61,065 nt of DNA from an uncultured Pseudomonadota bacterium. Lineage in GTDB: Bacteria > Pseudomonadota > Alphaproteobacteria > UBA9219. Position numbers and translations under genes: made by a program. How positions within the stretch are numbered: the stretch's first letter is position 1; the number at the start of each line of letters is the position of its first letter. The stretch is from positions 1 through 61,065 of the forward strand of contig CAIXLI010000110.1 of NCBI GenBank assembly GCA_903920205.1. The letters are read 5' to 3'. Below the pieces are notes generated by a model. The model was given only the letters and a program-made list of their open reading frames with translations. It made no database searches and was not told the origin of the DNA. Positions 1-61,065 of the stretch are shown piece after piece.

Positions 1-14
1 CCTCGGAGAAAACA

Positions 15-371
15 ATGGCCAAGAAGAAAACCACCAAACCGGAAGTGTCCATTCGCGCAGTCAAGGAAACTTTGACCAAGTCGGCGCTGATCGCTTTGCT
101 TGCCGAACAGAACGAGATTTCCCGCAAAGCCGCCGCTGGCGTTTTCCAGACTCTGGAAGCCGTGATGCTCGGATCGGTTCATCCGCGTGGCGTGGGCGAA
201 TTTACGTTGCCCGGTCTTTTGAAGATTACGTTGCGTAAGGTTCCTGCCCGCAAGGCCGGTACGCTTGTGCGCAATCCTGCTACGGGTGAACTCGTAAAGG
301 CTGCTGCGAAGCCAGCCAGCGTGCGCGTTAAGGTTCGCGCTTTGTCGAAGCTGAAGAAGGCTGCGGTTTAA
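15..371 (+). CDS. HU/IHF-like histone-like DNA-binding protein
   Basis: 118 aa and very basic; 'LTKSALIALLAE' helix, 'FTLPGLLKI' and 'RNPATGE' arm motif of the HU family; GGAGA RBS upstream. Confidence 0.85.
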   Translation: MAKKKTTKPEVSIRAVKETLTKSALIALLAEQNEISRKAAAGVFQTLEAVMLGSVHPRGVGEFTLPGLLKITLRKVPARKAGTLVRNPATGELVKAAAKPASVRVKVRALSKLKKAAV

Positions 372-398
372 GTATCGCGGGTTTTCGATCGTTTGATA

Positions 399-440
399 AA
401 AGAAGGGGATGTTCGCGTAAGCGGGCATCCCCTTCTTTCT
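399..440. terminator. Bidirectional intrinsic terminator between convergent HU and pfkA
   Basis: AAAGAAGGGGATGTTCGC-GTAA-GCGGGCATCCCCTTCTTT hairpin flanked by A and T runs. Confidence 0.75.
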
Positions 441-458
441 TGAAAAGGGCAGCGTGGG

Positions 459-1562
459 TTAAACCCTAAGCGTTCCATCGTCGCCCAGACAAATGCCGAG
501 GCCTCGGGCGGTGTTGACGAGGGTGCAGTCTTTTTCCACGATGCGGTTTTGCTTGATGGCTTCTTCGATGGGCACGTCGATAACCTGGCGGTCTTTCCAC
601 GCGACCATGCGACCGAATTTGCCTTGCTGGATGAGGGTGACGGCGTAAACGCCGAAGGCCGAGGCCAGCAGGCGGTCGTGAGCACTGGGTTGGCCGCCGC
701 GCTGAACGTGACCGAGGACGGTGACGCGGGTTTCAGCTTGGCAGGCTTCGGCGATTTCTTCGCCGAGGATGTGACCGATTCCGCCAAGGCGTTTTTGCCC
801 GCCGAAGAAATTGCGGCTGATGCTTCCGCCTTTGGGGCTGAGGACGGCTTCGGAGACGACGACAAGCGCGAAGTTGCGTCCGCCTTCTCGCAGCGCCTTA
901 ATATGCGCCGCGATGTTTTTGATGTTATAGGGGATTTCGGGGATCAGGATAACATCCGCGCCGCCTGCTATACCTGCCGTCAGGGCGATATGGCCTGCGT
1001 CGCGCCCCATGACTTCCAGAATCATAATGCGGTCGTGGCTGGCTGCCGTGGGTTGGAGCCTGTCCAAAGCCTCGGTCGCCACATCGACGGCGGTGCTAAA
1101 GCCTACCGACATTTCTGTGATGCCGAGATCGTTGTCGATCGTTTTGGGAATGCCGATTAGGGGAAAGCCGCCTTGTTGGGCAAGCCGTGACAGGATGGCA
1201 AGGCTGCCATCACCGCCGATGCCGATCAACGCTTCGCAGCCCAGTTTTTTGAAGGCCGAGATAATTTCGTTCGAACGGTCTTTGACCGATCCGTCGGGCA
1301 TCGGATAAGCGAAGGGGTCGCCTTTGTTGGTCGTGCCCAAGATCGTGCCGCCTTGGCGCATGACGACGGTATCGACATTGTTGTGGCGCAAAGGAATGAC
1401 ATGCGGCGGGTTTTCTAAAAGCCCGTGCGTGCCGTCCATAATGCCGACGACATCCCATCCCAGCGTTTCGGCACGCAAAACCACAGCGCGAATGACGGCG
1501 TTAAGTCCGGCGCAATCGCCGCCGCTGGTCAGGATGCCGATACGTTTGACAGGAGTGGCCAT
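459..1562 (-). CDS. pfkA: ATP-dependent 6-phosphofructokinase
   Basis: Motifs 'ILTSGGDCAGLN', 'GGTILGT', 'GGDGS', 'PKTIDND', 'MGR', 'GHVQRGG'; start placed at ATG 1562. Confidence 0.92.
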   Translation of the reverse strand: MATPVKRIGILTSGGDCAGLNAVIRAVVLRAETLGWDVVGIMDGTHGLLENPPHVIPLRHNNVDTVVMRQGGTILGTTNKGDPFAYPMPDGSVKDRSNEIISAFKKLGCEALIGIGGDGSLAILSRLAQQGGFPLIGIPKTIDNDLGITEMSVGFSTAVDVATEALDRLQPTAASHDRIMILEVMGRDAGHIALTAGIAGGADVILIPEIPYNIKNIAAHIKALREGGRNFALVVVSEAVLSPKGGSISRNFFGGQKRLGGIGHILGEEIAEACQAETRVTVLGHVQRGGQPSAHDRLLASAFGVYAVTLIQQGKFGRMVAWKDRQVIDVPIEEAIKQNRIVEKDCTLVNTARGLGICLGDDGTLRV

Positions 1563-1724
1563 AGAAATCTCTTCCAAGGAATGGATTGACGAAAAGCGAC
1601 AGAATAAGTGACGTTCATAGTCCCTTAGAATATTCGTGGAGTCAATCGCGGGGGTGTGCGCTTGTCTCGAATGCAGGAGTGTTGTACATTTAAAGAAGAA
1701 CGGATGTTAATGAGGAGAATATCT

Positions 1725-2477
1725 ATGAGCGACACAAAGGCGCAGCGCGTTGCTTTGGTAACCGGAGGAACAGCAGGAATCGGGGCAGGCATCGTTTCCC
1801 GTTTGCTGAAGGACGAATATATCGTTCATACGTTTAGCACCCGCACGGAGCGTGTCGATGCCTTTAAAGAAGAGCACAAAAATCAGCGGCTCTTTGTCAC
1901 TCAGGGAAGCGTTGAGGACGAAACCTTTAGGGCTGTCCTATGTCACGAAATTGAGCAACGTTATGGTAAGTTGGATGTTCTGGTCAACAATGCCGCGATT
2001 TATCTTTCGGGCGGGTATCTTGAAGAGCCCACGGATCATTTCAGAAAGGTTCTGGAAGTTAACTTGGTTGGCCCTTATGCTTGGGCACAAACTTTTCGCC
2101 CCTTGCTGGGCAAAGGCAACGATCCGTGCATCGTCAATATATCTTCCGTATGCGCGATGGGGACGTACAGGGATTGTTCCTCGACGGCTTATACCGCCAG
2201 CAAGGCGGGGCTAAACGCGCTGACAGAACGGTTGGCGATGGGGCTGGGCCCCGAAGGCATTCGCGTGAACGCGGTTGCACCCGGCATTACCGAAACGCCC
2301 ATGTGGTCGGGTTCGCACGAGAAAATGCGCGAGATCGTCAAGAAACGCCATGTCCTGAAAAACCAAATTGGAACGCCGGAGGATATTGCCGGAGCCGTCG
2401 CCTATTTAGCATCGCCCGATGCGCGTTTGGTCACGGGAGTTATTCTTGCCGTGGATGCTGGGTATCGGTTTATGTAA
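1725..2477 (+). CDS. Short-chain dehydrogenase/reductase (SDR)
   Basis: TGGTAGIG, NNAA, YxxSK (YTASK), 'RVNAVAPG'; AGGAG RBS before ATG 1725. Confidence 0.9.
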   Translation: MSDTKAQRVALVTGGTAGIGAGIVSRLLKDEYIVHTFSTRTERVDAFKEEHKNQRLFVTQGSVEDETFRAVLCHEIEQRYGKLDVLVNNAAIYLSGGYLEEPTDHFRKVLEVNLVGPYAWAQTFRPLLGKGNDPCIVNISSVCAMGTYRDCSSTAYTASKAGLNALTERLAMGLGPEGIRVNAVAPGITETPMWSGSHEKMREIVKKRHVLKNQIGTPEDIAGAVAYLASPDARLVTGVILAVDAGYRFM

Positions 2478-2508
2478 AATTCTATGAGAAGAAAACTCGG
2501 TGTGATTA

Positions 2509-4263
2509 TCAGGTCAAATTGAATAGAAAACATCGTACGTTTGAGCGGGGAAACCGCCAGGAAGTAAACATTGGGAACGCCGGACGCTTTCCCGCGGTTT
2601 CTGTTTTTTGCCGCAGGGCCTTTGGCGTTGCCGCTATCGCCTGCTTTGTTTCCGCCTTGCCTTGCGCGTTTCGCAACACTGCGCCGCCACGACCTCTTGT
2701 CGCTGGGGGCGGCACCGCTGACAGAGTGGGCTCCGCATCTTGAGCCGAACGTACTGCACCGTATACTTCCTTGCCGAGGCTGACGATCGCGGCATCTTGT
2801 GGGGCATTTGCCTCGCCAAGCGTTTTGCGTGAGGATTCAACGACGATCTGTCGTGCGGCTTGCCCGCCGCCGAAGCCTACAAGGCCACCGCCTATTTCGG
2901 CTATGTTTGCGGCGGTTGTCGTGCCGACTTTCTTCCACGAATTTTCGCCTTTTATTGCGCCTGCGACTGTCGTGCCGATATCCCAGACGGCGAATCCAGA
3001 GGCGGCGACCGCGCCGATCAAGGGAATTTCTTCCGCGCCGCCCCTAATGATTGAAGGGGCTAGCTTAGAGGCGAGTTTTGCGGCCAATTTCATGGCCTTT
3101 TCGCTTTGTAAGGTGGCTCCCGCCACCGTCACGGTTCCGCGTTGGGCGGCAGCGATGTAGTCGTGCTGTTTGAGCGCGACGGCTGTTTCGGCAATGCTGA
3201 TAAGAGTTCCTGTGCGCCCCATGAATTTGCCGGCGTGCATGTCGGCTTTCCCCAAAAAGTTTTGGAGGATTCCTGGGTGAGTCACCGCGTTTTTCAGACC
3301 GGAAAGATTCGGTCGGCGTGACAGGGGTTGAGCGGGAGTGGAAGGCTCGAATTCCTTTGGTGTAAAAACAATGTCTTGTTTTGATGGGTTTTTGGGAGAT
3401 TCATGGATGTGACCGAGAAAAGCCTTGAAATCCTCATGCTCTAATCCGTGCCTAGAGGCGGACACGAATTCATTGATGTGCAATCCAACATAAGCGGACG
3501 TATTGGGCCAACGTTTTTTCATGCGTGCAAAGCGATAGCATTTTTCAGCGCCTAATTCTTCAGCGCTTAGTTCTGCAAACGCCTCTTCTCTGCCCTGTTC
3601 CACATCATGCTCGCGGGCGTAATAACCGTAGTCGAGCTTTTCTGCGCCTTCAAAGCCCCCTAAACCTATTAAGTCTTTATTATAAGCCTCTTCGAACTGC
3701 GGCGAGGAACTCACCGATTGACCCGTAATAGTTTGAATAGTGTTATCATATGCATGAAAAAATTCGTGGATTGCGGTGCCAAAAGGGCTGCCCGAAACAA
3801 GTTTACTTAATTGCCACTTTTCTTTTATGATTCCCATAACCGTTGGTGCCTGTAAATACGGTGTAAATGGAAATTTTGTATGAAGGACAAACTCGGATAG
3901 AACAGCATAATTTTCTTCCGGATAGTATGCTCCCACATCGTGAGCACTGCCTCTCATGCTCCATCCTTCTGGAGAGTTGGTGGATACGCCAGCTCCCTCG
4001 AATCTGAAGCCATTGTCTGTAAGAAAAGATTGCATCTGGTCTGGAAGCGCGCTCCAGCCCTTTAACAAACTTTTTCTGAACTCTGCCGTCGTTTTGCCGT
4101 GGAAGCGGATTCCATTGATTTCCCGTACTCTTTTGGCTCGGGCATGGGTAAGAAGCGTTTCTCCGATTCTAATGTTTTTATTTAACGCATGGACAAACGA
4201 CCGACCGAAGGATTCTTCGGCGCGTTTAAATTTTTCTCTTACATTGTCCGGCGATACCCTCAT
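2509..4263 (-). CDS. Zn-metallopeptidase with an anthrax-lethal-factor/Pro-Pro-endopeptidase-like domain and a Gly/Ala-rich hydrophobic C-terminal half
   Basis: HEFFH (HEXXH, 3754-3768) followed by 'SSSPQFEEAYNKD', 'YGYY', 'EEAFAE', 'WPNTSAYV', matching the ATLF-like pattern. Confidence 0.6.
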   Translation of the reverse strand: MRVSPDNVREKFKRAEESFGRSFVHALNKNIRIGETLLTHARAKRVREINGIRFHGKTTAEFRKSLLKGWSALPDQMQSFLTDNGFRFEGAGVSTNSPEGWSMRGSAHDVGAYYPEENYAVLSEFVLHTKFPFTPYLQAPTVMGIIKEKWQLSKLVSGSPFGTAIHEFFHAYDNTIQTITGQSVSSSPQFEEAYNKDLIGLGGFEGAEKLDYGYYAREHDVEQGREEAFAELSAEELGAEKCYRFARMKKRWPNTSAYVGLHINEFVSASRHGLEHEDFKAFLGHIHESPKNPSKQDIVFTPKEFEPSTPAQPLSRRPNLSGLKNAVTHPGILQNFLGKADMHAGKFMGRTGTLISIAETAVALKQHDYIAAAQRGTVTVAGATLQSEKAMKLAAKLASKLAPSIIRGGAEEIPLIGAVAASGFAVWDIGTTVAGAIKGENSWKKVGTTTAANIAEIGGGLVGFGGGQAARQIVVESSRKTLGEANAPQDAAIVSLGKEVYGAVRSAQDAEPTLSAVPPPATRGRGGAVLRNAQGKAETKQAIAATPKALRQKTETAGKRPAFPMFTSWRFPRSNVRCFLFNLT

Positions 4264-4405
4264 TGTGCAATCCGCAAAATATTTTGAATTATAAAGTCAG
4301 ATTATTGTCCAAATTCTTTTTTTATCGTTGCAGTTCTGTTCGGGCTGTCGACATCAGTATCAATTATGCCAAATTCTGCGGCGGCGAGTTCTTTGTGCTC
4401 AATAT

Positions 4406-5744
4406 CACTAGTGTCCGGTTAACTATCGAACAAATTCAGTTGGTTGGATGATGCCGCGAGTGGGGAATTGGACTGGACGTCAAAAAGAGCCTGTCCCAAT
4501 TGAGTTTTCTCGAAAGAATGAACCGATAAAATCTGTAGAAAAGTGTAGAGCGAGACGTCGAGCGCCAGCTCTTTTTTGATGATCGCTACCAGCACATAAA
4601 CGCACACCGCCGTCCATATTTGCGTCTTCACGGCATTCTCGGACGTGCCGTAAAAACGCTTGATGCGCAGATTTTGTTTGATCACTTGAAGAACAGTTCG
4701 ACCTGCCAGCGCTTTTTGTAGAGCGCGGCGATCATCTCCGCCGAAAGCGCGAAATTGTTGGTCAGGAACACGAGACGTTTTCCGGTTTTCGGATCGCAAA
4801 ACGAAACGCGCCGCAGGTGCTGCGGATAATCCTGCTTCGTATAAAATCCATCGAGCGCGATGCTCTGGTCGGCACCGACGCCTGTTGTTTTGTCCGACAC
4901 GGGATGTGAATAGACGCGGTGATACTTCATGTTGGTTTTTGTGCGCGTGACGAAGAACGCGCCCGCCTGATGAATGACGTAAAGTCTGCGGAAATCGACA
5001 TAGCCGCGATCCATAACATAAATGGCTCCGGCTTCCGGTGTGATCAAATCCAAGGCGGGCGCATCGCCCATCTTGCCGTCAGAAACATGAATAAAACTGG
5101 GGATATTACCGCGCAGGTCGAGCAGCGTGTGCATTTTGACGGCGGCTTTGGTTGAACGAAAATCAGCCCACGGAAACAGCGAAAGGCATAAATCGATTGT
5201 TGTGCTGTCGAGCGCATAGACCGTGTTGGCGAGGTCGAGGCCAATGTCGTCCTTCACATAAAGTTTGCGCGCGCGTTTGATGAGGACGGTGGCAAGATCA
5301 AACCATATGCGCCAGTCGCGCAGTTCGTTGGCATCAGCCAACGTCGATTTAGCGACCGGCTCGCGCAATCCCATGCCGTACAGTTTTGTGGGCTGTGCTC
5401 CGAGGCAGGCTTCAATGTCGCGCAGACTCTCGCGATATGTCACCTGCGCAAAGGCCATGACGCGAAAATGTTCCGTGCATCGAAGCGTCCGGACGCGAAC
5501 ATCGCCGCCATACTTTCGGACAATGCGATCAAAACTCGTCCACGGCACAAAATCCATCACTTGTGAAAAGAGGGTCTGGCCTACGTGCATCGTGACATCC
5601 CCAATTGGAAAAACCAAAATTGGGGAAGATGTTACCGCCAAAGTCCCAACGCGACTTCAAATCGACACCAAAAAAAACACCTCAAAAACCCTTGTGTACC
5701 AAGCCTAACTTGCAAAACTACCCGCGCTTAACCGGACAGTAGTG
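4406..5744 (-). mobile_element. IS4-family insertion sequence (1339 bp)
   Basis: 17-bp terminal inverted repeats CACTAGTGTCCGGTTAA (4406-4422) and TTAACCGGACAGTAGTG (5728-5744), 1 mismatch; 9-bp target duplication GCTCAATAT at 4397-4405 and 5745-5753. Confidence 0.93.
4419..5590 (-). pseudogene. IS4-family DDE transposase, frameshifted
   Basis: 'ALDSTTIDL', 'MDRGY' and Y-R-E motif 'YKKRWQVELFFK'; AAG TGA TC near 4683 instead of AAG TGG ATC splits it into ORFs 4682-5641 and 4419-4799 ('IKQNLRIKRFYGTSENAVKTQIW'). Confidence 0.88.
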
Positions 5745-6022
5745 GCTCAATATCCAATAATACATACCCGCCAAGGCGTTATAATTTCTTATGATATTTG
5801 TATCATGCTTATGGTTCCTTTTTCATTAATTTGAAAGAACGCGTCCCCTTCGTTTCTGAAAACACAATAGATTCAGAAGGTTGATGCTTTGTGGCTCAGG
5901 TGAGACGGTGGCGGTTCTGGCTAACAGACTGAAGACGGATAGGCATCCAGAGGCGGGGCCTTTCTCTTCAAGCGGTAGAAGCCGTATGTTCTTACAATCT
6001 TTATGAATGACGCAAGCGAGGA

Positions 6023-6817
6023 TCAGAACGGCATCAGGACATCGAACAATTGGTCGCCGTAGCGGGGTTGTTGGACGTCGTTGATGGTGCCTTTGCCGCC
6101 GTAGTTGATGCGGGCTTCGGCGATTTGGTCGTAGGTGATGGTGTTGCTCGCCGAGATGTCTTGCGGGCGGATCACGCCGCTGATATCCAATTCGCGCATG
6201 TCGTAATTCACGCCGACTTGCTGTTTACCGGAGATCACAAGATTGCCGTTGGGCAGGATTTGCACGATGGTCGCGGCGACGCGCAGGTCGATTTGTTCCT
6301 GACGCCCGATGGAGCCTTTGCCGTCATTGCTGGTCGTGCTTCCGGCGTTGATGAGGTTTGAGGGGCTGACGGCTTGGGGTAGGACGGTGTTCAGCTTGCT
6401 TTCGAGGCCGAGGAAGCTTGTTAAATTCGCTTTATCGCTGTTGTCACGCGAGCGTTTGGTTTCGTTTTGAATTTGCGCTTGATCGTTGATGGTGACGACG
6501 ACGGTCAGGATATCGCCCACGCGGCTGGCGCGTTGGTCGCGGAAGAAGGCGCGGCCTCCTGTTTCCCACAGAGAATTAGGTTGGCGTTCGTTCAGCGAGG
6601 GCGGGGGCATCGGCATTTTCACAGGAACATAGCCGTCACGATGCGTGGGGTCGTCGATCACGGAGAGTTTCGGTTGGTCGCCGATTTCGGAAACGCGGTC
6701 GAAGGCGTTGCAGGCGGTCAGGGACAAAAGAGCGGCTGTCGTCAGCAGAATGTTTCTGCAGGCGAGGGTGCGAGAGGCTTTTCTGGCTTTGGATACGGCG
6801 TGATGGGGCGGGTGCAT
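6023..6817 (-). CDS. flgH: Flagellar L-ring lipoprotein
   Basis: Lipobox 'LTAC', 'NSLW', 'FFRDQRASRVGDILTV', 'LPNGNLVI', 'IAEARI'; last gene of the flgFGAH run. Confidence 0.95.
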   Translation of the reverse strand: MHPPHHAVSKARKASRTLACRNILLTTAALLSLTACNAFDRVSEIGDQPKLSVIDDPTHRDGYVPVKMPMPPPSLNERQPNSLWETGGRAFFRDQRASRVGDILTVVVTINDQAQIQNETKRSRDNSDKANLTSFLGLESKLNTVLPQAVSPSNLINAGSTTSNDGKGSIGRQEQIDLRVAATIVQILPNGNLVISGKQQVGVNYDMRELDISGVIRPQDISASNTITYDQIAEARINYGGKGTINDVQQPRYGDQLFDVLMPF

Positions 6818-6826
6818 GACGGGTTC

Positions 6827-7801
6827 CTATTCTGCCAAGGCAATTTTCCGCGCTGTGCGGATTTCGACGGTGCCTGGGGCTGTGACGACGCCTTCGACCG
6901 TGCGGTTGCTTTGCGTGTTGACGACGCGAATGGTTTCTCCTTCGGCGCCGTCTTGCTGGGCTTTGCCTTGGGAGGTGATAATGATGTAGGGGGTTTCGAT
7001 TTTCAACGTGACCAGCGAGCCGCGTTGCACAAGGCGCTGGGGCATAACATCGCGGGCATGCAGGACGGCGCCTTCGGGCGTGTCGCGACGGGTTTCTCGT
7101 CCGATAAGTTGGCTTTGTTCCGTCACGACATCGGCGGTGATGCGTTCTTCGGGCATCTGGATTGTGTCCAAATCGGCGGCGGCAATGACAGTTCCGGCTT
7201 CGAGGCGGCGAGCAAGCACGGGAACGTTGCGCTTGATCGAGACGCGGCCTGTGATGGGCAGGACATAGGGGCCGCGTGGCGTTTGCGCGGTCAGGTCGGT
7301 GCGAAACAGCTTGGTGGCCTGGTTATAGGAAAAATTCTCCAGCTTGAATTCGGGATGTTGGGATGAGGGTAGGGCGATTTCCAAATTGCGCGCGTCAAAA
7401 GCGATCTCGAAACTCAGTTTTTTGGCGTTGCCGTCGAGGTTCATTTTGGCGATGACCGCATCGCGGATCATGTCGCCGGAGATGCGGGTGCAGGCCAAGG
7501 TGACAACGATATGGTTCGACGTTTCCTGCGCTTTCCAATCCAGACGATAAGTTTCCGCAAGTTTGTTCAAGACGGACTCGTCGTACACGGCTGGCTTGCA
7601 GGGGAGGGGGGCTTGGGCGATGTCGCGGTCGATGCCGGACGGAACGCCCGAGAACAGGTCGCTCAGCCGCACGGCGGCATGGGTGATCTCGGTATCCTGA
7701 TTTAGCCTGACGGCGGTATCTGCGACGCAGGGCGTGGGCGAACCGGCGCTGCCGGAGAGAACCAGCCATGCGGCGAACAGAATACGGGCGGTTTTTTTCA
7801 T
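6827..7801 (-). CDS. flgA: Flagellar P-ring formation chaperone
   Basis: Signal peptide, SAF domain, C-terminal 'LVQRG...GKAQQDGAEGETIRVVNTQSNRTV'; lies between flgG and flgH. Confidence 0.92.
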   Translation of the reverse strand: MKKTARILFAAWLVLSGSAGSPTPCVADTAVRLNQDTEITHAAVRLSDLFSGVPSGIDRDIAQAPLPCKPAVYDESVLNKLAETYRLDWKAQETSNHIVVTLACTRISGDMIRDAVIAKMNLDGNAKKLSFEIAFDARNLEIALPSSQHPEFKLENFSYNQATKLFRTDLTAQTPRGPYVLPITGRVSIKRNVPVLARRLEAGTVIAAADLDTIQMPEERITADVVTEQSQLIGRETRRDTPEGAVLHARDVMPQRLVQRGSLVTLKIETPYIIITSQGKAQQDGAEGETIRVVNTQSNRTVEGVVTAPGTVEIRTARKIALAE

Positions 7802-7817
7802 AGCTAACTTCCCTTGC

Positions 7818-8606
7818 TTACGTCTTCATCTGGTTCGTCGTCGTCAGCATCTGATCGGCTGTGTTGACAACTTTGGAATTCATTTCATAGGCGCGTTGCG
7901 CCGTGATCAAATTCGTGACTTCCGTGACAATGTCGACGTTCGAGCTTTCCAGCGATCCTTGAATAATGGTGCCGAAGCCCGACGTTCCGGGATTTGCGGT
8001 GGTGGGCGAACCCGACGCATCGGTTTGCCTTAGAAGGTTGTTGCCGGTCGCTTCCAACCCGACAGGGTTGATGAAATTCGCCAACTGCAATTGCCCCAAA
8101 GTCTGCTGAGCGGTCTGTCCTGCGACGGTGGCGAGAATTTGGCCGCTGGCGTTGACGGTGACCGATGTCGCGGTCGTCGGAACCGTAATGCTGGGAAGCA
8201 CTTGATAGCCGTCCGCCGTCACAATCTGGCCGCTGGCGTTCAGCTGCAACGCGCCGGAGCGCGTGTAGGAGGTTGTGCCGTCGGGGAGCTGAACCTGAAA
8301 ATAGCCGCGTCCGTTGATGGCGAGGTCGAGCGTATTGTTGGTTGCCGAAAGATTGCCCTGCGTATTGATGCGATAGGTCGCGGCAGGCATAACGCCGAGG
8401 CCGACTTGCAGGCCCGATGGCACGATCGTGCCGCTGTCCGACGAGGCTGAACCTACGGTGCGCATGTTTTGATACAGCAAATCCTGAAACTCGACACGCG
8501 AGGTTTTGAAGCCGGTGGTCGAAGCGTTCGAAATGTTGTTCGAAATGACTTCGACGTTCAGCTGTTGGGCTGCCATTCCTGTTGCGGCGATGCTTAAAGC
8601 TCTCAT
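7818..8606 (-). CDS. flgG: Flagellar basal-body distal rod protein
   Basis: 'MRALSIAATGM', 'SNNISNASTTGFK', 'FQDLLYQ', 'LESSNV', 'QRAYEMNSK'. Confidence 0.96.
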   Translation of the reverse strand: MRALSIAATGMAAQQLNVEVISNNISNASTTGFKTSRVEFQDLLYQNMRTVGSASSDSGTIVPSGLQVGLGVMPAATYRINTQGNLSATNNTLDLAINGRGYFQVQLPDGTTSYTRSGALQLNASGQIVTADGYQVLPSITVPTTATSVTVNASGQILATVAGQTAQQTLGQLQLANFINPVGLEATGNNLLRQTDASGSPTTANPGTSGFGTIIQGSLESSNVDIVTEVTNLITAQRAYEMNSKVVNTADQMLTTTNQMKT

Positions 8607-8632
8607 GATGACCTCGTCGTTCTTTCTATTTG

Positions 8633-9385
8633 TTACGCTGACGTTTGCGATAGTTTGTCGATGGCGGCGAGCATCCGCGTATTGTCTTGACCGACGAAAT
8701 TTGACGCTTGCTCGTAGGCGCGTTGAATGCGGATTAAATCGGTGATTTCCTGAATCGCGTTGACGTTCGAGTTCTCAATGGCGCCCTGAATAACGGGATT
8801 GCCTGTGATCGGAGTTGCCAGTTGCGTGGTCGTGAACAAGCCTTTGCTGGTGGGGGTCAGAGCCGCGTTGTTGACAAAATCGACGACGCCAAGTTTGCCC
8901 AATTGGGCTCGTGCTGATCCTGTCCCGGTTTGCGCGGTGATAAAACCATCACCAGAAACCGTAATGTCTCTGGCGTCGTCGGGCAGGGTGATGGGCTGGC
9001 CTCCGTCGCTAAGCACAGGCAAGCCGGTCGAGGTTACGATCTGGCCTTGGCTGTCGGTGCGGAACGCGCCGTTGCGAGTATATTGTGTGCCCTGCGGCGT
9101 TTGAACCTCGAAATAGCCTGAGCCTTGAATAGCAAGATCGAGGGGATTGCCGGTCGAGGATGTCGTTCCCGGCGACATATCGCGGATAGTAGCGCGGTCA
9201 TAGACAAAGAAGGTCTTATCCGAAGGGGTGGCGGAATCGCTGGCGTCGTCAACCTGCGTGGCGAATTGGACGCTTTCGCGTTTGAATCCGGTTGTGCTGC
9301 TGTTGGCGATATTGTTGGCGACAATATCCACCGAGCGCTGAAGCGCCATCTGATTGGAAAGTAAAACGAGGCTTGTCGTCAGCAT
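8633..9385 (-). CDS. flgF: Flagellar basal-body rod protein
   Basis: 'ANNIANSSTTGFK', 'TGNPLDLAI', 'YTRNG', 'QGAIENSNV'; ATG 9385 chosen because it lies downstream of the sigma54 promoter. Confidence 0.9.
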   Translation of the reverse strand: MLTTSLVLLSNQMALQRSVDIVANNIANSSTTGFKRESVQFATQVDDASDSATPSDKTFFVYDRATIRDMSPGTTSSTGNPLDLAIQGSGYFEVQTPQGTQYTRNGAFRTDSQGQIVTSTGLPVLSDGGQPITLPDDARDITVSGDGFITAQTGTGSARAQLGKLGVVDFVNNAALTPTSKGLFTTTQLATPITGNPVIQGAIENSNVNAIQEITDLIRIQRAYEQASNFVGQDNTRMLAAIDKLSQTSA

Positions 9386-9440
9386 GCGTAAAACCCGTGT
9401 GTCCGCAAGAACGCGCCCATCGCGCCTCGCCCAAAGTACA

Positions 9441-9458
9441 TTGCACATGCCGTGCCAA
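9441..9458 (-). promoter_or_regulatory. Sigma54 (-24/-12) promoter of flgFGAH
   Basis: Minus strand TTGGCACGGCATGTGCAA fits TGGCAC-N5-TTGC with conserved GG/GC spacing, about 55 bp upstream of flgF. Confidence 0.8.
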
Positions 9459-9473
9459 AATTTTGTTGAGTGG

Positions 9474-9534
9474 AATCAGGTGGTTAAAAAGATGTGTGGG
9501 GAATCTTTCACCCTGCTTGGCGGCATATTGTGCC
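9474..9534. promoter_or_regulatory. IHF site plus FlbD ftr-like enhancer
   Basis: AATCAGGTGGTTA (9474-9486) matches WATCAR-N4-TTR; CGGCATATTGTGCC (9521-9534) is a GGC-N7-GCC dyad like Caulobacter ftr elements. Confidence 0.5.
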
Positions 9535-9583
9535 ACGAGAGGGACTGTTCTCTTCCCCCATTATGGAGCCGGAGGAGGGAATC

Positions 9584-11170
9584 TTATGCTTTGCGTTCCC
9601 GCGTCAAACTCCATGTCACGGCCGTGTCTCCGGCGTTGGTGAGGGAGGAGGTTTTGATTTGCAGGGTGCGGCGGGGGGGGCATGTGCCGCAGTAGATGCT
9701 AGGTTCGAGGGCTAGGGTGCCTTTTTCGAGGCGGAGCCTCCACCCGCTGCCGGATGGCGTGCGGAGGAGGGCTGTTTGGGCGTTTTGGGAGAGGGAGACT
9801 TGCACGCTGGGGTGCACATGCCAGCGCAAGGTGAATTCGCGGCCTTCGCGACCTTGGAGAATATCACGGCCTGAGAGGGTTTCTCCATCCTCGGAAAGGC
9901 GGAGGATGCGGTCATGCGTCAGGCCGAAGCGTGCGCGGTAGCCGTCATGCGCCATTTCAAGCCCGTGTGAGCCGCCTTCTTCGAAACGGTGGGCGGAGGT
10001 GCGCACGGTACCCGCTATGCCTCCATCGCTGTCAATGTCGCAGGCGTTGGTGTCTGACACGGTCAGTGTGGAATGCGCGGCGGTCGCGGCGCAGGCGGTG
10101 CGCCATTGGGCGTTGCCGTGGGGGACAGAGCCGCAATTGACGATGATCCTTTCGCGCCCAAAGCTGAATTCGAAGCTTAGTAAGCCTGCGTGGCCTTCGG
10201 TGCCATAGGCGCGGGGAGGGGGGGCAGAGGCGTCGGCAAGCAACAGGCTGCGACCCGCAATCAATCTTTCATATCCGGCTTCGGGCAAACGGCGCAGAAC
10301 GCGACCCCGCACGACGGCTTGGGTTAGCACCGCATCGATTAGGAGCGGCGTTTCTTCGATCGATCCGTGGAACAAGGCCAAGCCGCCGTCGCTGTGGCGG
10401 AAGAATTTTAGACCCGGGATCAGGGCTGCCAAGCCTGCGCCGATGGATTCCGGCATGCGGATATCAGCGAGTGCCAGGACATTACGGATATCGACCAAGT
10501 GGCGCAGAACATGAAGTTGCGTCGAGGGATTGCGCGAGATATGCCCTCCGTCCGGCAGAATTTCGGCTTCTATTTGTCGTTGCAGCAAATCGCAGGCGAG
10601 GCCCAACGCGTTATCGCCATCGGGGAAATTGAGGCCGCCGTAGATAAGTCCTCGTGCAGCTTGCACGGCTTCGACACCTTTCAGCGAGGGCGAAATCGTG
10701 CGCACAAGATGTTTCCATTGCCTGTGCAAACTTGCCGCCAGACGCGGCGTAAAATCAGGTGGGGCGGCGGAGGCGTAGAAATCATAGAAGCCGATCCATG
10801 CCGCAATTCTTGCGCCCAGATTTTCAGCCGTCCATTCGATATCGTCCCATCCGTCGAATTGTTGCAGCCATGTGTCGATCAAACGGACAGCCGTAGTGCG
10901 CGCGGCATCGGTGCCCACGGCGCGAAGGTTGCGAAGAGTCGGCGCGGCATGGCGCAAGGCCGTGCTTTCGGCGTCGCCGAACATGAACGACTGTTCCGCC
11001 ATCAAGGACTGTCCCGCTTGGGCATCTCCGGGCCAGGGATCGGCGGGGGTGAAGTGCAGACGTGTCGGCGCGTCACCCGAGGCAAGAATCTTTTGATAAA
11101 GCGCGTTGCCATAGGCGACGTTCTGAACGCCGCGCCGCACTTTACCGATAAGTTTTGTCGCCTTGGTCAT
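9584..11170 (-). CDS. Heparinase II/III family protein
   Basis: 'ILPDGGHISRNP', 'RHSDGGLALFHG', 'HAGLLSFE', 'RIIVNCG', 'TAAHSTL', 'HDGY'; typical alphaproteobacterial neighbour of rpe. Confidence 0.85.
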   Translation of the reverse strand: MTKATKLIGKVRRGVQNVAYGNALYQKILASGDAPTRLHFTPADPWPGDAQAGQSLMAEQSFMFGDAESTALRHAAPTLRNLRAVGTDAARTTAVRLIDTWLQQFDGWDDIEWTAENLGARIAAWIGFYDFYASAAPPDFTPRLAASLHRQWKHLVRTISPSLKGVEAVQAARGLIYGGLNFPDGDNALGLACDLLQRQIEAEILPDGGHISRNPSTQLHVLRHLVDIRNVLALADIRMPESIGAGLAALIPGLKFFRHSDGGLALFHGSIEETPLLIDAVLTQAVVRGRVLRRLPEAGYERLIAGRSLLLADASAPPPRAYGTEGHAGLLSFEFSFGRERIIVNCGSVPHGNAQWRTACAATAAHSTLTVSDTNACDIDSDGGIAGTVRTSAHRFEEGGSHGLEMAHDGYRARFGLTHDRILRLSEDGETLSGRDILQGREGREFTLRWHVHPSVQVSLSQNAQTALLRTPSGSGWRLRLEKGTLALEPSIYCGTCPPRRTLQIKTSSLTNAGDTAVTWSLTRERKA

Positions 11171-11186
11171 GAATTGTTCTCGTCAC

Positions 11187-11843
11187 TCATGAGGCTGAGC
11201 GCAACGCCGCTATGTTCGAGGCATAGGAAGTCGGTCCGCCCTTAAATCCGGCAGTGCCGGCAACCAAAACATCGGCTCCGGCGGCGATGGCCAGCTTTGC
11301 CGTGACGGGATCAATGCCCCCATCGACTTCGAGATCGATGTCTTTGCCTAGAGCGGTAATACGTTGCCGCAAGGCACGGATTTTATCGAGCTGCGAGGCG
11401 ATAAACGCTTGCCCGCCGAAGCCCGGATTGACGGTCATGACCAGAACCAGATCGATATCGCCCAGAAGGTTTTCGATGGATGACAAAGGCGTGGCGGGGT
11501 TCAGCGCAACACCCGCCTTTTTTCCCTGAGCCTTAATCAGTTGCAACGTGCGGTGAAGATGCGGGCCGGATTCGGGGTGGACGGTGATGATGTCGGCGCC
11601 GGCTTCGGCAAAATCGCGAATAAAACCGTCGACAGGCGCGATCATCAGGTGAACGTCGAAAATTTTGGCGCTATGGGGGCGCAATGCCTTCACGACGCCC
11701 GCGCCTATCGTCAGGTTCGGGACGAAGTGACCATCCATGATATCAATATGGATATAATCCGCCCCTGCGGCGTCGATGGCGCGGACTTCCTCGCCAAGCT
11801 TGGAAAAATCGGCGGAGAGGATAGATGGCGCAATGCGGATCAT
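11187..11843 (-). CDS. rpe: Ribulose-phosphate 3-epimerase
   Basis: '[10 protein letters not shown]', '[14 protein letters not shown]', 'DVHLM', '[10 protein letters not shown]', 'EVDGG'. Confidence 0.96.
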
Positions 11844-11976
11844 GAGTTTCGCGTGTGTTAAGGGAACGACCTGTGAACATACCAAAATATGGGAAGGGAA
11901 TAAAGAAGGGGTTAAAATAATACAGGGCAGTTCAGATTGAACCGCTGTCAGACTCTTGCCTCGCAGACGCTCGGCG

Positions 11977-12004
11977 CTGGATTCCGGCTTTCTCCGGAAT
12001 AATG
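11977..12004 (-). repeat. Degenerate REP/RPE-like palindromic element
   Basis: Minus strand CATTATTCCGGAGAAAGCCGGAATCCAG, related to the element at 28324-28351. Confidence 0.6.
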
Positions 12005-12037
12005 TCTGTTTTCAATTGGTTGCGAGGCGTTCTTCCT

Positions 12038-12394
12038 TTATTCCTTCTCCATCACGCACTGCAAAGGATGCTGCGCCTGCCACGCTGAGGCCATGACTTG
12101 GGCGACTTTGGTTTCGGCGATTTCGAAAGTGTAGACGCCGCAGAGGCCTTTGCCGCTTTTGTGGACTTGCAGCATGATGGTCATGGCGTCTTCGTGGGAT
12201 TTGTTAAAATACACCTCAAGGATTTGGACGACGAAGTCCATGGGGGTGTAGTCGTCGTTAAGCAAAAGGACTTTGTACATCGCCGGTTTTTTCGTGGCGG
12301 GGCGCGTTTTAACGGCGACATCGCCTTGCGGCGTCAAGCCATCGGCCTCGTGGTCGGAATCCGCCGCGCTGCGAGGAGGGGTGTAGGAGTGCAT
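12038..12394 (-). CDS. clpS: ATP-dependent Clp protease adaptor
   Basis: '[17 protein letters not shown]', 'MLQVHKSG', 'EIAETKV', 'HPLQCVME'. Confidence 0.95.
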
Positions 12395-12401
12395 GGGCCG
12401 G

Positions 12402-12431
12402 ATTATAGCGCGGCGGGGACGGAAATTCCAA
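12402..12431 (-). promoter_or_regulatory. Sigma70-like promoter, probably giving a leaderless clpS mRNA
   Basis: TTGGAA-N18-TATAAT ending 7 nt before ATG 12394; no obvious SD. Confidence 0.45.
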
Positions 12432-12441
12432 TCCTCAAACA

Positions 12442-13512
12442 CTAACCTGCAAGGCCTAGCTTTGCGCGCATCGCGTCTTGGTAGAGCGACGAACGATGCC
12501 ATGCCGCTGCGTCAGTAATGATGTCTTGCAAGGAGCGCGAGGGACGCCAGCCAAGTATTTTTCCCGCTTTTACGCTGCTGGCGACCAGAATGGCGGGGTC
12601 GCCTTCGCGCCTTGGGGCAAAGCCTGCGGAGAAGTGCGGGCGGTCAAGCGCCTTGCGCGTCGCGCCGACGATGTCCGTGACCGAGAAACCCTTGCCGCTG
12701 CCAAGATTGAAAATGTCGGTCGCGCCGCCTTTGAGAAGGTAATTCAGGGCGCGTATATGCGCGTCGATAAGATCGAGAACATGAATGTAATCGCGGACGG
12801 CGGTGCCGTCCGGCGTCGGGTAATCGTCGCCATAGATGGTGAACCCTTTTCTGAGGCCCAAAGCTTCCACAAGGTCCGCAGGCGCGTCGATCAAGGGCAG
12901 AACCAAGCGCGGGATCAGATGCGATTCCGGCGCATGCGCCTCGCCTATCTGCGCTTCGACCGGCGCCGCGCCCGCGACGTTGAAATAGCGCAAGGTGACA
13001 GAACGCATGCCGTCTGCATCCAGCATGCGTAAATAGGCTTCGGCCTCCAGCTTGGATTGACCATAGGGATTGATGGGCTTGGTCGGGTACATTTCCGAGA
13101 TCGGGCCGTTGCCTCCTACCTCGCTGTAGACCGACGAGGTATCGCCATAGACCGCAGCCGTGCTGGAAAACACCGTTTTCTTGACGCCGCACGCGTTCAG
13201 CGTTTTGAAGAAGCGCGAGGCTTTGTCGCGGTTGTTCTCAATGTATTTGGCGGGATTCGTGACCGACTCGCCAACCTCGATAAAGGCCGCAAAATGCATC
13301 GCGGCGCGGGGCTGGTATTTTTCGCAGACGGTGCGCACAAAATCCACATCGCCCACATCGCCTTGTTCAAAAATACCGAACGAAGCCGCCCAAGCGTTGC
13401 CCGTCGAAAGATTGTCGATAACGACAGGCTCGAAGCCTTGCTGCTTCAGAACATAAGCCGCATGGCTGCCAATATAGCCGGCACCGCCGGAGATGAGGAT
13501 GGTAGGGGGCAT
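12442..13512 (-). CDS. galE: UDP-glucose 4-epimerase
   Basis: GGAGYIGSH, 'HFAA', 'SSTAAVYG', YGQSK, 'LRYFN', '[11 protein letters not shown]', 'RREGDP'. Confidence 0.93.
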
Positions 13513-13575
13513 GAAAAGTCCTGGTCGCTCTCAATAAATCCAACAACCTGCGTCTAAGCTTAACGCGAGCGCAAA

Positions 13576-14517
13576 CTAGATGTTCACAAAACCAAGCCAG
13601 CGCAGGATGGATTGCTGGATTATATCCTGCGTCGCCTTGTCCGTCCGGTAAACTTGGCAAACAACGCCTTCCGGACGTTCGATCAGCCGCCCGAACTCCG
13701 CCGAGGCTTCGTCGCGCACAAGCGCTAACCGCCTCTCGACAAAATGTTCGGGCATCTGCGCCGCTAGCATAACGCTTGGATCATGAAAACGGAAGATGGG
13801 GTCTGGGGCAAAATGACGACAATGGGCGATCATTAAATCCTGTGCCCATTTTGCTAGGGAAGTTGTTGGGCTCAGGGCTTCGATGGCGGGCAAAGCCATG
13901 TTGATCGGCCATGTCGCGTTTAACGGCACAAAACGCATCGGCAGGCCTAGCCGCATCACGGTATCGACCGCGAAAGGGTCGCTGGCGATGTTAAAATCGG
14001 CACCGGGCATTTCTGTCCAGAGGGAGTCGAGCTTACCCCCCAGCATCGTTACCCGCGCTATTGTGTCTTTTAGTGCTTCGCCCAGAGCTAGCGCCGTTGC
14101 CGCAAAGTTGCTTGCAGGGCCGATGATGAAATAATCGAGTGCGCCGTGTATGTGGGCAAGTTTTTGAAGCGCTAGAGCCATGTCTTGAGGGGACGAGGGG
14201 GGGGCGGCGGCGCGGGTGCTTGGCGGAAATTCAAGATTGCAGAGCCCGTTGCCCGAAGATTCTTGGCGCGGCACAACGACAGAATGATAAAGTTTGTGAT
14301 CGCGTTGCGGTTTTTCAAGCCCGACGAGCAGGGGGATATCGTCGCGCCCTACCAGAGAAAGAACGCGGGCTGTATTATCGGCAACCCCCGCCAGCGATGT
14401 GTTGCCATAGGACGCCACGACACCCGCCAACGGCAATCCCGCCAAAGCCGCAAGCCACAAGGTTATCGCATCATCGCGCCCTGTATCGCAGTCGATAATA
14501 AAGGGGCGCAACGACAT
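13576..14517 (-). CDS. Nucleoside hydrolase (IU-NH family)
   Basis: N-terminal DxDxGxDD (DCDTGRDD), 'GN', 'ADFN..SDP', 'HDP'. Confidence 0.88.
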   Translation of the reverse strand: MSLRPFIIDCDTGRDDAITLWLAALAGLPLAGVVASYGNTSLAGVADNTARVLSLVGRDDIPLLVGLEKPQRDHKLYHSVVVPRQESSGNGLCNLEFPPSTRAAAPPSSPQDMALALQKLAHIHGALDYFIIGPASNFAATALALGEALKDTIARVTMLGGKLDSLWTEMPGADFNIASDPFAVDTVMRLGLPMRFVPLNATWPINMALPAIEALSPTTSLAKWAQDLMIAHCRHFAPDPIFRFHDPSVMLAAQMPEHFVERRLALVRDEASAEFGRLIERPEGVVCQVYRTDKATQDIIQQSILRWLGFVNI

Positions 14518-14526
14518 GGGGTGAAC

Positions 14527-15750
14527 CTAGCGAGCAACAAGACGCAAATGCGGGGGATTGTTAACGCGATTCAGGATGTTGACCATAGGGGTGTCGGGAC
14601 AGACGTCCATCATTTCGGAAATGGTGGGACCCGGCGTGAAGCTTTTCAGGGGTAAAATTATGTCCGTTAATTCATGGACGCTCTTACAGAAATCAATGTT
14701 CGCTTGAATGACGCGTGATTTGAACTCTGTAACCGCATGAGCGGAAATTTTAAAATTCCTAGCGATTTCCTTATTCGATAACATGAAAGAAGGAAGGCGT
14801 CCAAAGCTGCCGTCTTTGTGTTTGACGACAAAGCCATCAAAGAAATGGTCGCGGGGCGTGACGACATCGACCAAGGCATTGGTATAATTGACGCCGACAA
14901 CCAGGGGGATTTCTTTTCCTTCGTGCCTGATTTTGGCGCGTTCTTCCGGCGTAGCTACAGAAAAACACGTGGCGATGCCGACCAAATCTCCTTCGTTAAA
15001 GACGCCGCCTTTTTCCATTTCCTTAAATATCCAAAGCAAGGTTTTGGCACGGCGAACATTGTCTTCAATGAGGATAATGGGAACCCTGTGCGGGTTGTTT
15101 CCACGCATTTTATGAAGTTTTTCTCTGACGTTGCTGATTTGTGCGTCGATTGCAACGTGTCCGGGTCTTCCGACAAAGCCCATTTCTTCTCCATCGTGAG
15201 AAAAGTGGCGGGAAAACCCAATCTCGCTGAATTCGCCCGTTGCTTCCGAGGCGAGGAACACATCCTTGTGAATCATGTCGTCGAGCGAAATAAATAAAGG
15301 CTTCTGTTGGTTGTCGGCACCCTTCTTGAGGAGGGCTTCCGCTTGACGAATAACGGCACTGGCCAACGAATCCGCGCTGTGAAAATGAATGTGGGTGCCG
15401 TGACTGGTCGGATGGGGGAGACTGTATTGTTCTTCGTAGGCTAGGTGGCTTGCTTGTGCGCTGACGATTTCATGCCCCCACTTTTCATAGGCTTTTTCCA
15501 GAATCGCAGTGAAATGTTCGAGCGTCAGGGAACTGTTCCGAAGAGAGGTACATTCCTGACTGCTAAGAGAAAAAAATTTTCTCAGGCCTTGCGTTGCAAA
15601 CCACGCATCGGTGCGAATGATTAAGGTAAGAAGGTTCTGTGGTGTTGATATACTCCCATTCCGAAAATGGGTATGGGTAATAATAGGAGACTCTTCGTGA
15701 CGAAAACGATCAACTTTGTGAATAGCAGGGGAGCGGAGGAGTGCTGACAT
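14527..15750 (-). CDS. Hypothetical protein, possible phosphoribosyltransferase fold
   Basis: 407-aa AT-richer ORF; 'PIILIEDNVRRAKTL' resembles the type I PRTase PRPP-binding loop. Confidence 0.5.
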   Translation of the reverse strand: MSALLRSPAIHKVDRFRHEESPIITHTHFRNGSISTPQNLLTLIIRTDAWFATQGLRKFFSLSSQECTSLRNSSLTLEHFTAILEKAYEKWGHEIVSAQASHLAYEEQYSLPHPTSHGTHIHFHSADSLASAVIRQAEALLKKGADNQQKPLFISLDDMIHKDVFLASEATGEFSEIGFSRHFSHDGEEMGFVGRPGHVAIDAQISNVREKLHKMRGNNPHRVPIILIEDNVRRAKTLLWIFKEMEKGGVFNEGDLVGIATCFSVATPEERAKIRHEGKEIPLVVGVNYTNALVDVVTPRDHFFDGFVVKHKDGSFGRLPSFMLSNKEIARNFKISAHAVTEFKSRVIQANIDFCKSVHELTDIILPLKSFTPGPTISEMMDVCPDTPMVNILNRVNNPPHLRLVAR

Positions 15751-16038
15751 AATGACGTCTCTTAAATGTTAAAAAAATAACAAAGGCGATAAGCTTGAAA
15801 ATCACGCGACGGACAAACCCCAAAGGCTCGACACAGGTGCTCGATCATCATTTTACCCATAAGAGAATCAATTACTGCTACCTGTGTAAGGGAAAAAACA
15901 TGAAAGTAAAAGGAATTTCATTTGGTTAATAAGCCTTAAGGAAATTGAGCGGTGATTAAGGCTATGGGGGGAAGGTGGGACTCCACGGCTTATGTCCATT
16001 CTCCTTGCGGAGGGATGTCTCCAGAAAGCCGAATGGCG

Positions 16039-16977
16039 TTACGCCTTCGGCTTCTTGACGACGTCCATCCTCCGTAGCGGCGGCATATAGAGCAGCAGGG
16101 CGGCGGCGACGTAGATGGAGGAGTAGGTTCCGACGAAGATGCCCCATGTCAGGGCGGCGGAGAAATTGATGAGGGTCTGGCCGCCCATAAAGACGAGGGG
16201 AAGCAAGGCCAGCAGGGTCGTTCCTGCTGTCATCGTCGTTCTGGACAGGGTTTGGTTAACGGAAGCGTTGATGATAGAGCGGAGATCGGTGGCTTTCTGA
16301 CGGCGAAGGGTCTCGCGGATGCGGTCGAAGACCACCACGGTATCGTTGATCGAATAGCCCGCCAGAGTCAGAAGCGCGGCCACCGCAGTCAGGTTAAAAT
16401 CAAGATGCAAAACAGAGTAAAGGCCGACGGTGACAAGAACATCGTGGAAGGTGGCGATCAGTGCCGCTAGGCCAAATTGCCATTCGAACCGCACAGCGAC
16501 ATAAAGCGCGATCGCCAGCATCGCAAGAACGGTAGCAAGAATACCCGCATGAAGCAGTTCGGTGCCGACTGTGGGGCCTACGACTTCGACGCGGCGATAT
16601 TCATAAGACGCGCCCAATTTGTCGCGCACGGATTGAATAGCTTTCATCTGCGCGGCTTCGTCGCCTGCTTGGCGCTGAATGCGGATAAGAACGTCGTCGG
16701 GCGCACCGAACTGCTGTAAGGCGACTTCGCCTAGATTAAGCGTGGCAAGGTCGCTGCGCAGGGCGGCATCGTCGACCGCTTGGGGCGCTTTGGCTTCGAT
16801 CAGGATGCCTCCCTTGAAATCGATGCCCAGATTCAGGCCATTGATGAACAACGAGGCGATTGTGATCAGCATGAGCAAAATCGTTACGCCAAACGCCCAC
16901 CAGCGTTTGGCGACGAAGTCTATGGTCGTATCGTTCGGGATGATGTGAATCGGGCGCAAAAACATAGGTCTAACCAC
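16039..16977 (-). CDS. secF: Protein translocase subunit SecF
   Basis: 'LNLGIDFKGG', 'VGPTVG.EL', 'HDV', 'GYSINDTVVVFDRIRE', 'TLSRT', 'GTYSSIYVA'. Confidence 0.95.
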   Translation of the reverse strand: MVRPMFLRPIHIIPNDTTIDFVAKRWWAFGVTILLMLITIASLFINGLNLGIDFKGGILIEAKAPQAVDDAALRSDLATLNLGEVALQQFGAPDDVLIRIQRQAGDEAAQMKAIQSVRDKLGASYEYRRVEVVGPTVGTELLHAGILATVLAMLAIALYVAVRFEWQFGLAALIATFHDVLVTVGLYSVLHLDFNLTAVAALLTLAGYSINDTVVVFDRIRETLRRQKATDLRSIINASVNQTLSRTTMTAGTTLLALLPLVFMGGQTLINFSAALTWGIFVGTYSSIYVAAALLLYMPPLRRMDVVKKPKA

Positions 16978-17034
16978 AAGAGAAAAGGGTTAGACGACAT
17001 AGCATTGATTGTCTGAATCCCGCAACCCTGTTCG

Positions 17035-17748
17035 TTAATGCGCAGCAACCGGAGGCGGCGGGGGCAGGGCGGCGAACACGACATGCGCGGTTAGGCCCAT
17101 TTTTTGCGCATGATCCTGCGTTTGCGCCGAATCGGGCGCTGCTGCCAAAGTGGCGTTTGCCAACATGGGGTTTTTGCCGAACATGCGGAAGGGGGGCGAT
17201 TCTTCCAGGTCGAAAGATATCTGGGCGATACGATACCCGCGCCCTGGCAAAGTCGCGTTCAGCGTCGCCAGTTGGTCTCCCGCGTCTTTCAGGATACGGG
17301 TGCGAAGGGCGGCCTTGGCTGCTTCCGTTTCGCCAAGCGTGGGGGCGAAGTCGAGCGCACCGACGGATATCTGCATTCCCGCTTTGCTGGTTTTCTTGAG
17401 TGTATCAGCAAGGCCGTTCAGCGTAGATTCGGGCAGTCTGGCGTCGAAAGCGACGCTCCAGCGTTCCATGCCTGTCTGATCTTGCGCACGCGTAAAGCCA
17501 GTCAGACGCCAATCGGCTTTGGCGGCGTCGTTCACGGCTTTGATCATATCGGCGCGTAGAGAACCGGCATTGGCGGCGGTGACAGCGGCTTCCACAGTCA
17601 AAACGACATGGGCTGTTTTTGTCACGACCCAATCTTCGGCGGACAGGGTGAACGAAACCGTGTCGTCAGGCCTGGGCGGTTCTTGTGCCAAAGCGGACGC
17701 GACAAAACAAAAAACAAAAAGAAAGCCAAGTAAGCTTCGAGAGATCAT
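17035..17748 (-). CDS. Exported SIMPL/DUF541-like protein
   Basis: Signal peptide (ALA-Q); alternating alpha/beta pattern resembling SIMPL; starts 30 bp after icmO. Confidence 0.55.
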   Translation of the reverse strand: MISRSLLGFLFVFCFVASALAQEPPRPDDTVSFTLSAEDWVVTKTAHVVLTVEAAVTAANAGSLRADMIKAVNDAAKADWRLTGFTRAQDQTGMERWSVAFDARLPESTLNGLADTLKKTSKAGMQISVGALDFAPTLGETEAAKAALRTRILKDAGDQLATLNATLPGRGYRIAQISFDLEESPPFRMFGKNPMLANATLAAAPDSAQTQDHAQKMGLTAHVVFAALPPPPPVAAH

Positions 17749-17777
17749 GGCAAATCCCCTATAAGAAAAATCAGTGT

Positions 17778-20228
17778 TTATTTGCCGTCGGTCTTCCCGC
17801 GCAAGCCTTCGTTCATCTGCTGTGCCGACTGCGCAAGGAACGATTTGATGCTTTCGGGCAGTTCGACCGACGAGAAATCGACGGCTTCGTCGTCGTCGCC
17901 CAGCGTAGGGATAATTGCCGAGAGATCGGCATCGGTTCCGGCAAAGGCCGGCGTGCCGTTTGCCGCCGCATAACCAGTGCCGCGCTCGACATCCTCGATA
18001 GCAAATTCGTCGCCTTCGTACATCGGCGGCAAACCGGCGCGCAAGGCATCGCGTTCTTCGTCCGACATATCGTCGATGAAAGGCGCTGTTGTCCGTTTGG
18101 TGGACACGGGCGCGTCCAGCGAGTCGAAATCGTCCGAAACGGTGTAGGGCTGCTTGCCATTTCCGTTTTTCGCGGCGGCGCTCTGCGCGTCGCCAGAGGA
18201 CGCAGCTTTGGGGGCGGCGGGAAGAACGCCCATGGACGCAACGCTGACGATGCCCATGTCGACCGCAGACATGTTTGCCGTAGTCGCGGCTTTGACCATT
18301 TTGACAAGTGTTCCGATTTCGGGTCCTTCCTTGACGGCGCCCCCAGCACCTGCTGCTGTCCAGTCTTTGTCCTTAAGGCGCGAGGCCAATTCCAACATCA
18401 CGCGATCACGCGCTTCGGTCGATTTCGTAACGCCAGGCACCGGCAAGAAGCGATGCACGCGCAGCGCCTTGGCTTTTTCCGGCACGGCATAGAACATTTG
18501 TGTCTTGTAGGCCCAATCGCTGAAGATCAAATGCGCTTCGCCTTCGCGTTGCCCGCGCAAATGGTCGTAGTCGACGCGTTGGCGGTTCGTATAACTTGCC
18601 TGACGATCGTCTTGGAAAGGCGCGTTCATAAACATGTTAGAGACGGTGTTGGTCGGCGCGCTAAAGCCCTTGGTTTCCATGACCCATGCCGTGCCGCCGT
18701 GGCGGGTAACAAATTCTTTGGTATCGGTCGGATCTTCGATGCGGCCCAGAATTTTCAAGTTACAGTTGCCGACGATGGATTTGGCTTCCTGCTTGACGCG
18801 TTTTTCCATCGAGGGCAAATCCTGCGCCGCGAACACCAAAGAGAAGCCAAGAGACCGCGCCTGTGCCGCCATGACCGCCATACCTGCGGCGGTATAGTAA
18901 CCGACTTCGTCAAACACGGTCATAAAGGAGGAGTTGGAGCGGGTTTGCTTGCTGCCGACGGCGTTTTCCCATCCGCCTTCGACGGTGTTGCCCAGCGTGG
19001 CACCCATCATGCCTTTCAGGCACGACGCGACGATTTTACCGAGGTTGGCGGCTTCGTCACCGGATTTTTCCAGAGCGGGAATCAAAACGACCATGATGCG
19101 GCGGTTCAGCACGACGTCCAGAACGTCAATATCGGCAAGCTGCGCTTTAAAGATATAGCCGTATTCGTCGGCCAAAGACTGCATCGAACGCGTAAACTGC
19201 ATCGACAGATAGCCGTGCTGCTGACGCGCTACTTGCAAATCGTACATCGGCTGGTCTGGCGATGGCGGGCGTTCGTTGCCTTCATCGTCGAAGGCCGCGG
19301 CGACGAAGCCAGGAAGCGTGTTCAGATAGCCTTCCAGCCCGTGCACGATGCGCGCGGGCAAGGTTTGATCGCGCGATAGGCGGATAATCGGCTGGAGTTC
19401 CAAATGGTCGCGGACGACGCCGACATCCAGCAACATGCCTTGCTTGTCGCGCCGGAAAGTCAGCGCGGGCATCAGGGCGAACATCAAGGCGACGGCGCGT
19501 TCTTTCCACATCGCGTTGTCGCCACCGGCATCCGGCATCAAATTAACGACAAGGTTGGCAAGATAGGAGGCCGAACCGTTGGAAAACGGGTTCATCGAAT
19601 TGGACATCGATCCGTCGTCCGAGTTTCCGGTCATATAGTTCAAAACCAAAATATCGTCGTCGCGTCCAAAGCGGCGGGTCAGCGAATAGAGCGATGCCCA
19701 CAAATCGGTATCGGCTTTACCGTCGGTATAGGAAAAGCCGGAACCCCAGGCCAGCGTGTTGGTGACCATGGATTTCAGGCCTTCGGTTTTGCCCGAACCT
19801 GTTGTGCCGAGGTAAAGGATATGCGTGCGCGCGTCGGTGTTGGTCAGCCATACTTCGCGCCGGAAATCGTCGTCGTCCACATCCGAAACGTTGCCAAGAA
19901 ACAAAATGCCTTCGGACCTTCCTCCGCTGGTCTTGCCGGGCGGGGGGTTATGAGGATCGGGCATATTGGCATAGCGGGGAATTTTAAAAGGCAGCAGAAA
20001 AGGGCGGTTGAGAACCCACCGGAAATAAAAATACAGAACTACGGCCGCAAGATCGGCACAGGCTCTGACTTCGGGATCGGCAAAAAACATCGCGGCAACT
20101 GAACCATAGGCAACCGAAGCTATGATCTCCGGCTTGGAGATTATAGCCGCAATGCGCACCGAAACGGGACGCACATCGCGCAACATGGTGCGCTGGGCAA
20201 CTTGATGTTTTTTAAGAAGAATAGGCAT
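17778..20228 (-). CDS. icmO: Type IVB secretion coupling ATPase, IcmO/DotL (TrbC-like)
   Basis: Walker A 'GTTGSGKT', 'DGKAD', 'FGRDDDILVLNYMTG', 'MWKERA', 'LEKSGDEAANLGKI', Walker B 'FDEVGYY', 'AQARSLGFS', 'QREGEAH'; long acidic C-terminal tail. Confidence 0.85.
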   Translation of the reverse strand: MPILLKKHQVAQRTMLRDVRPVSVRIAAIISKPEIIASVAYGSVAAMFFADPEVRACADLAAVVLYFYFRWVLNRPFLLPFKIPRYANMPDPHNPPPGKTSGGRSEGILFLGNVSDVDDDDFRREVWLTNTDARTHILYLGTTGSGKTEGLKSMVTNTLAWGSGFSYTDGKADTDLWASLYSLTRRFGRDDDILVLNYMTGNSDDGSMSNSMNPFSNGSASYLANLVVNLMPDAGGDNAMWKERAVALMFALMPALTFRRDKQGMLLDVGVVRDHLELQPIIRLSRDQTLPARIVHGLEGYLNTLPGFVAAAFDDEGNERPPSPDQPMYDLQVARQQHGYLSMQFTRSMQSLADEYGYIFKAQLADIDVLDVVLNRRIMVVLIPALEKSGDEAANLGKIVASCLKGMMGATLGNTVEGGWENAVGSKQTRSNSSFMTVFDEVGYYTAAGMAVMAAQARSLGFSLVFAAQDLPSMEKRVKQEAKSIVGNCNLKILGRIEDPTDTKEFVTRHGGTAWVMETKGFSAPTNTVSNMFMNAPFQDDRQASYTNRQRVDYDHLRGQREGEAHLIFSDWAYKTQMFYAVPEKAKALRVHRFLPVPGVTKSTEARDRVMLELASRLKDKDWTAAGAGGAVKEGPEIGTLVKMVKAATTANMSAVDMGIVSVASMGVLPAAPKAASSGDAQSAAAKNGNGKQPYTVSDDFDSLDAPVSTKRTTAPFIDDMSDEERDALRAGLPPMYEGDEFAIEDVERGTGYAAANGTPAFAGTDADLSAIIPTLGDDDEAVDFSSVELPESIKSFLAQSAQQMNEGLRGKTDGK

Positions 20229-20320
20229 TCTTTTGCCGCCTCAGTTTTTCCCGAAAAAGTCTCGTACTTAAACGGGGCGTAGTTTAGCTGAAAATTGCCC
20301 CTAAGTCTTGTGCGTTTAAT

Positions 20321-20336
20321 GTTAGTTTTTGGTTAA
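20321..20336 (-). promoter_or_regulatory. Near-consensus CtrA box upstream of icmO
   Basis: Minus strand TTAA-CCAAAAA-CTAAC versus consensus TTAA-N7-TTAAC (1 mismatch). Confidence 0.5.
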
Positions 20337-20367
20337 TTTAAGTCTTTTTCGGCATCCTTCTCGAAAA

Positions 20368-21195
20368 TCAACGGGTCCCGACGATGAAAAGACCTTTTTC
20401 GTCGGCTAATTGCCTGACGCGGTCGCGGTCGATCAAAAGGCTTCGTCCGGCTTCGGCAGCGATGCCGCGCAGGCCTGCTTGTTCTGCCGCTTCTATCGTG
20501 TCAGGTCCGATGGTGGGGAGGTCGAAACGGTCGTCTTGTTGGGGTTTTGCCATTTTGACTAGCACACCGCCTGCGCCTTCGCGGCGCAGGGATTTGCATC
20601 GGGCGAGCAGGGCGTCCGTGCCCTCGATCGCTTCGACTCCCAGCACGAGGCCTTGCTGCACGACGACAGATTGACCGACATCGGCGCGACCCAAGGCCTG
20701 CGCGACGGCGACGCCTCTGGCAATGTCCTGCTCCGCTTGGGTGTCGGGAGAGAGTGCGCCCAGACTTCCTTCGGGCATCAGGGTGCCGCCTAGAATATCC
20801 TGCACACCGATGACGTGTACGGCGCATTCTTGTTCAATGGCTTGGCCTACGGCTCGCAGAAGCGCGTCGTCGCCCAGAAGGTTCATCCCTATTTTGGCAA
20901 GAGCCTTGATCGCCAGCCAGTCAGGTTTTAACTCGCTCAGTGACGGACGCCGGACTCGACCGATCATCACGATTTCGACGATTTTCTCTGTTGCCGCAAG
21001 GTCGCGCAATTTACCGAATGCGCCCAAAGGCAGCCATGTATGGGGGGCGTCATCCGCGATGTCTTGGTCGGCTTGGCCTTCAAGGCAGACGACGTAAAAG
21101 TCGCGTCCCTGTGCGCGGCAAGCCTCGATCACGCGGCGCGGTGCTGTGCCGCCTCCAGCGATAATCCCAAGCTTGGGGTGCGGCGAAGCGTTCAT
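20368..21195 (-). CDS. lpxI: UDP-2,3-diacylglucosamine diphosphatase
   Basis: 'LGIIAGGG', 'GDDALL', 'DVGQSVVV', 'EAIEGTD', 'VKMAKPQQDDRFDLPTIG'. Confidence 0.93.
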   Translation of the reverse strand: MNASPHPKLGIIAGGGTAPRRVIEACRAQGRDFYVVCLEGQADQDIADDAPHTWLPLGAFGKLRDLAATEKIVEIVMIGRVRRPSLSELKPDWLAIKALAKIGMNLLGDDALLRAVGQAIEQECAVHVIGVQDILGGTLMPEGSLGALSPDTQAEQDIARGVAVAQALGRADVGQSVVVQQGLVLGVEAIEGTDALLARCKSLRREGAGGVLVKMAKPQQDDRFDLPTIGPDTIEAAEQAGLRGIAAEAGRSLLIDRDRVRQLADEKGLFIVGTR

Positions 21196-21752
21196 TTCTT
21201 GCCTAAGATGGACAAAGGAACGTGCACATAGACGCCCGCGATTTCCGCGCCCGGATCTTCGGTGCCTAGTCCTGCGTTCGAGATGTGGCTGATAAAGCCC
21301 GTTACGCGCAGATTATTGTTAAAGCGCCAGCCTAGTTCAAGCTGCGAACGGAATTCCAGAACCGAGCCTAAGGATCGCGTGTCGTTGCCCTGACCGAAAG
21401 CGCCGACCGCTTCGCCCCAGGTGAAGATGCCGTGACGAAGAAAGGGAACGTCGAGGTCGAACCCACCATGGGGGAAGATCGCGCCTTTGGTGTTGCCTTC
21501 AAAGCCGAGGGAGGGATGGACTTGAAGAAAGGGCTCTACGCTGTTGAATCTGCGGGAGATTTTGGGGAGGAGCGAGACGCCCCAGCGATATTCGATACGA
21601 TAATCGACTGATTGCCTGCTGTTCTCGAACTTGTCGAAATTATAGCCGCCGCCGCCGAAAGAAAGATAATCGGGCGTGGCTCCCGCCTGCGCGGGGGAAG
21701 AAAGCAAGGCGCTTAGCAAAGCGAGGGCGAGGAGGGCGAGGGAACGGGGCAC
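21192..21752 (-). CDS. PagL-like lipid A 3-O-deacylase (outer-membrane beta-barrel)
   Basis: Signal peptide; 'LGSVLEFRSQLELGWRF', catalytic 'HISNAG', 'PGAE'. Confidence 0.8.
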   Translation of the reverse strand: MPRSLALLALALLSALLSSPAQAGATPDYLSFGGGGYNFDKFENSRQSVDYRIEYRWGVSLLPKISRRFNSVEPFLQVHPSLGFEGNTKGAIFPHGGFDLDVPFLRHGIFTWGEAVGAFGQGNDTRSLGSVLEFRSQLELGWRFNNNLRVTGFISHISNAGLGTEDPGAEIAGVYVHVPLSILGKK

Positions 21753-21821
21753 GGGAAATCCTGACTAAGGGAAGATCAATCTTATACCAACGGCATTTAA
21801 AAAAAACTACGCGACTTTAAG

Positions 21822-21927
21822 ACTCCCCCTTCCCTCAAGGGGAGGGGGAGTTTGTTCGGCTCTTGCCGCAACGACAAGCTTTTTCATTATGCCGTTTGTC
21901 TTATTCCCTCCCCGCGAGGGGATGGGA
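21822..21927. repeat. Two GC-rich REP-like hairpins downstream of pepN
   Basis: ACTCCCCCTTCCC-TCAA-GGGGAGGGGGAGT (21822-21851) and TCCCTCCCC-GCGA-GGGGATGGGA (21905-21927). Confidence 0.65.
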
Positions 21928-21939
21928 TTCTTGCGCAGC

Positions 21940-24543
21940 TTAGCCTTTCAGGCTTTTGCCGACAACCTCTGCTGTGTTGGAGGATAGTTTTTTCTGTTTC
22001 GACAGGCGTTTTAATTCGACCAGCATTAATTTCTGCCGTGCTTTGTTGTAATCGCGCCAGCGGGAAAATGCTTTGGCCAAACCAGCCGCGCTGTGCGGAT
22101 TGATGGGGTCGATTTTCAGGATCATATCGGCGATGAAGCGATAGCCGGAGCCGTCTTTGGCGTGGAAGCCCATGCCGTTTGCGGCAAAAACGCCGATCAA
22201 GGCCGAGATGCGGTTGGGGTTTTTGAGCGTGAAGGCGGTGTGGTTCATCAACCTACGCGTGGTTTTCAGAACATCGCCGCGTTTCGCGCTTGCTTGCACT
22301 GCCAGCCATTTGTCCATGATAGTGGGCGTTTTTTTCCACTTCTTTTCGAACGCGGCGAAGGCTTTGTCGCGCAGAGGGGCTGTCGTTTCCTCAAGGATAG
22401 ACAAGGCCGCGATTTGGTCGGTCATGTTTTTCGACTTCGTGGCTTGGAGGAAAACCTGTTTCAGAATTTTCGCGTCGCCTGTTACCGCCAGATAGGACTG
22501 GCAAAGATTTTTCAAGCCGCGCCGCCCCATGCTGGCACCGTCGGCGGCTGTGTCTTTGACGCTTTTTGCCAGATGTTTATGCGCGGCGGCGAAGTCGTCG
22601 CGGAGACGATGGGCGATGCGTTTGACGAGCGCTTTGCGGGAGGCGTAGAGAGCGTCGGGTTCAATCAGTTCGTTCCGCGCTTGCAGGGCGAGGCCGAGTT
22701 CGCCTTCTGCGGGGAGAGACAAGACCATCGCTTTGAAGGCGGGGTCTAGCTTTTTGTCGCGCAGGACGTTGCTGAGAGCTTCGATAAAGGCTTTTTCGGC
22801 TTCTGCCGAGGGGGCAGACAACAAAAGCTGCGTGGCGAGTTTGAAGCCTGCTTCCCACCTGCTGAACGGGTCGCTGTCATGGGCGAGAAGAAACAGAAGC
22901 TCTTCGTTCGTGAAGGCGTAGTTCAGGCGCACGGGCGCGGAGAAGTCGCGCAAGAGCGACAGGACGGGCTTGTTTTTGATGTTTTGGAAAACGAAAGTTT
23001 CGCTTGGTTTTTTTAGCGACAGAACTCTGGTGCCAATCAAATCCTTGCCGCTGCGGTCGAGAAGGCCGACGGCGAAAGGAATGTGCAGAGGTTTTTTCTT
23101 CGGCTGTCCGGGGGTCGGTTTGCAGGATTGTTTGACTTTCAGCGTCAGCGTTTTCGCTTTCGCGTCGTAGCGGCTGGAGACATCAAGAACCGGCGTTCCG
23201 GCTTGTCTGTACCAATACATGAATTGGGTCAGGTCGATTTTGTTCGCGTCGCTCATGGCTTTGACAAAATCGTCGCAGGTGACGGCTTGACCGTCATGGC
23301 GTTTGACGTAGAGAGCCATGCCTTTGTCGAAGCCCTTGCGTCCGATGAGGGTTTGAATCATGCGGACGACTTCTGCGCCTTTGTCGTAGACGGTCGCGGT
23401 GTAGAAATTGTCGATGGCTTGATAATGGTCGGGGCGGATGGGATGCGCCATGGCGCCTGCGTCTTCGGCGAATTGGCGGCGGCGCAGATCGCGCACATTG
23501 TCCAAGCGTTCGACCGACACGGAATTCGCGTCGCCGCAATATTCCTGTTCGCGGAAGACGGTCAGTCCTTCCTTAAGGCTAAGCTGGAACCAATCGCGGC
23601 AGGTGATCCTGTCGCCTGTCCAGTTGTGGAAATATTCATGCGCCACGACGCGTTCGATAAAGGAAATCGTGGCGTCGGTCGCCGTTTCGGTGCGGCCTAG
23701 AACGCAGGAGTCGTTGAAGATGTTCAGGCCTTTGTTTTCCATTGCGCCCATGTTGAAGAAGGGCGTGGCGACCATCATGAAGCGGTCGAGGTCATATTCC
23801 AAACCAAAGCGTTCTTCGTCCCATTTCATCGCTTTTTTAAGCGCGGTCAGGGCGAAGCTGGTTTCTTTGGTTTTGCCGGGTTCGACATAGATTTCGATCA
23901 GGACTTCGCGGCCTGATTTGGTGGTGAAGCGGTCGACGCGTTTGTCGAGTTTGCCTGCGACCATGGCGAAGAGGTAGCAGGGTTTCGGGAATGGGTCTTC
24001 CCAGATGGCAAAATGACGGGCTTCTTTGCCGATCTCGTCGCCGACAGCGACCAGATTGCCGTTAGCCAGCAGGACGGGGTATTTCTTTTTGTTCGCGTGA
24101 AGCGTGACGCGGAATTTCGCCATCACATCGGGACGGTCGGGATAATAGGTGATGCGGCGGAACCCTTCGGCTTCGCATTGCGTCGAGAGCATCGCGCCCG
24201 AGGAATAGAAGCCAGAGAGAGCTGTGTTCGCATAAGGGTTATGCGTGCTGACGATGGCGATTTCGGCTTTGTCGGGAAGGCCGGAGAGGGTGAGGCCATG
24301 CGCCGTCAGTTTGTAGTCTTTCTTGCCAAGCTTGCGCCCGTTGACTGCGACGCTGATGAGTGTTTGCGCTTCGCCGTTGAGGAAGAGCGGGGCTTTCTTA
24401 TTTTTGGCTTTAGGGTTGCGCGTGAGGGTCAGGCGCGAGGAGACTTTGGCGTGGTCGTCACGAATATCGACATCAAGATCGACCTTCTTGAACAGAAAGG
24501 CGGGGGCAGTGTAATCGGCGAGGCGTGTTTCTTGGGTGGACAT
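21940..24543 (-). CDS. pepN: Aminopeptidase N (M1 family)
   Basis: 'TQCEAEGFRRIT', GAMEN, HEYFHNWTG, 'LKEGLT', 'YTATVYDKGAE'. Confidence 0.97.
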   Translation of the reverse strand: MSTQETRLADYTAPAFLFKKVDLDVDIRDDHAKVSSRLTLTRNPKAKNKKAPLFLNGEAQTLISVAVNGRKLGKKDYKLTAHGLTLSGLPDKAEIAIVSTHNPYANTALSGFYSSGAMLSTQCEAEGFRRITYYPDRPDVMAKFRVTLHANKKKYPVLLANGNLVAVGDEIGKEARHFAIWEDPFPKPCYLFAMVAGKLDKRVDRFTTKSGREVLIEIYVEPGKTKETSFALTALKKAMKWDEERFGLEYDLDRFMMVATPFFNMGAMENKGLNIFNDSCVLGRTETATDATISFIERVVAHEYFHNWTGDRITCRDWFQLSLKEGLTVFREQEYCGDANSVSVERLDNVRDLRRRQFAEDAGAMAHPIRPDHYQAIDNFYTATVYDKGAEVVRMIQTLIGRKGFDKGMALYVKRHDGQAVTCDDFVKAMSDANKIDLTQFMYWYRQAGTPVLDVSSRYDAKAKTLTLKVKQSCKPTPGQPKKKPLHIPFAVGLLDRSGKDLIGTRVLSLKKPSETFVFQNIKNKPVLSLLRDFSAPVRLNYAFTNEELLFLLAHDSDPFSRWEAGFKLATQLLLSAPSAEAEKAFIEALSNVLRDKKLDPAFKAMVLSLPAEGELGLALQARNELIEPDALYASRKALVKRIAHRLRDDFAAAHKHLAKSVKDTAADGASMGRRGLKNLCQSYLAVTGDAKILKQVFLQATKSKNMTDQIAALSILEETTAPLRDKAFAAFEKKWKKTPTIMDKWLAVQASAKRGDVLKTTRRLMNHTAFTLKNPNRISALIGVFAANGMGFHAKDGSGYRFIADMILKIDPINPHSAAGLAKAFSRWRDYNKARQKLMLVELKRLSKQKKLSSNTAEVVGKSLKG

Positions 24544-24683
24544 GATGCGATGGGGGTTCGGGGAAAAGGGGATGCTATAGGAAAGAGAGACAGTTGTCTA
24601 AAGCTTGGCAAAGGTGAAAAGTTTTGGCGGGTGACTTGGGGCAACAGCGCACATGACCCGTATACGAAATCTCTTGCGGAAAT

Positions 24684-24718
24684 CCCCCCTCCCTAACCCT
24701 CCCCGCGAGGGGGAGGAG
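24684..24718. repeat. GC-rich REP-like element upstream of pepN
   Basis: CCCCCCTCCCTAACCCTCCCCGCGAGGGGGAGGAG; core CCCTCCCCGCGAGGGG (24697-24712) identical to 21906-21921. Confidence 0.65.
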
Positions 24719-24782
24719 ATTTTGTTGTGCTTGTGGCGACGGCCTATTTAGCTTGAAAGTCTTAACTTTCCGTTGTCGGGTT

Positions 24783-25145
24783 TTAGAACATATTCAATTG
24801 CATCCGCGCTTCGTCGGACATGCGCGAACGTTCCCAAGGCGGATCCCAGATGAGGTTGACGGTGACTTCGTTCGCGCCCTCTGTGTCGAGAACGGCGCTT
24901 CGTGCCATTTCGGGGAGTTGTTCCGCCATGGGGCAGTTGGGGGTGGTGAGGGTCATATCGATGGTGGCGTCGAAGGTGCCGTTGTCCTTGGGGGCTATAT
25001 CGACTTTGTAGATCAGTCCTAGGTCGAAGATGTTGACGGGGATTTCGGGGTCGTAGACCGTTTTTAATTGCTCGACGACGCGGGTGCCGAAAACGGAAAC
25101 GGCCTCGGCGAGAGCTTCGGGGGATGTTGGGGGGATGTTGCTCAT
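24783..25145 (-). CDS. sufT: DUF59/MIP18 Fe-S assembly protein (SufT-like)
   Basis: 'VYDPEIPVNIFDLGLIY', 'MTLTTPNCP', 'WDPPW'; ATGA overlap with sufU. Confidence 0.88.
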   Translation of the reverse strand: MSNIPPTSPEALAEAVSVFGTRVVEQLKTVYDPEIPVNIFDLGLIYKVDIAPKDNGTFDATIDMTLTTPNCPMAEQLPEMARSAVLDTEGANEVTVNLIWDPPWERSRMSDEARMQLNMF

Positions 25146-25612
25146 TCGGTCGAGACTTTCTTTTTGTCTTTGAGGGCGGCTTGAAGCGTGTGCCATGCAA
25201 GGGTCGCGCATTTGACGCGGATGGGGTAGGCGCGGACGCCGGAGAGGGCTTGGATGTGGTCGAGGGCGTCTTCGTCGAGGCCTGTCGCGTCGGTCGGTTG
25301 GCCGGTGCAGGCGTTGTGGAGATAGTCGAACAGGCGCGAGGCTTCCTCTGCCGTTTTGCCTTTTAGCATCTCGGTCATCATCGAGGCCGAGGCGACGGAG
25401 ATGGCACAGCCGCTTCCTTGGAAACCGACATCTTGAATGACGCCGTGATCGTCGGTCGTGACATAGAGCGTGATTTTATCGCCGCAGAGGGGGTTGTGCC
25501 CCAAGGCCTCGTGGTTCGCGGCGGGGAGGACGCGAAAATTGCGCGGGTGCTTGCCGTGGTCGAGGATCAAATCTTGGTAAAGGTCGCGGAGGTCGTTATC
25601 GGGAACCGTCAT
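25142..25612 (-). CDS. sufU: SufU/NifU-like scaffold or sulfur-transfer protein
   Basis: 'LYQDLILDH', 'NPLCGD', 'GCAISVASAS', 'RVKCATL'. Confidence 0.92.
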   Translation of the reverse strand: MTVPDNDLRDLYQDLILDHGKHPRNFRVLPAANHEALGHNPLCGDKITLYVTTDDHGVIQDVGFQGSGCAISVASASMMTEMLKGKTAEEASRLFDYLHNACTGQPTDATGLDEDALDHIQALSGVRAYPIRVKCATLAWHTLQAALKDKKKVSTE

Positions 25613-26172
25613 TGCGGAAGGCCTTTCGTCGTGTCGAGAAACGGGAGCCATTCGTTTTCGATAGCGTGAAAACGCTCGTTATACTCGTCCCACGTTTGAA
25701 GGATAGAGGGAATGTCGGCGCGGCGGTGGCGAACATCGGCGGCGCGTTCGTCCAGCGACATTCTTTGCCCATCCAGCCCTGTATGAAGATCGCAGAAAGT
25801 CAGGGCGCGGGATAAAGGTGTTTTCATAAGCAGGCATTCGGGGGCGTAATAGTCTTTGATGTCGGGGCGGAGCAACTGTGCTTCTTTCCATGATCCGCTG
25901 TGATACAGGACGGCTTCGGCGATGTCTTCACTAAGCCCGTGTTGTCGTGCGGCAAGGGCTCCGTCGAGGGCGTGAAATTTTGTGACGCGCCATTTTTCGG
26001 CATAACCGCAATCGTGATAGAGCTCGGCGAGGATAAGGTTGCCGCCAAATTTTCCGTGGGACTTTTCGATTTGCTCCGCCGTTCTGACAACGCCCGCGAT
26101 ATGCGCGTATCGCGCCGCACCTTCGGGGAGGGCGGCGTGTATGTCGTTCAGCGTGAGAAGGCTGGAGGTCAT
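25609..26172 (-). CDS. HD-domain metal-dependent phosphohydrolase
   Basis: H...HD...H...D pattern: 'RYAH', 'LYHDCGY', 'FHALDGA', 'LYHS', 'TFCD'. Confidence 0.8.
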   Translation of the reverse strand: MTSSLLTLNDIHAALPEGAARYAHIAGVVRTAEQIEKSHGKFGGNLILAELYHDCGYAEKWRVTKFHALDGALAARQHGLSEDIAEAVLYHSGSWKEAQLLRPDIKDYYAPECLLMKTPLSRALTFCDLHTGLDGQRMSLDERAADVRHRRADIPSILQTWDEYNERFHAIENEWLPFLDTTKGLPQ

Positions 26173-27389
26173 CCGAAAATCTCCCCCACTTTTTCGACGG
26201 CGGACACTAACGCGTCGATGTCTTCGCGGGTGGTGTAGAGGCCGAAGGAGGCTCGGGCTGTTGCGACTAAGCCCAGATGTTCCATAAGAGGTTGGGCACA
26301 GTGGTGTCCTGCGCGGATGGCGACTCCGCGACGGTCGAGGATGGTGCCGATGTCGTGGGGGTGGGCTTGATCCATCACAAAGGAAATAATGCCGGATTTT
26401 TTTGGTGCGGTGCCGATGATGTGGACGCCTTGGAGGCGCGAGAGTTTGTCGGACGCATAGGCCAAAATTTCGTCTTCGTGGCGGGCGATGGCGGATAGGC
26501 CGATGGCGGAGACGTAATTGATTGCTGCGCCGAAGCCGATGGCTTCGGTGATGGGCGGGGTTCCGGCTTCGAAGCGGTGGGGCGGTTCTTTGTAGGTTGT
26601 TTCGGCAAAGGTGACGCTGGAGATCATGTCGCCGCCGCCTTGATAGGGGGGCATGGTCGCCAAGGCCTCGCGCTTGCCGTAGAGGATGCCGATGCCCGTG
26701 GGGCCGTAGAGTTTGTGGGCGGAGAAGAAGAGGAAGTCGGCGTTCAGGTCGCGCACATCGACCGGCATGTGGCTGATGGATTGGCAGGCGTCGATGAGGG
26801 CTAGGGCTCCTGCCTCATGCGCAAGAGCGACGATTTCTTTGGCGGGGAGGATGGTGCCGAGGACGTTGGAGACATGGGCGAAGGTGACCAATTTTGTGCG
26901 GGGAGACAGGGCGGCTTTGACATCTTCGAGGCGGACTTCGCCTTGGGGTGTTACAGGAACGATGCGCAAGGTGACGCCGATTTGTTCGCGCAGCATTTGC
27001 CACGGGACGATGTTGGCGTGATGTTCAAGCGCGGTCAGGACGATTTCGTCTCCGGCTTTTAAAGATTTGCGACCCCATGTTTGGGCGACGAGGTTGGCAG
27101 ATTCCGTGCCTCCATGGGTCAGGACGATTTCGTCTTCGTGTTCGGCGTTGATGAATTTTTGGATCAGGGGGCGCACGGCTTCGTACTTGTCGGTGGCGCG
27201 TTGGCTGAGGTCGTGGACTCCCCTATGGACGTTGGCGTAGTCGCGCTCCATGAAGCGGGTCATCGCGTCGATCACGGCGCGGGGTTTTTGGGCGCTGGCT
27301 CCCGTGTCCAGATAGGCTAGAGAATAGCCGTGGATGTTTTGCGCCAAGGCGGGAAAGTCTTTGCGGATGCGTGCGATGTCGTAGGTCAT
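26169..27389 (-). CDS. sufS: Cysteine desulfurase
   Basis: 'YLDTGASAQKP', 'EHHANIVPW', PLP lysine in 'SAHK', 'RAGHHCAQP'; true start ATG 27389 overlaps the sufD stop. Confidence 0.96.
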   Translation of the reverse strand: MTYDIARIRKDFPALAQNIHGYSLAYLDTGASAQKPRAVIDAMTRFMERDYANVHRGVHDLSQRATDKYEAVRPLIQKFINAEHEDEIVLTHGGTESANLVAQTWGRKSLKAGDEIVLTALEHHANIVPWQMLREQIGVTLRIVPVTPQGEVRLEDVKAALSPRTKLVTFAHVSNVLGTILPAKEIVALAHEAGALALIDACQSISHMPVDVRDLNADFLFFSAHKLYGPTGIGILYGKREALATMPPYQGGGDMISSVTFAETTYKEPPHRFEAGTPPITEAIGFGAAINYVSAIGLSAIARHEDEILAYASDKLSRLQGVHIIGTAPKKSGIISFVMDQAHPHDIGTILDRRGVAIRAGHHCAQPLMEHLGLVATARASFGLYTTREDIDALVSAVEKVGEIFG

Positions 27390-28453
27390 TGCGCCCATTC
27401 TCCTATCTCGCGGCGAAAAATATCGCGCCATGCTTCGACTTGCACATTGTCTAGCGTTTCGGCGACAAAGGATTCGATGAGCAAGGCGCGGGCTTGGGTT
27501 TCGTTCAGGCCGCGTGCGCGAAGGTAGAACATCGCGTCTTCGTCCAGAGCGCCGATGGCGCTGCCGTGGCTGCATTTTACGTCGTCGGCATAGATTTCCA
27601 ATTCCGGTCTGGCGTCCATTTCGGCTTGGTCGGATAGGAGCAGGGCGCGGCTCATTTGATAGCCGTCGCTTTTTTGGGCGTGGGGGGCGACGGTGATTTT
27701 GCCTTGGAACACGCCTCGGGCTTTGCCGTCGAGGACGGTTTTGTAGACTTGGCGGCTGGCGCAATTCGGGGCTTGGTGGGTGATGCGCGTGGTGGTGTCG
27801 GCATGGTCGGAGCCGCGGAGAAGCATGATGCCGTTCAGGGCGGCTTGAGCCTCTTCGCCTTCCAGCGTTACGTTGATCTCGTTGCGGGCGGGATGGCCTC
27901 CGCGCAGGAGAGAAAAGTTGTTGTAATATCCGCCGCTTGCGACGCGAACTTCGTGTAGCGCCAAATGGGTGCCGGAGGCCAGAATTTTGCCATGCACAAA
28001 TTTGGCGCGGGATTGAAGGGTAATGTCGGTTTCTATTGTGGTGATGGTGTTTGAAGGGAGGTGGTTTTCGAGCAGGGTTAGGCGTCCATTTTTGCCGATG
28101 TCGATGGAAAGCTTGAGCGCGATTTCAGCGGGGGCGTTGGAGTCGGTTTCAAAAACCATCTCGATGGGTTGGGCGACGAGGCAGGTTTGTTCGCCGAGCG
28201 TTAGTTGATAGCCGGATTCTAAATCCCCCATCAGGATGCAAGACGGCACGGAGCCGAAGCGCGAACGCGCAGATTGCCAGACGCCGTTGAGGAAGAGGAG
28301 GTAAGCGCGATTATCCCCGTCTTCGTCATACCGGCGAAAGCCGGTATCCAGATTGAAAGTTTTATTCGTCGAGGCGAGCAAGGCTTCCAGATCGGTGTAT
28401 TTCCAATCTTCCTGTTCGCGGCGGCTGCGGGTGATGAAGGCGGCGAGGGTCAT
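27386..28453 (-). CDS. sufD: Fe-S assembly protein SufD
   Basis: 'EDWKYTDL', 'GVFQGKI', 'AQKSDG', 'PELEIYADDVKCSHG', 'FYLRARG'. Confidence 0.93.
   Translation of the reverse strand: MTLAAFITRSRREQEDWKYTDLEALLASTNKTFNLDTGFRRYDEDGDNRAYLLFLNGVWQSARSRFGSVPSCILMGDLESGYQLTLGEQTCLVAQPIEMVFETDSNAPAEIALKLSIDIGKNGRLTLLENHLPSNTITTIETDITLQSRAKFVHGKILASGTHLALHEVRVASGGYYNNFSLLRGGHPARNEINVTLEGEEAQAALNGIMLLRGSDHADTTTRITHQAPNCASRQVYKTVLDGKARGVFQGKITVAPHAQKSDGYQMSRALLLSDQAEMDARPELEIYADDVKCSHGSAIGALDEDAMFYLRARGLNETQARALLIESFVAETLDNVQVEAWRDIFRREIGEWAQ
28324..28351 (+). repeat. REP/RPE-like palindromic element inside the sufD coding sequence
   Basis: CGTCATACCGGC-GAAA-GCCGGTATCCAG with a perfect 8-bp stem and GAAA loop; reads LDTGFRRYD in SufD. 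Confidence 0.75.
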
Positions 28454-29133
28454 GACACAAAGCCTCTCTTGCGGAGGATAGGGGGCATGTCTTGCAAGGC
28501 ATCAATCAGATGATCGGGTTTGGCCTCGCGCAGTCTTTCTTTGGTTGCGAAGCCGCCTGTAATGGCGATGCTTGTTAAACCAGTTTCGCGGGCGATATGC
28601 GTTTCTTCCGGCGTGTCTCCGACTACGATCCCGTTTTCAGGGCGTAGCCCATGATCGCGCATGAGCGTTTTGAGCCTTTCGCCTTTGGGGTGCCAGCCTC
28701 TTTGTGTTTCACGGTTTTCGTGGGCTAGGATGTTCCAGAAGAAAGACTTTGCGTTCAGCCTGTGCAGATGATCCTCGATGGAGGGAACAAGGTGGTTGCT
28801 GAGGATGATGTGCCGGATATTCCTTTGATGCGTCTCTTGTAATATTTCTCTGGCGTCTTTCCGAAAACCGACAGACAGGATTCCTTCGTCATAGGCGTCG
28901 TGATAAAGATTTTGATGCGCGATTTTGTCGCGGGCGACTTCTTCTTCCGAAAAACCGTTGTTGAAATATAGTTTTTCTATCGGCACTTCAAAAGTGGATT
29001 GGTAGCCGTGCGTGTCTATCTTCTTTTTTCCGCTGTGGGATAGGATGCGGTTGAAGCATGCCACGTTAAGCGGCGTGTCTTCGATCAAGGTTCCGTTCCA
29101 ATCCCAGACGATGAATTTGATCGCCGCGTTCAT
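28450..29133 (-). CDS. HAD-family phosphatase
   Basis: Motif I 'WDWNGTL', motif II 'LSN', Lys 'PK', motif IV 'VGDTPEE', 'PDHLI'. Confidence 0.88.
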   Translation of the reverse strand: MNAAIKFIVWDWNGTLIEDTPLNVACFNRILSHSGKKKIDTHGYQSTFEVPIEKLYFNNGFSEEEVARDKIAHQNLYHDAYDEGILSVGFRKDAREILQETHQRNIRHIILSNHLVPSIEDHLHRLNAKSFFWNILAHENRETQRGWHPKGERLKTLMRDHGLRPENGIVVGDTPEETHIARETGLTSIAITGGFATKERLREAKPDHLIDALQDMPPILRKRGFVS

Positions 29134-29134
29134 G

Positions 29135-29884
29135 TCAGGCCGCCTCGTTCACGAAATCGGTATAGCCTTTTTCTTCCAATTCATGCGCCAGTTCTGCGCC
29201 GCCGCTACGGCGAATTTTGCCGTAGGCGAGGACATGCACCGCGTCGGGTTTGATGTAATCCAGTAGGCGTTGATAGTGGGTGATGACCAGCATCGACCTT
29301 TCGGGGGAGCGCAGGGCGTTGACGCCGTCGGCGACGATCTTTAACGCGTCGATGTCGAGGCCGCTGTCGGTTTCGTCGAGAATGCATAAAGAGGGTTCCA
29401 AAACCGCCATTTGCAAAATCTCGTTGCGCTTTTTCTCGCCGCCGGAAAAGCCGACATTGACGGCGCGTTTCAGCATATCCTCGGACAAGCCGATAGCCGA
29501 GGCCTTGCCGCGCAGGAGTTTGAGCGTTTGCATGGCGTCGAGCGGGCTTTGCCCCCGCGAGGCGCGGATGGCGTTGAGGGCGGTTTTGAGAAACACCATG
29601 TTGCTGACGCCTGGGATTTCGACGGGGTATTGCATCGCTAAAAAGACTCCCGCTGCGGCGCGTTCTTCCGTGTTCAAGCTTAACAAATCCCGCCCTTTGA
29701 ACGTCACGCTGCCTTCGGTCACATCGTATCCGGCGCGGTCTGAGAGGATATAAGACAACGTGCTTTTCCCCGACCCATTCGGCCCCATGATCGCATGCAC
29801 TTGGCCTGCGGGGATCGACAGGTCGATGCCCTTAAGAATTTCTTTGCCGCCGATTGAGGCGTGGAGGTTTTTGATGGTGAGCAT
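29135..29884 (-). CDS. sufC: Fe-S assembly ATPase SufC
   Basis: GPNGSGKST, 'FSGGEKKRNE', 'ILDETDSGLDID', 'ITHYQRLL'. Confidence 0.97.
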   Translation of the reverse strand: MLTIKNLHASIGGKEILKGIDLSIPAGQVHAIMGPNGSGKSTLSYILSDRAGYDVTEGSVTFKGRDLLSLNTEERAAAGVFLAMQYPVEIPGVSNMVFLKTALNAIRASRGQSPLDAMQTLKLLRGKASAIGLSEDMLKRAVNVGFSGGEKKRNEILQMAVLEPSLCILDETDSGLDIDALKIVADGVNALRSPERSMLVITHYQRLLDYIKPDAVHVLAYGKIRRSGGAELAHELEEKGYTDFVNEAA

Positions 29885-29906
29885 TATGTTCTTCTCCTTT
29901 GGGATG

Positions 29907-31370
29907 TTATCCCACGCTTCCTTCTAGGCTAATGGCTACGAGTTTCTGCGCTTCGACGGCGAATTCCATGGGGAGTTCTTGCAAGACTTCTTTGCAGAAT
30001 CCGTTGACGATCAGCGCCATGGCTTCTTCGGTGTTGAGGCCGCGTTGTTGGCAGTAGAAGATTTGGTCTTCGCTGACTTTCGATGTTGTGGCTTCGTGTT
30101 CGACACGCGCTTGGGGTTGGCGGGATTCGAGCGCGGGGAAGGTGTGGGCACCGCAGGCGTCGCCTATCAAAAGGCTGTCGCATTGCGTTTTGTTGCGTGC
30201 ACCCTTTGCCGTGCGGAGAATTTTGACGAGGCCGCGATAGGTGTTTTGGGCGCGTCCGGCGCTGATGCCTTTGGAGATGATCGTCGAGCGTGTGTTTTTG
30301 CCGATATGGATCATCTTGGTGCCGGTATCGGCTTGCTGGCAGTTATTGGCGATGGCGACGGAATAGAATTCGCCGATGGAACCATCGCCTTGCAAAATAC
30401 AGCTTGGGTATTTCCATGTGATCGCCGAGCCTGTTTCGACTTGCGTCCATGAGATTTTAGAACGATTGCCGCGACACGCGCCGCGTTTGGTGACGAAGTT
30501 ATAGATGCCGCCTTTGCCGTCTTTATCGCCAGGGTACCAGTTTTGCACCGTCGAGTATTTAATCGCGGCGTCGTCGAGTGCGACAAGTTCGACCACCGCC
30601 GCGTGCAGTTGGTTTTCGTCGCGCTTGGGCGCTGTGCAGCCTTCAAGATAGCTGACCGACGCGCCTTCATCGGCGATAATCAGGGTGCGCTCGAATTGGC
30701 CTGTGTTTTCGGCGTTGATGCGGAAATAGGTCGAAAGTTCCATCGGGCAGCGCACGCCGCGGGGGATGTAGACGAACGACCCGTCGGTAAAAACGGCGGA
30801 GTTGAGCGTGGCGAAGAAATTATCCGTCATTGGCACAACGGAGCCTAGATATTTTCTGACTAAGTCGGGATGCGTGATGACGGCTTCGGAGATTGGGCAG
30901 AAGATGATGCCGTGGGATTCCAATTCTTTTTTATAGGTCGTGGCGACCGATACGCTGTCGAAGACGGCATCGACCGCGACGCGGCGTTCTGCGACGCCCG
31001 CTAGCCTTTCCTGTTCCTGCAAAGGAATGCCGAGTTTGGCGTAGGTCTTCAGCAATTCGGGATCGACATCGTCGAGCGTTTGCGGCTTGGCGCTTTGCTT
31101 GGGGGCGGCGTAGTAGGAGGCGCTTTGGTAGTTGATAGGGGGATAGTGAATTTTCGCCCAATGCGGTTCGCTCATCGTCTTCCAATGGTGGAAGGCTTTT
31201 AAACGCCATTCCAAAAGCCATGCGGGTTCGTTCTTTTTTGCCGAGATGAAGCGCACGATGTCTTCATTGACGCCGAGGGGGGCTGTTTCCTGCTCGATGG
31301 CGGTGACGAAGCCGTATTTGTATTTCTGTTCCGCCAAATTCTTGGCGAGCGTTTGGGTTTTTGCGGTCAT
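29907..31370 (-). CDS. sufB: Fe-S assembly scaffold SufB
   Basis: 'DAVFDSVSV', 'STYFRIN', 'GQFERTL', 'YLEGCTAP', 'QQADTGTKM', 'HEATTS'. Confidence 0.97.
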
Positions 31371-31371
31371 A

Positions 31372-31827
31372 TTAAGGACCCTCGGCGTGGGTTGCGCCGC
31401 TTTCGATGACGGGCAGGGGTGTCAGGCACATTTCGGCCAAGGATACGCTCGTTAAGGCGCGGCGCACTGCTACGTTGACCTTTTTCCATCCGTTGCTCAT
31501 GGGGCAGACACCGTCGAGCTGGCAGCCTTCATGCGGGTTGCTGTCGGCGCAATCGGTCAGGGAGATGGGGCCGTCCATGGCTTCGATGATCTCCGCCACC
31601 GAGATTTCAGAAGTGCTCCGCGCCAGACGATAGCCGCCCGTCGCGCCGCGCTGCGCTTGAATAACGCCGCTTTTCGCCATCAGTTTAAGAATTTTGGCGA
31701 CCGTGGGCATCGGAAGGCCTGTCGTGTCCGCTAACCCCGAAGCCGCCCATAAATCGCCTTCCTTTCCGCTCCCCATATGGGAGAGGAGGGTGACGGCGTA
31801 ATCGGTCAGGCGGCTAAGACGGATCAT
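31372..31827 (-). CDS. Rrf2-family SUF system regulator (IscR-like)
   Basis: 'LSRLTDYA', wHTH 'RGATGGYRL', three Cys in '[16 protein letters not shown]'. Confidence 0.9.
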
Positions 31828-31842
31828 AGGGTGGGTATTAGC

Positions 31843-31867
31843 AATCCGTACTGTGTAAGTCCAGATT
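31843..31867. promoter_or_regulatory. Imperfect dyad, candidate Rrf2 autoregulatory operator
   Basis: AATCCGTAC-TGTGTAA-GTCCAGATT, 9-bp arms with 2 mismatches, 15 bp upstream of the regulator ATG. Confidence 0.35.
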
Positions 31868-32126
31868 AAATTTTCAGGAAATACACAAGTAATGGGTTGT
31901 TTTTATAGGAACTGGGTGGATTAGGACAAAAACCCTGCAAAACAAGAAAAAATCTTACTTAAGGCATCCACTCCTGCTCTTTTGCGCAGAAAAAGGAAGG
32001 CCATTTCATGTCTTATCAACCAATATGAGGTACGATTTATTTGTATGAGTATGAATTGAAAGAGTTTTATTGGGAAATTTGAACTGTGGTCACTCTGCGT
32101 TTTTTTTGAAATCTTTAGGTGGTAAA

Positions 32127-32879
32127 ATGAGCATTTTAAAGAAGAGCTCTATGCGTCAAAAAGTTTTAGCGCCCCTCCTTGTTGCCGGTACCTTAGCTTC
32201 CACACCGGTCGTTGCAAAAGCAGAGACGCCTATTGTCATCGAAACGCGCGACCCTACGTTGGATGCTCTCCGCAAGGATCACCCCGCAATCTCTCAATCG
32301 CTTCAGTTAAATCGAGATGGCCCGGAAAATGGGGGTGTGCCTCAGAACGAGGCGCAGAAACAGGCTATGGTTAAGGCTGCCGTCAAAGACATTTACATCG
32401 GTGAAGCGCGTCAGGCTTTCGAGAATCTTATGGCAATTAAAGGCGAGCCAGGCCGCCTTCAGGAGAGCCTTGCGCTACAGAAGGGCATCGGGGTGGCGCT
32501 GGATGTGGCTGGCGCGGACTATTCAGTCATTCGTCCTGAAGAGAAGAAAAGCAACGGGCAGAGGCGGGCCGAAGTCGTTGCTGCCGTCAAAGGGGCAGGC
32601 ATCGCCGAAGCGCGTGATTGCTTCAGAGAACTTCAGGGAATCACGGATGAACCTGATAACCGCAAGGAGCGTATTGTTCTTCAGGGGCGCATCAAGGGGG
32701 CTCTGGACGTAGTTCATGAGGATTATTCAGCCCTTGATCCTAAAGGGCAGAAAACCAATGCGCAGATGAAAAAACAAGTTGAGGCGCTTGGGATGCCTGC
32801 CAAATCGACCATAAATCAAACCCTCGCGCAGTCCTTGGGTTCCAGCAAGCGGCGACTGATGTCTAGCGCCCCGTCTTAG
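32127..32879 (+). CDS. Hypothetical exported protein with two 68-aa repeats
   Basis: Signal-peptide-like N-terminus (AKA-E); repeats start at 32376 and 32580; AGGTGG upstream of ATG. Confidence 0.6.
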   Translation: MSILKKSSMRQKVLAPLLVAGTLASTPVVAKAETPIVIETRDPTLDALRKDHPAISQSLQLNRDGPENGGVPQNEAQKQAMVKAAVKDIYIGEARQAFENLMAIKGEPGRLQESLALQKGIGVALDVAGADYSVIRPEEKKSNGQRRAEVVAAVKGAGIAEARDCFRELQGITDEPDNRKERIVLQGRIKGALDVVHEDYSALDPKGQKTNAQMKKQVEALGMPAKSTINQTLAQSLGSSKRRLMSSAPS

Positions 32880-32981
32880 GTTGCTGTGCCCATTAATTAT
32901 TCCGCTTTTGCCGGCTGCTTCAAAGAATGTCGTGGGAAGAATTAGGGGCAAGATACGGTTCCGCTTGCCGAAATCATCGGG

Positions 32982-33257
32982 ATGGGATTAAAGTCCTTGC
33001 CCATGAAGGAATCGACAGCCCATATTCCGGCGGAGATCGCCGCGCTTAGTTTTGAGGACGCTTTGGTCGAGCTGGAAAAGCTCGTGAAGCAGCTTGAGGA
33101 CGGCAAGGCCAAGCTTGACGATGCGATCAAGGCTTATGAACGCGGCGCTTTGCTCAAACGGCACTGCGAAACGAAATTGCGCGAGGCGCAGGCCAAGATC
33201 GAACAAATTGCCATCGGCGCCGACGGCTCGGTTTCGGCTAAGCCTTTTCAATCCTAA
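32982..33257 (+). CDS. xseB: Exodeoxyribonuclease VII small subunit
   Basis: 'SFEDALVELEKLVKQLEDG..LDDAIKAYERG..L..HC..KL..A'; start may be ATG 33003. Confidence 0.93.
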   Translation: MGLKSLPMKESTAHIPAEIAALSFEDALVELEKLVKQLEDGKAKLDDAIKAYERGALLKRHCETKLREAQAKIEQIAIGADGSVSAKPFQS

Positions 33258-33297
33258 TCTTCTCTCCTCTTCCAACCTCTAACCCCCATTCTTTTTC

Positions 33298-34197
33298 ATG
33301 CCCTCAGTAAGCCCCACTCTGGCCTCCGCCATGACCGAAGCCGCCACCGCTGTCGCCGACGCGCTGGAACGCATTCTGCCTAAATCCGATTTTCCCGAAA
33401 ACAAGCTGTTTGAGGCTATGCGCTATGGTGCGTTGAATGGCGGCAAGCGGTTGCGCCCGTTTTTGGTGATGAGCTCGGCGCGTATTTTCGGCGTCGGCGA
33501 CGAATGCGCTTTGCGCGCCGCCGCCGCTGTCGAATGCGTGCATTGCTATTCGCTGGTGCATGACGATTTGCCCGCGATGGACGATTCCGATCTGCGGCGT
33601 GGCAATCCGACGGTGCATAAAAAGTACGACGAAGCGACCGCGATCTTGGCGGGGGATGCGCTGCTGACCATTGCGTTTGAAATTCTCGCTGACCCGCGCA
33701 CGCATGAAGACCCGCAAGTGCGTTGCCGCCTTGTAACCGCTTTGGCGCGGGCTTCGGGCGTGCATGGCATGGTGGGGGGGCAGATGCTCGACCTCATCGC
33801 CGAAACGACGCAGCTTGATATTGGCGCGATCACGCGTTTGCAGCGTTTGAAAACCGGCGAGTTGATCGCCGTTTCAACCGAAGCGGGCGCTATTCTGGGC
33901 AAGGCTTCGCAACAGCACACCAACGCGCTTCGCGCTTATGCGCATGATCTTGGGTTGGCGTTCCAGATTATCGACGATCTGTTGGACGCCGAAGGGACGG
34001 AAGCCGAAACCGGCAAGCCTGTCGGGCGCGATGCTGTGGCGGGGAAGGCGACTTTTGTCACCATTCTGGGCGCGGAACGTGCACGGAGCCAAGCCAAGCT
34101 TTTGTCGGAACAAGCCATCAGCCATCTGTCGGTCTTCGAAGGCCGCGCCAAGCATCTGGAAGATGTCGCGCGGTTTGTTGTGGATCGCAAAAACTAA
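33298..34197 (+). CDS. ispA: Farnesyl/geranyl diphosphate synthase
   Basis: 'GGKRLRP', FARM 'HDDLPAMD', 'RRG', 'GGQMLD', 'KTG', SARM 'FQIIDDLLD'. Confidence 0.94.
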   Translation: MPSVSPTLASAMTEAATAVADALERILPKSDFPENKLFEAMRYGALNGGKRLRPFLVMSSARIFGVGDECALRAAAAVECVHCYSLVHDDLPAMDDSDLRRGNPTVHKKYDEATAILAGDALLTIAFEILADPRTHEDPQVRCRLVTALARASGVHGMVGGQMLDLIAETTQLDIGAITRLQRLKTGELIAVSTEAGAILGKASQQHTNALRAYAHDLGLAFQIIDDLLDAEGTEAETGKPVGRDAVAGKATFVTILGAERARSQAKLLSEQAISHLSVFEGRAKHLEDVARFVVDRKN

Positions 34198-34206
34198 GGT
34201 TATTCT

Positions 34207-34920
34207 TTGTCTCTCGCTCTTGCGCCGCATATTCTTGTCGTTGACGATGATACGCGTTTACGGGGGCTGTTGGCTCGGTATCTGGGGGAGCAGGGTTTTA
34301 TCGTGGCGACGGCGCGTAATGCTGGGGACGCTCGTGCCAAACTAAAAAGTCTCGCTTTCGATCTCATGGTGCTGGACGTCATGATGCCCGGCGAAAACGG
34401 TTTTGATCTGACCCGCGCTTTGCGTCTGGAGAGTGTGGGCGTTCTGCCTCTGCCGATTTTGCTTTTGACAGCCAAAGGCGAAACCGAAGACCGCATCGAA
34501 GGGTTAGAGGCAGGCGCCGACGATTATCTGATGAAGCCGTTTGAACCGCGGGAACTGCTCTTGCGCATCAACGCCATTTTGCGCCGCGCCCCGAAACCGA
34601 AAGCTGACGTGAAAACCGAATTGCGCCTCGGCGTGTGGACCTACGATCCCGAACGCAACGAGCTGAAATCAGCCAACGAGATCGTCGCCCTGACAGGCAT
34701 GGAGGCCGGGTTGATGCGCGTTTTGGCGGAAGCCCAGGGCCAAGTTCTCAGCCGCGAAATCCTCGCCGAACGCAGCGCCGCAGGGCAAGCGATTAACGAC
34801 CGCACCATAGACGTTCAAGTAACCCGCCTGCGCCGCAAAATCGAAGCCGACCCCAAAAACCCCCGCTACCTTGTCACCGTTCGCGGCGAGGGGTATAGTT
34901 TGAGGCCGGATGCTGAATAA
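34207..34920 (+). CDS. OmpR-family response regulator (no adjacent kinase)
   Basis: 'VVDDD', 'LDVMMPGE', 'GADDYLMKPF', 'DRTIDVQVTRLRRKIE', 'TVRGEGY'. Confidence 0.93.
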   Translation: MSLALAPHILVVDDDTRLRGLLARYLGEQGFIVATARNAGDARAKLKSLAFDLMVLDVMMPGENGFDLTRALRLESVGVLPLPILLLTAKGETEDRIEGLEAGADDYLMKPFEPRELLLRINAILRRAPKPKADVKTELRLGVWTYDPERNELKSANEIVALTGMEAGLMRVLAEAQGQVLSREILAERSAAGQAINDRTIDVQVTRLRRKIEADPKNPRYLVTVRGEGYSLRPDAE

Positions 34921-34985
34921 GGGGGTCGCCTTCCGTAAGGCTTAAAAATTAGGATTCAATAACAAAGGATTACGAAAACATTGTT

Positions 34986-35004
34986 TTCACCCTTTATTAA
35001 CCAT
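34986..35004 (+). promoter_or_regulatory. CtrA-like box
   Basis: TTCA-CCCTTTA-TTAACCAT: one mismatch to TTAA-N7-TTAAC, and contains TTAACCAT. Confidence 0.5.
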
Positions 35005-35048
35005 GAAAAATAGGGTATAGTCTTTCCTAACGAATGGGGAGGAGCTTC

Positions 35049-35192
35049 ATGGTTATCGATTTCATTCATTACGTTGAAATGAAAAAAGCTCAAGAGGCTG
35101 CTTTGCAGGCTGAGCGCGATGCCGAGCTCGCCCGCCGCGAACATTTGGAAACGTTCCTTTCCGATATGCTGGCGGAATTGCTGGCAGCCTAA
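35049..35192 (+). CDS. Unannotated 47-aa helical small protein
   Basis: GGGGAGGAG RBS then ATG; MVIDFIHYVEMKKAQEAALQAERDAELARREHLETFLSDMLAELLAA*; below the ORF-track size cutoff. Confidence 0.65.
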   Translation: MVIDFIHYVEMKKAQEAALQAERDAELARREHLETFLSDMLAELLAA

Positions 35193-36396
35193 GCGCGTCA
35201 GCCCATTCCTCAAACCTACAATTGTCCGCCATATCTTGTCCTGCGTCTTGAATCGCGCGTTTTGTCGCGCCTGTAGGGCCGTCTTCGATGCGGGAGGCCG
35301 TCTGCCACAGGAGGTCATTGACCGATATCGCCGCATTGATGTCATGCCCCAGAACCAAGCGCACCGCGCCGCTGCGCAGCGCCATGAGGATAAGAGGATC
35401 GCCGTGAAAATTGGCGGGGTCATGCGCGATATTCGCCATGATATTCGCGGTCTCCTCGCGCAGCATTTTGTCGTCGGGACGCTGCATTAGTTTAGCGCGT
35501 TCCTCGATCAAGACGCGGGCGAGGGGGTGGACAAAAGATCGTTCCGGTAAAGTAAGGTCGACGGCGTCGCTTAAACCTGTTTTTCCTGTCTCGTTGGTGG
35601 CAACGATTTGCAGCGTTACTTTTCGTCCCGCCCAAGGATGCGCGGCGATGTCTTCAAAATCGGTGCGTGATATCCTTTTGGACGAGGGAACGGGCAGGGC
35701 AATATCAACCGGAGCGTTATTGGACCCCGGCAAAGTATCTCGCGGCGTAACGCGCAACGCGATTGCTGCGATGCCGAAATCATCCGATGCGTCATAGGCC
35801 ACGCGAAGCTTTTTATCGTCGGACAGAACGGGAGGTGCGGTCATCGACACATGCGGCGGATTATCAGGCAAAACGCGGATATTCCACGACGCCAATGTCG
35901 TCCAACCGCGTCGGACGCCAAGCCTTGATCCTTGCGTCAGGACTTCCGTTGCCGAAAAATCGCCATGGGGGCCGGTGGTAAATTTCTTGCTTGTGCCGTT
36001 CACGATCAATTCCGGCGCTTCTTCGTCCTGTCCTGTCCAATGCGCACGGACAATGCTTCCTTGGGGCAAGGTGATCGTGTCGCGGGTTATACGTGTTCCG
36101 GTGGCGGAGGCAAAAATCTTGGGTGGTGCGTTGGCATATGCGGGGGACGACACCCACACGTCAAGCGGCGGACTTTTTGTCGACGTCCTTTCGCGTGCCG
36201 CCATCGGATTCAGCGCCGCAAGTTTCTCTCCGCCCAATCCCCATGCGCCCAAGGCAATGACCACGGCAAAACATGCGGCAATCCCGCGCTTGAAAGGCGC
36301 GTACCGTATTATCCGAAGTGCAGTGAAAAAATGACCCATGCGCCGATTCCTAACATCCGAAAATCTTGTGAAGCAAGGCCTGACGGAGTGTACCAT
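35062..36396 (-). CDS. DUF4175/TIGR02302-like membrane-anchored protein, short form
   Basis: 'DVWVSSPAY', 'PDNPP', 'ASDDFGI', 'HPWAG', 'LPERSF.HPLARVLIE.R', 'LWQTA..IEDG'; C-terminal ~50 aa doubtful. Confidence 0.7.
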   Translation of the reverse strand: MVHSVRPCFTRFSDVRNRRMGHFFTALRIIRYAPFKRGIAACFAVVIALGAWGLGGEKLAALNPMAARERTSTKSPPLDVWVSSPAYANAPPKIFASATGTRITRDTITLPQGSIVRAHWTGQDEEAPELIVNGTSKKFTTGPHGDFSATEVLTQGSRLGVRRGWTTLASWNIRVLPDNPPHVSMTAPPVLSDDKKLRVAYDASDDFGIAAIALRVTPRDTLPGSNNAPVDIALPVPSSKRISRTDFEDIAAHPWAGRKVTLQIVATNETGKTGLSDAVDLTLPERSFVHPLARVLIEERAKLMQRPDDKMLREETANIMANIAHDPANFHGDPLILMALRSGAVRLVLGHDINAAISVNDLLWQTASRIEDGPTGATKRAIQDAGQDMADNCRFEEWADALRLPAIPPAYRKGTFPNVRGGRARHRAQPAKQPLELFSFQRNE

Positions 36397-36422
36397 GGAA
36401 GGTCGCTTGGGTTCAACAACGG

Positions 36423-37550
36423 CTAGGGAATAAGGGCGCGATACAAGATCTTGTATTTTTCGCCCATGATCTCGGCGGTATAGAGTGCGGCATGCTGCAG
36501 GGTCGAGGCAGACATTTGTTGCCGTTGTTCCGCGCTGCGAGAAAGATACCGCTCAAGAGCGTCTCCCAAAGCCTTTTCCGAAAAATCCTGCGCGACAAAG
36601 CCCGTGACGCCCTCAATGATGGCTTCTTCCACGCCGCCAACGGGCGGCGCAATGACAGGCGCTCCGACATTAAGGCTCTCCAGAAAAGTAATGGGCAGCG
36701 TCTCAAAATCGCTGCTGTTCAGAAGACAGTCGAAACCCGGCAAAATCTTGCGCGCGTCGCACGCGCCCAGCATCTCGCAATGATCCTGCAGATTGAGGCG
36801 AATGCGTTCTGCTTCGACCTCTTCGCGCAGGGAACCATCGCCGATCAGGATAAGCCTCGCCTGAGGATGTAATTTGACAGCCTGCGCAAAAGCGGCAAGC
36901 GCGCGTAAAGGTTTTTTCTGCGCCTCCAGCCTGCCGACGAAGCCGCACAAAATCTGGCCGTCCTTCGCTTTTAAGGCAAGCCGCGCCTGTTCACGCGAGG
37001 CGCTAAAATGGGGCGTCGCTCCGTTGGGAACCAGGAAAAGTTTCGAGGGGGCGATTCCAAGCCCTCGGCTATGCTCAAGCTCGCCCTTGGAAACGTTGAT
37101 AACGCAAGGCGTTAGCCAGCTCAGGATGCGTTCAAGCCACCCGTAAATAGCCGGCGTATCGGGTTTCATCGAATAAAAGGCATGCGCCGTATAAACGACC
37201 GTGCCGGGAAGGAAAACACCCGCAAGGCGCGTCAAGGCTCCTGCCTTCGAACTGTGGCCGTGAATAATATCGAACGGCCCTGCGCGGCGCAGGGTCTTCC
37301 ACAATAGCCACCCGTCGTAGAAATCGTGCAACCCGACTGGTCTATGCATCGGAGAGGGGAGAAGGCGAAGGCGAGGCAGGGATTCCAGCGCGGCGACAAA
37401 ACCGGCTTCGGCGCGATCCGGCGCGTAACAAACCGTCACGTCGTCTCCGTGCTCAAGCCCATAGCGAGCCAGTTCGAAAACAACCTGACCGCTACCGCCC
37501 CCTGCGGCTTCCACCACATGACAAACGCGCATGATACCCCATACAAACAA
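36423..37550 (-). CDS. Glycosyltransferase family 4
   Basis: 'HGHSSKAG', 'YTAH', 'PNG', 'FVGRLEAQK', 'ETLPITFLES'. Confidence 0.9.
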   Translation of the reverse strand: MFVWGIMRVCHVVEAAGGGSGQVVFELARYGLEHGDDVTVCYAPDRAEAGFVAALESLPRLRLLPSPMHRPVGLHDFYDGWLLWKTLRRAGPFDIIHGHSSKAGALTRLAGVFLPGTVVYTAHAFYSMKPDTPAIYGWLERILSWLTPCVINVSKGELEHSRGLGIAPSKLFLVPNGATPHFSASREQARLALKAKDGQILCGFVGRLEAQKKPLRALAAFAQAVKLHPQARLILIGDGSLREEVEAERIRLNLQDHCEMLGACDARKILPGFDCLLNSSDFETLPITFLESLNVGAPVIAPPVGGVEEAIIEGVTGFVAQDFSEKALGDALERYLSRSAEQRQQMSASTLQHAALYTAEIMGEKYKILYRALIP

Positions 37551-37688
37551 CTGCGTTTCAACACTTTCTTCATCATAGCCGCCGATACGATAGGCGCAAG
37601 CAAATCCTTTCCTTTCATAGGGATAGCGTGTTAGAGATTTTGTCGCACGCGATACAATCTTTGTTAATCATAAACCTTCCGCGCCCGC

Positions 37689-38801
37689 ATGACGCATTCC
37701 GACGCACCGCCCCGTTTGCTCATTGTTTGCCAAGGCATCGATGGGGGGGTCGCTCCCTTGTCCAGCGCCTTGGCCTATGGGCTGCGCGAAAAGGGATGGG
37801 ACTGCTCCCTTTTGTATATAGGGCGACCGGCAACTCCCGTTTTTGTTCAAAAAGATCGACAACGCGGCATTGACAGCCATGCGATTGTCACGGGCAAGGC
37901 GCGTTCATGGGCCGAAGTTTGGGGGCTGATACGCTCGGTCAGTGCTGTATGGCGTGTCGTGCGGGACAAGCGTCCGGCATCCATTATTTTTGCGGGTTTC
38001 ATGCCAGCGTTTCTTTATGCGCCTTTTTTGCGCCTGGCGACATCGGCGCAATTTGTCCTGTGGGATCACGCGCCGCAAAACACTTTCCTGAAAATCAAGA
38101 AGCTAGTTTTTCCTGTAGCGCTGAAAGGGCTCGATCGGATCGTCAGCATAGCGCCCGGCACGGCGGCGGCGATGACGGAATATTTCGGCGTTCCTGCGGA
38201 CGAGGTCACGATCATTCCGAACGGCGTCGACCCGACCCGATGGCAGGCGATACCCCCCGCGCGGGATTTGTCAGCCTTGCGCGTCATCATGCCCGCGCGG
38301 GCCGATCTTAATCAGAAAGATCCGATCACACTTATTTGCGCTGCCGCAAGGTTGCGCAAGCAGGGGGTGGATATCGAAGTTACGCTGGTTGGTTCCGGCG
38401 TTGACGAAGCCCGCGTTCGTGAGGCAATAGAAGCCGAAGGCGCCGCTGCTTTCATTCACTCCGTCGCCACATCCAACGATGTTCCCTCGTTGGTCGCGAA
38501 ACACAATGTTGTATGTCTTTCCACAAAGTTCGAAGGCTTGCCGACGGTTGTGATCGAAGGGATGCTGGCACGGCGTATTGTTCTGGCCTCGCGCGTGGCG
38601 GGATGCGTCGATGTCATTCGCGATGGTGAGAACGGATTTCTGTTTACGGCAGGATCGGCGGAGGACTGCGCGGAAAAATTAAGAGCCCTGACATCTATGC
38701 CCGCTCCTCAGACAATTATCGAGAACGCCTATCAAGACGCCATGACCCTCTATGCACCCGTCGCAATGGTCGAAAACTTCCATCGCGTCTTGGCGGGGTA
38801 A
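37689..38801 (+). CDS. Glycosyltransferase family 4
   Basis: 'IPNGVD', 'QKDP', 'EGLPTVVIEGM', 'DGENGFL'. Confidence 0.9.
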   Translation: MTHSDAPPRLLIVCQGIDGGVAPLSSALAYGLREKGWDCSLLYIGRPATPVFVQKDRQRGIDSHAIVTGKARSWAEVWGLIRSVSAVWRVVRDKRPASIIFAGFMPAFLYAPFLRLATSAQFVLWDHAPQNTFLKIKKLVFPVALKGLDRIVSIAPGTAAAMTEYFGVPADEVTIIPNGVDPTRWQAIPPARDLSALRVIMPARADLNQKDPITLICAAARLRKQGVDIEVTLVGSGVDEARVREAIEAEGAAAFIHSVATSNDVPSLVAKHNVVCLSTKFEGLPTVVIEGMLARRIVLASRVAGCVDVIRDGENGFLFTAGSAEDCAEKLRALTSMPAPQTIIENAYQDAMTLYAPVAMVENFHRVLAG

Positions 38802-40079
38802 TCAGCGTGTCGGGTGCTTATACCCGCGCACGTGGTGCCAGCGCCAGACGAGCAGAAAGGCCGAGGCGCAAACGGCGCTGTATCCGACTCCGCTAAAGCC
38901 GAAAAGCGGCACCAGCAAAAGATTGCCGCCCAAAGCCGGAATCAAGAACAGCAAATTGCCGAGCCATATGGCGCGATCCTGATGACGTGCAAAAAGAATA
39001 TAGTTCTTCACATCGGCATTCGCGCGTAGCCATGTGGCGAACAGCATCAGCAAAAACACGCCCGAACTCGAGACGAAAGCGTGACGACCAAGCAGAATAC
39101 CGAGCAGCGGGACAAAGATGCCAAGCCCGACGGCGACGGCTCCCGACCCGATAAGGATTTGTCGGCTGGCGCGATGCGCTTCTTGATGGAAGCGGTCATG
39201 GGCGTTATCCCGATGATGTTGAATCATTCGTGGCGTGGCAAAGGCCAAAACACCGCTTTGCATCAGGGTTAGCAGCGCGTTGGTAAACGAGAAATAAAAG
39301 GTCAGGACGCCGACATCCTCAAGCGTCAGATAATGCTCGACGACAAAGCGATCGACGAAAGTCCCCGCCGTCAATCCCATCATGCCCAGCCAGACAAGGC
39401 TGCCGATGCGTACGCCTTTGCCTACCCATCGCCAATCGACAGGGCGGCGCATGACCTCGCCCCACGGAAGGCTGCGCCACGTCCACAGCGTCGCCACGAC
39501 ACTGACGCCCGACCCGATCATCCACCCGATCAAAAGGGTATCGGCATTGCGGTATGCGGCATTAAGCATGCACAGGGCGACGACGGGAAAGACCCAAAGT
39601 CCGGAACGAATAAAAAGCATCGCGTTGGCAAGAACCTGCTGATGAAGCGAGTTCTGGTTGGCATAGGTGACAGCGCCGAAACTTTCGAACACCGTAAGAA
39701 CAAGAACGTAAATCATCGTGCGCGGCGGAACGTCCACGCCATGCGCGGTGATCAGCGCCGCCATCACGACGGCGAGCGCAAGATAATTCAACCCGTAAAG
39801 AACGGCCTGATCGCGCATTTTATACAAGACAGTAGCGGGGTGGGCTCCCACGATATCGCGGCTGACGACATAGATAAGGTCTTGCCCCATCACGACGGTC
39901 AGCATCGTGACCGCGCCCATGACGAGGCCGTAAGTCCCAATATCGGCCAGGTTAAAAGACCGTCCTATGTATAGAGCCAGCCCCATCTTGGCGATCATGG
40001 GGAGAAGACGAAGAACGATGTTCGTGATTTGTGGCGCGAACCCTAGAAGCGCTGCCTTCAATCGCCGCCGTTTATCCAC
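38802..40079 (-). CDS. Wzx-like polysaccharide flippase
   Basis: Many hydrophobic segments; 'GTYGL', 'VDRFVV', 'VGVLTF', 'NLLLVPLFG'. Confidence 0.75.
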   Translation of the reverse strand: MDKRRRLKAALLGFAPQITNIVLRLLPMIAKMGLALYIGRSFNLADIGTYGLVMGAVTMLTVVMGQDLIYVVSRDIVGAHPATVLYKMRDQAVLYGLNYLALAVVMAALITAHGVDVPPRTMIYVLVLTVFESFGAVTYANQNSLHQQVLANAMLFIRSGLWVFPVVALCMLNAAYRNADTLLIGWMIGSGVSVVATLWTWRSLPWGEVMRRPVDWRWVGKGVRIGSLVWLGMMGLTAGTFVDRFVVEHYLTLEDVGVLTFYFSFTNALLTLMQSGVLAFATPRMIQHHRDNAHDRFHQEAHRASRQILIGSGAVAVGLGIFVPLLGILLGRHAFVSSSGVFLLMLFATWLRANADVKNYILFARHQDRAIWLGNLLFLIPALGGNLLLVPLFGFSGVGYSAVCASAFLLVWRWHHVRGYKHPTR

Positions 40080-40638
40080 GGGGCAGCACGCGCGCCGGAA
40101 CGCCGACAGCGGTCGAGTTGTCGGGGATGTCTGTCAAAACCACGGCATTCGCCCCGATCAAGACGTTGTTGCCGATCTTAACGTCGCCCAGAAGAACCGC
40201 TCCGGCAAAGATTTTTACATTGTTGCCGATGGTGGGATAGGCATCGATCAAGGGGTTCTCGCTGCTATGGCGAATGCCCAGCGAAACATTCTGGAAGATC
40301 GTCACATGGTCGCCGATGACGGCTCTGCCGACCACAATGCCAACGGGGTGGGGCAGGTGAAGGCCGGGTCCCGCCGTCGCCGAGCTGGAAATATCGCAAG
40401 CAATCAAAAGATGGTTGATGCGACGGATCACTTTTTCCGCAATTTTGCCGAGGAGTCCTCGTCCGTAGCAAGCCCCCCCTATACGAAACAGAAAGACAGC
40501 CAGAAAACTTGCCGAGGAGAAAAAACACCAAACGATCCGCGCACGCGACGGATGTTCAACCCCAATAACCCTTAAATCGTCGCAAAGAGCCTGATAAAGG
40601 GAGGTTCCCTGTTTCGTCGATGTCTGCGTCATAATCAT
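40072..40638 (-). CDS. Hexapeptide-repeat O-acetyltransferase (CysE/WcaB-like)
   Basis: 'HPVGIVV', 'IGDHVTIFQNVSLG', 'YPTIGNNV', 'IGANAVV', 'VGVPAR'. Confidence 0.85.
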   Translation of the reverse strand: MIMTQTSTKQGTSLYQALCDDLRVIGVEHPSRARIVWCFFSSASFLAVFLFRIGGACYGRGLLGKIAEKVIRRINHLLIACDISSSATAGPGLHLPHPVGIVVGRAVIGDHVTIFQNVSLGIRHSSENPLIDAYPTIGNNVKIFAGAVLLGDVKIGNNVLIGANAVVLTDIPDNSTAVGVPARVLPRG

Positions 40639-40667
40639 CCCTTGTAAAAATTCGTGATGTGGCGTCT

Positions 40668-41924
40668 TTATTGCGGCGTCACCAGAAAATTTAAAAACCG
40701 GTCACCAATGTAATCTTGGTCGAAAACGGCGGCTTTTTCCAGAGCATAATTTCGCCATGGCGTCAATATTGACGGATTTTCCAGAATTTTCTCGAGAGCG
40801 GTCTGCCATGCCGTCGTATCGCCCGGGGGCACCAGCATCCCGTTTTTTCCTTCTTCGACCAATTCGGGAATGCCCGCTTTGTCGCTGCCGATTACGGGCA
40901 GCCCCAAACTGAGGGCATGAATGACAACGCCTGGCGAGTTTTCCGCCCAAACGGAGGGAATGCACAAAACATCGCTATTAATCATGAAGTTGCTGATCTC
41001 TTGCTGCGAGACAAAACCAGCAAAGTGGCACCATGGCAGGGTGCCGTATTGCGCCCGCAGCTTCTCCTCGTCAGGACCAGCGCCGACGACAGTCAGGGTA
41101 AAGGTGTAACGCGAGGCTAGCTTGCTTGCCGCTTCCAACAGAACGTCGACGCCTTTCGTGCTGTGCAGACGTCCGACATACAGTATGCGCACAGAGTCAG
41201 ATTCCGTGCGGGCCGCCGTAGGAACGGGCGTGCTGTTCGCATTCAAGATCGCGGCATGGGGCCATTGCCGGACCGGAAAAAATCGCGAGAGAAGAGCGAT
41301 ATTTGCCCGCGAAGGCGAGCAGAAACGAAGTGCCGAAAATCCTTTGAAGCAAAAGGTTTTATACAACGAGGATAACCAGCAAGCCGCGCAACGCTTTTTG
41401 CATTCCTTCCCGTTCTTGAACATCCCCATGCGCACGCAGGTCAGAGAGAGATCGTGCAAAAAATAAACAGTCGGGACGCCGCTTCGGGCAACTTCACGCA
41501 GCGCGTTATACCCAAGCCCCTGCATGCCATGGATCAGGATGTAATCCGGTTTGAATATCCGCAAGACCCGCGCGACAATCCCACGGTTGCGCGGGTCGAT
41601 ATGGTCTTGCAAGTGCCATAAAGGTTTAAGCCATTTCTTGGCTGACATGGCGTAGTATTGTGGATAGGCGCGGGGCATCCAAGCGCGCCAAATCTTCAGC
41701 CCCTTGACTTCCCTGCCGTCGAGAGCCTCTTGAGGCGCTTTCGCCGTGGTCAGGACCCCCACATCGGCCCCTTTTTCGCGTAGCCACTGAGCCAGATTAG
41801 CGGCGGACATCTCCGCCCCGCCCAGAACATCCGGAGGAAACAAAGGCGAAAGGATAAGGAAGCGTTGATTCCTTATATCGGGGCGGCTAGAATTCCCACC
41901 GCTGGGTTGATCGGGCTCGGTCAA
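40668..41924 (-). CDS. Glycosyltransferase family 4 with Cys-rich insert
   Basis: 'GGAE', 'LHD.SLTC...ECKKRCAAC', 'YVGRLHSTKG', 'PSVWAEN', 'GIPEL'; start placed at TTG 41924 after AAGGA. Confidence 0.85.
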   Translation of the reverse strand: MTEPDQPSGGNSSRPDIRNQRFLILSPLFPPDVLGGAEMSAANLAQWLREKGADVGVLTTAKAPQEALDGREVKGLKIWRAWMPRAYPQYYAMSAKKWLKPLWHLQDHIDPRNRGIVARVLRIFKPDYILIHGMQGLGYNALREVARSGVPTVYFLHDLSLTCVRMGMFKNGKECKKRCAACWLSSLYKTFCFKGFSALRFCSPSRANIALLSRFFPVRQWPHAAILNANSTPVPTAARTESDSVRILYVGRLHSTKGVDVLLEAASKLASRYTFTLTVVGAGPDEEKLRAQYGTLPWCHFAGFVSQQEISNFMINSDVLCIPSVWAENSPGVVIHALSLGLPVIGSDKAGIPELVEEGKNGMLVPPGDTTAWQTALEKILENPSILTPWRNYALEKAAVFDQDYIGDRFLNFLVTPQ

Positions 41925-41955
41925 ATTTTTATCCTTGTGTGACGATAATATTTTT

Positions 41956-43434
41956 ATGACCCTCGCATCTTCTTCTCCTCTTTCTATACGACAGACGCCA
42001 ACATGCAATAGGCTTATGCGCCTAACGGTTTTGTGCACGGCGGCGGGTGTCTTTGGCCTTTTTCTTTTTGGCTGGTGGGACTCTCCCGTTTCGGCGTGGT
42101 TGGCGTTATTTCTTTATGGGACCTTTTACCTCTATCTTCTCAAGATTGCCCCGGGATCGGCCTTGGCCCTCTTTCCTGCTTTTGGCGGCGTCGCGCTAAC
42201 CCAGTTTATCTCGGGCATTCTTATTGAAAGTGGAGGCTATCTTACCGAAACGAAAGAGATGGGCAGCGCGACAGGCGCATTTTTGCGGCTTGCCGTGACC
42301 TATGCGCTATTTTTCGGAACAGCGGCGCTCATTATTGAACACTATATTGAACGATGGAAACGGAATGGTCAGATTGACGCCTTTGTTGCCCGTCAGGTTC
42401 GCCCCTTTATGCCCTTGGCGCGTGTTATCGACGTTCTTATTGGTGTGATGCTGGCCTATCTCGTTTATGTGGGAGTAAAAAACGGATTTCCCTTGCTCAC
42501 TGGCCAAGATCGTTTTGATTTTGCGAACGATGTGGATGACCCAACCTACCTTTCCTTGATGGGTAACCGCGTTATGGCGATGGCCTATCTCGGCGTTATG
42601 ATGGCGATTGCGCCTAAGTCGGGGTTTTATCGGTTTATGGCTTTCGGCGTGCTGATCGTTTCGGCGTTGCTGGGCGATAAATTTACGGAATATGTAATCT
42701 CTATGGGACAATTGGTGGGGCCATCGCTTTGCCGGATGGCGTGGAGCGACAAGGGGCTGCCTTTGCGCAGGATTTTCGTCTTGGGCGTAGTCCTTGTGTT
42801 AATTACCATGCCGCTGGTTTTTGTGGCCTATGGCGGGCCGTCTGACGCGTCAAGTGGGATAGGGCGGATGAAGGATCGCATGACGCTTCAAGGCCAATTG
42901 TGGTTTCTGGCCGACCGCGAAGTGACGGACATTGTAAAATTCGAAGAGGCTCCCCTGATCGCCGAGTTTACCAAAATGGCAATTCCCGAGCAATCATCCA
43001 AGGAGTCGGATAAGAAAAACCCTCCTTATCAAGGGATGTCCTGGATGCTGCTCCATTTCGCACCGCCGTCCGATGCGGCTTTACGTTTAAAAACGGGCGT
43101 TGTGTATTGTCTGGGGCTGCATGCCTATTTTTTGGAAATGCTGGGGTGGAGCGGTCTTGTCGTGTTTAACTTCATCTTTGCCGGGCTTGTGGGGCTTATC
43201 GTGGCGGGGGCGCTTTATAGCTTGATCTATGGGCGGCTCGTTTATTTGCTCTATTTCTCGAAATTTCTGACTTTTTGGCTCGCCGCGTCAAGCGTCGCCG
43301 ATCCGTCTATGCTGGTGAACTGGAAAACATTTTTGCTGCTGCTGAGCTTAGGCTTCTATTACCTTTTAGACCGACGCTTTAATCCCGCCTTCTTCGGTCC
43401 TCACAAAGCCAAGCCTCACGTCACGGTACGATAA
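41956..43434 (+). CDS. Polytopic membrane protein, Wzy-like polysaccharide polymerase candidate
   Basis: Roughly ten or more hydrophobic segments with a large loop; sits among glycosyltransferases and a flippase. Confidence 0.55.
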   Translation: MTLASSSPLSIRQTPTCNRLMRLTVLCTAAGVFGLFLFGWWDSPVSAWLALFLYGTFYLYLLKIAPGSALALFPAFGGVALTQFISGILIESGGYLTETKEMGSATGAFLRLAVTYALFFGTAALIIEHYIERWKRNGQIDAFVARQVRPFMPLARVIDVLIGVMLAYLVYVGVKNGFPLLTGQDRFDFANDVDDPTYLSLMGNRVMAMAYLGVMMAIAPKSGFYRFMAFGVLIVSALLGDKFTEYVISMGQLVGPSLCRMAWSDKGLPLRRIFVLGVVLVLITMPLVFVAYGGPSDASSGIGRMKDRMTLQGQLWFLADREVTDIVKFEEAPLIAEFTKMAIPEQSSKESDKKNPPYQGMSWMLLHFAPPSDAALRLKTGVVYCLGLHAYFLEMLGWSGLVVFNFIFAGLVGLIVAGALYSLIYGRLVYLLYFSKFLTFWLAASSVADPSMLVNWKTFLLLLSLGFYYLLDRRFNPAFFGPHKAKPHVTVR

Positions 43435-44483
43435 TGACAAGAATAAATGTACGTGCCGTTCTTCTTCTTATCCTGTGCTTCTTGTCTTGGCCTGCGACAG
43501 CCAAAGCGGTCGTTGATCGGCAAGACGAGCTGCAACGCATGTTCGATCGCGCGGCGGAAACGGGGCAGCGCGTTCAGCTTTCCGCCGGAATCTATCGCCA
43601 CAGCGGCCTTCTCACCCTGCGTGGCATCGAGGTTTCCGGCGTCGGTCCCGACACGGTGATTGAGGGGACGACGCGCGATCACTCCGCCCTTATCTTAACA
43701 GGGCAGGGCGCGAAGCTATCCCGTGTCAAGCTGACCTACCGGTCCACCACGCGTTCCGACGACGTGCAGGCGTCAGAGGTGCTTGTAAAAAACGCGCATC
43801 ATTTTGAAGTCAGCGACATCGCTATTGATGGCGGCGACTGTGCGGGCATTTTAATGACCGACGCGCATCAAGGAACGGTCAGGAACAACGACATCCGCAA
43901 CACGCTGGCGGATTCCATTCACATGACGGGCAGTTCTTCCGACATCATTGTCCACGACAACACGACCTTCAATTCGGGAGACGACGGCATCGCCGTTGTC
44001 AGCTATGAACGCGACGGCGGCAAGGTTCACGCCATCGAAGCCTTCCGCAACACGATCATCGATAATAAATTCGCGCGTGGCATGTCGGTCGTGGGCGGAG
44101 ACGATGTTGTGTACCACGATAATTTTATCCAATGCGCCGGACAATGGGCGGGCATTTACATCGCCAGCGAAAGCGTTTTTAAAACTTTCGGGTCGGGTAA
44201 TGTCCGGTTGAAAAACAATATAGTCAAGGAATGCGGCGGGCCCAAAATCGGTCACGGCGCCGTCACGATCTTTTCCGACTATAACGACAATCGGCACATC
44301 GTCGCCGAAGGCAATGTGCTGGCGAATTCAAAAGACATAGGTTTCCACGTCATAGGCCAACGAAACGCCGATATCAGTCTGAAAGACAATCTTATTCTGC
44401 GTTCTCGGGGTAAGGCCTTGTACAAAGAGCCCGAAGCGCCGCCCGTCGCGCAATCCGGCAATGTAGTAATCGGGGGCGAATAG
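43434..44483 (+). CDS. Exported right-handed parallel beta-helix protein (pectin-lyase-like fold)
   Basis: Signal peptide; PbH1-type repeats 'NTLADSIH', 'NSGDDGIAVVSY', 'RGMSVVGG', 'AGIYIASE'. Confidence 0.8.
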   Translation: MTRINVRAVLLLILCFLSWPATAKAVVDRQDELQRMFDRAAETGQRVQLSAGIYRHSGLLTLRGIEVSGVGPDTVIEGTTRDHSALILTGQGAKLSRVKLTYRSTTRSDDVQASEVLVKNAHHFEVSDIAIDGGDCAGILMTDAHQGTVRNNDIRNTLADSIHMTGSSSDIIVHDNTTFNSGDDGIAVVSYERDGGKVHAIEAFRNTIIDNKFARGMSVVGGDDVVYHDNFIQCAGQWAGIYIASESVFKTFGSGNVRLKNNIVKECGGPKIGHGAVTIFSDYNDNRHIVAEGNVLANSKDIGFHVIGQRNADISLKDNLILRSRGKALYKEPEAPPVAQSGNVVIGGE

Positions 44484-44493
44484 GTTTGGCCTA

Positions 44494-44508
44494 TTAACCC
44501 CTTGTTAA
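44494..44508. promoter_or_regulatory. CtrA box upstream of rcdA
   Basis: TTAA-CCCCTTG-TTAA, perfect N7 spacing. Confidence 0.7.
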
Positions 44509-44575
44509 AGGCTTTTACACTTCTTTTTAAGGATAACGCGCTACGAAGGGAGGGTAAGACGAAAGGAACAAAGTC

Positions 44576-45040
44576 ATGCCCGCCCCCAAAGCCACCACAC
44601 TTCTCGATCGCACCTTCGATGAAGGCGTCGCCCTGACGCAAGAGGTTCGCAACTACATCGCCTATCACGAACAAGCCGACCGCCGCGAATTCGAATTGTC
44701 GCGCTGTCTGCATGTTGGCTATCAACACACGCGCATTTCGGCTCGTTTGATTCAAGTGATGACCTGGCTGTTGGCGATGAAAGCTTTGCTGTCCGGCGAA
44801 ATTTCGCCCGAGCAATTCACCGCGCCCCAATATGCACTAACTCACAGCGAAGAATGCACCAGCGACAAGGGCGAGAACGACGAGGAAGTTCCCGCCGGTT
44901 TGCGCGACCTTCTGGTCCGCAGCCACGCTTTGTATTCGCGCATCCTTCGTCTGGACTCTATGGTGCGCACCAAACTGGACGCTGGCGAAGTCCCGAATTT
45001 CGCCATGCTGTCGGGTCCGAGTATCATCCCCCTTAATTAA
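44576..45040 (+). CDS. rcdA: RcdA/DUF1465 regulator of CtrA degradation
   Basis: 'FDEGVALTQEVRNY', 'RISARLIQVMTWLL', 'LLVRSHALYSRILRLD'. Confidence 0.8.
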   Translation: MPAPKATTLLDRTFDEGVALTQEVRNYIAYHEQADRREFELSRCLHVGYQHTRISARLIQVMTWLLAMKALLSGEISPEQFTAPQYALTHSEECTSDKGENDEEVPAGLRDLLVRSHALYSRILRLDSMVRTKLDAGEVPNFAMLSGPSIIPLN

Positions 45041-45356
45041 CCGACCTTCAGGGCTGACCTTCCGCTGAAGACGGGGCGTCGCCTCTTCGCAGCATTTTCC
45101 AAGCACAGAACAAGCCGCCCACAACCCTGGCGGGAACGGCATGACGCAACTCATTGAAAACGAGGAAACTTCATTCCGCCATCGTTCTGTTTCCTCGTTT
45201 CTTGTGGCGCAAAAACATTAATAAAAATTAATCATGTTTCAACAGAAGAAAGAGCAAAACGGTGAAACTAATTGACAAATAAGTAATTTCGCTGGAGAAA
45301 CGACACACGGCTATTGAGCCCAATTGTTGTCATGTAATAACATTATGATCAAGCGC

Positions 45357-48300
45357 ATGAAAAAGAAAAATGCATATAGTGCGGCGATTGTGGTTGCTCT
45401 TGTCGGCCTTTTGCTCGCAGGGGGCCACGTTTTCGCTGGCTCCGATAAAGACATCGCGCCACGCGGGTCGAGCTCTTTTTCCTATACGCCCAAAGGTTCT
45501 GAAGGCACTGGCATTGCGACGTCTGACCCTCTTTCCGCCTCCTATGATGCGACGACTGCCGACGAAGCCCCATCGCAAGATGAGCACAAGTCGGTAAGAG
45601 AAACGGCGGCTAAGATCCTTTACGCGATTTCAAAGCATCCGGTCGAACGCGGCGCTAAACCTGCCGAGTGGAAGATTCAACAGAACAAAGCGGCTGAAGC
45701 CGCACGCGCCGGTCACTATGGCGAAGCGTTGCCCGTTCTCCAACGTTTGCGCGCCGAGCATCCCGAAGATATCAGTGTCGCCAGCGACTATGCCGCCATT
45801 TTGGGTTGGGCAGGGCACGATGCCGATGCCGTTGCCGCCTACAAAACGTTGCCCACGGGCGTACGTCCCGATTATTTGGTCGACTCCATTGGTCACGCCT
45901 ACCGCAATTTGCATCAACCGGAGGAATCCTTGGCGATCTATCGCCTTGGTCTGCAGACCTATCCGATGAACCAAAATTTCGTGGCAGGCGAGATTCTCAG
46001 TTTGCTCGAAGCTGGTCACGGCAAGGAAGCCAAGGAACGCGCGCAAGCTGCCACCGATGCCTACGCGACGCCTTCGGATTCTTTGTCCTTGGCGATCAAA
46101 CTAGCTTTCCGTGCGGACGCCGTCTCTTTGGCGCGCGCTGGTCATTATAAGGAAGCCTTGGCTGAATTTGCCGTGCTTCACAAAAAATATCCTACCGATG
46201 ACGGTGTTTCCGGCGATTATGTCGCGGTCCTCAGCTGGGCGGGTCGGCACGCGGATGCGACGGCGCTTTACCGCACCTTGTCCGCAGGCGATCAGCCCGA
46301 TTACGTTTTAGATGCCGCCGCGCATTCCTATCGCGCTCTGCACCAGCCCAAACAGGCTTTGGATTTGTATCAGGCCGCTCTGAACAAGGCCCCCGATAAT
46401 GTCGCCTATGCCGTGGGGGTGATTTACAGCCTGTCCGATCTAGGACGCGGCAAAGAGGCGATGGCCTTCGCCGAAGCGCAGCTCGCCAAGCATCCCGAAA
46501 GACCGGCGGCCTTGGTCAAGGCCTATGTGTCGGTCAAACATCGCTATGCCATCGACCTCGCGCGCGCTGGTCATTTCGATCAGGCCTTGAGCATCTTACG
46601 TGCCATGCGCGCGCAGGATCCTTCCGACATAACCCTGCGCATGGACATCATCGCGGTGTTAAGCTGGGCGGGGCGTCACGAGGAAGCCATCAAGGAATAC
46701 CAGAAAATCGAGGGACGGAAGTTCCCCGATTATGTTTTGGAAGCAGTCGGCGGCTCCTACCGCGCCTTGCATCAGTCCGGAAAGGCTTTGGTAGTCTATC
46801 GTCACGGATTGAGCCAATCTCCAGGCAATGCGATTTTTGCGGCGGGAGATGTCCGCTGTCTCGATGATTTGGGGCGCTACGCCGAAGGACAATCTCGTGC
46901 CGAGGCTTTCACGCGCCGCTACGGCGATCATCTTGACGTTCTGTTGGCGGGTGGCGAAGCGTCGAATTTCAACGACCAATCGATAGTCGCGCTTAATTTC
47001 TATCAACATGCGCAGGCGCTCTCGTCGGAAAACAAAGAAGCTATGCGCGGCGCGATCCATGCCGAAGCCAGCTTGGGCGCGGCTCAGGTGGCGTTGACGC
47101 ATGCCGACAGACACCCTGGGTTGATGAACGGGGAAGAATACCGTGCTCTTGTTGGCGAAGCGGATCAGGCTTTGGTGCGTTGGGGACCGTTGGAGCCCGT
47201 CAGCGAAGCGACACGCTTTGCCGCGACGGATCGTGCTCTCGCCTCGCTCAATACTCATATCGGCGCATGGACGGCGTTGCAAGACCCCGCAGTCTATCCG
47301 AATATTCAACGCGCACGCTTCGACCGCTTGGTCGCCTTGCGCGACCGTCAACGCATGCAAGACGTCGTGGACGATTACAACGCGCTGGCACGAGAAGGCA
47401 TCGAAGTGCCTAACTATGCGCTGGAGCCTGTCGGCGAGGCCTATTTGTATTTGCGCCAGCCGGAGATCGCCCGCGATATTTTCTTGAAGGCCTTGCAGAC
47501 AGACCCCGACGACTTTGAAACGCGGCGTCTGCTGGCCTATGCTTATCTTGAGGCCGATCAATATGACGAGGCCTTTGCGACGATCGACAAGGTGCGCGAA
47601 GATGAACCTGTCTGGGTTTATCTGAAAGGCGAACCGGAACGGCTTCCCAACACTGGCCATGTGGTTGCCGACCATTCGGTGACTGAACTTGATGCCGGAG
47701 AGCTGCGCCTTTACAGCGACCTTTTGGAAGATGCAGACAAGCGTTTGACGCCCATCGTCCAAGCAGGGCCTTTCGATGCGCGGAACCGCGCCGCCGCAGG
47801 CAATATTTACTTTGCGCGTGGCTGGCCCCGCAAGGCGATGGAGCACTATGATATCGGCCTCGCCATTCAGGACGGTCACGATGTGGGGAACGAAACAGGC
47901 ATGGTTTTTGCCAACCTCGCGTTACAGAATTTCCAAAAAGCCGAAGAACAGGCACGGGATTTGCGCGTGAGGTTCCCCGAAAATCTCGGCGTTCAACGCG
48001 CCAACCGCGCATGGGACGTTCACGCGATGGCGGAATTGGACGTTCATGCGGGCTATAGTTTTGCGCCGTCCGGTGGTGCTTCGGCGGGCGATGTGCCGCA
48101 CGGGCAGGGGTTCAATGTCGGGGCTACGCTCTACTCCGCGCCGTTGGCCCATAACTGGCGTTTGTTCGCGGGCGAGGATTTCGCGCATGAACACCAGCCT
48201 AATGCCGAGGGTGTAATCGACACGACTCGTTCCACGGCAGGCGTTGAGTACCGTAAAGGCGACGTGACGGCTACCGTCGCGCCGACCTTCAATACCTACG

Positions 48301-48926
48301 ACAGCCGCGAACGCGTTGGCGCTAACGGCACGGTGAAATATACCTTTAATGATATCTGGAGCGCGGGGATCGCGGCGGAACTGTTTTCTGCGACGACGCC
48401 GCTGCGCGCGCTTAACGCCGGAGTGACGGCTAATCGGTATGACGTCAACGCCCAGTGGCGGCAGAGCGAGTCGCGTCAGGTTTCGGTGGACGCCTATGTC
48501 ATGCCGTTCTCCGACGGAAACTTCCGCACCGTTGAAGAGGCTGAATATCTCGAACGCCTTTACACCCATCCCAAGTTCAAGGTGGAAGCCGAAGTCAATC
48601 TGGCCTCCACGCAGAACAACAAGGATGAAAACCGTTTGTACTACAATCCCTCGTTGGATCTGACGGCTTTGGCGGGATTGCGGGCGACGCATACGCTGTA
48701 TCATCGTTACGAGACATTGTACGAGCACAGCCTGTTGGCGATGCCCGGGTTCTACGCGCAACAGCACTATGGAACATCGCCCGCATGGGTCGTGCGCTAT
48801 GAACAGCGCGTGCATTACAACGATACGCTGGATGCGGGCGCAGGCGTGAATTACGCGCATCAGAATTATAATGGGTCGGCGGAAGACGCCGTGAGTTTGA
48901 CAGTCGATGTTGTGGAGCGTTTCTGA
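45357..48926 (+). CDS. pgaA: PNAG export porin/TPR protein with triplicated N-terminal module
   Basis: Signal peptide, TPR-like helices, 'RARFDRLVALRDR', 'RGWPRKA', 'TPLRAL', 'YYNP', C-terminal Phe; first gene of pgaABCD; start could be 45345. Confidence 0.9.
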   Translation: MKKKNAYSAAIVVALVGLLLAGGHVFAGSDKDIAPRGSSSFSYTPKGSEGTGIATSDPLSASYDATTADEAPSQDEHKSVRETAAKILYAISKHPVERGAKPAEWKIQQNKAAEAARAGHYGEALPVLQRLRAEHPEDISVASDYAAILGWAGHDADAVAAYKTLPTGVRPDYLVDSIGHAYRNLHQPEESLAIYRLGLQTYPMNQNFVAGEILSLLEAGHGKEAKERAQAATDAYATPSDSLSLAIKLAFRADAVSLARAGHYKEALAEFAVLHKKYPTDDGVSGDYVAVLSWAGRHADATALYRTLSAGDQPDYVLDAAAHSYRALHQPKQALDLYQAALNKAPDNVAYAVGVIYSLSDLGRGKEAMAFAEAQLAKHPERPAALVKAYVSVKHRYAIDLARAGHFDQALSILRAMRAQDPSDITLRMDIIAVLSWAGRHEEAIKEYQKIEGRKFPDYVLEAVGGSYRALHQSGKALVVYRHGLSQSPGNAIFAAGDVRCLDDLGRYAEGQSRAEAFTRRYGDHLDVLLAGGEASNFNDQSIVALNFYQHAQALSSENKEAMRGAIHAEASLGAAQVALTHADRHPGLMNGEEYRALVGEADQALVRWGPLEPVSEATRFAATDRALASLNTHIGAWTALQDPAVYPNIQRARFDRLVALRDRQRMQDVVDDYNALAREGIEVPNYALEPVGEAYLYLRQPEIARDIFLKALQTDPDDFETRRLLAYAYLEADQYDEAFATIDKVREDEPVWVYLKGEPERLPNTGHVVADHSVTELDAGELRLYSDLLEDADKRLTPIVQAGPFDARNRAAAGNIYFARGWPRKAMEHYDIGLAIQDGHDVGNETGMVFANLALQNFQKAEEQARDLRVRFPENLGVQRANRAWDVHAMAELDVHAGYSFAPSGGASAGDVPHGQGFNVGATLYSAPLAHNWRLFAGEDFAHEHQPNAEGVIDTTRSTAGVEYRKGDVTATVAPTFNTYDSRERVGANGTVKYTFNDIWSAGIAAELFSATTPLRALNAGVTANRYDVNAQWRQSESRQVSVDAYVMPFSDGNFRTVEEAEYLERLYTHPKFKVEAEVNLASTQNNKDENRLYYNPSLDLTALAGLRATHTLYHRYETLYEHSLLAMPGFYAQQHYGTSPAWVVRYEQRVHYNDTLDAGAGVNYAHQNYNGSAEDAVSLTVDVVERF

Positions 48927-50908
48927 TGATACGTCTTTTCGCTCGTTTGGTTCTTGTGTCGCTGTTCCTAGCAGGGGCGGGCGCTTCCTCTATGGCTGCG
49001 CCGCCTCCCCCGGGGGCGTTCCTCGCGCTGTGTTATCACAACGTCGAAGACGCCGATCCCGATCAGAATTACGACGGCGTAACGACGGCTAAACTTGTCG
49101 AACAACTCGCCTGGCTTCAGGACCAAGGCTATAAGGCGGTCTCCATTGACGATCTGTTGGCGGCGCGCGCGGGCAAAAAAACCTTGCCGGAAAAAGCCAT
49201 GTTACTGTCGTTCGACGACGGTTATGAAAGCTTCTATACCCGCGTTTACCCGATTTTGAAGGCGTTCCACTTTCCTGCCATCGTCGGCTTGGTCGATGAA
49301 TGGATGAAGGGGCAGGGCGGCGACGACGCGCATTCGGGGGATACCGTTCGCTATGGTAACACGACCTTGCCGCGCAGCGCCTTTTTGACATGGGCGCAGG
49401 TGCGCGAGATGCAAAAATCCGGCTTGGTCGAAGTGGCCTCGCATTCACACGCGCTTCATAAAGGCATCCTCGGCAATCCGCAGGGCAATCAAGAACCTGA
49501 CGCCGTGACGGCAGCCTATGACCCGAAAACCGGCACCTACGAACTTGCCGAACATTACGCGCGTCGTTTGCAAGACGATGCCGCCGCTTCACTGAAGACG
49601 ATCAAAAAAGAAACCGGCAAAGCGCCCCGCGTGATGGTCTGGCCCTATGGCGCCTATAACGAACTCGGTATGATGATTGAGGGCGCGCAAGGCCTGCCGA
49701 CGATGCTGTCGCTGGAAGACGGCTACGCCACGGTCCGCGATCTAAGAAGCGTGCCGCGCATGCTGGTGAAGGACGATCCGAACATGATCAAATTTGCCGT
49801 TCATGTTCGTCAGACCGACAAAGTCACGCCGATCCGCGTGGTTCAGGTCGATCTGGATTACGTCTATGATCCCGATCCCGCGCAGGAAGAGCGTAATCTC
49901 GACGCGCTTGTTTCGCGCATCTTCAAATTAAAGATCAATACGGTTTTCTTACAGGCCTTCTCCGATCCCACCGCTTCGGGCATGGCGTCGTCGGTGTACT
50001 TCCCCAATCGTTTCCTGCCGGTGCGCGAGGATTTGTTCAACCGCGTCGCGTGGCAGCTTGCCACGCGTGCGCAAGTCAAAGTCTATGGCTGGCTGCCTGT
50101 GCTATCCTTCGATTTCGGCGACGGCGTCGCCAAGGTTCAGGCGTGGAGCGAGGCCTCCCATACGGCGTCGTCCGACCCCAAAGCCTATCACCGCGTCTCG
50201 CCGTTTGATCCCGAAGGACGCCGCCGCATTATCGGCCTTTACGAGGATCTAGGCCGCCATGGCCCTATCGACGGGTTGCTGTTCCACGACGACGCGATGC
50301 TGTCGGATTTTGAGGATGCAAGTCCTTTGGCGCTGGAAGCCTATAAAGCGGCTGGTTTCCCCGCGTCGATCTCGGACATTCGCGCCAATCCCGATACGCT
50401 GGCGCGGTGGACTTCGTTCAAGACCGATATGCTGATCCAGTTCACGCAAGAGCTGACCTCCCATGTGGCGGCCTATCGCGCGCCGCTCAAGACCGTGCGC
50501 AATATCTATGCGCCGCTGCTTTTGAATCCCGGCAGCGAGGAATGGTTCGCGCAAAGCTATGATCGCTTCTTGCAGTCTTACGACTATGTCGCGGTCGAAG
50601 CGATGCCGGATATGGAAAATGTCCCCTCGGGCGATCAAGATGCATGGCTTGAGAAGCTCGTCTCGGTCGTCGCGCAAAAACCCGAAGGTTTGAAGCACAC
50701 CGTGTTTGAGCTTCAATCCGTCGATTGGCGCATTAAGGACAGCGGACGCGCCATTCCGACAGAAAAACTTGGGGGGCAGATGAATTTGCTCGCACGGCGC
50801 AGGGCGTTGAATTTCGGCTATTATCCCGACGACTTCATCGCTAATGTGCCGGACGCCGAAGCGCTTCATAAAGATTTCTCACTGCAAACTTATCCGTACA
50901 CGCCATGA
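48926..50908 (+). CDS. pgaB: PNAG N-deacetylase/glycoside hydrolase
   Basis: CE4 'LSFDDGY', 'SHSHALH', 'WPYGAY'; C-domain 'VDLDYVYD', 'FHDDA', 'FELQ', 'YYPDDF'. Confidence 0.95.
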   Translation: MIRLFARLVLVSLFLAGAGASSMAAPPPPGAFLALCYHNVEDADPDQNYDGVTTAKLVEQLAWLQDQGYKAVSIDDLLAARAGKKTLPEKAMLLSFDDGYESFYTRVYPILKAFHFPAIVGLVDEWMKGQGGDDAHSGDTVRYGNTTLPRSAFLTWAQVREMQKSGLVEVASHSHALHKGILGNPQGNQEPDAVTAAYDPKTGTYELAEHYARRLQDDAAASLKTIKKETGKAPRVMVWPYGAYNELGMMIEGAQGLPTMLSLEDGYATVRDLRSVPRMLVKDDPNMIKFAVHVRQTDKVTPIRVVQVDLDYVYDPDPAQEERNLDALVSRIFKLKINTVFLQAFSDPTASGMASSVYFPNRFLPVREDLFNRVAWQLATRAQVKVYGWLPVLSFDFGDGVAKVQAWSEASHTASSDPKAYHRVSPFDPEGRRRIIGLYEDLGRHGPIDGLLFHDDAMLSDFEDASPLALEAYKAAGFPASISDIRANPDTLARWTSFKTDMLIQFTQELTSHVAAYRAPLKTVRNIYAPLLLNPGSEEWFAQSYDRFLQSYDYVAVEAMPDMENVPSGDQDAWLEKLVSVVAQKPEGLKHTVFELQSVDWRIKDSGRAIPTEKLGGQMNLLARRRALNFGYYPDDFIANVPDAEALHKDFSLQTYPYTP

Positions 50909-52203
50909 CCAGAAAAATCTTCGGCCTCTCAATCATCCTGTTCCTTGTCCTTTACGGACTTGTGACCGGCTATATGCTCGACTTCATTTTCCTGTATCCG
51001 CTGTTCATGTCGGTGATGTGGATTTTGGGCGGCGTGTACTTCTATTTCCACTGGGAACGCGGCACACCAAGCCCGGAAACAGCGCCGACTGTTTCTGAAT
51101 ATCCTTTCGTGTCGATTTTGGTGCCTTGCTATAACGAAAGCGCCAATGTTGAGGAGACGATCGAAGTCGCCAATGCGCAAAATTGGCCCGATTTCGAAAT
51201 CATCGCCATCAATGACGGCTCCAGCGACGATACCGGCGAAAGATTGGAACGTCTGGCGCAGGAATATCCCCGCCTGCGCGTGATCCAATTTGCCGCCAAT
51301 CAGGGCAAAGCGATGGCGCTGCGTATGGGCGCTTTGGCGGCCCGCGGCGAGTACATCGTTTGCATCGACGGCGACGCGCTTATGCATGTCAACGCCACGG
51401 CGTATCTTGTGCGTCCGATGGTCGAAAATCCCCGCGTTGGCGCCGTTACCGGCAATCCCCGTGTTCGCACACGCTCAACCCTTGTCGGCAAGGTCCAGGT
51501 CGGCGAGTTTTCCTCGATTATCGGCCTTATCAAACGCGCCCAGCGTATTTACGGGCATTTGTTTACGATATCGGGCGTCATCTGCTCGTTCCGCCGCCGC
51601 GCTTTGCATGATTGCGGCTATTGGGACATCAACATGATTACCGAGGACATCGATATCAGCTGGTCGCTGCAACTGCGGCATTGGGCCATTCAGTATGAAC
51701 CGAACGCCTTGTGCTGGATATTGATGCCCGAAACGCTGCGCGGCTTGTGGACTCAGCGCGTGCGATGGGCGCAGGGCGGCGCGGAGGTGTTCTTCAAGAA
51801 CATCGTGCGCATCTGGAAATGGATGGACCACCGCATGTGGATCCTGATCGTCGATTTCGTCCTCAGCACCGTGTGGGCCTATTCCTACCTTCTGTCGCTG
51901 ATCTTGTGGTCTCTGGGTAAGTTCTTTGTCATGCCTGCGGCTTTGAACGTGCCGACCATTTTCCCGCCCGCTTTCTGGGGGTTGATCTTGGCCTTCGTCA
52001 ACTTGCTGCAATTCGTGACGGCGATGACGATTGAAACGCGTTACGAAAATAAATTGTTGCGCCTTTTGGGCTGGACCATCTGGTATCCTCTCGTGTTCTG
52101 GATCATTTCCATGTTCACGATGCTGGTGGCTGTTCCCAAAGCCTTCTTTAAATCCCGCACCAAACGCGCCGCGTGGGGATCGTCAGACAGAGGTTTCAGA
52201 TGA
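50905..52203 (+). CDS. pgaC: PNAG synthase (GT2)
   Basis: 'PCYNE', 'NDGS', 'DGD', 'TGNPR', 'TEDID', QRVRW (QxxRW). Confidence 0.96.
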   Translation: MTRKIFGLSIILFLVLYGLVTGYMLDFIFLYPLFMSVMWILGGVYFYFHWERGTPSPETAPTVSEYPFVSILVPCYNESANVEETIEVANAQNWPDFEIIAINDGSSDDTGERLERLAQEYPRLRVIQFAANQGKAMALRMGALAARGEYIVCIDGDALMHVNATAYLVRPMVENPRVGAVTGNPRVRTRSTLVGKVQVGEFSSIIGLIKRAQRIYGHLFTISGVICSFRRRALHDCGYWDINMITEDIDISWSLQLRHWAIQYEPNALCWILMPETLRGLWTQRVRWAQGGAEVFFKNIVRIWKWMDHRMWILIVDFVLSTVWAYSYLLSLILWSLGKFFVMPAALNVPTIFPPAFWGLILAFVNLLQFVTAMTIETRYENKLLRLLGWTIWYPLVFWIISMFTMLVAVPKAFFKSRTKRAAWGSSDRGFR

Positions 52204-52667
52204 CCGACCAGCATCCGTCCTACGACCATTACATCATCACCGAATCCGAGGACGTCTCGTCGCTGGCAAAGCTGCGCGACATCATCCTGACGATTTTCCT
52301 GTGGATCATCTACATCTACTTCATCCGCGAAGCGTGGCCTTTTGTCGCCGATTTGGCGCATTGGGCGTTCAACGGGTTCGATGACTACAGCAAGTACCCC
52401 GCGCTGGCGATCGTTCCGATGATCCAATCCTATGGGCAAGTCGCGGGCGTCATGACCGTGCTTTACCTCGGTTGGGCGCTTTACAACATGCTGCGTTTCC
52501 GTGGACGCCAACGCCGCAAACCCCGCGCTATTGTGGCCCCCGAAGATCTGGCGACAATGTACGGCTTCTCGCCCGAAACAGTCGTCGAATGGCAAGAAGC
52601 GCCTTTGATGACCATGACCCACGACGAAGACGGGCATCTGACGGATGTTAAGGTCGGCAAAGTCTAG
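52200..52667 (+). CDS. pgaD: PNAG synthase accessory subunit
   Basis: Two TM segments, 'WALYNMLRFRG..RR', 'HDEDG'; ATGA overlap with pgaC. Confidence 0.88.
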   Translation: MTDQHPSYDHYIITESEDVSSLAKLRDIILTIFLWIIYIYFIREAWPFVADLAHWAFNGFDDYSKYPALAIVPMIQSYGQVAGVMTVLYLGWALYNMLRFRGRQRRKPRAIVAPEDLATMYGFSPETVVEWQEAPLMTMTHDEDGHLTDVKVGKV

Positions 52668-53428
52668 AGCATAAACTGTTCGCGGATGATGCGTTCGCCT
52701 AAGTGCTGGTCGGGGTCGAACAGCAAGGTGATGCTTTGGGCGCGGTCTTGCCAAATCTTTGCTTTGACGGCGTTGTGGAGGACGGCATTGCCCGCCTCGA
52801 TCCTTGCCGGACGTTTGTTGGTTTCCAGAATGTCGATCTCAATGGCGGCGTCTTGCGGCAGAACCGCATAAGACCAATTGCGCGGGCGGAAACCGCAGAT
52901 CGCCGTCATAATCAGCGTATTGGCGTTCAGCGGCATAATCGGCCCGCCGCAGGAATGGTTGTAGGCGGTGCTGCCCGCAGGCGTGGCGACCAAGATGCCA
53001 TCGCCGCTGAATTTTGCGATGCGTTCGATGCCGTCGATCAGGATGCGCAGGCGGACGGCCTGCGGCGTTTCGCGGAGAATGGAAACCTCGTTGATCGCCA
53101 GAGCGGAGAAGCTTGTTCCTTCCGTCGTCTCCGCTTCGATGCGCAAGGGGTGGAGCGTGACGCTTTGGGCCCGCACCAGTCTTTGTTCCAGGTCGTCCTT
53201 ATTGTTGAATTTATTACACAGAAATCCGACCGATTCGGTTCTGCGAATCGCAAAAACGGGTTTCCCTGTCTCCATCGATTCGTAAAGCGTGTTCAAAACC
53301 TGCCCATCGCCCCCCAGCACGACAAAGTAATCGGCATCGCGCGGATCGGACTGACCATAACGCTTTGTCATCTCGACAAAAGCCTTCTGGGCGAGGAGGG
53401 AGTGGCTGGCACTAAAGAATATTTTCAT
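52664..53428 (-). CDS. nadK: NAD kinase
   Basis: GGDG, 'INEV', 'GDG', 'ATPAGSTAYN'. Confidence 0.92.
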   Translation of the reverse strand: MKIFFSASHSLLAQKAFVEMTKRYGQSDPRDADYFVVLGGDGQVLNTLYESMETGKPVFAIRRTESVGFLCNKFNNKDDLEQRLVRAQSVTLHPLRIEAETTEGTSFSALAINEVSILRETPQAVRLRILIDGIERIAKFSGDGILVATPAGSTAYNHSCGGPIMPLNANTLIMTAICGFRPRNWSYAVLPQDAAIEIDILETNKRPARIEAGNAVLHNAVKAKIWQDRAQSITLLFDPDQHLGERIIREQFML

Positions 53429-53523
53429 GGCCTAGGCTGAAGTTAGGGTTACGGGGGCAACATCTTGTACTCAAGGGAAAATCGAGGTTTTCCTTCAAAT
53501 ATGCTGAATGTCGAACCCTGATA

Positions 53524-53539
53524 TTAAGCGTCTCTTAAC
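53524..53539 (+). promoter_or_regulatory. CtrA box upstream of the chpT-che operon
   Basis: TTAA-GCGTCTC-TTAAC, full consensus, immediately followed by a GANTC site (GACTC 53540-53544). Confidence 0.75.
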
Positions 53540-53606
53540 GACTCATAAGTAATTGTAGGCTGCTTGTCTAAGTTATTCAAATCCCCCGTAAATAGGCGGC
53601 GTAGTT

Positions 53607-54287
53607 ATGCAACTCGATATGCGCGTGATGGAACTTCTGGCGTCGAAGCTGTGCCACGATCTGGTCAGCCCCGTAAGCGCTATTAACAACGGGGTCGAAC
53701 TGATCGAGGAAATCGGCGGCTCCGTTGTTGCCGAAGCGATGAAGTTGATCGGGGACAGCGGTGCTACCGCCGCCCGCCGTTTGCGGCTATACCGCATGGC
53801 CTATGGGCGCGCGGGAAGCGAAAGTACGCTGGGCGTCAGGGATGTGCGTCAGGTCGCCGAACAATATCTGACAGGAACCAAGGTATCGCTGACATGGCCC
53901 GACAATGTACCCGCCGTCGATGTGGCCGAGAGGCGCGGTTTTTTGAAAACCGTTCTTAATCTTATCGTTCTTGCTGAAGAATCCCTCGCCTATGGCGGAG
54001 CCATTACGTTGAGCGACATTAAAGGGGCAGGGGGCGGCTGTCGGTTCGAGATCGTCGGGCGCAACGCTTCCTTAAATCTCAATATTCAAGAAGCGTTGGA
54101 AGGCACGCTGCCGATAGAAGAATTATCTCCGCGAAGCATACAGGCGTATCTTACCGGAAGGTTTGCGGCGCATTTTGGTTTTGGATTGGCTCACGATCAT
54201 TCTGTGCCTGATCGGCTTGAGCTTTCGCTTGCCTCGTCTGTCGCACAATCCGAGTCTGAACCTTCTTTGTGCGCAATCGGTTCTTAG
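53607..54287 (+). CDS. chpT: Histidine phosphotransferase ChpT
   Basis: 'LLASKLCHDLVSPVSAINNGVEL', 'RLYRMAYG', 'PRSIQAY'. Confidence 0.9.
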   Translation: MQLDMRVMELLASKLCHDLVSPVSAINNGVELIEEIGGSVVAEAMKLIGDSGATAARRLRLYRMAYGRAGSESTLGVRDVRQVAEQYLTGTKVSLTWPDNVPAVDVAERRGFLKTVLNLIVLAEESLAYGGAITLSDIKGAGGGCRFEIVGRNASLNLNIQEALEGTLPIEELSPRSIQAYLTGRFAAHFGFGLAHDHSVPDRLELSLASSVAQSESEPSLCAIGS

Positions 54288-54364
54288 AATTTTGTGCGCG
54301 GAGTGATATACGTTGATTCCCTCCTGCGTTCTGTGACGCGAACTCTATCTTAGAGGAAATAACT

Positions 54365-57058
54365 ATGGACGATCTTCTCCGCGACTTCCTTACGGAGACT
54401 TCTGAGAATCTAGCGACTCTCGATGTCGAGCTTGTAAGATTGGAACAGAACCCCAACGACCCCGATCTGATCGGCAGCATCTTCCGCCTCGTTCATACGA
54501 TTAAGGGCACTTGCGGATTCCTTGGTCTGCCGCGCCTCGAACATCTGGCGCATGCGGGTGAGAACGTTTTGGGTAAATTCCGTGATCGAGAATTACAAGT
54601 TACACCGGTCGCCGTCGATCTTATTCTGGCCTCGATTGACAGAATTAAGGCCCTGCTGAACTACCTTGAACAACATGAAGTCGAGTCTCCCGAAGGCAAT
54701 GACGAAGATTTGATAGCCTCGCTCAACGCGATGGCGGAAGGCAAATTGGGCGGACAGACCGCATCGGCGGCAAAAGAGGAAGCGCCGAAGGCTCAGGAAG
54801 CCGCGCCGAGCGCACCTTCCGTCGTTGATCCCTTCGCGCCGGACGAATTCGGGTTTGTGCCCGTTCCTGCAGGCGATATGGCAACGTTGAGCGCGAACAT
54901 GAATGGCGGAAAACCGATCGAACCTCCCCCGACAGCCAAGGCAGCCACAGTCGCCACGGTCGTCGCGCCTTCGGGCGAGGGACAAACCGGTAAGTCCGGT
55001 GCCGCGTCCATTGCCGATCAGTCTATTCGCGTGAATGTCGATCAGCTGGAAACGCTGATGACAACCGTCAGCGAATTGGTTCTGACCCGCAATCAGTTGC
55101 TGCAAATCTTGCGCGGGCAGAAGGACAGTTCCTTTGCCGCGCCATTGCAGCGCCTGAATCAAGTCACGTCCGAATTACAGGAAGGCGTGATGAAAACGCG
55201 CATGCAGCCTATCGGCAATGCATGGGCAAAACTGCCACGCATCATCCGCGATCTGGCGCATGAATTGAATAAAAAGATCGAGCTGCAAATGCTTGGCGCC
55301 GAAACAGAACTGGATCGGCAGGTGTTGGAGCTGATTAAGGATCCTTTGACCCATATGGTGCGCAATTCGGCCGATCACGGTATCGAAACGCCTGCCGAAC
55401 GCCTTCGCGCAGGCAAGCCGGAAACCGGTATCGTGACGCTGAACGCCTATCATGAAGGCGGTCACATTATCATCGACATTCTGGACGACGGCAGAGGTCT
55501 GGCGGTCGATAAAATTCGCGCCAAGATTTTGGAAAAAGGCTTGGCGAGCGAATCCGAGCTGGCGGCAATGACCGAGCAGCAAGTGATGCAGTTCATCTTC
55601 AAGGCTGGCTTTTCGACCGCCGAAGCGGTTACCTCAGTGTCCGGTCGCGGCGTCGGCATGGATGTCGTGCGCACCAACATCGAACGCATCGGCGGCACCG
55701 TCGATTTTAAGTCGGTCGCAGGCAAAGGCTCGTCCTTCTCGATCAAGATACCGCTTACGCTGGCGATCGTGTCCGCGTTGATCGTCGAATGTCTGGATGA
55801 GCGTTTTGCAATTCCACAGATCAGCGTCGTCGAATTGGTCAAGGCTTCGCCCACCAGCGAACACCGCATCGAACTGATTAACGAAACGCCCGTGCTTCGT
55901 CTGCGCAACCGTTTGCTACCTTTGGTGTCATTGCGCAAAACGCTGAAATTGGGCGAAGACGATATTCAGGCGAACGGCAACGCTTTCGTGGTTGTCGTTC
56001 AGGTCGGTAATTCGACCTTCGGCGTTATCGTCGACCGCGTGTTTGATACCGAAGAAATCGTGGTGAAGCCCGTCGCGCTGATCTTGCGCAATATCGGGCT
56101 TTTCTCCGGCAACACCATTCTTGGCGACGGCAGCGTCATCATGATCCTCGACCTCAACGCCATCGTGATGCATGCGGGCGACGTTCACAGCCCGGCAGCG
56201 CGCGGTCAGGCCATCGCCTCGGCGCATGTGGGGCATGGAGAAACCAAACAATCGCTGCTCCTGTTCCGCGCCGGAGAAGGGGCGCAGAAGGCAGTGCCCT
56301 TGGCGCTGGTGGCGCGTTTGGAGGAAATCGATTGCGCGACGCTCGAATACTCGGAAGGCGTTCCGATGGTTCAGTATCGCGGCAAGCTAATGCCGTTGGT
56401 TCCCGTCACCCAGGGTGTGGCTATTCCCAAGGTAGGCACGCAGGCGGTTCTGGTCTTCGCCGACAAGGACAAGCATATGGGGTTGATGGTTGACGAAATT
56501 CTGGATATCGTCGAAGAACGCCTACAAGTTGATCTGTCGGGGCGTCGTCCGGGCACTTTGGGCACATCCATTATTTCCGGCAAGGCCACCGATGTCGTCG
56601 ATGCGGCTTTCTATCTGTCGCAAGCGTTCCAAAGCTGGTTTGGCGAAGACGACGGCGCTTTTGACGGCGATGTGTCGCGCCGCGTGTTGTTGGTCGATGA
56701 CAGCCCGTTCTTCCGCAACCTGTTGACCCCTTTGCTGACGGTAGCGGGTTACGACGTCACGGCGGTTGAGAACGCCAACGAGGCGCTGAAGCTCCAGGAA
56801 GACGGAGCGTCCTTCGACGCGATCGTCAGCGATATCGAGATGCCGAACATGAACGGCTTTGACTTCGTTTCCGCTCTGCGCGGTGGCGAAGGCAAGTGGA
56901 GCAAGCTGCCGATCTTTGCGATGTCGTCCCACGCAACGCCGCGCGATCTGGAGCGGGGAAGGCAGGCCGGCTTCACCGACTATGTCGCTAAATTCAACAG
57001 GGAGGGCTTGCTGAACGCCTTGCACGAAAGCCTGAAACAAGGGGGGAACCTGTCATGA
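54365..57058 (+). CDS. cheA: Hybrid chemotaxis kinase CheA (Hpt, HATPase, two CheW-like domains, REC)
   Basis: 'FRLVHTIKG', 'HMVRNSADHGIE', 'DDGRG', 'SGRGVGMDVV', C-terminal REC 'LVDDS...SDIEMP'. Confidence 0.96.
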   Translation: MDDLLRDFLTETSENLATLDVELVRLEQNPNDPDLIGSIFRLVHTIKGTCGFLGLPRLEHLAHAGENVLGKFRDRELQVTPVAVDLILASIDRIKALLNYLEQHEVESPEGNDEDLIASLNAMAEGKLGGQTASAAKEEAPKAQEAAPSAPSVVDPFAPDEFGFVPVPAGDMATLSANMNGGKPIEPPPTAKAATVATVVAPSGEGQTGKSGAASIADQSIRVNVDQLETLMTTVSELVLTRNQLLQILRGQKDSSFAAPLQRLNQVTSELQEGVMKTRMQPIGNAWAKLPRIIRDLAHELNKKIELQMLGAETELDRQVLELIKDPLTHMVRNSADHGIETPAERLRAGKPETGIVTLNAYHEGGHIIIDILDDGRGLAVDKIRAKILEKGLASESELAAMTEQQVMQFIFKAGFSTAEAVTSVSGRGVGMDVVRTNIERIGGTVDFKSVAGKGSSFSIKIPLTLAIVSALIVECLDERFAIPQISVVELVKASPTSEHRIELINETPVLRLRNRLLPLVSLRKTLKLGEDDIQANGNAFVVVVQVGNSTFGVIVDRVFDTEEIVVKPVALILRNIGLFSGNTILGDGSVIMILDLNAIVMHAGDVHSPAARGQAIASAHVGHGETKQSLLLFRAGEGAQKAVPLALVARLEEIDCATLEYSEGVPMVQYRGKLMPLVPVTQGVAIPKVGTQAVLVFADKDKHMGLMVDEILDIVEERLQVDLSGRRPGTLGTSIISGKATDVVDAAFYLSQAFQSWFGEDDGAFDGDVSRRVLLVDDSPFFRNLLTPLLTVAGYDVTAVENANEALKLQEDGASFDAIVSDIEMPNMNGFDFVSALRGGEGKWSKLPIFAMSSHATPRDLERGRQAGFTDYVAKFNREGLLNALHESLKQGGNLS

Positions 57059-57549
57059 GTACGCTTCCGACTTCCACCGCGGGAACGGCTCTGGTCGCCG
57101 TCGAAGACGCGACGCAGGGCATGTTCGTGACGATGACCATAGCGAACCAGATTTTTGGCATTCCCGTCCTCAAGGTGCAAGACGTTCTGGGGCCGCAGCG
57201 CATCGCGCATGTTCCCTTGGCACCGCCGGAAATTTTGGGGTCGCTCAACCTACGCGGACGCATTGTGACGGCGGTCGATGCACGCACGCGTCTCGGCCTC
57301 CCTCCGCGCAGCGACTCGACCGAGGGCATGAGCGTGGTCGTAGAACATGCGGGTGAGTTGTACAGCGTTGTCGTAGACAAGGTCGGCGAGGTCATGAGCC
57401 TCCCCGCCGCCGATTTCGAACGGAATCCGGCGACCCTTGACCCCCGCTGGCAGGAAATTTCGAACGGTATCTATCGTTTGCAAGGCACTTTGTTGGTTGT
57501 TATCGACGTTCCTCGTTTTCTACGGCTGGATCAGGCGCACGCTGCCTAG
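57055..57549 (+). CDS. cheW: Chemotaxis coupling protein
   Basis: 'FGIPV..VQDV', 'GSLNLRGRIV', 'VVDKVGEV'. Confidence 0.95.
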   Translation: MSTLPTSTAGTALVAVEDATQGMFVTMTIANQIFGIPVLKVQDVLGPQRIAHVPLAPPEILGSLNLRGRIVTAVDARTRLGLPPRSDSTEGMSVVVEHAGELYSVVVDKVGEVMSLPAADFERNPATLDPRWQEISNGIYRLQGTLLVVIDVPRFLRLDQAHAA

Positions 57550-57599
57550 CTTTGTCGCTGAAGATGGGGGGGATTTACTGTGAAAGCGAGAGCCTTATC

Positions 57600-57971
57600 A
57601 TGAAGACTTGTCTGATCGTCGATGATAGCCGCGTCATCCGCAAGGTTGCGCGCCAGATCTTTGAAGCCATAGGCTACGTCTGCGAAGACGCCGAAAACGG
57701 TCAAGTCGCTCTCGACGCGTGCAAGGCGAAGCTGCCTGACTTTATTCTGCTTGATTGGAACATGCCTGTGATGAACGGCATGGAGTTTCTCCATGCGCTG
57801 CGCCAACTGCCCGGCGGGGACCGCCCCAGCGTCGTCTTCTGCACGACAGAAAACGATCTCGGGCACATTCAGGAAGCCATGGGGGCTGGCGCGAACGAAT
57901 ATATTATGAAGCCGTTTGATGCCGATATCATCCGCGGCAAACTTGAACAACTAGGGCTGATTGAAAATTAA
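57600..57971 (+). CDS. cheY: Chemotaxis response regulator
   Basis: 'LIVDDS', 'LDWNMP', 'YIMKPF'; start ATG 57600. Confidence 0.93.
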   Translation: MKTCLIVDDSRVIRKVARQIFEAIGYVCEDAENGQVALDACKAKLPDFILLDWNMPVMNGMEFLHALRQLPGGDRPSVVFCTTENDLGHIQEAMGAGANEYIMKPFDADIIRGKLEQLGLIEN

Positions 57972-59130
57972 CGGAAGTATGATGTCATTGACTCCTCCCC
58001 CTGCCGTCAAGTCGACGGCGAACGATTCGCCTCAGGTGCGCGTGCTTATTGTCGACGACTCTTTGGTCATTCGCGGCTTTATCGCGCGCGCGCTGGATAG
58101 CGATCCCGCCTTTAAAGTCGTGGCGACCGCCAGCAACGGCCAGTTCGCCGTCGATTCCCTACGTCGCACGCCCGCCGACGTCGTTATTCTCGATATCGAA
58201 ATGCCGGTCATGGACGGTTTGACGGCGATCCCCAAACTGAAAGAGATTGATCCGGCCGTGCAAATTGTCATGGCCTCGACCCTGACGCAAAGGAACGCGG
58301 AGATCAGCATCAAGGCCATGTCCTTGGGCGCGACCGATTATTTGCCCAAGCCTTCTGCGCGGGAAATGGCCGTTCCCGGAGAGTTTCAACGTAATTTGCG
58401 GGAAAAAGTCAGAGCTCTTGGCGCAATTGCGTGGAGCAAGAACGTCCGCCAGACGCCCCAAAGAACGACCACCGGTTTTTCTTCCGCGCCTGCCGAGAAA
58501 AAGAAAATTACTTTGCGCCCGATGCCGATCACCAAGCCTGATGTTATAGCCATCGGCTCTTCGACCGGCGGCCCACAAGCCCTGTTCGAAGTCATCAAAT
58601 CCATAGGCGCTGGCCTGTCGCAGCCCATCGTCATCACTCAACATATGCCGCCCGCTTTTACGACCATTCTTGCCGATCATATCAGTAAGCAATGCGGCGT
58701 TTTATGCGCGGAAGCGAAAGACGGCGAAGTGCTTCGCGCCGGAAATTACTATGTTGCCCCGGGTGATTTCCATATGCTGATCGTCAAAAAGCCGGAAGGC
58801 CCCACGGTTCGTTTGGTCAAAGATCCTCCTGAAAATTTCTGCCGCCCTGCGGTCGATCCCATGCTGCGTTCGCTGGTCGAAGTCTATGGTGGGCGCATTC
58901 TTACCGTGATCCTGACGGGCATGGGGCAAGACGGCATGAAAGGCGGCGAAGCCGTCGTCAATGCAGGCGGAGCCGTGATCGCCCAAGATGAAGCGACAAG
59001 CGTAGTTTGGGGCATGCCGGGTGCTGTTGCCGTCGCCGGCCTTTGTTCCTCTCTTATGCCTATCGGTGAAATCGGTGCCATGGTGCGGCAGAGTGCGACC
59101 AAGATCCAAGGCTTGGGGGGCAGGGCATGA
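57961..59130 (+). CDS. cheB: Chemotaxis methylesterase
   Basis: REC 'LDIEMP'; catalytic 'GSSTGGP', 'QHM', 'TGMGQDG'; exact start uncertain. Confidence 0.95.
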   Translation: MKINGSMMSLTPPPAVKSTANDSPQVRVLIVDDSLVIRGFIARALDSDPAFKVVATASNGQFAVDSLRRTPADVVILDIEMPVMDGLTAIPKLKEIDPAVQIVMASTLTQRNAEISIKAMSLGATDYLPKPSAREMAVPGEFQRNLREKVRALGAIAWSKNVRQTPQRTTTGFSSAPAEKKKITLRPMPITKPDVIAIGSSTGGPQALFEVIKSIGAGLSQPIVITQHMPPAFTTILADHISKQCGVLCAEAKDGEVLRAGNYYVAPGDFHMLIVKKPEGPTVRLVKDPPENFCRPAVDPMLRSLVEVYGGRILTVILTGMGQDGMKGGEAVVNAGGAVIAQDEATSVVWGMPGAVAVAGLCSSLMPIGEIGAMVRQSATKIQGLGGRA

Positions 59131-59972
59131 AGCCGGAAGATTTCGAACTGTTCTCGACCCTAGTAAAGCAACGCTCAGGCCTCGTGCTGACTCCTGAAAA
59201 GGCCTATCTTCTGGAATCGCGCCTCTTCCCCGTCGCGCGTAAGCATAGCCTCAAGTCTTTGGAAGACATGGCGCAATCCTTGCGCGCCAGACGCGAGGAA
59301 ACCCTGATGTTCGACATCACCGAGGCGATGACGACGAATGAATCCTTTTTCTTCCGCGATCAGAAGCCTTTTACTCTTTTCCAAAAAACGCTTTTGCCAC
59401 GCTTGTTGACGGCGCGTGCCGCGAAAAAGCAAATCCGCATCTGGTCCGCAGCAGCATCGAGCGGACAAGAAGCTTATTCTTTGGCGATGATATGCGCCGA
59501 GGAAGCCGCCAAGCTTCAGGGCTGGAAGATCGACATTATCGGCACCGACTTGTCGCGTGAAATGGTTACACGAGCCAAAACGGGAATCTACTCCCAGTTC
59601 GAGGTGCAGCGCGGCCTTCCCGTGACGCATCTCGTCAAATACTTCCAGCAAATCGCAGGCGACAAATGGCAGATCAAAGATAACATCCGCCAGATGGTGC
59701 AATTCCGCGAAGGTAATTTGCTGACCGATTTCGGCGTCGCGGGGCCTTTCGACATCGTGTTTTGCCGCAACGTGTTGATCTATTTCGACCTGCCTACCAA
59801 GACGCGGGTTCTTGCCGCGATCAACGGCGTTATGCCTCCCGACGGATTTCTGGTCCTTGGCGGCGCGGAAACGGTCCTAGGCGTTTCCGACGCCTTCAAA
59901 ATCGTGACAGGCGAGCATGGGCTTTATGTCGGAGCATCCTTTGATGTCGCGCAGTTGGCAGCGACGAAGTAG
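59127..59972 (+). CDS. cheR: Chemotaxis methyltransferase
   Basis: 'TTNESFFFRD', 'WSAAASSGQEAYS', 'FCRNVLIYFD', 'GGAE'. Confidence 0.96.
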   Translation: MKPEDFELFSTLVKQRSGLVLTPEKAYLLESRLFPVARKHSLKSLEDMAQSLRARREETLMFDITEAMTTNESFFFRDQKPFTLFQKTLLPRLLTARAAKKQIRIWSAAASSGQEAYSLAMICAEEAAKLQGWKIDIIGTDLSREMVTRAKTGIYSQFEVQRGLPVTHLVKYFQQIAGDKWQIKDNIRQMVQFREGNLLTDFGVAGPFDIVFCRNVLIYFDLPTKTRVLAAINGVMPPDGFLVLGGAETVLGVSDAFKIVTGEHGLYVGASFDVAQLAATK

Positions 59973-59984
59973 GGGCGCAGCGGA

Positions 59985-60461
59985 TTAGAACTTGGGCGCT
60001 GCGGAGGGCTTCCTTGCCTTTGCGGAAGGCACAAATTCCCGCCGTATGGTGGCTGCGACGTGATAAGCATCAGGACTTTGAGCCTTGTGGATAATCTCGT
60101 CCATCTTTTCTCCTAAGTCATGCGCCATTGCCTTAGGATTTATTCCAAGCACCGTCTTTACTAATTTAAGAGCTGACTCGGCAGTTTTTTGAAATAAATT
60201 CTTATGTGCAATATCGGTAAGCCTCATAGCCAATGCCGATGTCGCTACCTGAGGATTCTGTGCCTGCCTTGTTTTTAGCGCAAATCCCACCATAGTAAGA
60301 ATCCTGTCTGCCTCGTTTTGAGCGACATCATCTTGAGCGACAAGGTCGACCATCTTATTGATCTCACTAGCGATGAACAGCCCGTTCGATGCATTGATTT
60401 CGTTTTTCTTGGTAATGACCTCTAATATATCTAAAGCTTGATATATACGAGATTTAGGCAT
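59985..60461 (-). CDS. Hypothetical alpha-helical protein
   Basis: 158-aa AT-richer ORF with GGAG/AGGA RBS; similar to the neighbouring ORF. Confidence 0.65.
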   Translation of the reverse strand: MPKSRIYQALDILEVITKKNEINASNGLFIASEINKMVDLVAQDDVAQNEADRILTMVGFALKTRQAQNPQVATSALAMRLTDIAHKNLFQKTAESALKLVKTVLGINPKAMAHDLGEKMDEIIHKAQSPDAYHVAATIRREFVPSAKARKPSAAPKF

Positions 60462-60506
60462 TTTCCTTCTCCTTCATTTATCGTCTGTTATGACGGAATG
60501 GTGTCG

Positions 60507-60887
60507 TTATAGAGAATACGTTTTTTGTTTGTGGAAACGTCTTTTGTGTTTTTTAGGTTTTTTCCTGACAGGGAAACTGATGGCACATAGGGCCATGGCT
60601 CTACTGCAAACAGCGGTACCTCGGGATTTTTGAAAGGCAAGGATGTTCAGTGCTTCTTTCAGCTCTTCCGTTGCTGCTTCGGGATAAAGCTTCAGAACTT
60701 TTTCTGCTAGACTGAGGGCTTGCACTTCAACAAAAGGCGCCGCGTCATAGTAAGAGGCAATCTTAATAAAGGCTAAGGCCAGATGGGGCGTTTCCGCCAC
60801 CGCTAATCCCGCCTCTTGATAGTCAAGGACGCACTCCAACATGCCAAGGATATCGGCGCATGCGGTTAGTGGGTTTGAGTCGTTCAT
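60507..60887 (-). CDS. Hypothetical alpha-helical protein, paralogue of 59985-60461
   Basis: Aligns by eye with the neighbour; K/R-rich C-tail; start uncertain. Confidence 0.6.
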   Translation of the reverse strand: MNDSNPLTACADILGMLECVLDYQEAGLAVAETPHLALAFIKIASYYDAAPFVEVQALSLAEKVLKLYPEAATEELKEALNILAFQKSRGTAVCSRAMALCAISFPVRKKPKKHKRRFHKQKTYSL

Positions 60888-61006
60888 GCGATGAAGACCG
60901 GCAAGGCGAACCAAAATATTAATTTGCTGCGCTAGCGTATTAATAAGTTCATAAGTAAGAGAACATAATTGTTGACGTGGCGAATCGGGTGTGATTCTCT
61001 GTGGGC

Positions 61007-61065
61007 ATGAGAAAAGACGACGCCCGCAAACTTGATCATCAAACGCTGGAAGCGATGAGGGAACG
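61007..61065 (+). mobile_element. 5' end of an IS630-family transposase, cut by the window edge
   Basis: ATG 61007 gives MRKDDARKLDHQTLEAMRE(R), an N-terminus I recognise from IS630 transposases; TA-rich segment near 60938 could be the left end. Confidence 0.65.

Follow-up and report, generated by a model that had tools for sequence, protein, structure and literature searches.

A DotL coupling ATPase and a scattered chromosomal type IVB gene set in small-genome alphaproteobacteria related to Micavibrio

We analyzed a stretch of 61,065 nucleotides (the window) from an uncultured alphaproteobacterium, in which a dotL/icmO gene stands among housekeeping genes (Table 1). The gene encodes a full-length DotL/TrbC coupling-protein homologue of I-type type IV secretion systems (T4SSs), with its Walker A and Walker B motifs both intact. 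As anticipated by the sequence-only reading, the product is a complete DotL-type ATPase with an acidic tail: residues 701-790 hold 22 D/E against 5 K/R, and the homologue alignment reveals short conserved islands at about residues 732-746, 762-769 and 788-811. Residues 7-599 align to Legionella DotL (PDB 6SZ9; E 9e-132, 444 bits), whereas the residues beyond 599 found no alignment to the Legionella tail in that comparison; the TrbC model gave 366 bits, under its cut-off of 800. The composition of dotL (GC 0.57, GC3 0.67) is host-like, close to that of secF (0.57 and 0.69) and secA (0.57 and 0.67), while the GC3 of dotA, 0.53, lies below it. The dotL-ORF237 and ORF237-secF gaps, earlier put at about 30 and 57 bp, measure 29 and 57 bp. 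A link to Sec export, based on secF after dotL and secA after dotF, was considered and dropped because only in this genus is dotL followed by secF.

Table 1. Positions of the features in the window and of the related genes on other contigs of the same genome
Feature	Position	Strand	Remark
Transposase, presumably IS-like	~4419-5641		12 kb from dotL
secF	16039..16977	-	neighbour at genus level; likely start ATG at 16962
ORF237	17035..17748	-	exported protein, predicted SIMPL/BP26 fold; genus-level neighbour of dotL
dotL/icmO	17778..20228	-	816-aa coupling ATPase of type IVB; present once in the genome
DotL C-terminal extension	17781..18428	-	residues 601-816; variable, acidic; predicted partner-binding tail
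Walker B codons	18906..18923	-	residues 436-441, MTVFDE; intact; from the homologue and Legionella DotL alignments
Walker A codons	19785..19808	-	residues 141-148, GTTGSGKT; intact; kept across 111 homologues and in Legionella DotL
CtrA-like box	20321..20336	-	TTAAC-N6-CTAAC; in the 139-bp lpxI-dotL gap
lpxI	20368..21195	-	housekeeping gene upstream of dotL in this genus
dotI (two)	contig C216		
dotA	contig C2		one copy
dotH-dotG-dotF (weak); dotM	contig C63		
ORF151	G000:C63:16235-16690		TrbB-like membrane protein
dotD-dotC-dotB-icmT	contig C98		pilL-N-O-P-Q-R after icmT
dotO	contig C47		
dotN	contig C81		

The box upstream of dotL has one mismatch to the CtrA consensus, TTAA-N7-TTAA. Such a box precedes dotL in 17 of 19 loci from close relatives (shuffled rate 0.12); among 1668 upstream windows taken from this genome, 8% have any CtrA-like box. 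Judging from the sequence, it is likely part of a dotL promoter, which suggests that dotL is timed to the cell cycle in this genus. The box is a trait of the genus, since ahead of dotM it is not conserved outside it (8 of 18 Micavibrio-like loci, with no shared position and a shuffled rate of 0.27; 3 of 21 others). Scans for sigma-70 promoters and terminators gave chance-level results.

On the ORF map of the window we recognized, by eye, no other dot or tra gene. Searches for the dot core genes nevertheless found, spread over seven other contigs, dotA, dotB, dotC, dotD, dotG, dotH, two dotI genes, dotM, dotN, dotO, icmT and a weakly matching dotF, and the earlier description of DotL as stand-alone holds within the window and fails genome-wide. 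The following components of a type IVB system are present: the outer-membrane core (DotC, DotD, DotG, DotH and the weak DotF), the ATPases DotB and DotO, the inner-membrane proteins DotA, DotI and IcmT, and the coupling partners DotM and DotN, the last at 84.6 bits against a cut-off of 100. The dotF match (E 3e-6) is below its cut-off, yet it lies at the expected place after dotG; DotO was missed by PF12846 and recovered by tblastn; and DotB scores 406 bits on dot_icm_DotB versus 240 on plasmid TraJ. The genome also retains an IncI-type pilus operon and genes for a lytic transglycosylase, DsbG and a TrbB-like protein. Rather than forming a plasmid- or ICE-like cluster of foreign composition, the dot genes are scattered among housekeeping genes.

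DotL was matched in 39 of 41 relatives, including all 29 good ones. These proteins form one clade of 53 chromosomal rows, Micavibrio included, with a support of 100 (99 under a mixture model with 29 rows), in a tree where Piscirickettsia and mostly unnamed gammaproteobacterial rows stand in for Legionella's own sequence. The clade lies apart from gammaproteobacterial Dot and from plasmid TrbC; identity to enterobacterial TrbC is only 28-31%, and DotL does not group with it. An AU test rejects a single clade of these DotLs and the gammaproteobacterial Dot set (p 2e-5, for a group chosen after the trees were seen).

The gene set resembles Legionella Dot/Icm in its DotL core, in DotM, DotN, DotO, DotB, DotA, DotC/D/G/H and IcmT, in two DotI-like genes, in its chromosomal location and in the long acidic DotL tail. 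It differs in its alphaproteobacterial host, its far greater scattering, the TrbB-like gene, an IncI-type pilus that is mostly kept, and an unalignable tail. IcmW and a DotL within the gammaproteobacterial Dot clade, both expected of a strict Legionellales Dot/Icm system, were not found: IcmW had no match in 41 genomes although the positive control matched, nor did a Piscirickettsia IcmW query find one. A tail that binds adaptors in the Legionella style is not supported, given this result and the end of the alignment at residue 599. These observations bear on whether the machine could, like Legionellales Dot/Icm, inject proteins into a eukaryote such as a protist or alga. The best structural homologue is Legionella DotL, the carrier genomes are mostly small (1.1-2.9 Mb in the main clade), ankyrin proteins occur in four of five carriers examined, and the type IVB protein systems studied so far target eukaryotes, according to the available part of the source (PMC11338181). 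However, in addition to the missing IcmW and the AU result, this genome has no ankyrin match, and the only cultured member named among the matches preys on bacteria (L074); we regard a eukaryotic target as unlikely. The lack of an ATP/ADP translocase match in the 41 genomes, from a search without a positive control, is uninformative.

The MPF-I plasmids IncI1 (R64 type) and IncL/M (pOXA-48, pCTX-M3) offer a second comparison. Their trbA-trbB-trbC order corresponds to dotM-ORF-dotL in most relatives, their traH-K and traM-U orders are kept in Micavibrio, and the pilL-R genes and lytic transglycosylase are common to both. Unlike these plasmids, the present system is chromosomal, single-copy and inherited, with no linked relaxase (MOBP, MOBQ, MOBF) or primase, and the DsbC domain is missing from its TrbB-like protein. 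A domesticated machine for the transfer of DNA, either chromosomal or from small mobilizable elements, would be consistent with the plasmid-like gene order, with the retained thin pilus, lytic transglycosylase, DsbG and TrbB-like gene, and with short mobC-relaxase pairs in this genome and many relatives. Yet 11 of 17 well-assembled DotL carriers have no MOBP, MOBQ or MOBF relaxase, in a search of these three classes whose positive controls matched. A MOBP match turned up in 16 of the 29 good relatives, and three short relaxase genes lie on contigs C21, C86 and C25 of this genome. Relaxases number 0 to 12 per genome, unlinked to dot genes, and sit on small low-GC contigs (0.47-0.52 versus 0.53) with regulator, integrase or cargo genes. 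The pOXA-48 relaxase, MobA and primase had no match in this genome, and NikB gave only a 42-residue match (E 0.04). The linked, co-inherited relaxase (of MOBP, MOBQ or MOBF) that characterizes an MPF-I conjugative element is missing, and DNA transfer seems to us an unlikely function. The core genes, the DotL tree and the patchy, unlinked relaxases together support the earlier proposal that a type IVB system has been domesticated and dispersed in an alphaproteobacterium.

The TrbB-like gene, ORF151, belongs to a family of membrane proteins of about 150-190 aa that is confined to DotL carriers (20 of 401 genomes). Among 910 plasmid ORFs, its top four matches were the genes between trbA/dotM and trbC/dotL (E 1e-7 to 0.02); once the membrane helix was removed, pOXA-48 TrbB alone remained (E 3e-4). 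In a fold search the highest Z was 7.3 (51 residues, rmsd 1.9), numerous PH-like domains came up at Z 5-6, and a PDB sequence search with the ORF151 profile returned nothing useful. ORF151 is probably a cut-down TrbB, and it is a better candidate machine part than the SIMPL-like neighbour of dotL.

That neighbour, ORF237, has an N-terminal hydrophobic signal and no Pfam match of its own, while many homologues carry PF04402 (SIMPL). The best matches of its structural model are BP26 (E 1e-5) and a SIMPL-like protein (E 1.6e-5), and the protein is predicted to share the two-domain fold and export signal of the SIMPL/BP26 family (PDB 4HVZ, 7C50) as a divergent subfamily with no tie to secretion systems; a PDB sequence search with its profile yielded nothing useful. 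The sequence-only reading had proposed it as a possible component. In favor of ORF237, perhaps with secF, as a dedicated part of the secretion system are the shared strand, the short gaps and its adjacency to dotL in 18 of the 19 genomes of this genus that had a match; the gene also occurs in 38 of 41 relatives and lies about 6 kb before dotL in one locus outside the genus (L058). Nevertheless, it adjoins dotL in none of 17 out-of-genus relatives having both, it usually sits next to a gene for a glutathione S-transferase (in 18 of the 24 loci examined), and among 401 genomes of the class 31 of 47 SIMPL-like carriers have no DotL and 11 of 27 DotL carriers have no SIMPL-like gene. Because co-occurrence fails, the idea is largely refuted and a dedicated role is extremely improbable; ORF237 and secF are likely bystanders.

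In Micavibrio aeruginosavorus, icm/dot genes (GMV_383, GMV_2421-2440) are annotated and apparently unstudied. They include an orthologous DotL (52% identity, same clade) and the same accessory genes, and Micavibrio HCB189 keeps the plasmid orders dotI-H-G-F-E-pilin-N-O and dotD-C-B-icmT (dotI placed from the ARL-13 table). Micavibrio has three clusters and three dotA copies, whereas the present genome has one dotA, a dotL split from dotM and a full pil operon. The thin-pilus secretin PilN was found in 19 of 24 genomes overall; the thin pilus is not universal, because PilN was not found in two Micavibrio genomes. No paper among the literature matches listed deals with a type IVB system of Micavibrio or of the order, though Pasternak et al. 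2014 (ISME J) may mention the genes. The ARL-13 genome paper, in the part available, states that evidence for a T4SS is absent, but in the accompanying RNA-seq table icm genes are expressed during prey attachment (PMC3189940). From attack to attachment phase, icmB rises from 0.3 to 5, dotB from 0 to 3.2, icmL from 1 to 6.4 and icmT from 0.6 to 2.9, while icmO is flat (4.3 and 3.5); this icm rise is not above that of housekeeping genes (secA 0.4 to 5.6, secF 0 to 3) (PMC3189940). By far the top-expressed gene of the cluster in both phases is the pilin-like one (76.5 and 158.6; PMC3189940), which was identified from gene order and size. This expression and the tripled dotA could point to a machine for attachment or feeding, through a pilus, a junction or uptake of prey contents, with little effector export. 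The coupling ATPase, however, ranks with the best conserved parts, and its motifs are intact and its tail conserved, as export would need; we consider such a machine very unlikely.

The secretion machine is nearly complete, inherited and common to Micavibrio. We favor, with moderate confidence, the explanation that DotL is the coupling ATPase of a scattered chromosomal type IVB system that likely delivers proteins into cells it touches, with bacterial prey, as for the relative Micavibrio, the most likely target; injection and target are inferred. An ancestor of many small-genome alphaproteobacteria would have taken up an I-type conjugative plasmid, retained its tra, trb and thin-pilus genes and lost dependence on a relaxase. 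The cluster would later have broken up, into three loci in Micavibrio and eight contigs in this genome, with dotL moving next to ORF237-secF in this genus only. DotL, DotM, DotN and ORF151 may form an inner-membrane coupling complex, in which the acidic DotL tail would take over from IcmS/IcmW by recruiting substrates or adaptors specific to the lineage. Energy for the DotC/D/F/G/H channel would come from DotB and DotO, and the IncI-type pilus may help hold the target cell. Speaking against this explanation, the bacteria-killing T4SSs known are, to our knowledge, type IVA. A 2025 review, in its available part, links no T4SS to Micavibrio-type predation.

More tentatively, a deep group of small-genome alphaproteobacteria including Micavibrio may have domesticated an I-type conjugative plasmid independently of Legionellales, as a bacteria-attacking injector whose separate coupling complex consists of DotL, DotM, DotN and a cut-down TrbB, with no IcmW, a proposal that we hold as possible and somewhat short of probable. 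An I-type conjugation machine would then have been turned into a chromosomal system a second time, separately and with a different coupling complex. A conserved, expressed type IVB machine in a culturable predator makes it testable how epibiotic predators of the Micavibrio type kill and feed. If the proposal is true, epibiotic predation would have its missing weapon and many uncultured families, this one included, would be marked as predators; the system would be a marker of lifestyle in about 20 uncultured families.

Re-reading the sequence confirmed that dotL, ORF237 (the SIMPL-like gene) and secF lie in a row with gaps of 29 and 57 bp, and that DotL has the Walker motifs, along with the acidic tail described in the sequence-only reading. 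DotL residues 7-599 align to Legionella DotL (E 9e-132). The tail gave no alignment to that of Legionella DotL; it is variable, yet retains three short conserved islands in an alignment of 111 homologues. Named homologues were uncultured alphaproteobacteria, including isolate UBA9219 (67%), and Micavibrio aeruginosavorus HCB189 (52%). JGI already names homologues IcmO, and a literature search, its coverage short of one key paper, found no study of these genes. The secF gene is apart from secD, and its sole other match in the source genome was weak, on contig C33. The secF-galE interval is a variable slot, whose nucleoside hydrolase gene and family-less 407-aa ORF of low GC (0.48) were absent from 79 related loci.

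The dotL operon arrangement is a genus-level accident. The two genes dotL and ORF237 are neighbours in 18 of the 19 genomes of this genus in which ORF237 was matched, and in none of 17 outside relatives having both. Moreover, 31 of the 47 genomes (among 401) with ORF237 lack DotL, and 11 of 27 DotL carriers lack ORF237, so the proposal that the SIMPL-like protein is a machine component was not sustained. Its fold is SIMPL/BP26, and a glutathione S-transferase gene adjoins it in 18 of 24 loci examined. Among 79 DotL-homologue loci, dotM was present in 44, a small ORF family typified by the 151-aa ORF151 in 38 and dotO in 22, in the order dotN-dotO-dotM-ORF-dotL. A CtrA-like box upstream of dotL in the source genome and 17 of 19 close relatives suggests that dotL has its own promoter; its conservation was absent in other lineages.

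The proposed dispersed type IVB system was borne out, since the remaining core genes are present on other contigs of the source MAG (2.32 Mb, 96% complete, 228 contigs), of which the window is contig C110. Scattering cannot be ascribed to assembly breakage alone because most pieces lie inside contigs, flanked by housekeeping genes; unlike these, dotO and the C98 block are at the ends of their contigs. PilN was present in 19 of 24 carriers. A group of exported ORFs with a 274-aa ORF (L098) occurs alongside dot genes in relatives and Micavibrio; a family search gave no match for them, and they are candidates for further machine parts. In the source genome, a perfect TTAA-N7-TTAA box precedes both the TraR-like pilin candidate and the dotE-like gene.

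Features of the source genome (contigs C) and one Micavibrio locus
Feature	Location	Remark
dotI, two copies	C216	
dotA, one copy	C2	
dotH-dotG-dotF	C63	ahead of secA; dotF match weak
dotM and ORF151	C63	50 kb from dotH-dotG-dotF
dotO	C47	
dotN and 129-aa pilin-like gene	C81	
TraR-like pilin candidate	C81:18936-19325	tandem duplicates in three relatives (L054, L056, L057)
dotE-like gene	C32	homologue of Micavibrio gene at dotE position
transglycosylase-dsbG-dotD-dotC-dotB-icmT, then pilL, N, O, P, Q, R	C98	
IncI-type thin pilus operon joined to dotD-C-B-icmT	C98:4706-12873 (L095)	pilL, N, O, P, Q, R
Exported ORFs and 274-aa ORF	C63:85463-88457 (L098)	
IS-like transposase gene(s)	window 4419-5641	presumably IS4 family
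secF-galE interval	window 13576-15750	
secF	window 16039-16977	
Gene run	window 45324-52203	presumably resembles poly-N-acetylglucosamine (pga) operon
Tandem dotA paralogues, Micavibrio	G041:C1:2277728-2285621 (L086)	

A DotL match came from 39 of 41 relatives, among them all 29 good ones; surplus matches were split pieces. An even sample of the class contained 27 carriers among 401 genomes (E < 1e-40); one of these carriers, G077, is an unpublished genome that contributes one to each of our counts of 27, 20, 17 and 11. A 94-row tree grouped 53 chromosomal rows, Micavibrio's among them, into one DotL clade (support 100) and left three further alphaproteobacterial rows outside it, and a 29-row mixture-model tree concurred on the main clade (support 99), both trees being quick, with long outgroup branches. 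The comparison with TrbC suggested by the sequence-only reading placed this clade away from enterobacterial TrbC. A wider IcmO-like group comprises the DotL clade, gammaproteobacterial Dot and plasmids of Xanthomonas, Pseudomonas, Methylibium, Bosea and Rhizobium. A single clade uniting the main DotL clade with the gammaproteobacterial set was rejected (p 2e-5), for a grouping picked after the trees and with Legionella's own sequence left out. A second alphaproteobacterial lineage (G173, G298 and G186; L122-L124), with 47-49% identity and larger genomes, fell outside the main clade in the 94-row tree but was its weak sister in the 29-row tree. IcmO-like genes also occur on Bosea, Rhizobium and Methylorubrum megaplasmids typed non-mobilisable (L093, L175, L186), the Bosea gene having no annotated dot gene within 20 kb.

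Judged by the relaxase classes MOBP, MOBQ and MOBF, the system does not form a standing conjugative element. Of 17 well-assembled DotL carriers, chosen for contiguity, four had MOBP, four had MOBQ, none had MOBF and 11 had none of the three; plasmid controls gave matches. Of 41 relatives, 22 had MOBP matches; counts ranged from 0 to 12 per genome, and some of the matches were weak and partial. In the source genome, small contigs of GC 0.47-0.52 carry two mobC-MOBP pairs (~250 aa) and a single MOBQ gene, and searches with the pOXA-48 relaxase, MobA and primase gave no match in it. Small elements of mobC and a short relaxase (C21, C86, C25) are frequent and variable within this taxonomic order, and could borrow the chromosomal machine. 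In type IV secretion systems, a coupling ATPase without a relaxase is read as protein export, and the conserved ATPase without a conserved relaxase would point to that function here.

ORF151 is a better candidate part than ORF237. Its family, 938 clusters at 50% identity, has a six-strand cytoplasmic domain, a single membrane helix and a C-terminal conserved motif, and had no match in Pfam or NCBIfam. Among 401 genomes, 20 have it, every one a DotL carrier (17 beside dotL), and none of 374 non-carriers does, a co-occurrence that is no independent test because the genes used for the profile were neighbours of dotL and the carriers are kin. Its top matches among 910 plasmid ORFs were genes between trbA/dotM and trbC/dotL, the first being pOXA-48 TrbB (E 1e-7), and we read ORF151 as a probable TrbB minus the DsbC domain. 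Transfer of pCTX-M3 is reported to require trbB (PMC6112013). ORF151 remained beside dotM in the source genome when dotL moved, and is a putative binding partner in the machine.

HCB189 has the dotM-ORF-dotL order, and its main cluster keeps the gene order of pOXA-48 traM to traU and traH to traK. It carries three tandem dotA copies; Micavibrio (L086) and four other searched genomes have two or three tandem paralogues, whereas the source genome has one. After icmT, Micavibrio keeps only a TcpQ-domain gene, in contrast to the full pil set of the source genome. The genome paper of M. aeruginosavorus ARL-13 reports no evidence for a type III or IV system, but its supplementary table (parts 2 and 13/20, and term searches) names icmO, icmB, icmL, icmT and dotB (PMC3189940). 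There, icmB, icmL, icmT and dotB are up in attachment, but no more than secA or secF, and icmO is flat across phases, while GMV_2424, by order and size the probable pilin-like gene, is expressed very highly in both (76.5 and 158.6) (PMC3189940). The pilin-like family shows a weak similarity to TraQ and TraR (DUF6750, E 0.007; they rank first and second among 214 ORFs, but at E ~0.1), which are described as VirB2-like pilins (PMC6112013).

The system probably works like a type IVB machine, but falls outside strict Legionellales Dot/Icm membership. Its target is the weakest step of our explanation. A protist host is possible; a prey target is favoured because the sole cultured member named among the matches preys on bacteria, a search for IcmW in 41 genomes gave no match and an ankyrin search of the source genome gave no match. 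The weight of the finding lies in the genome-wide system and its link to Micavibrio, not in the three-gene operon.
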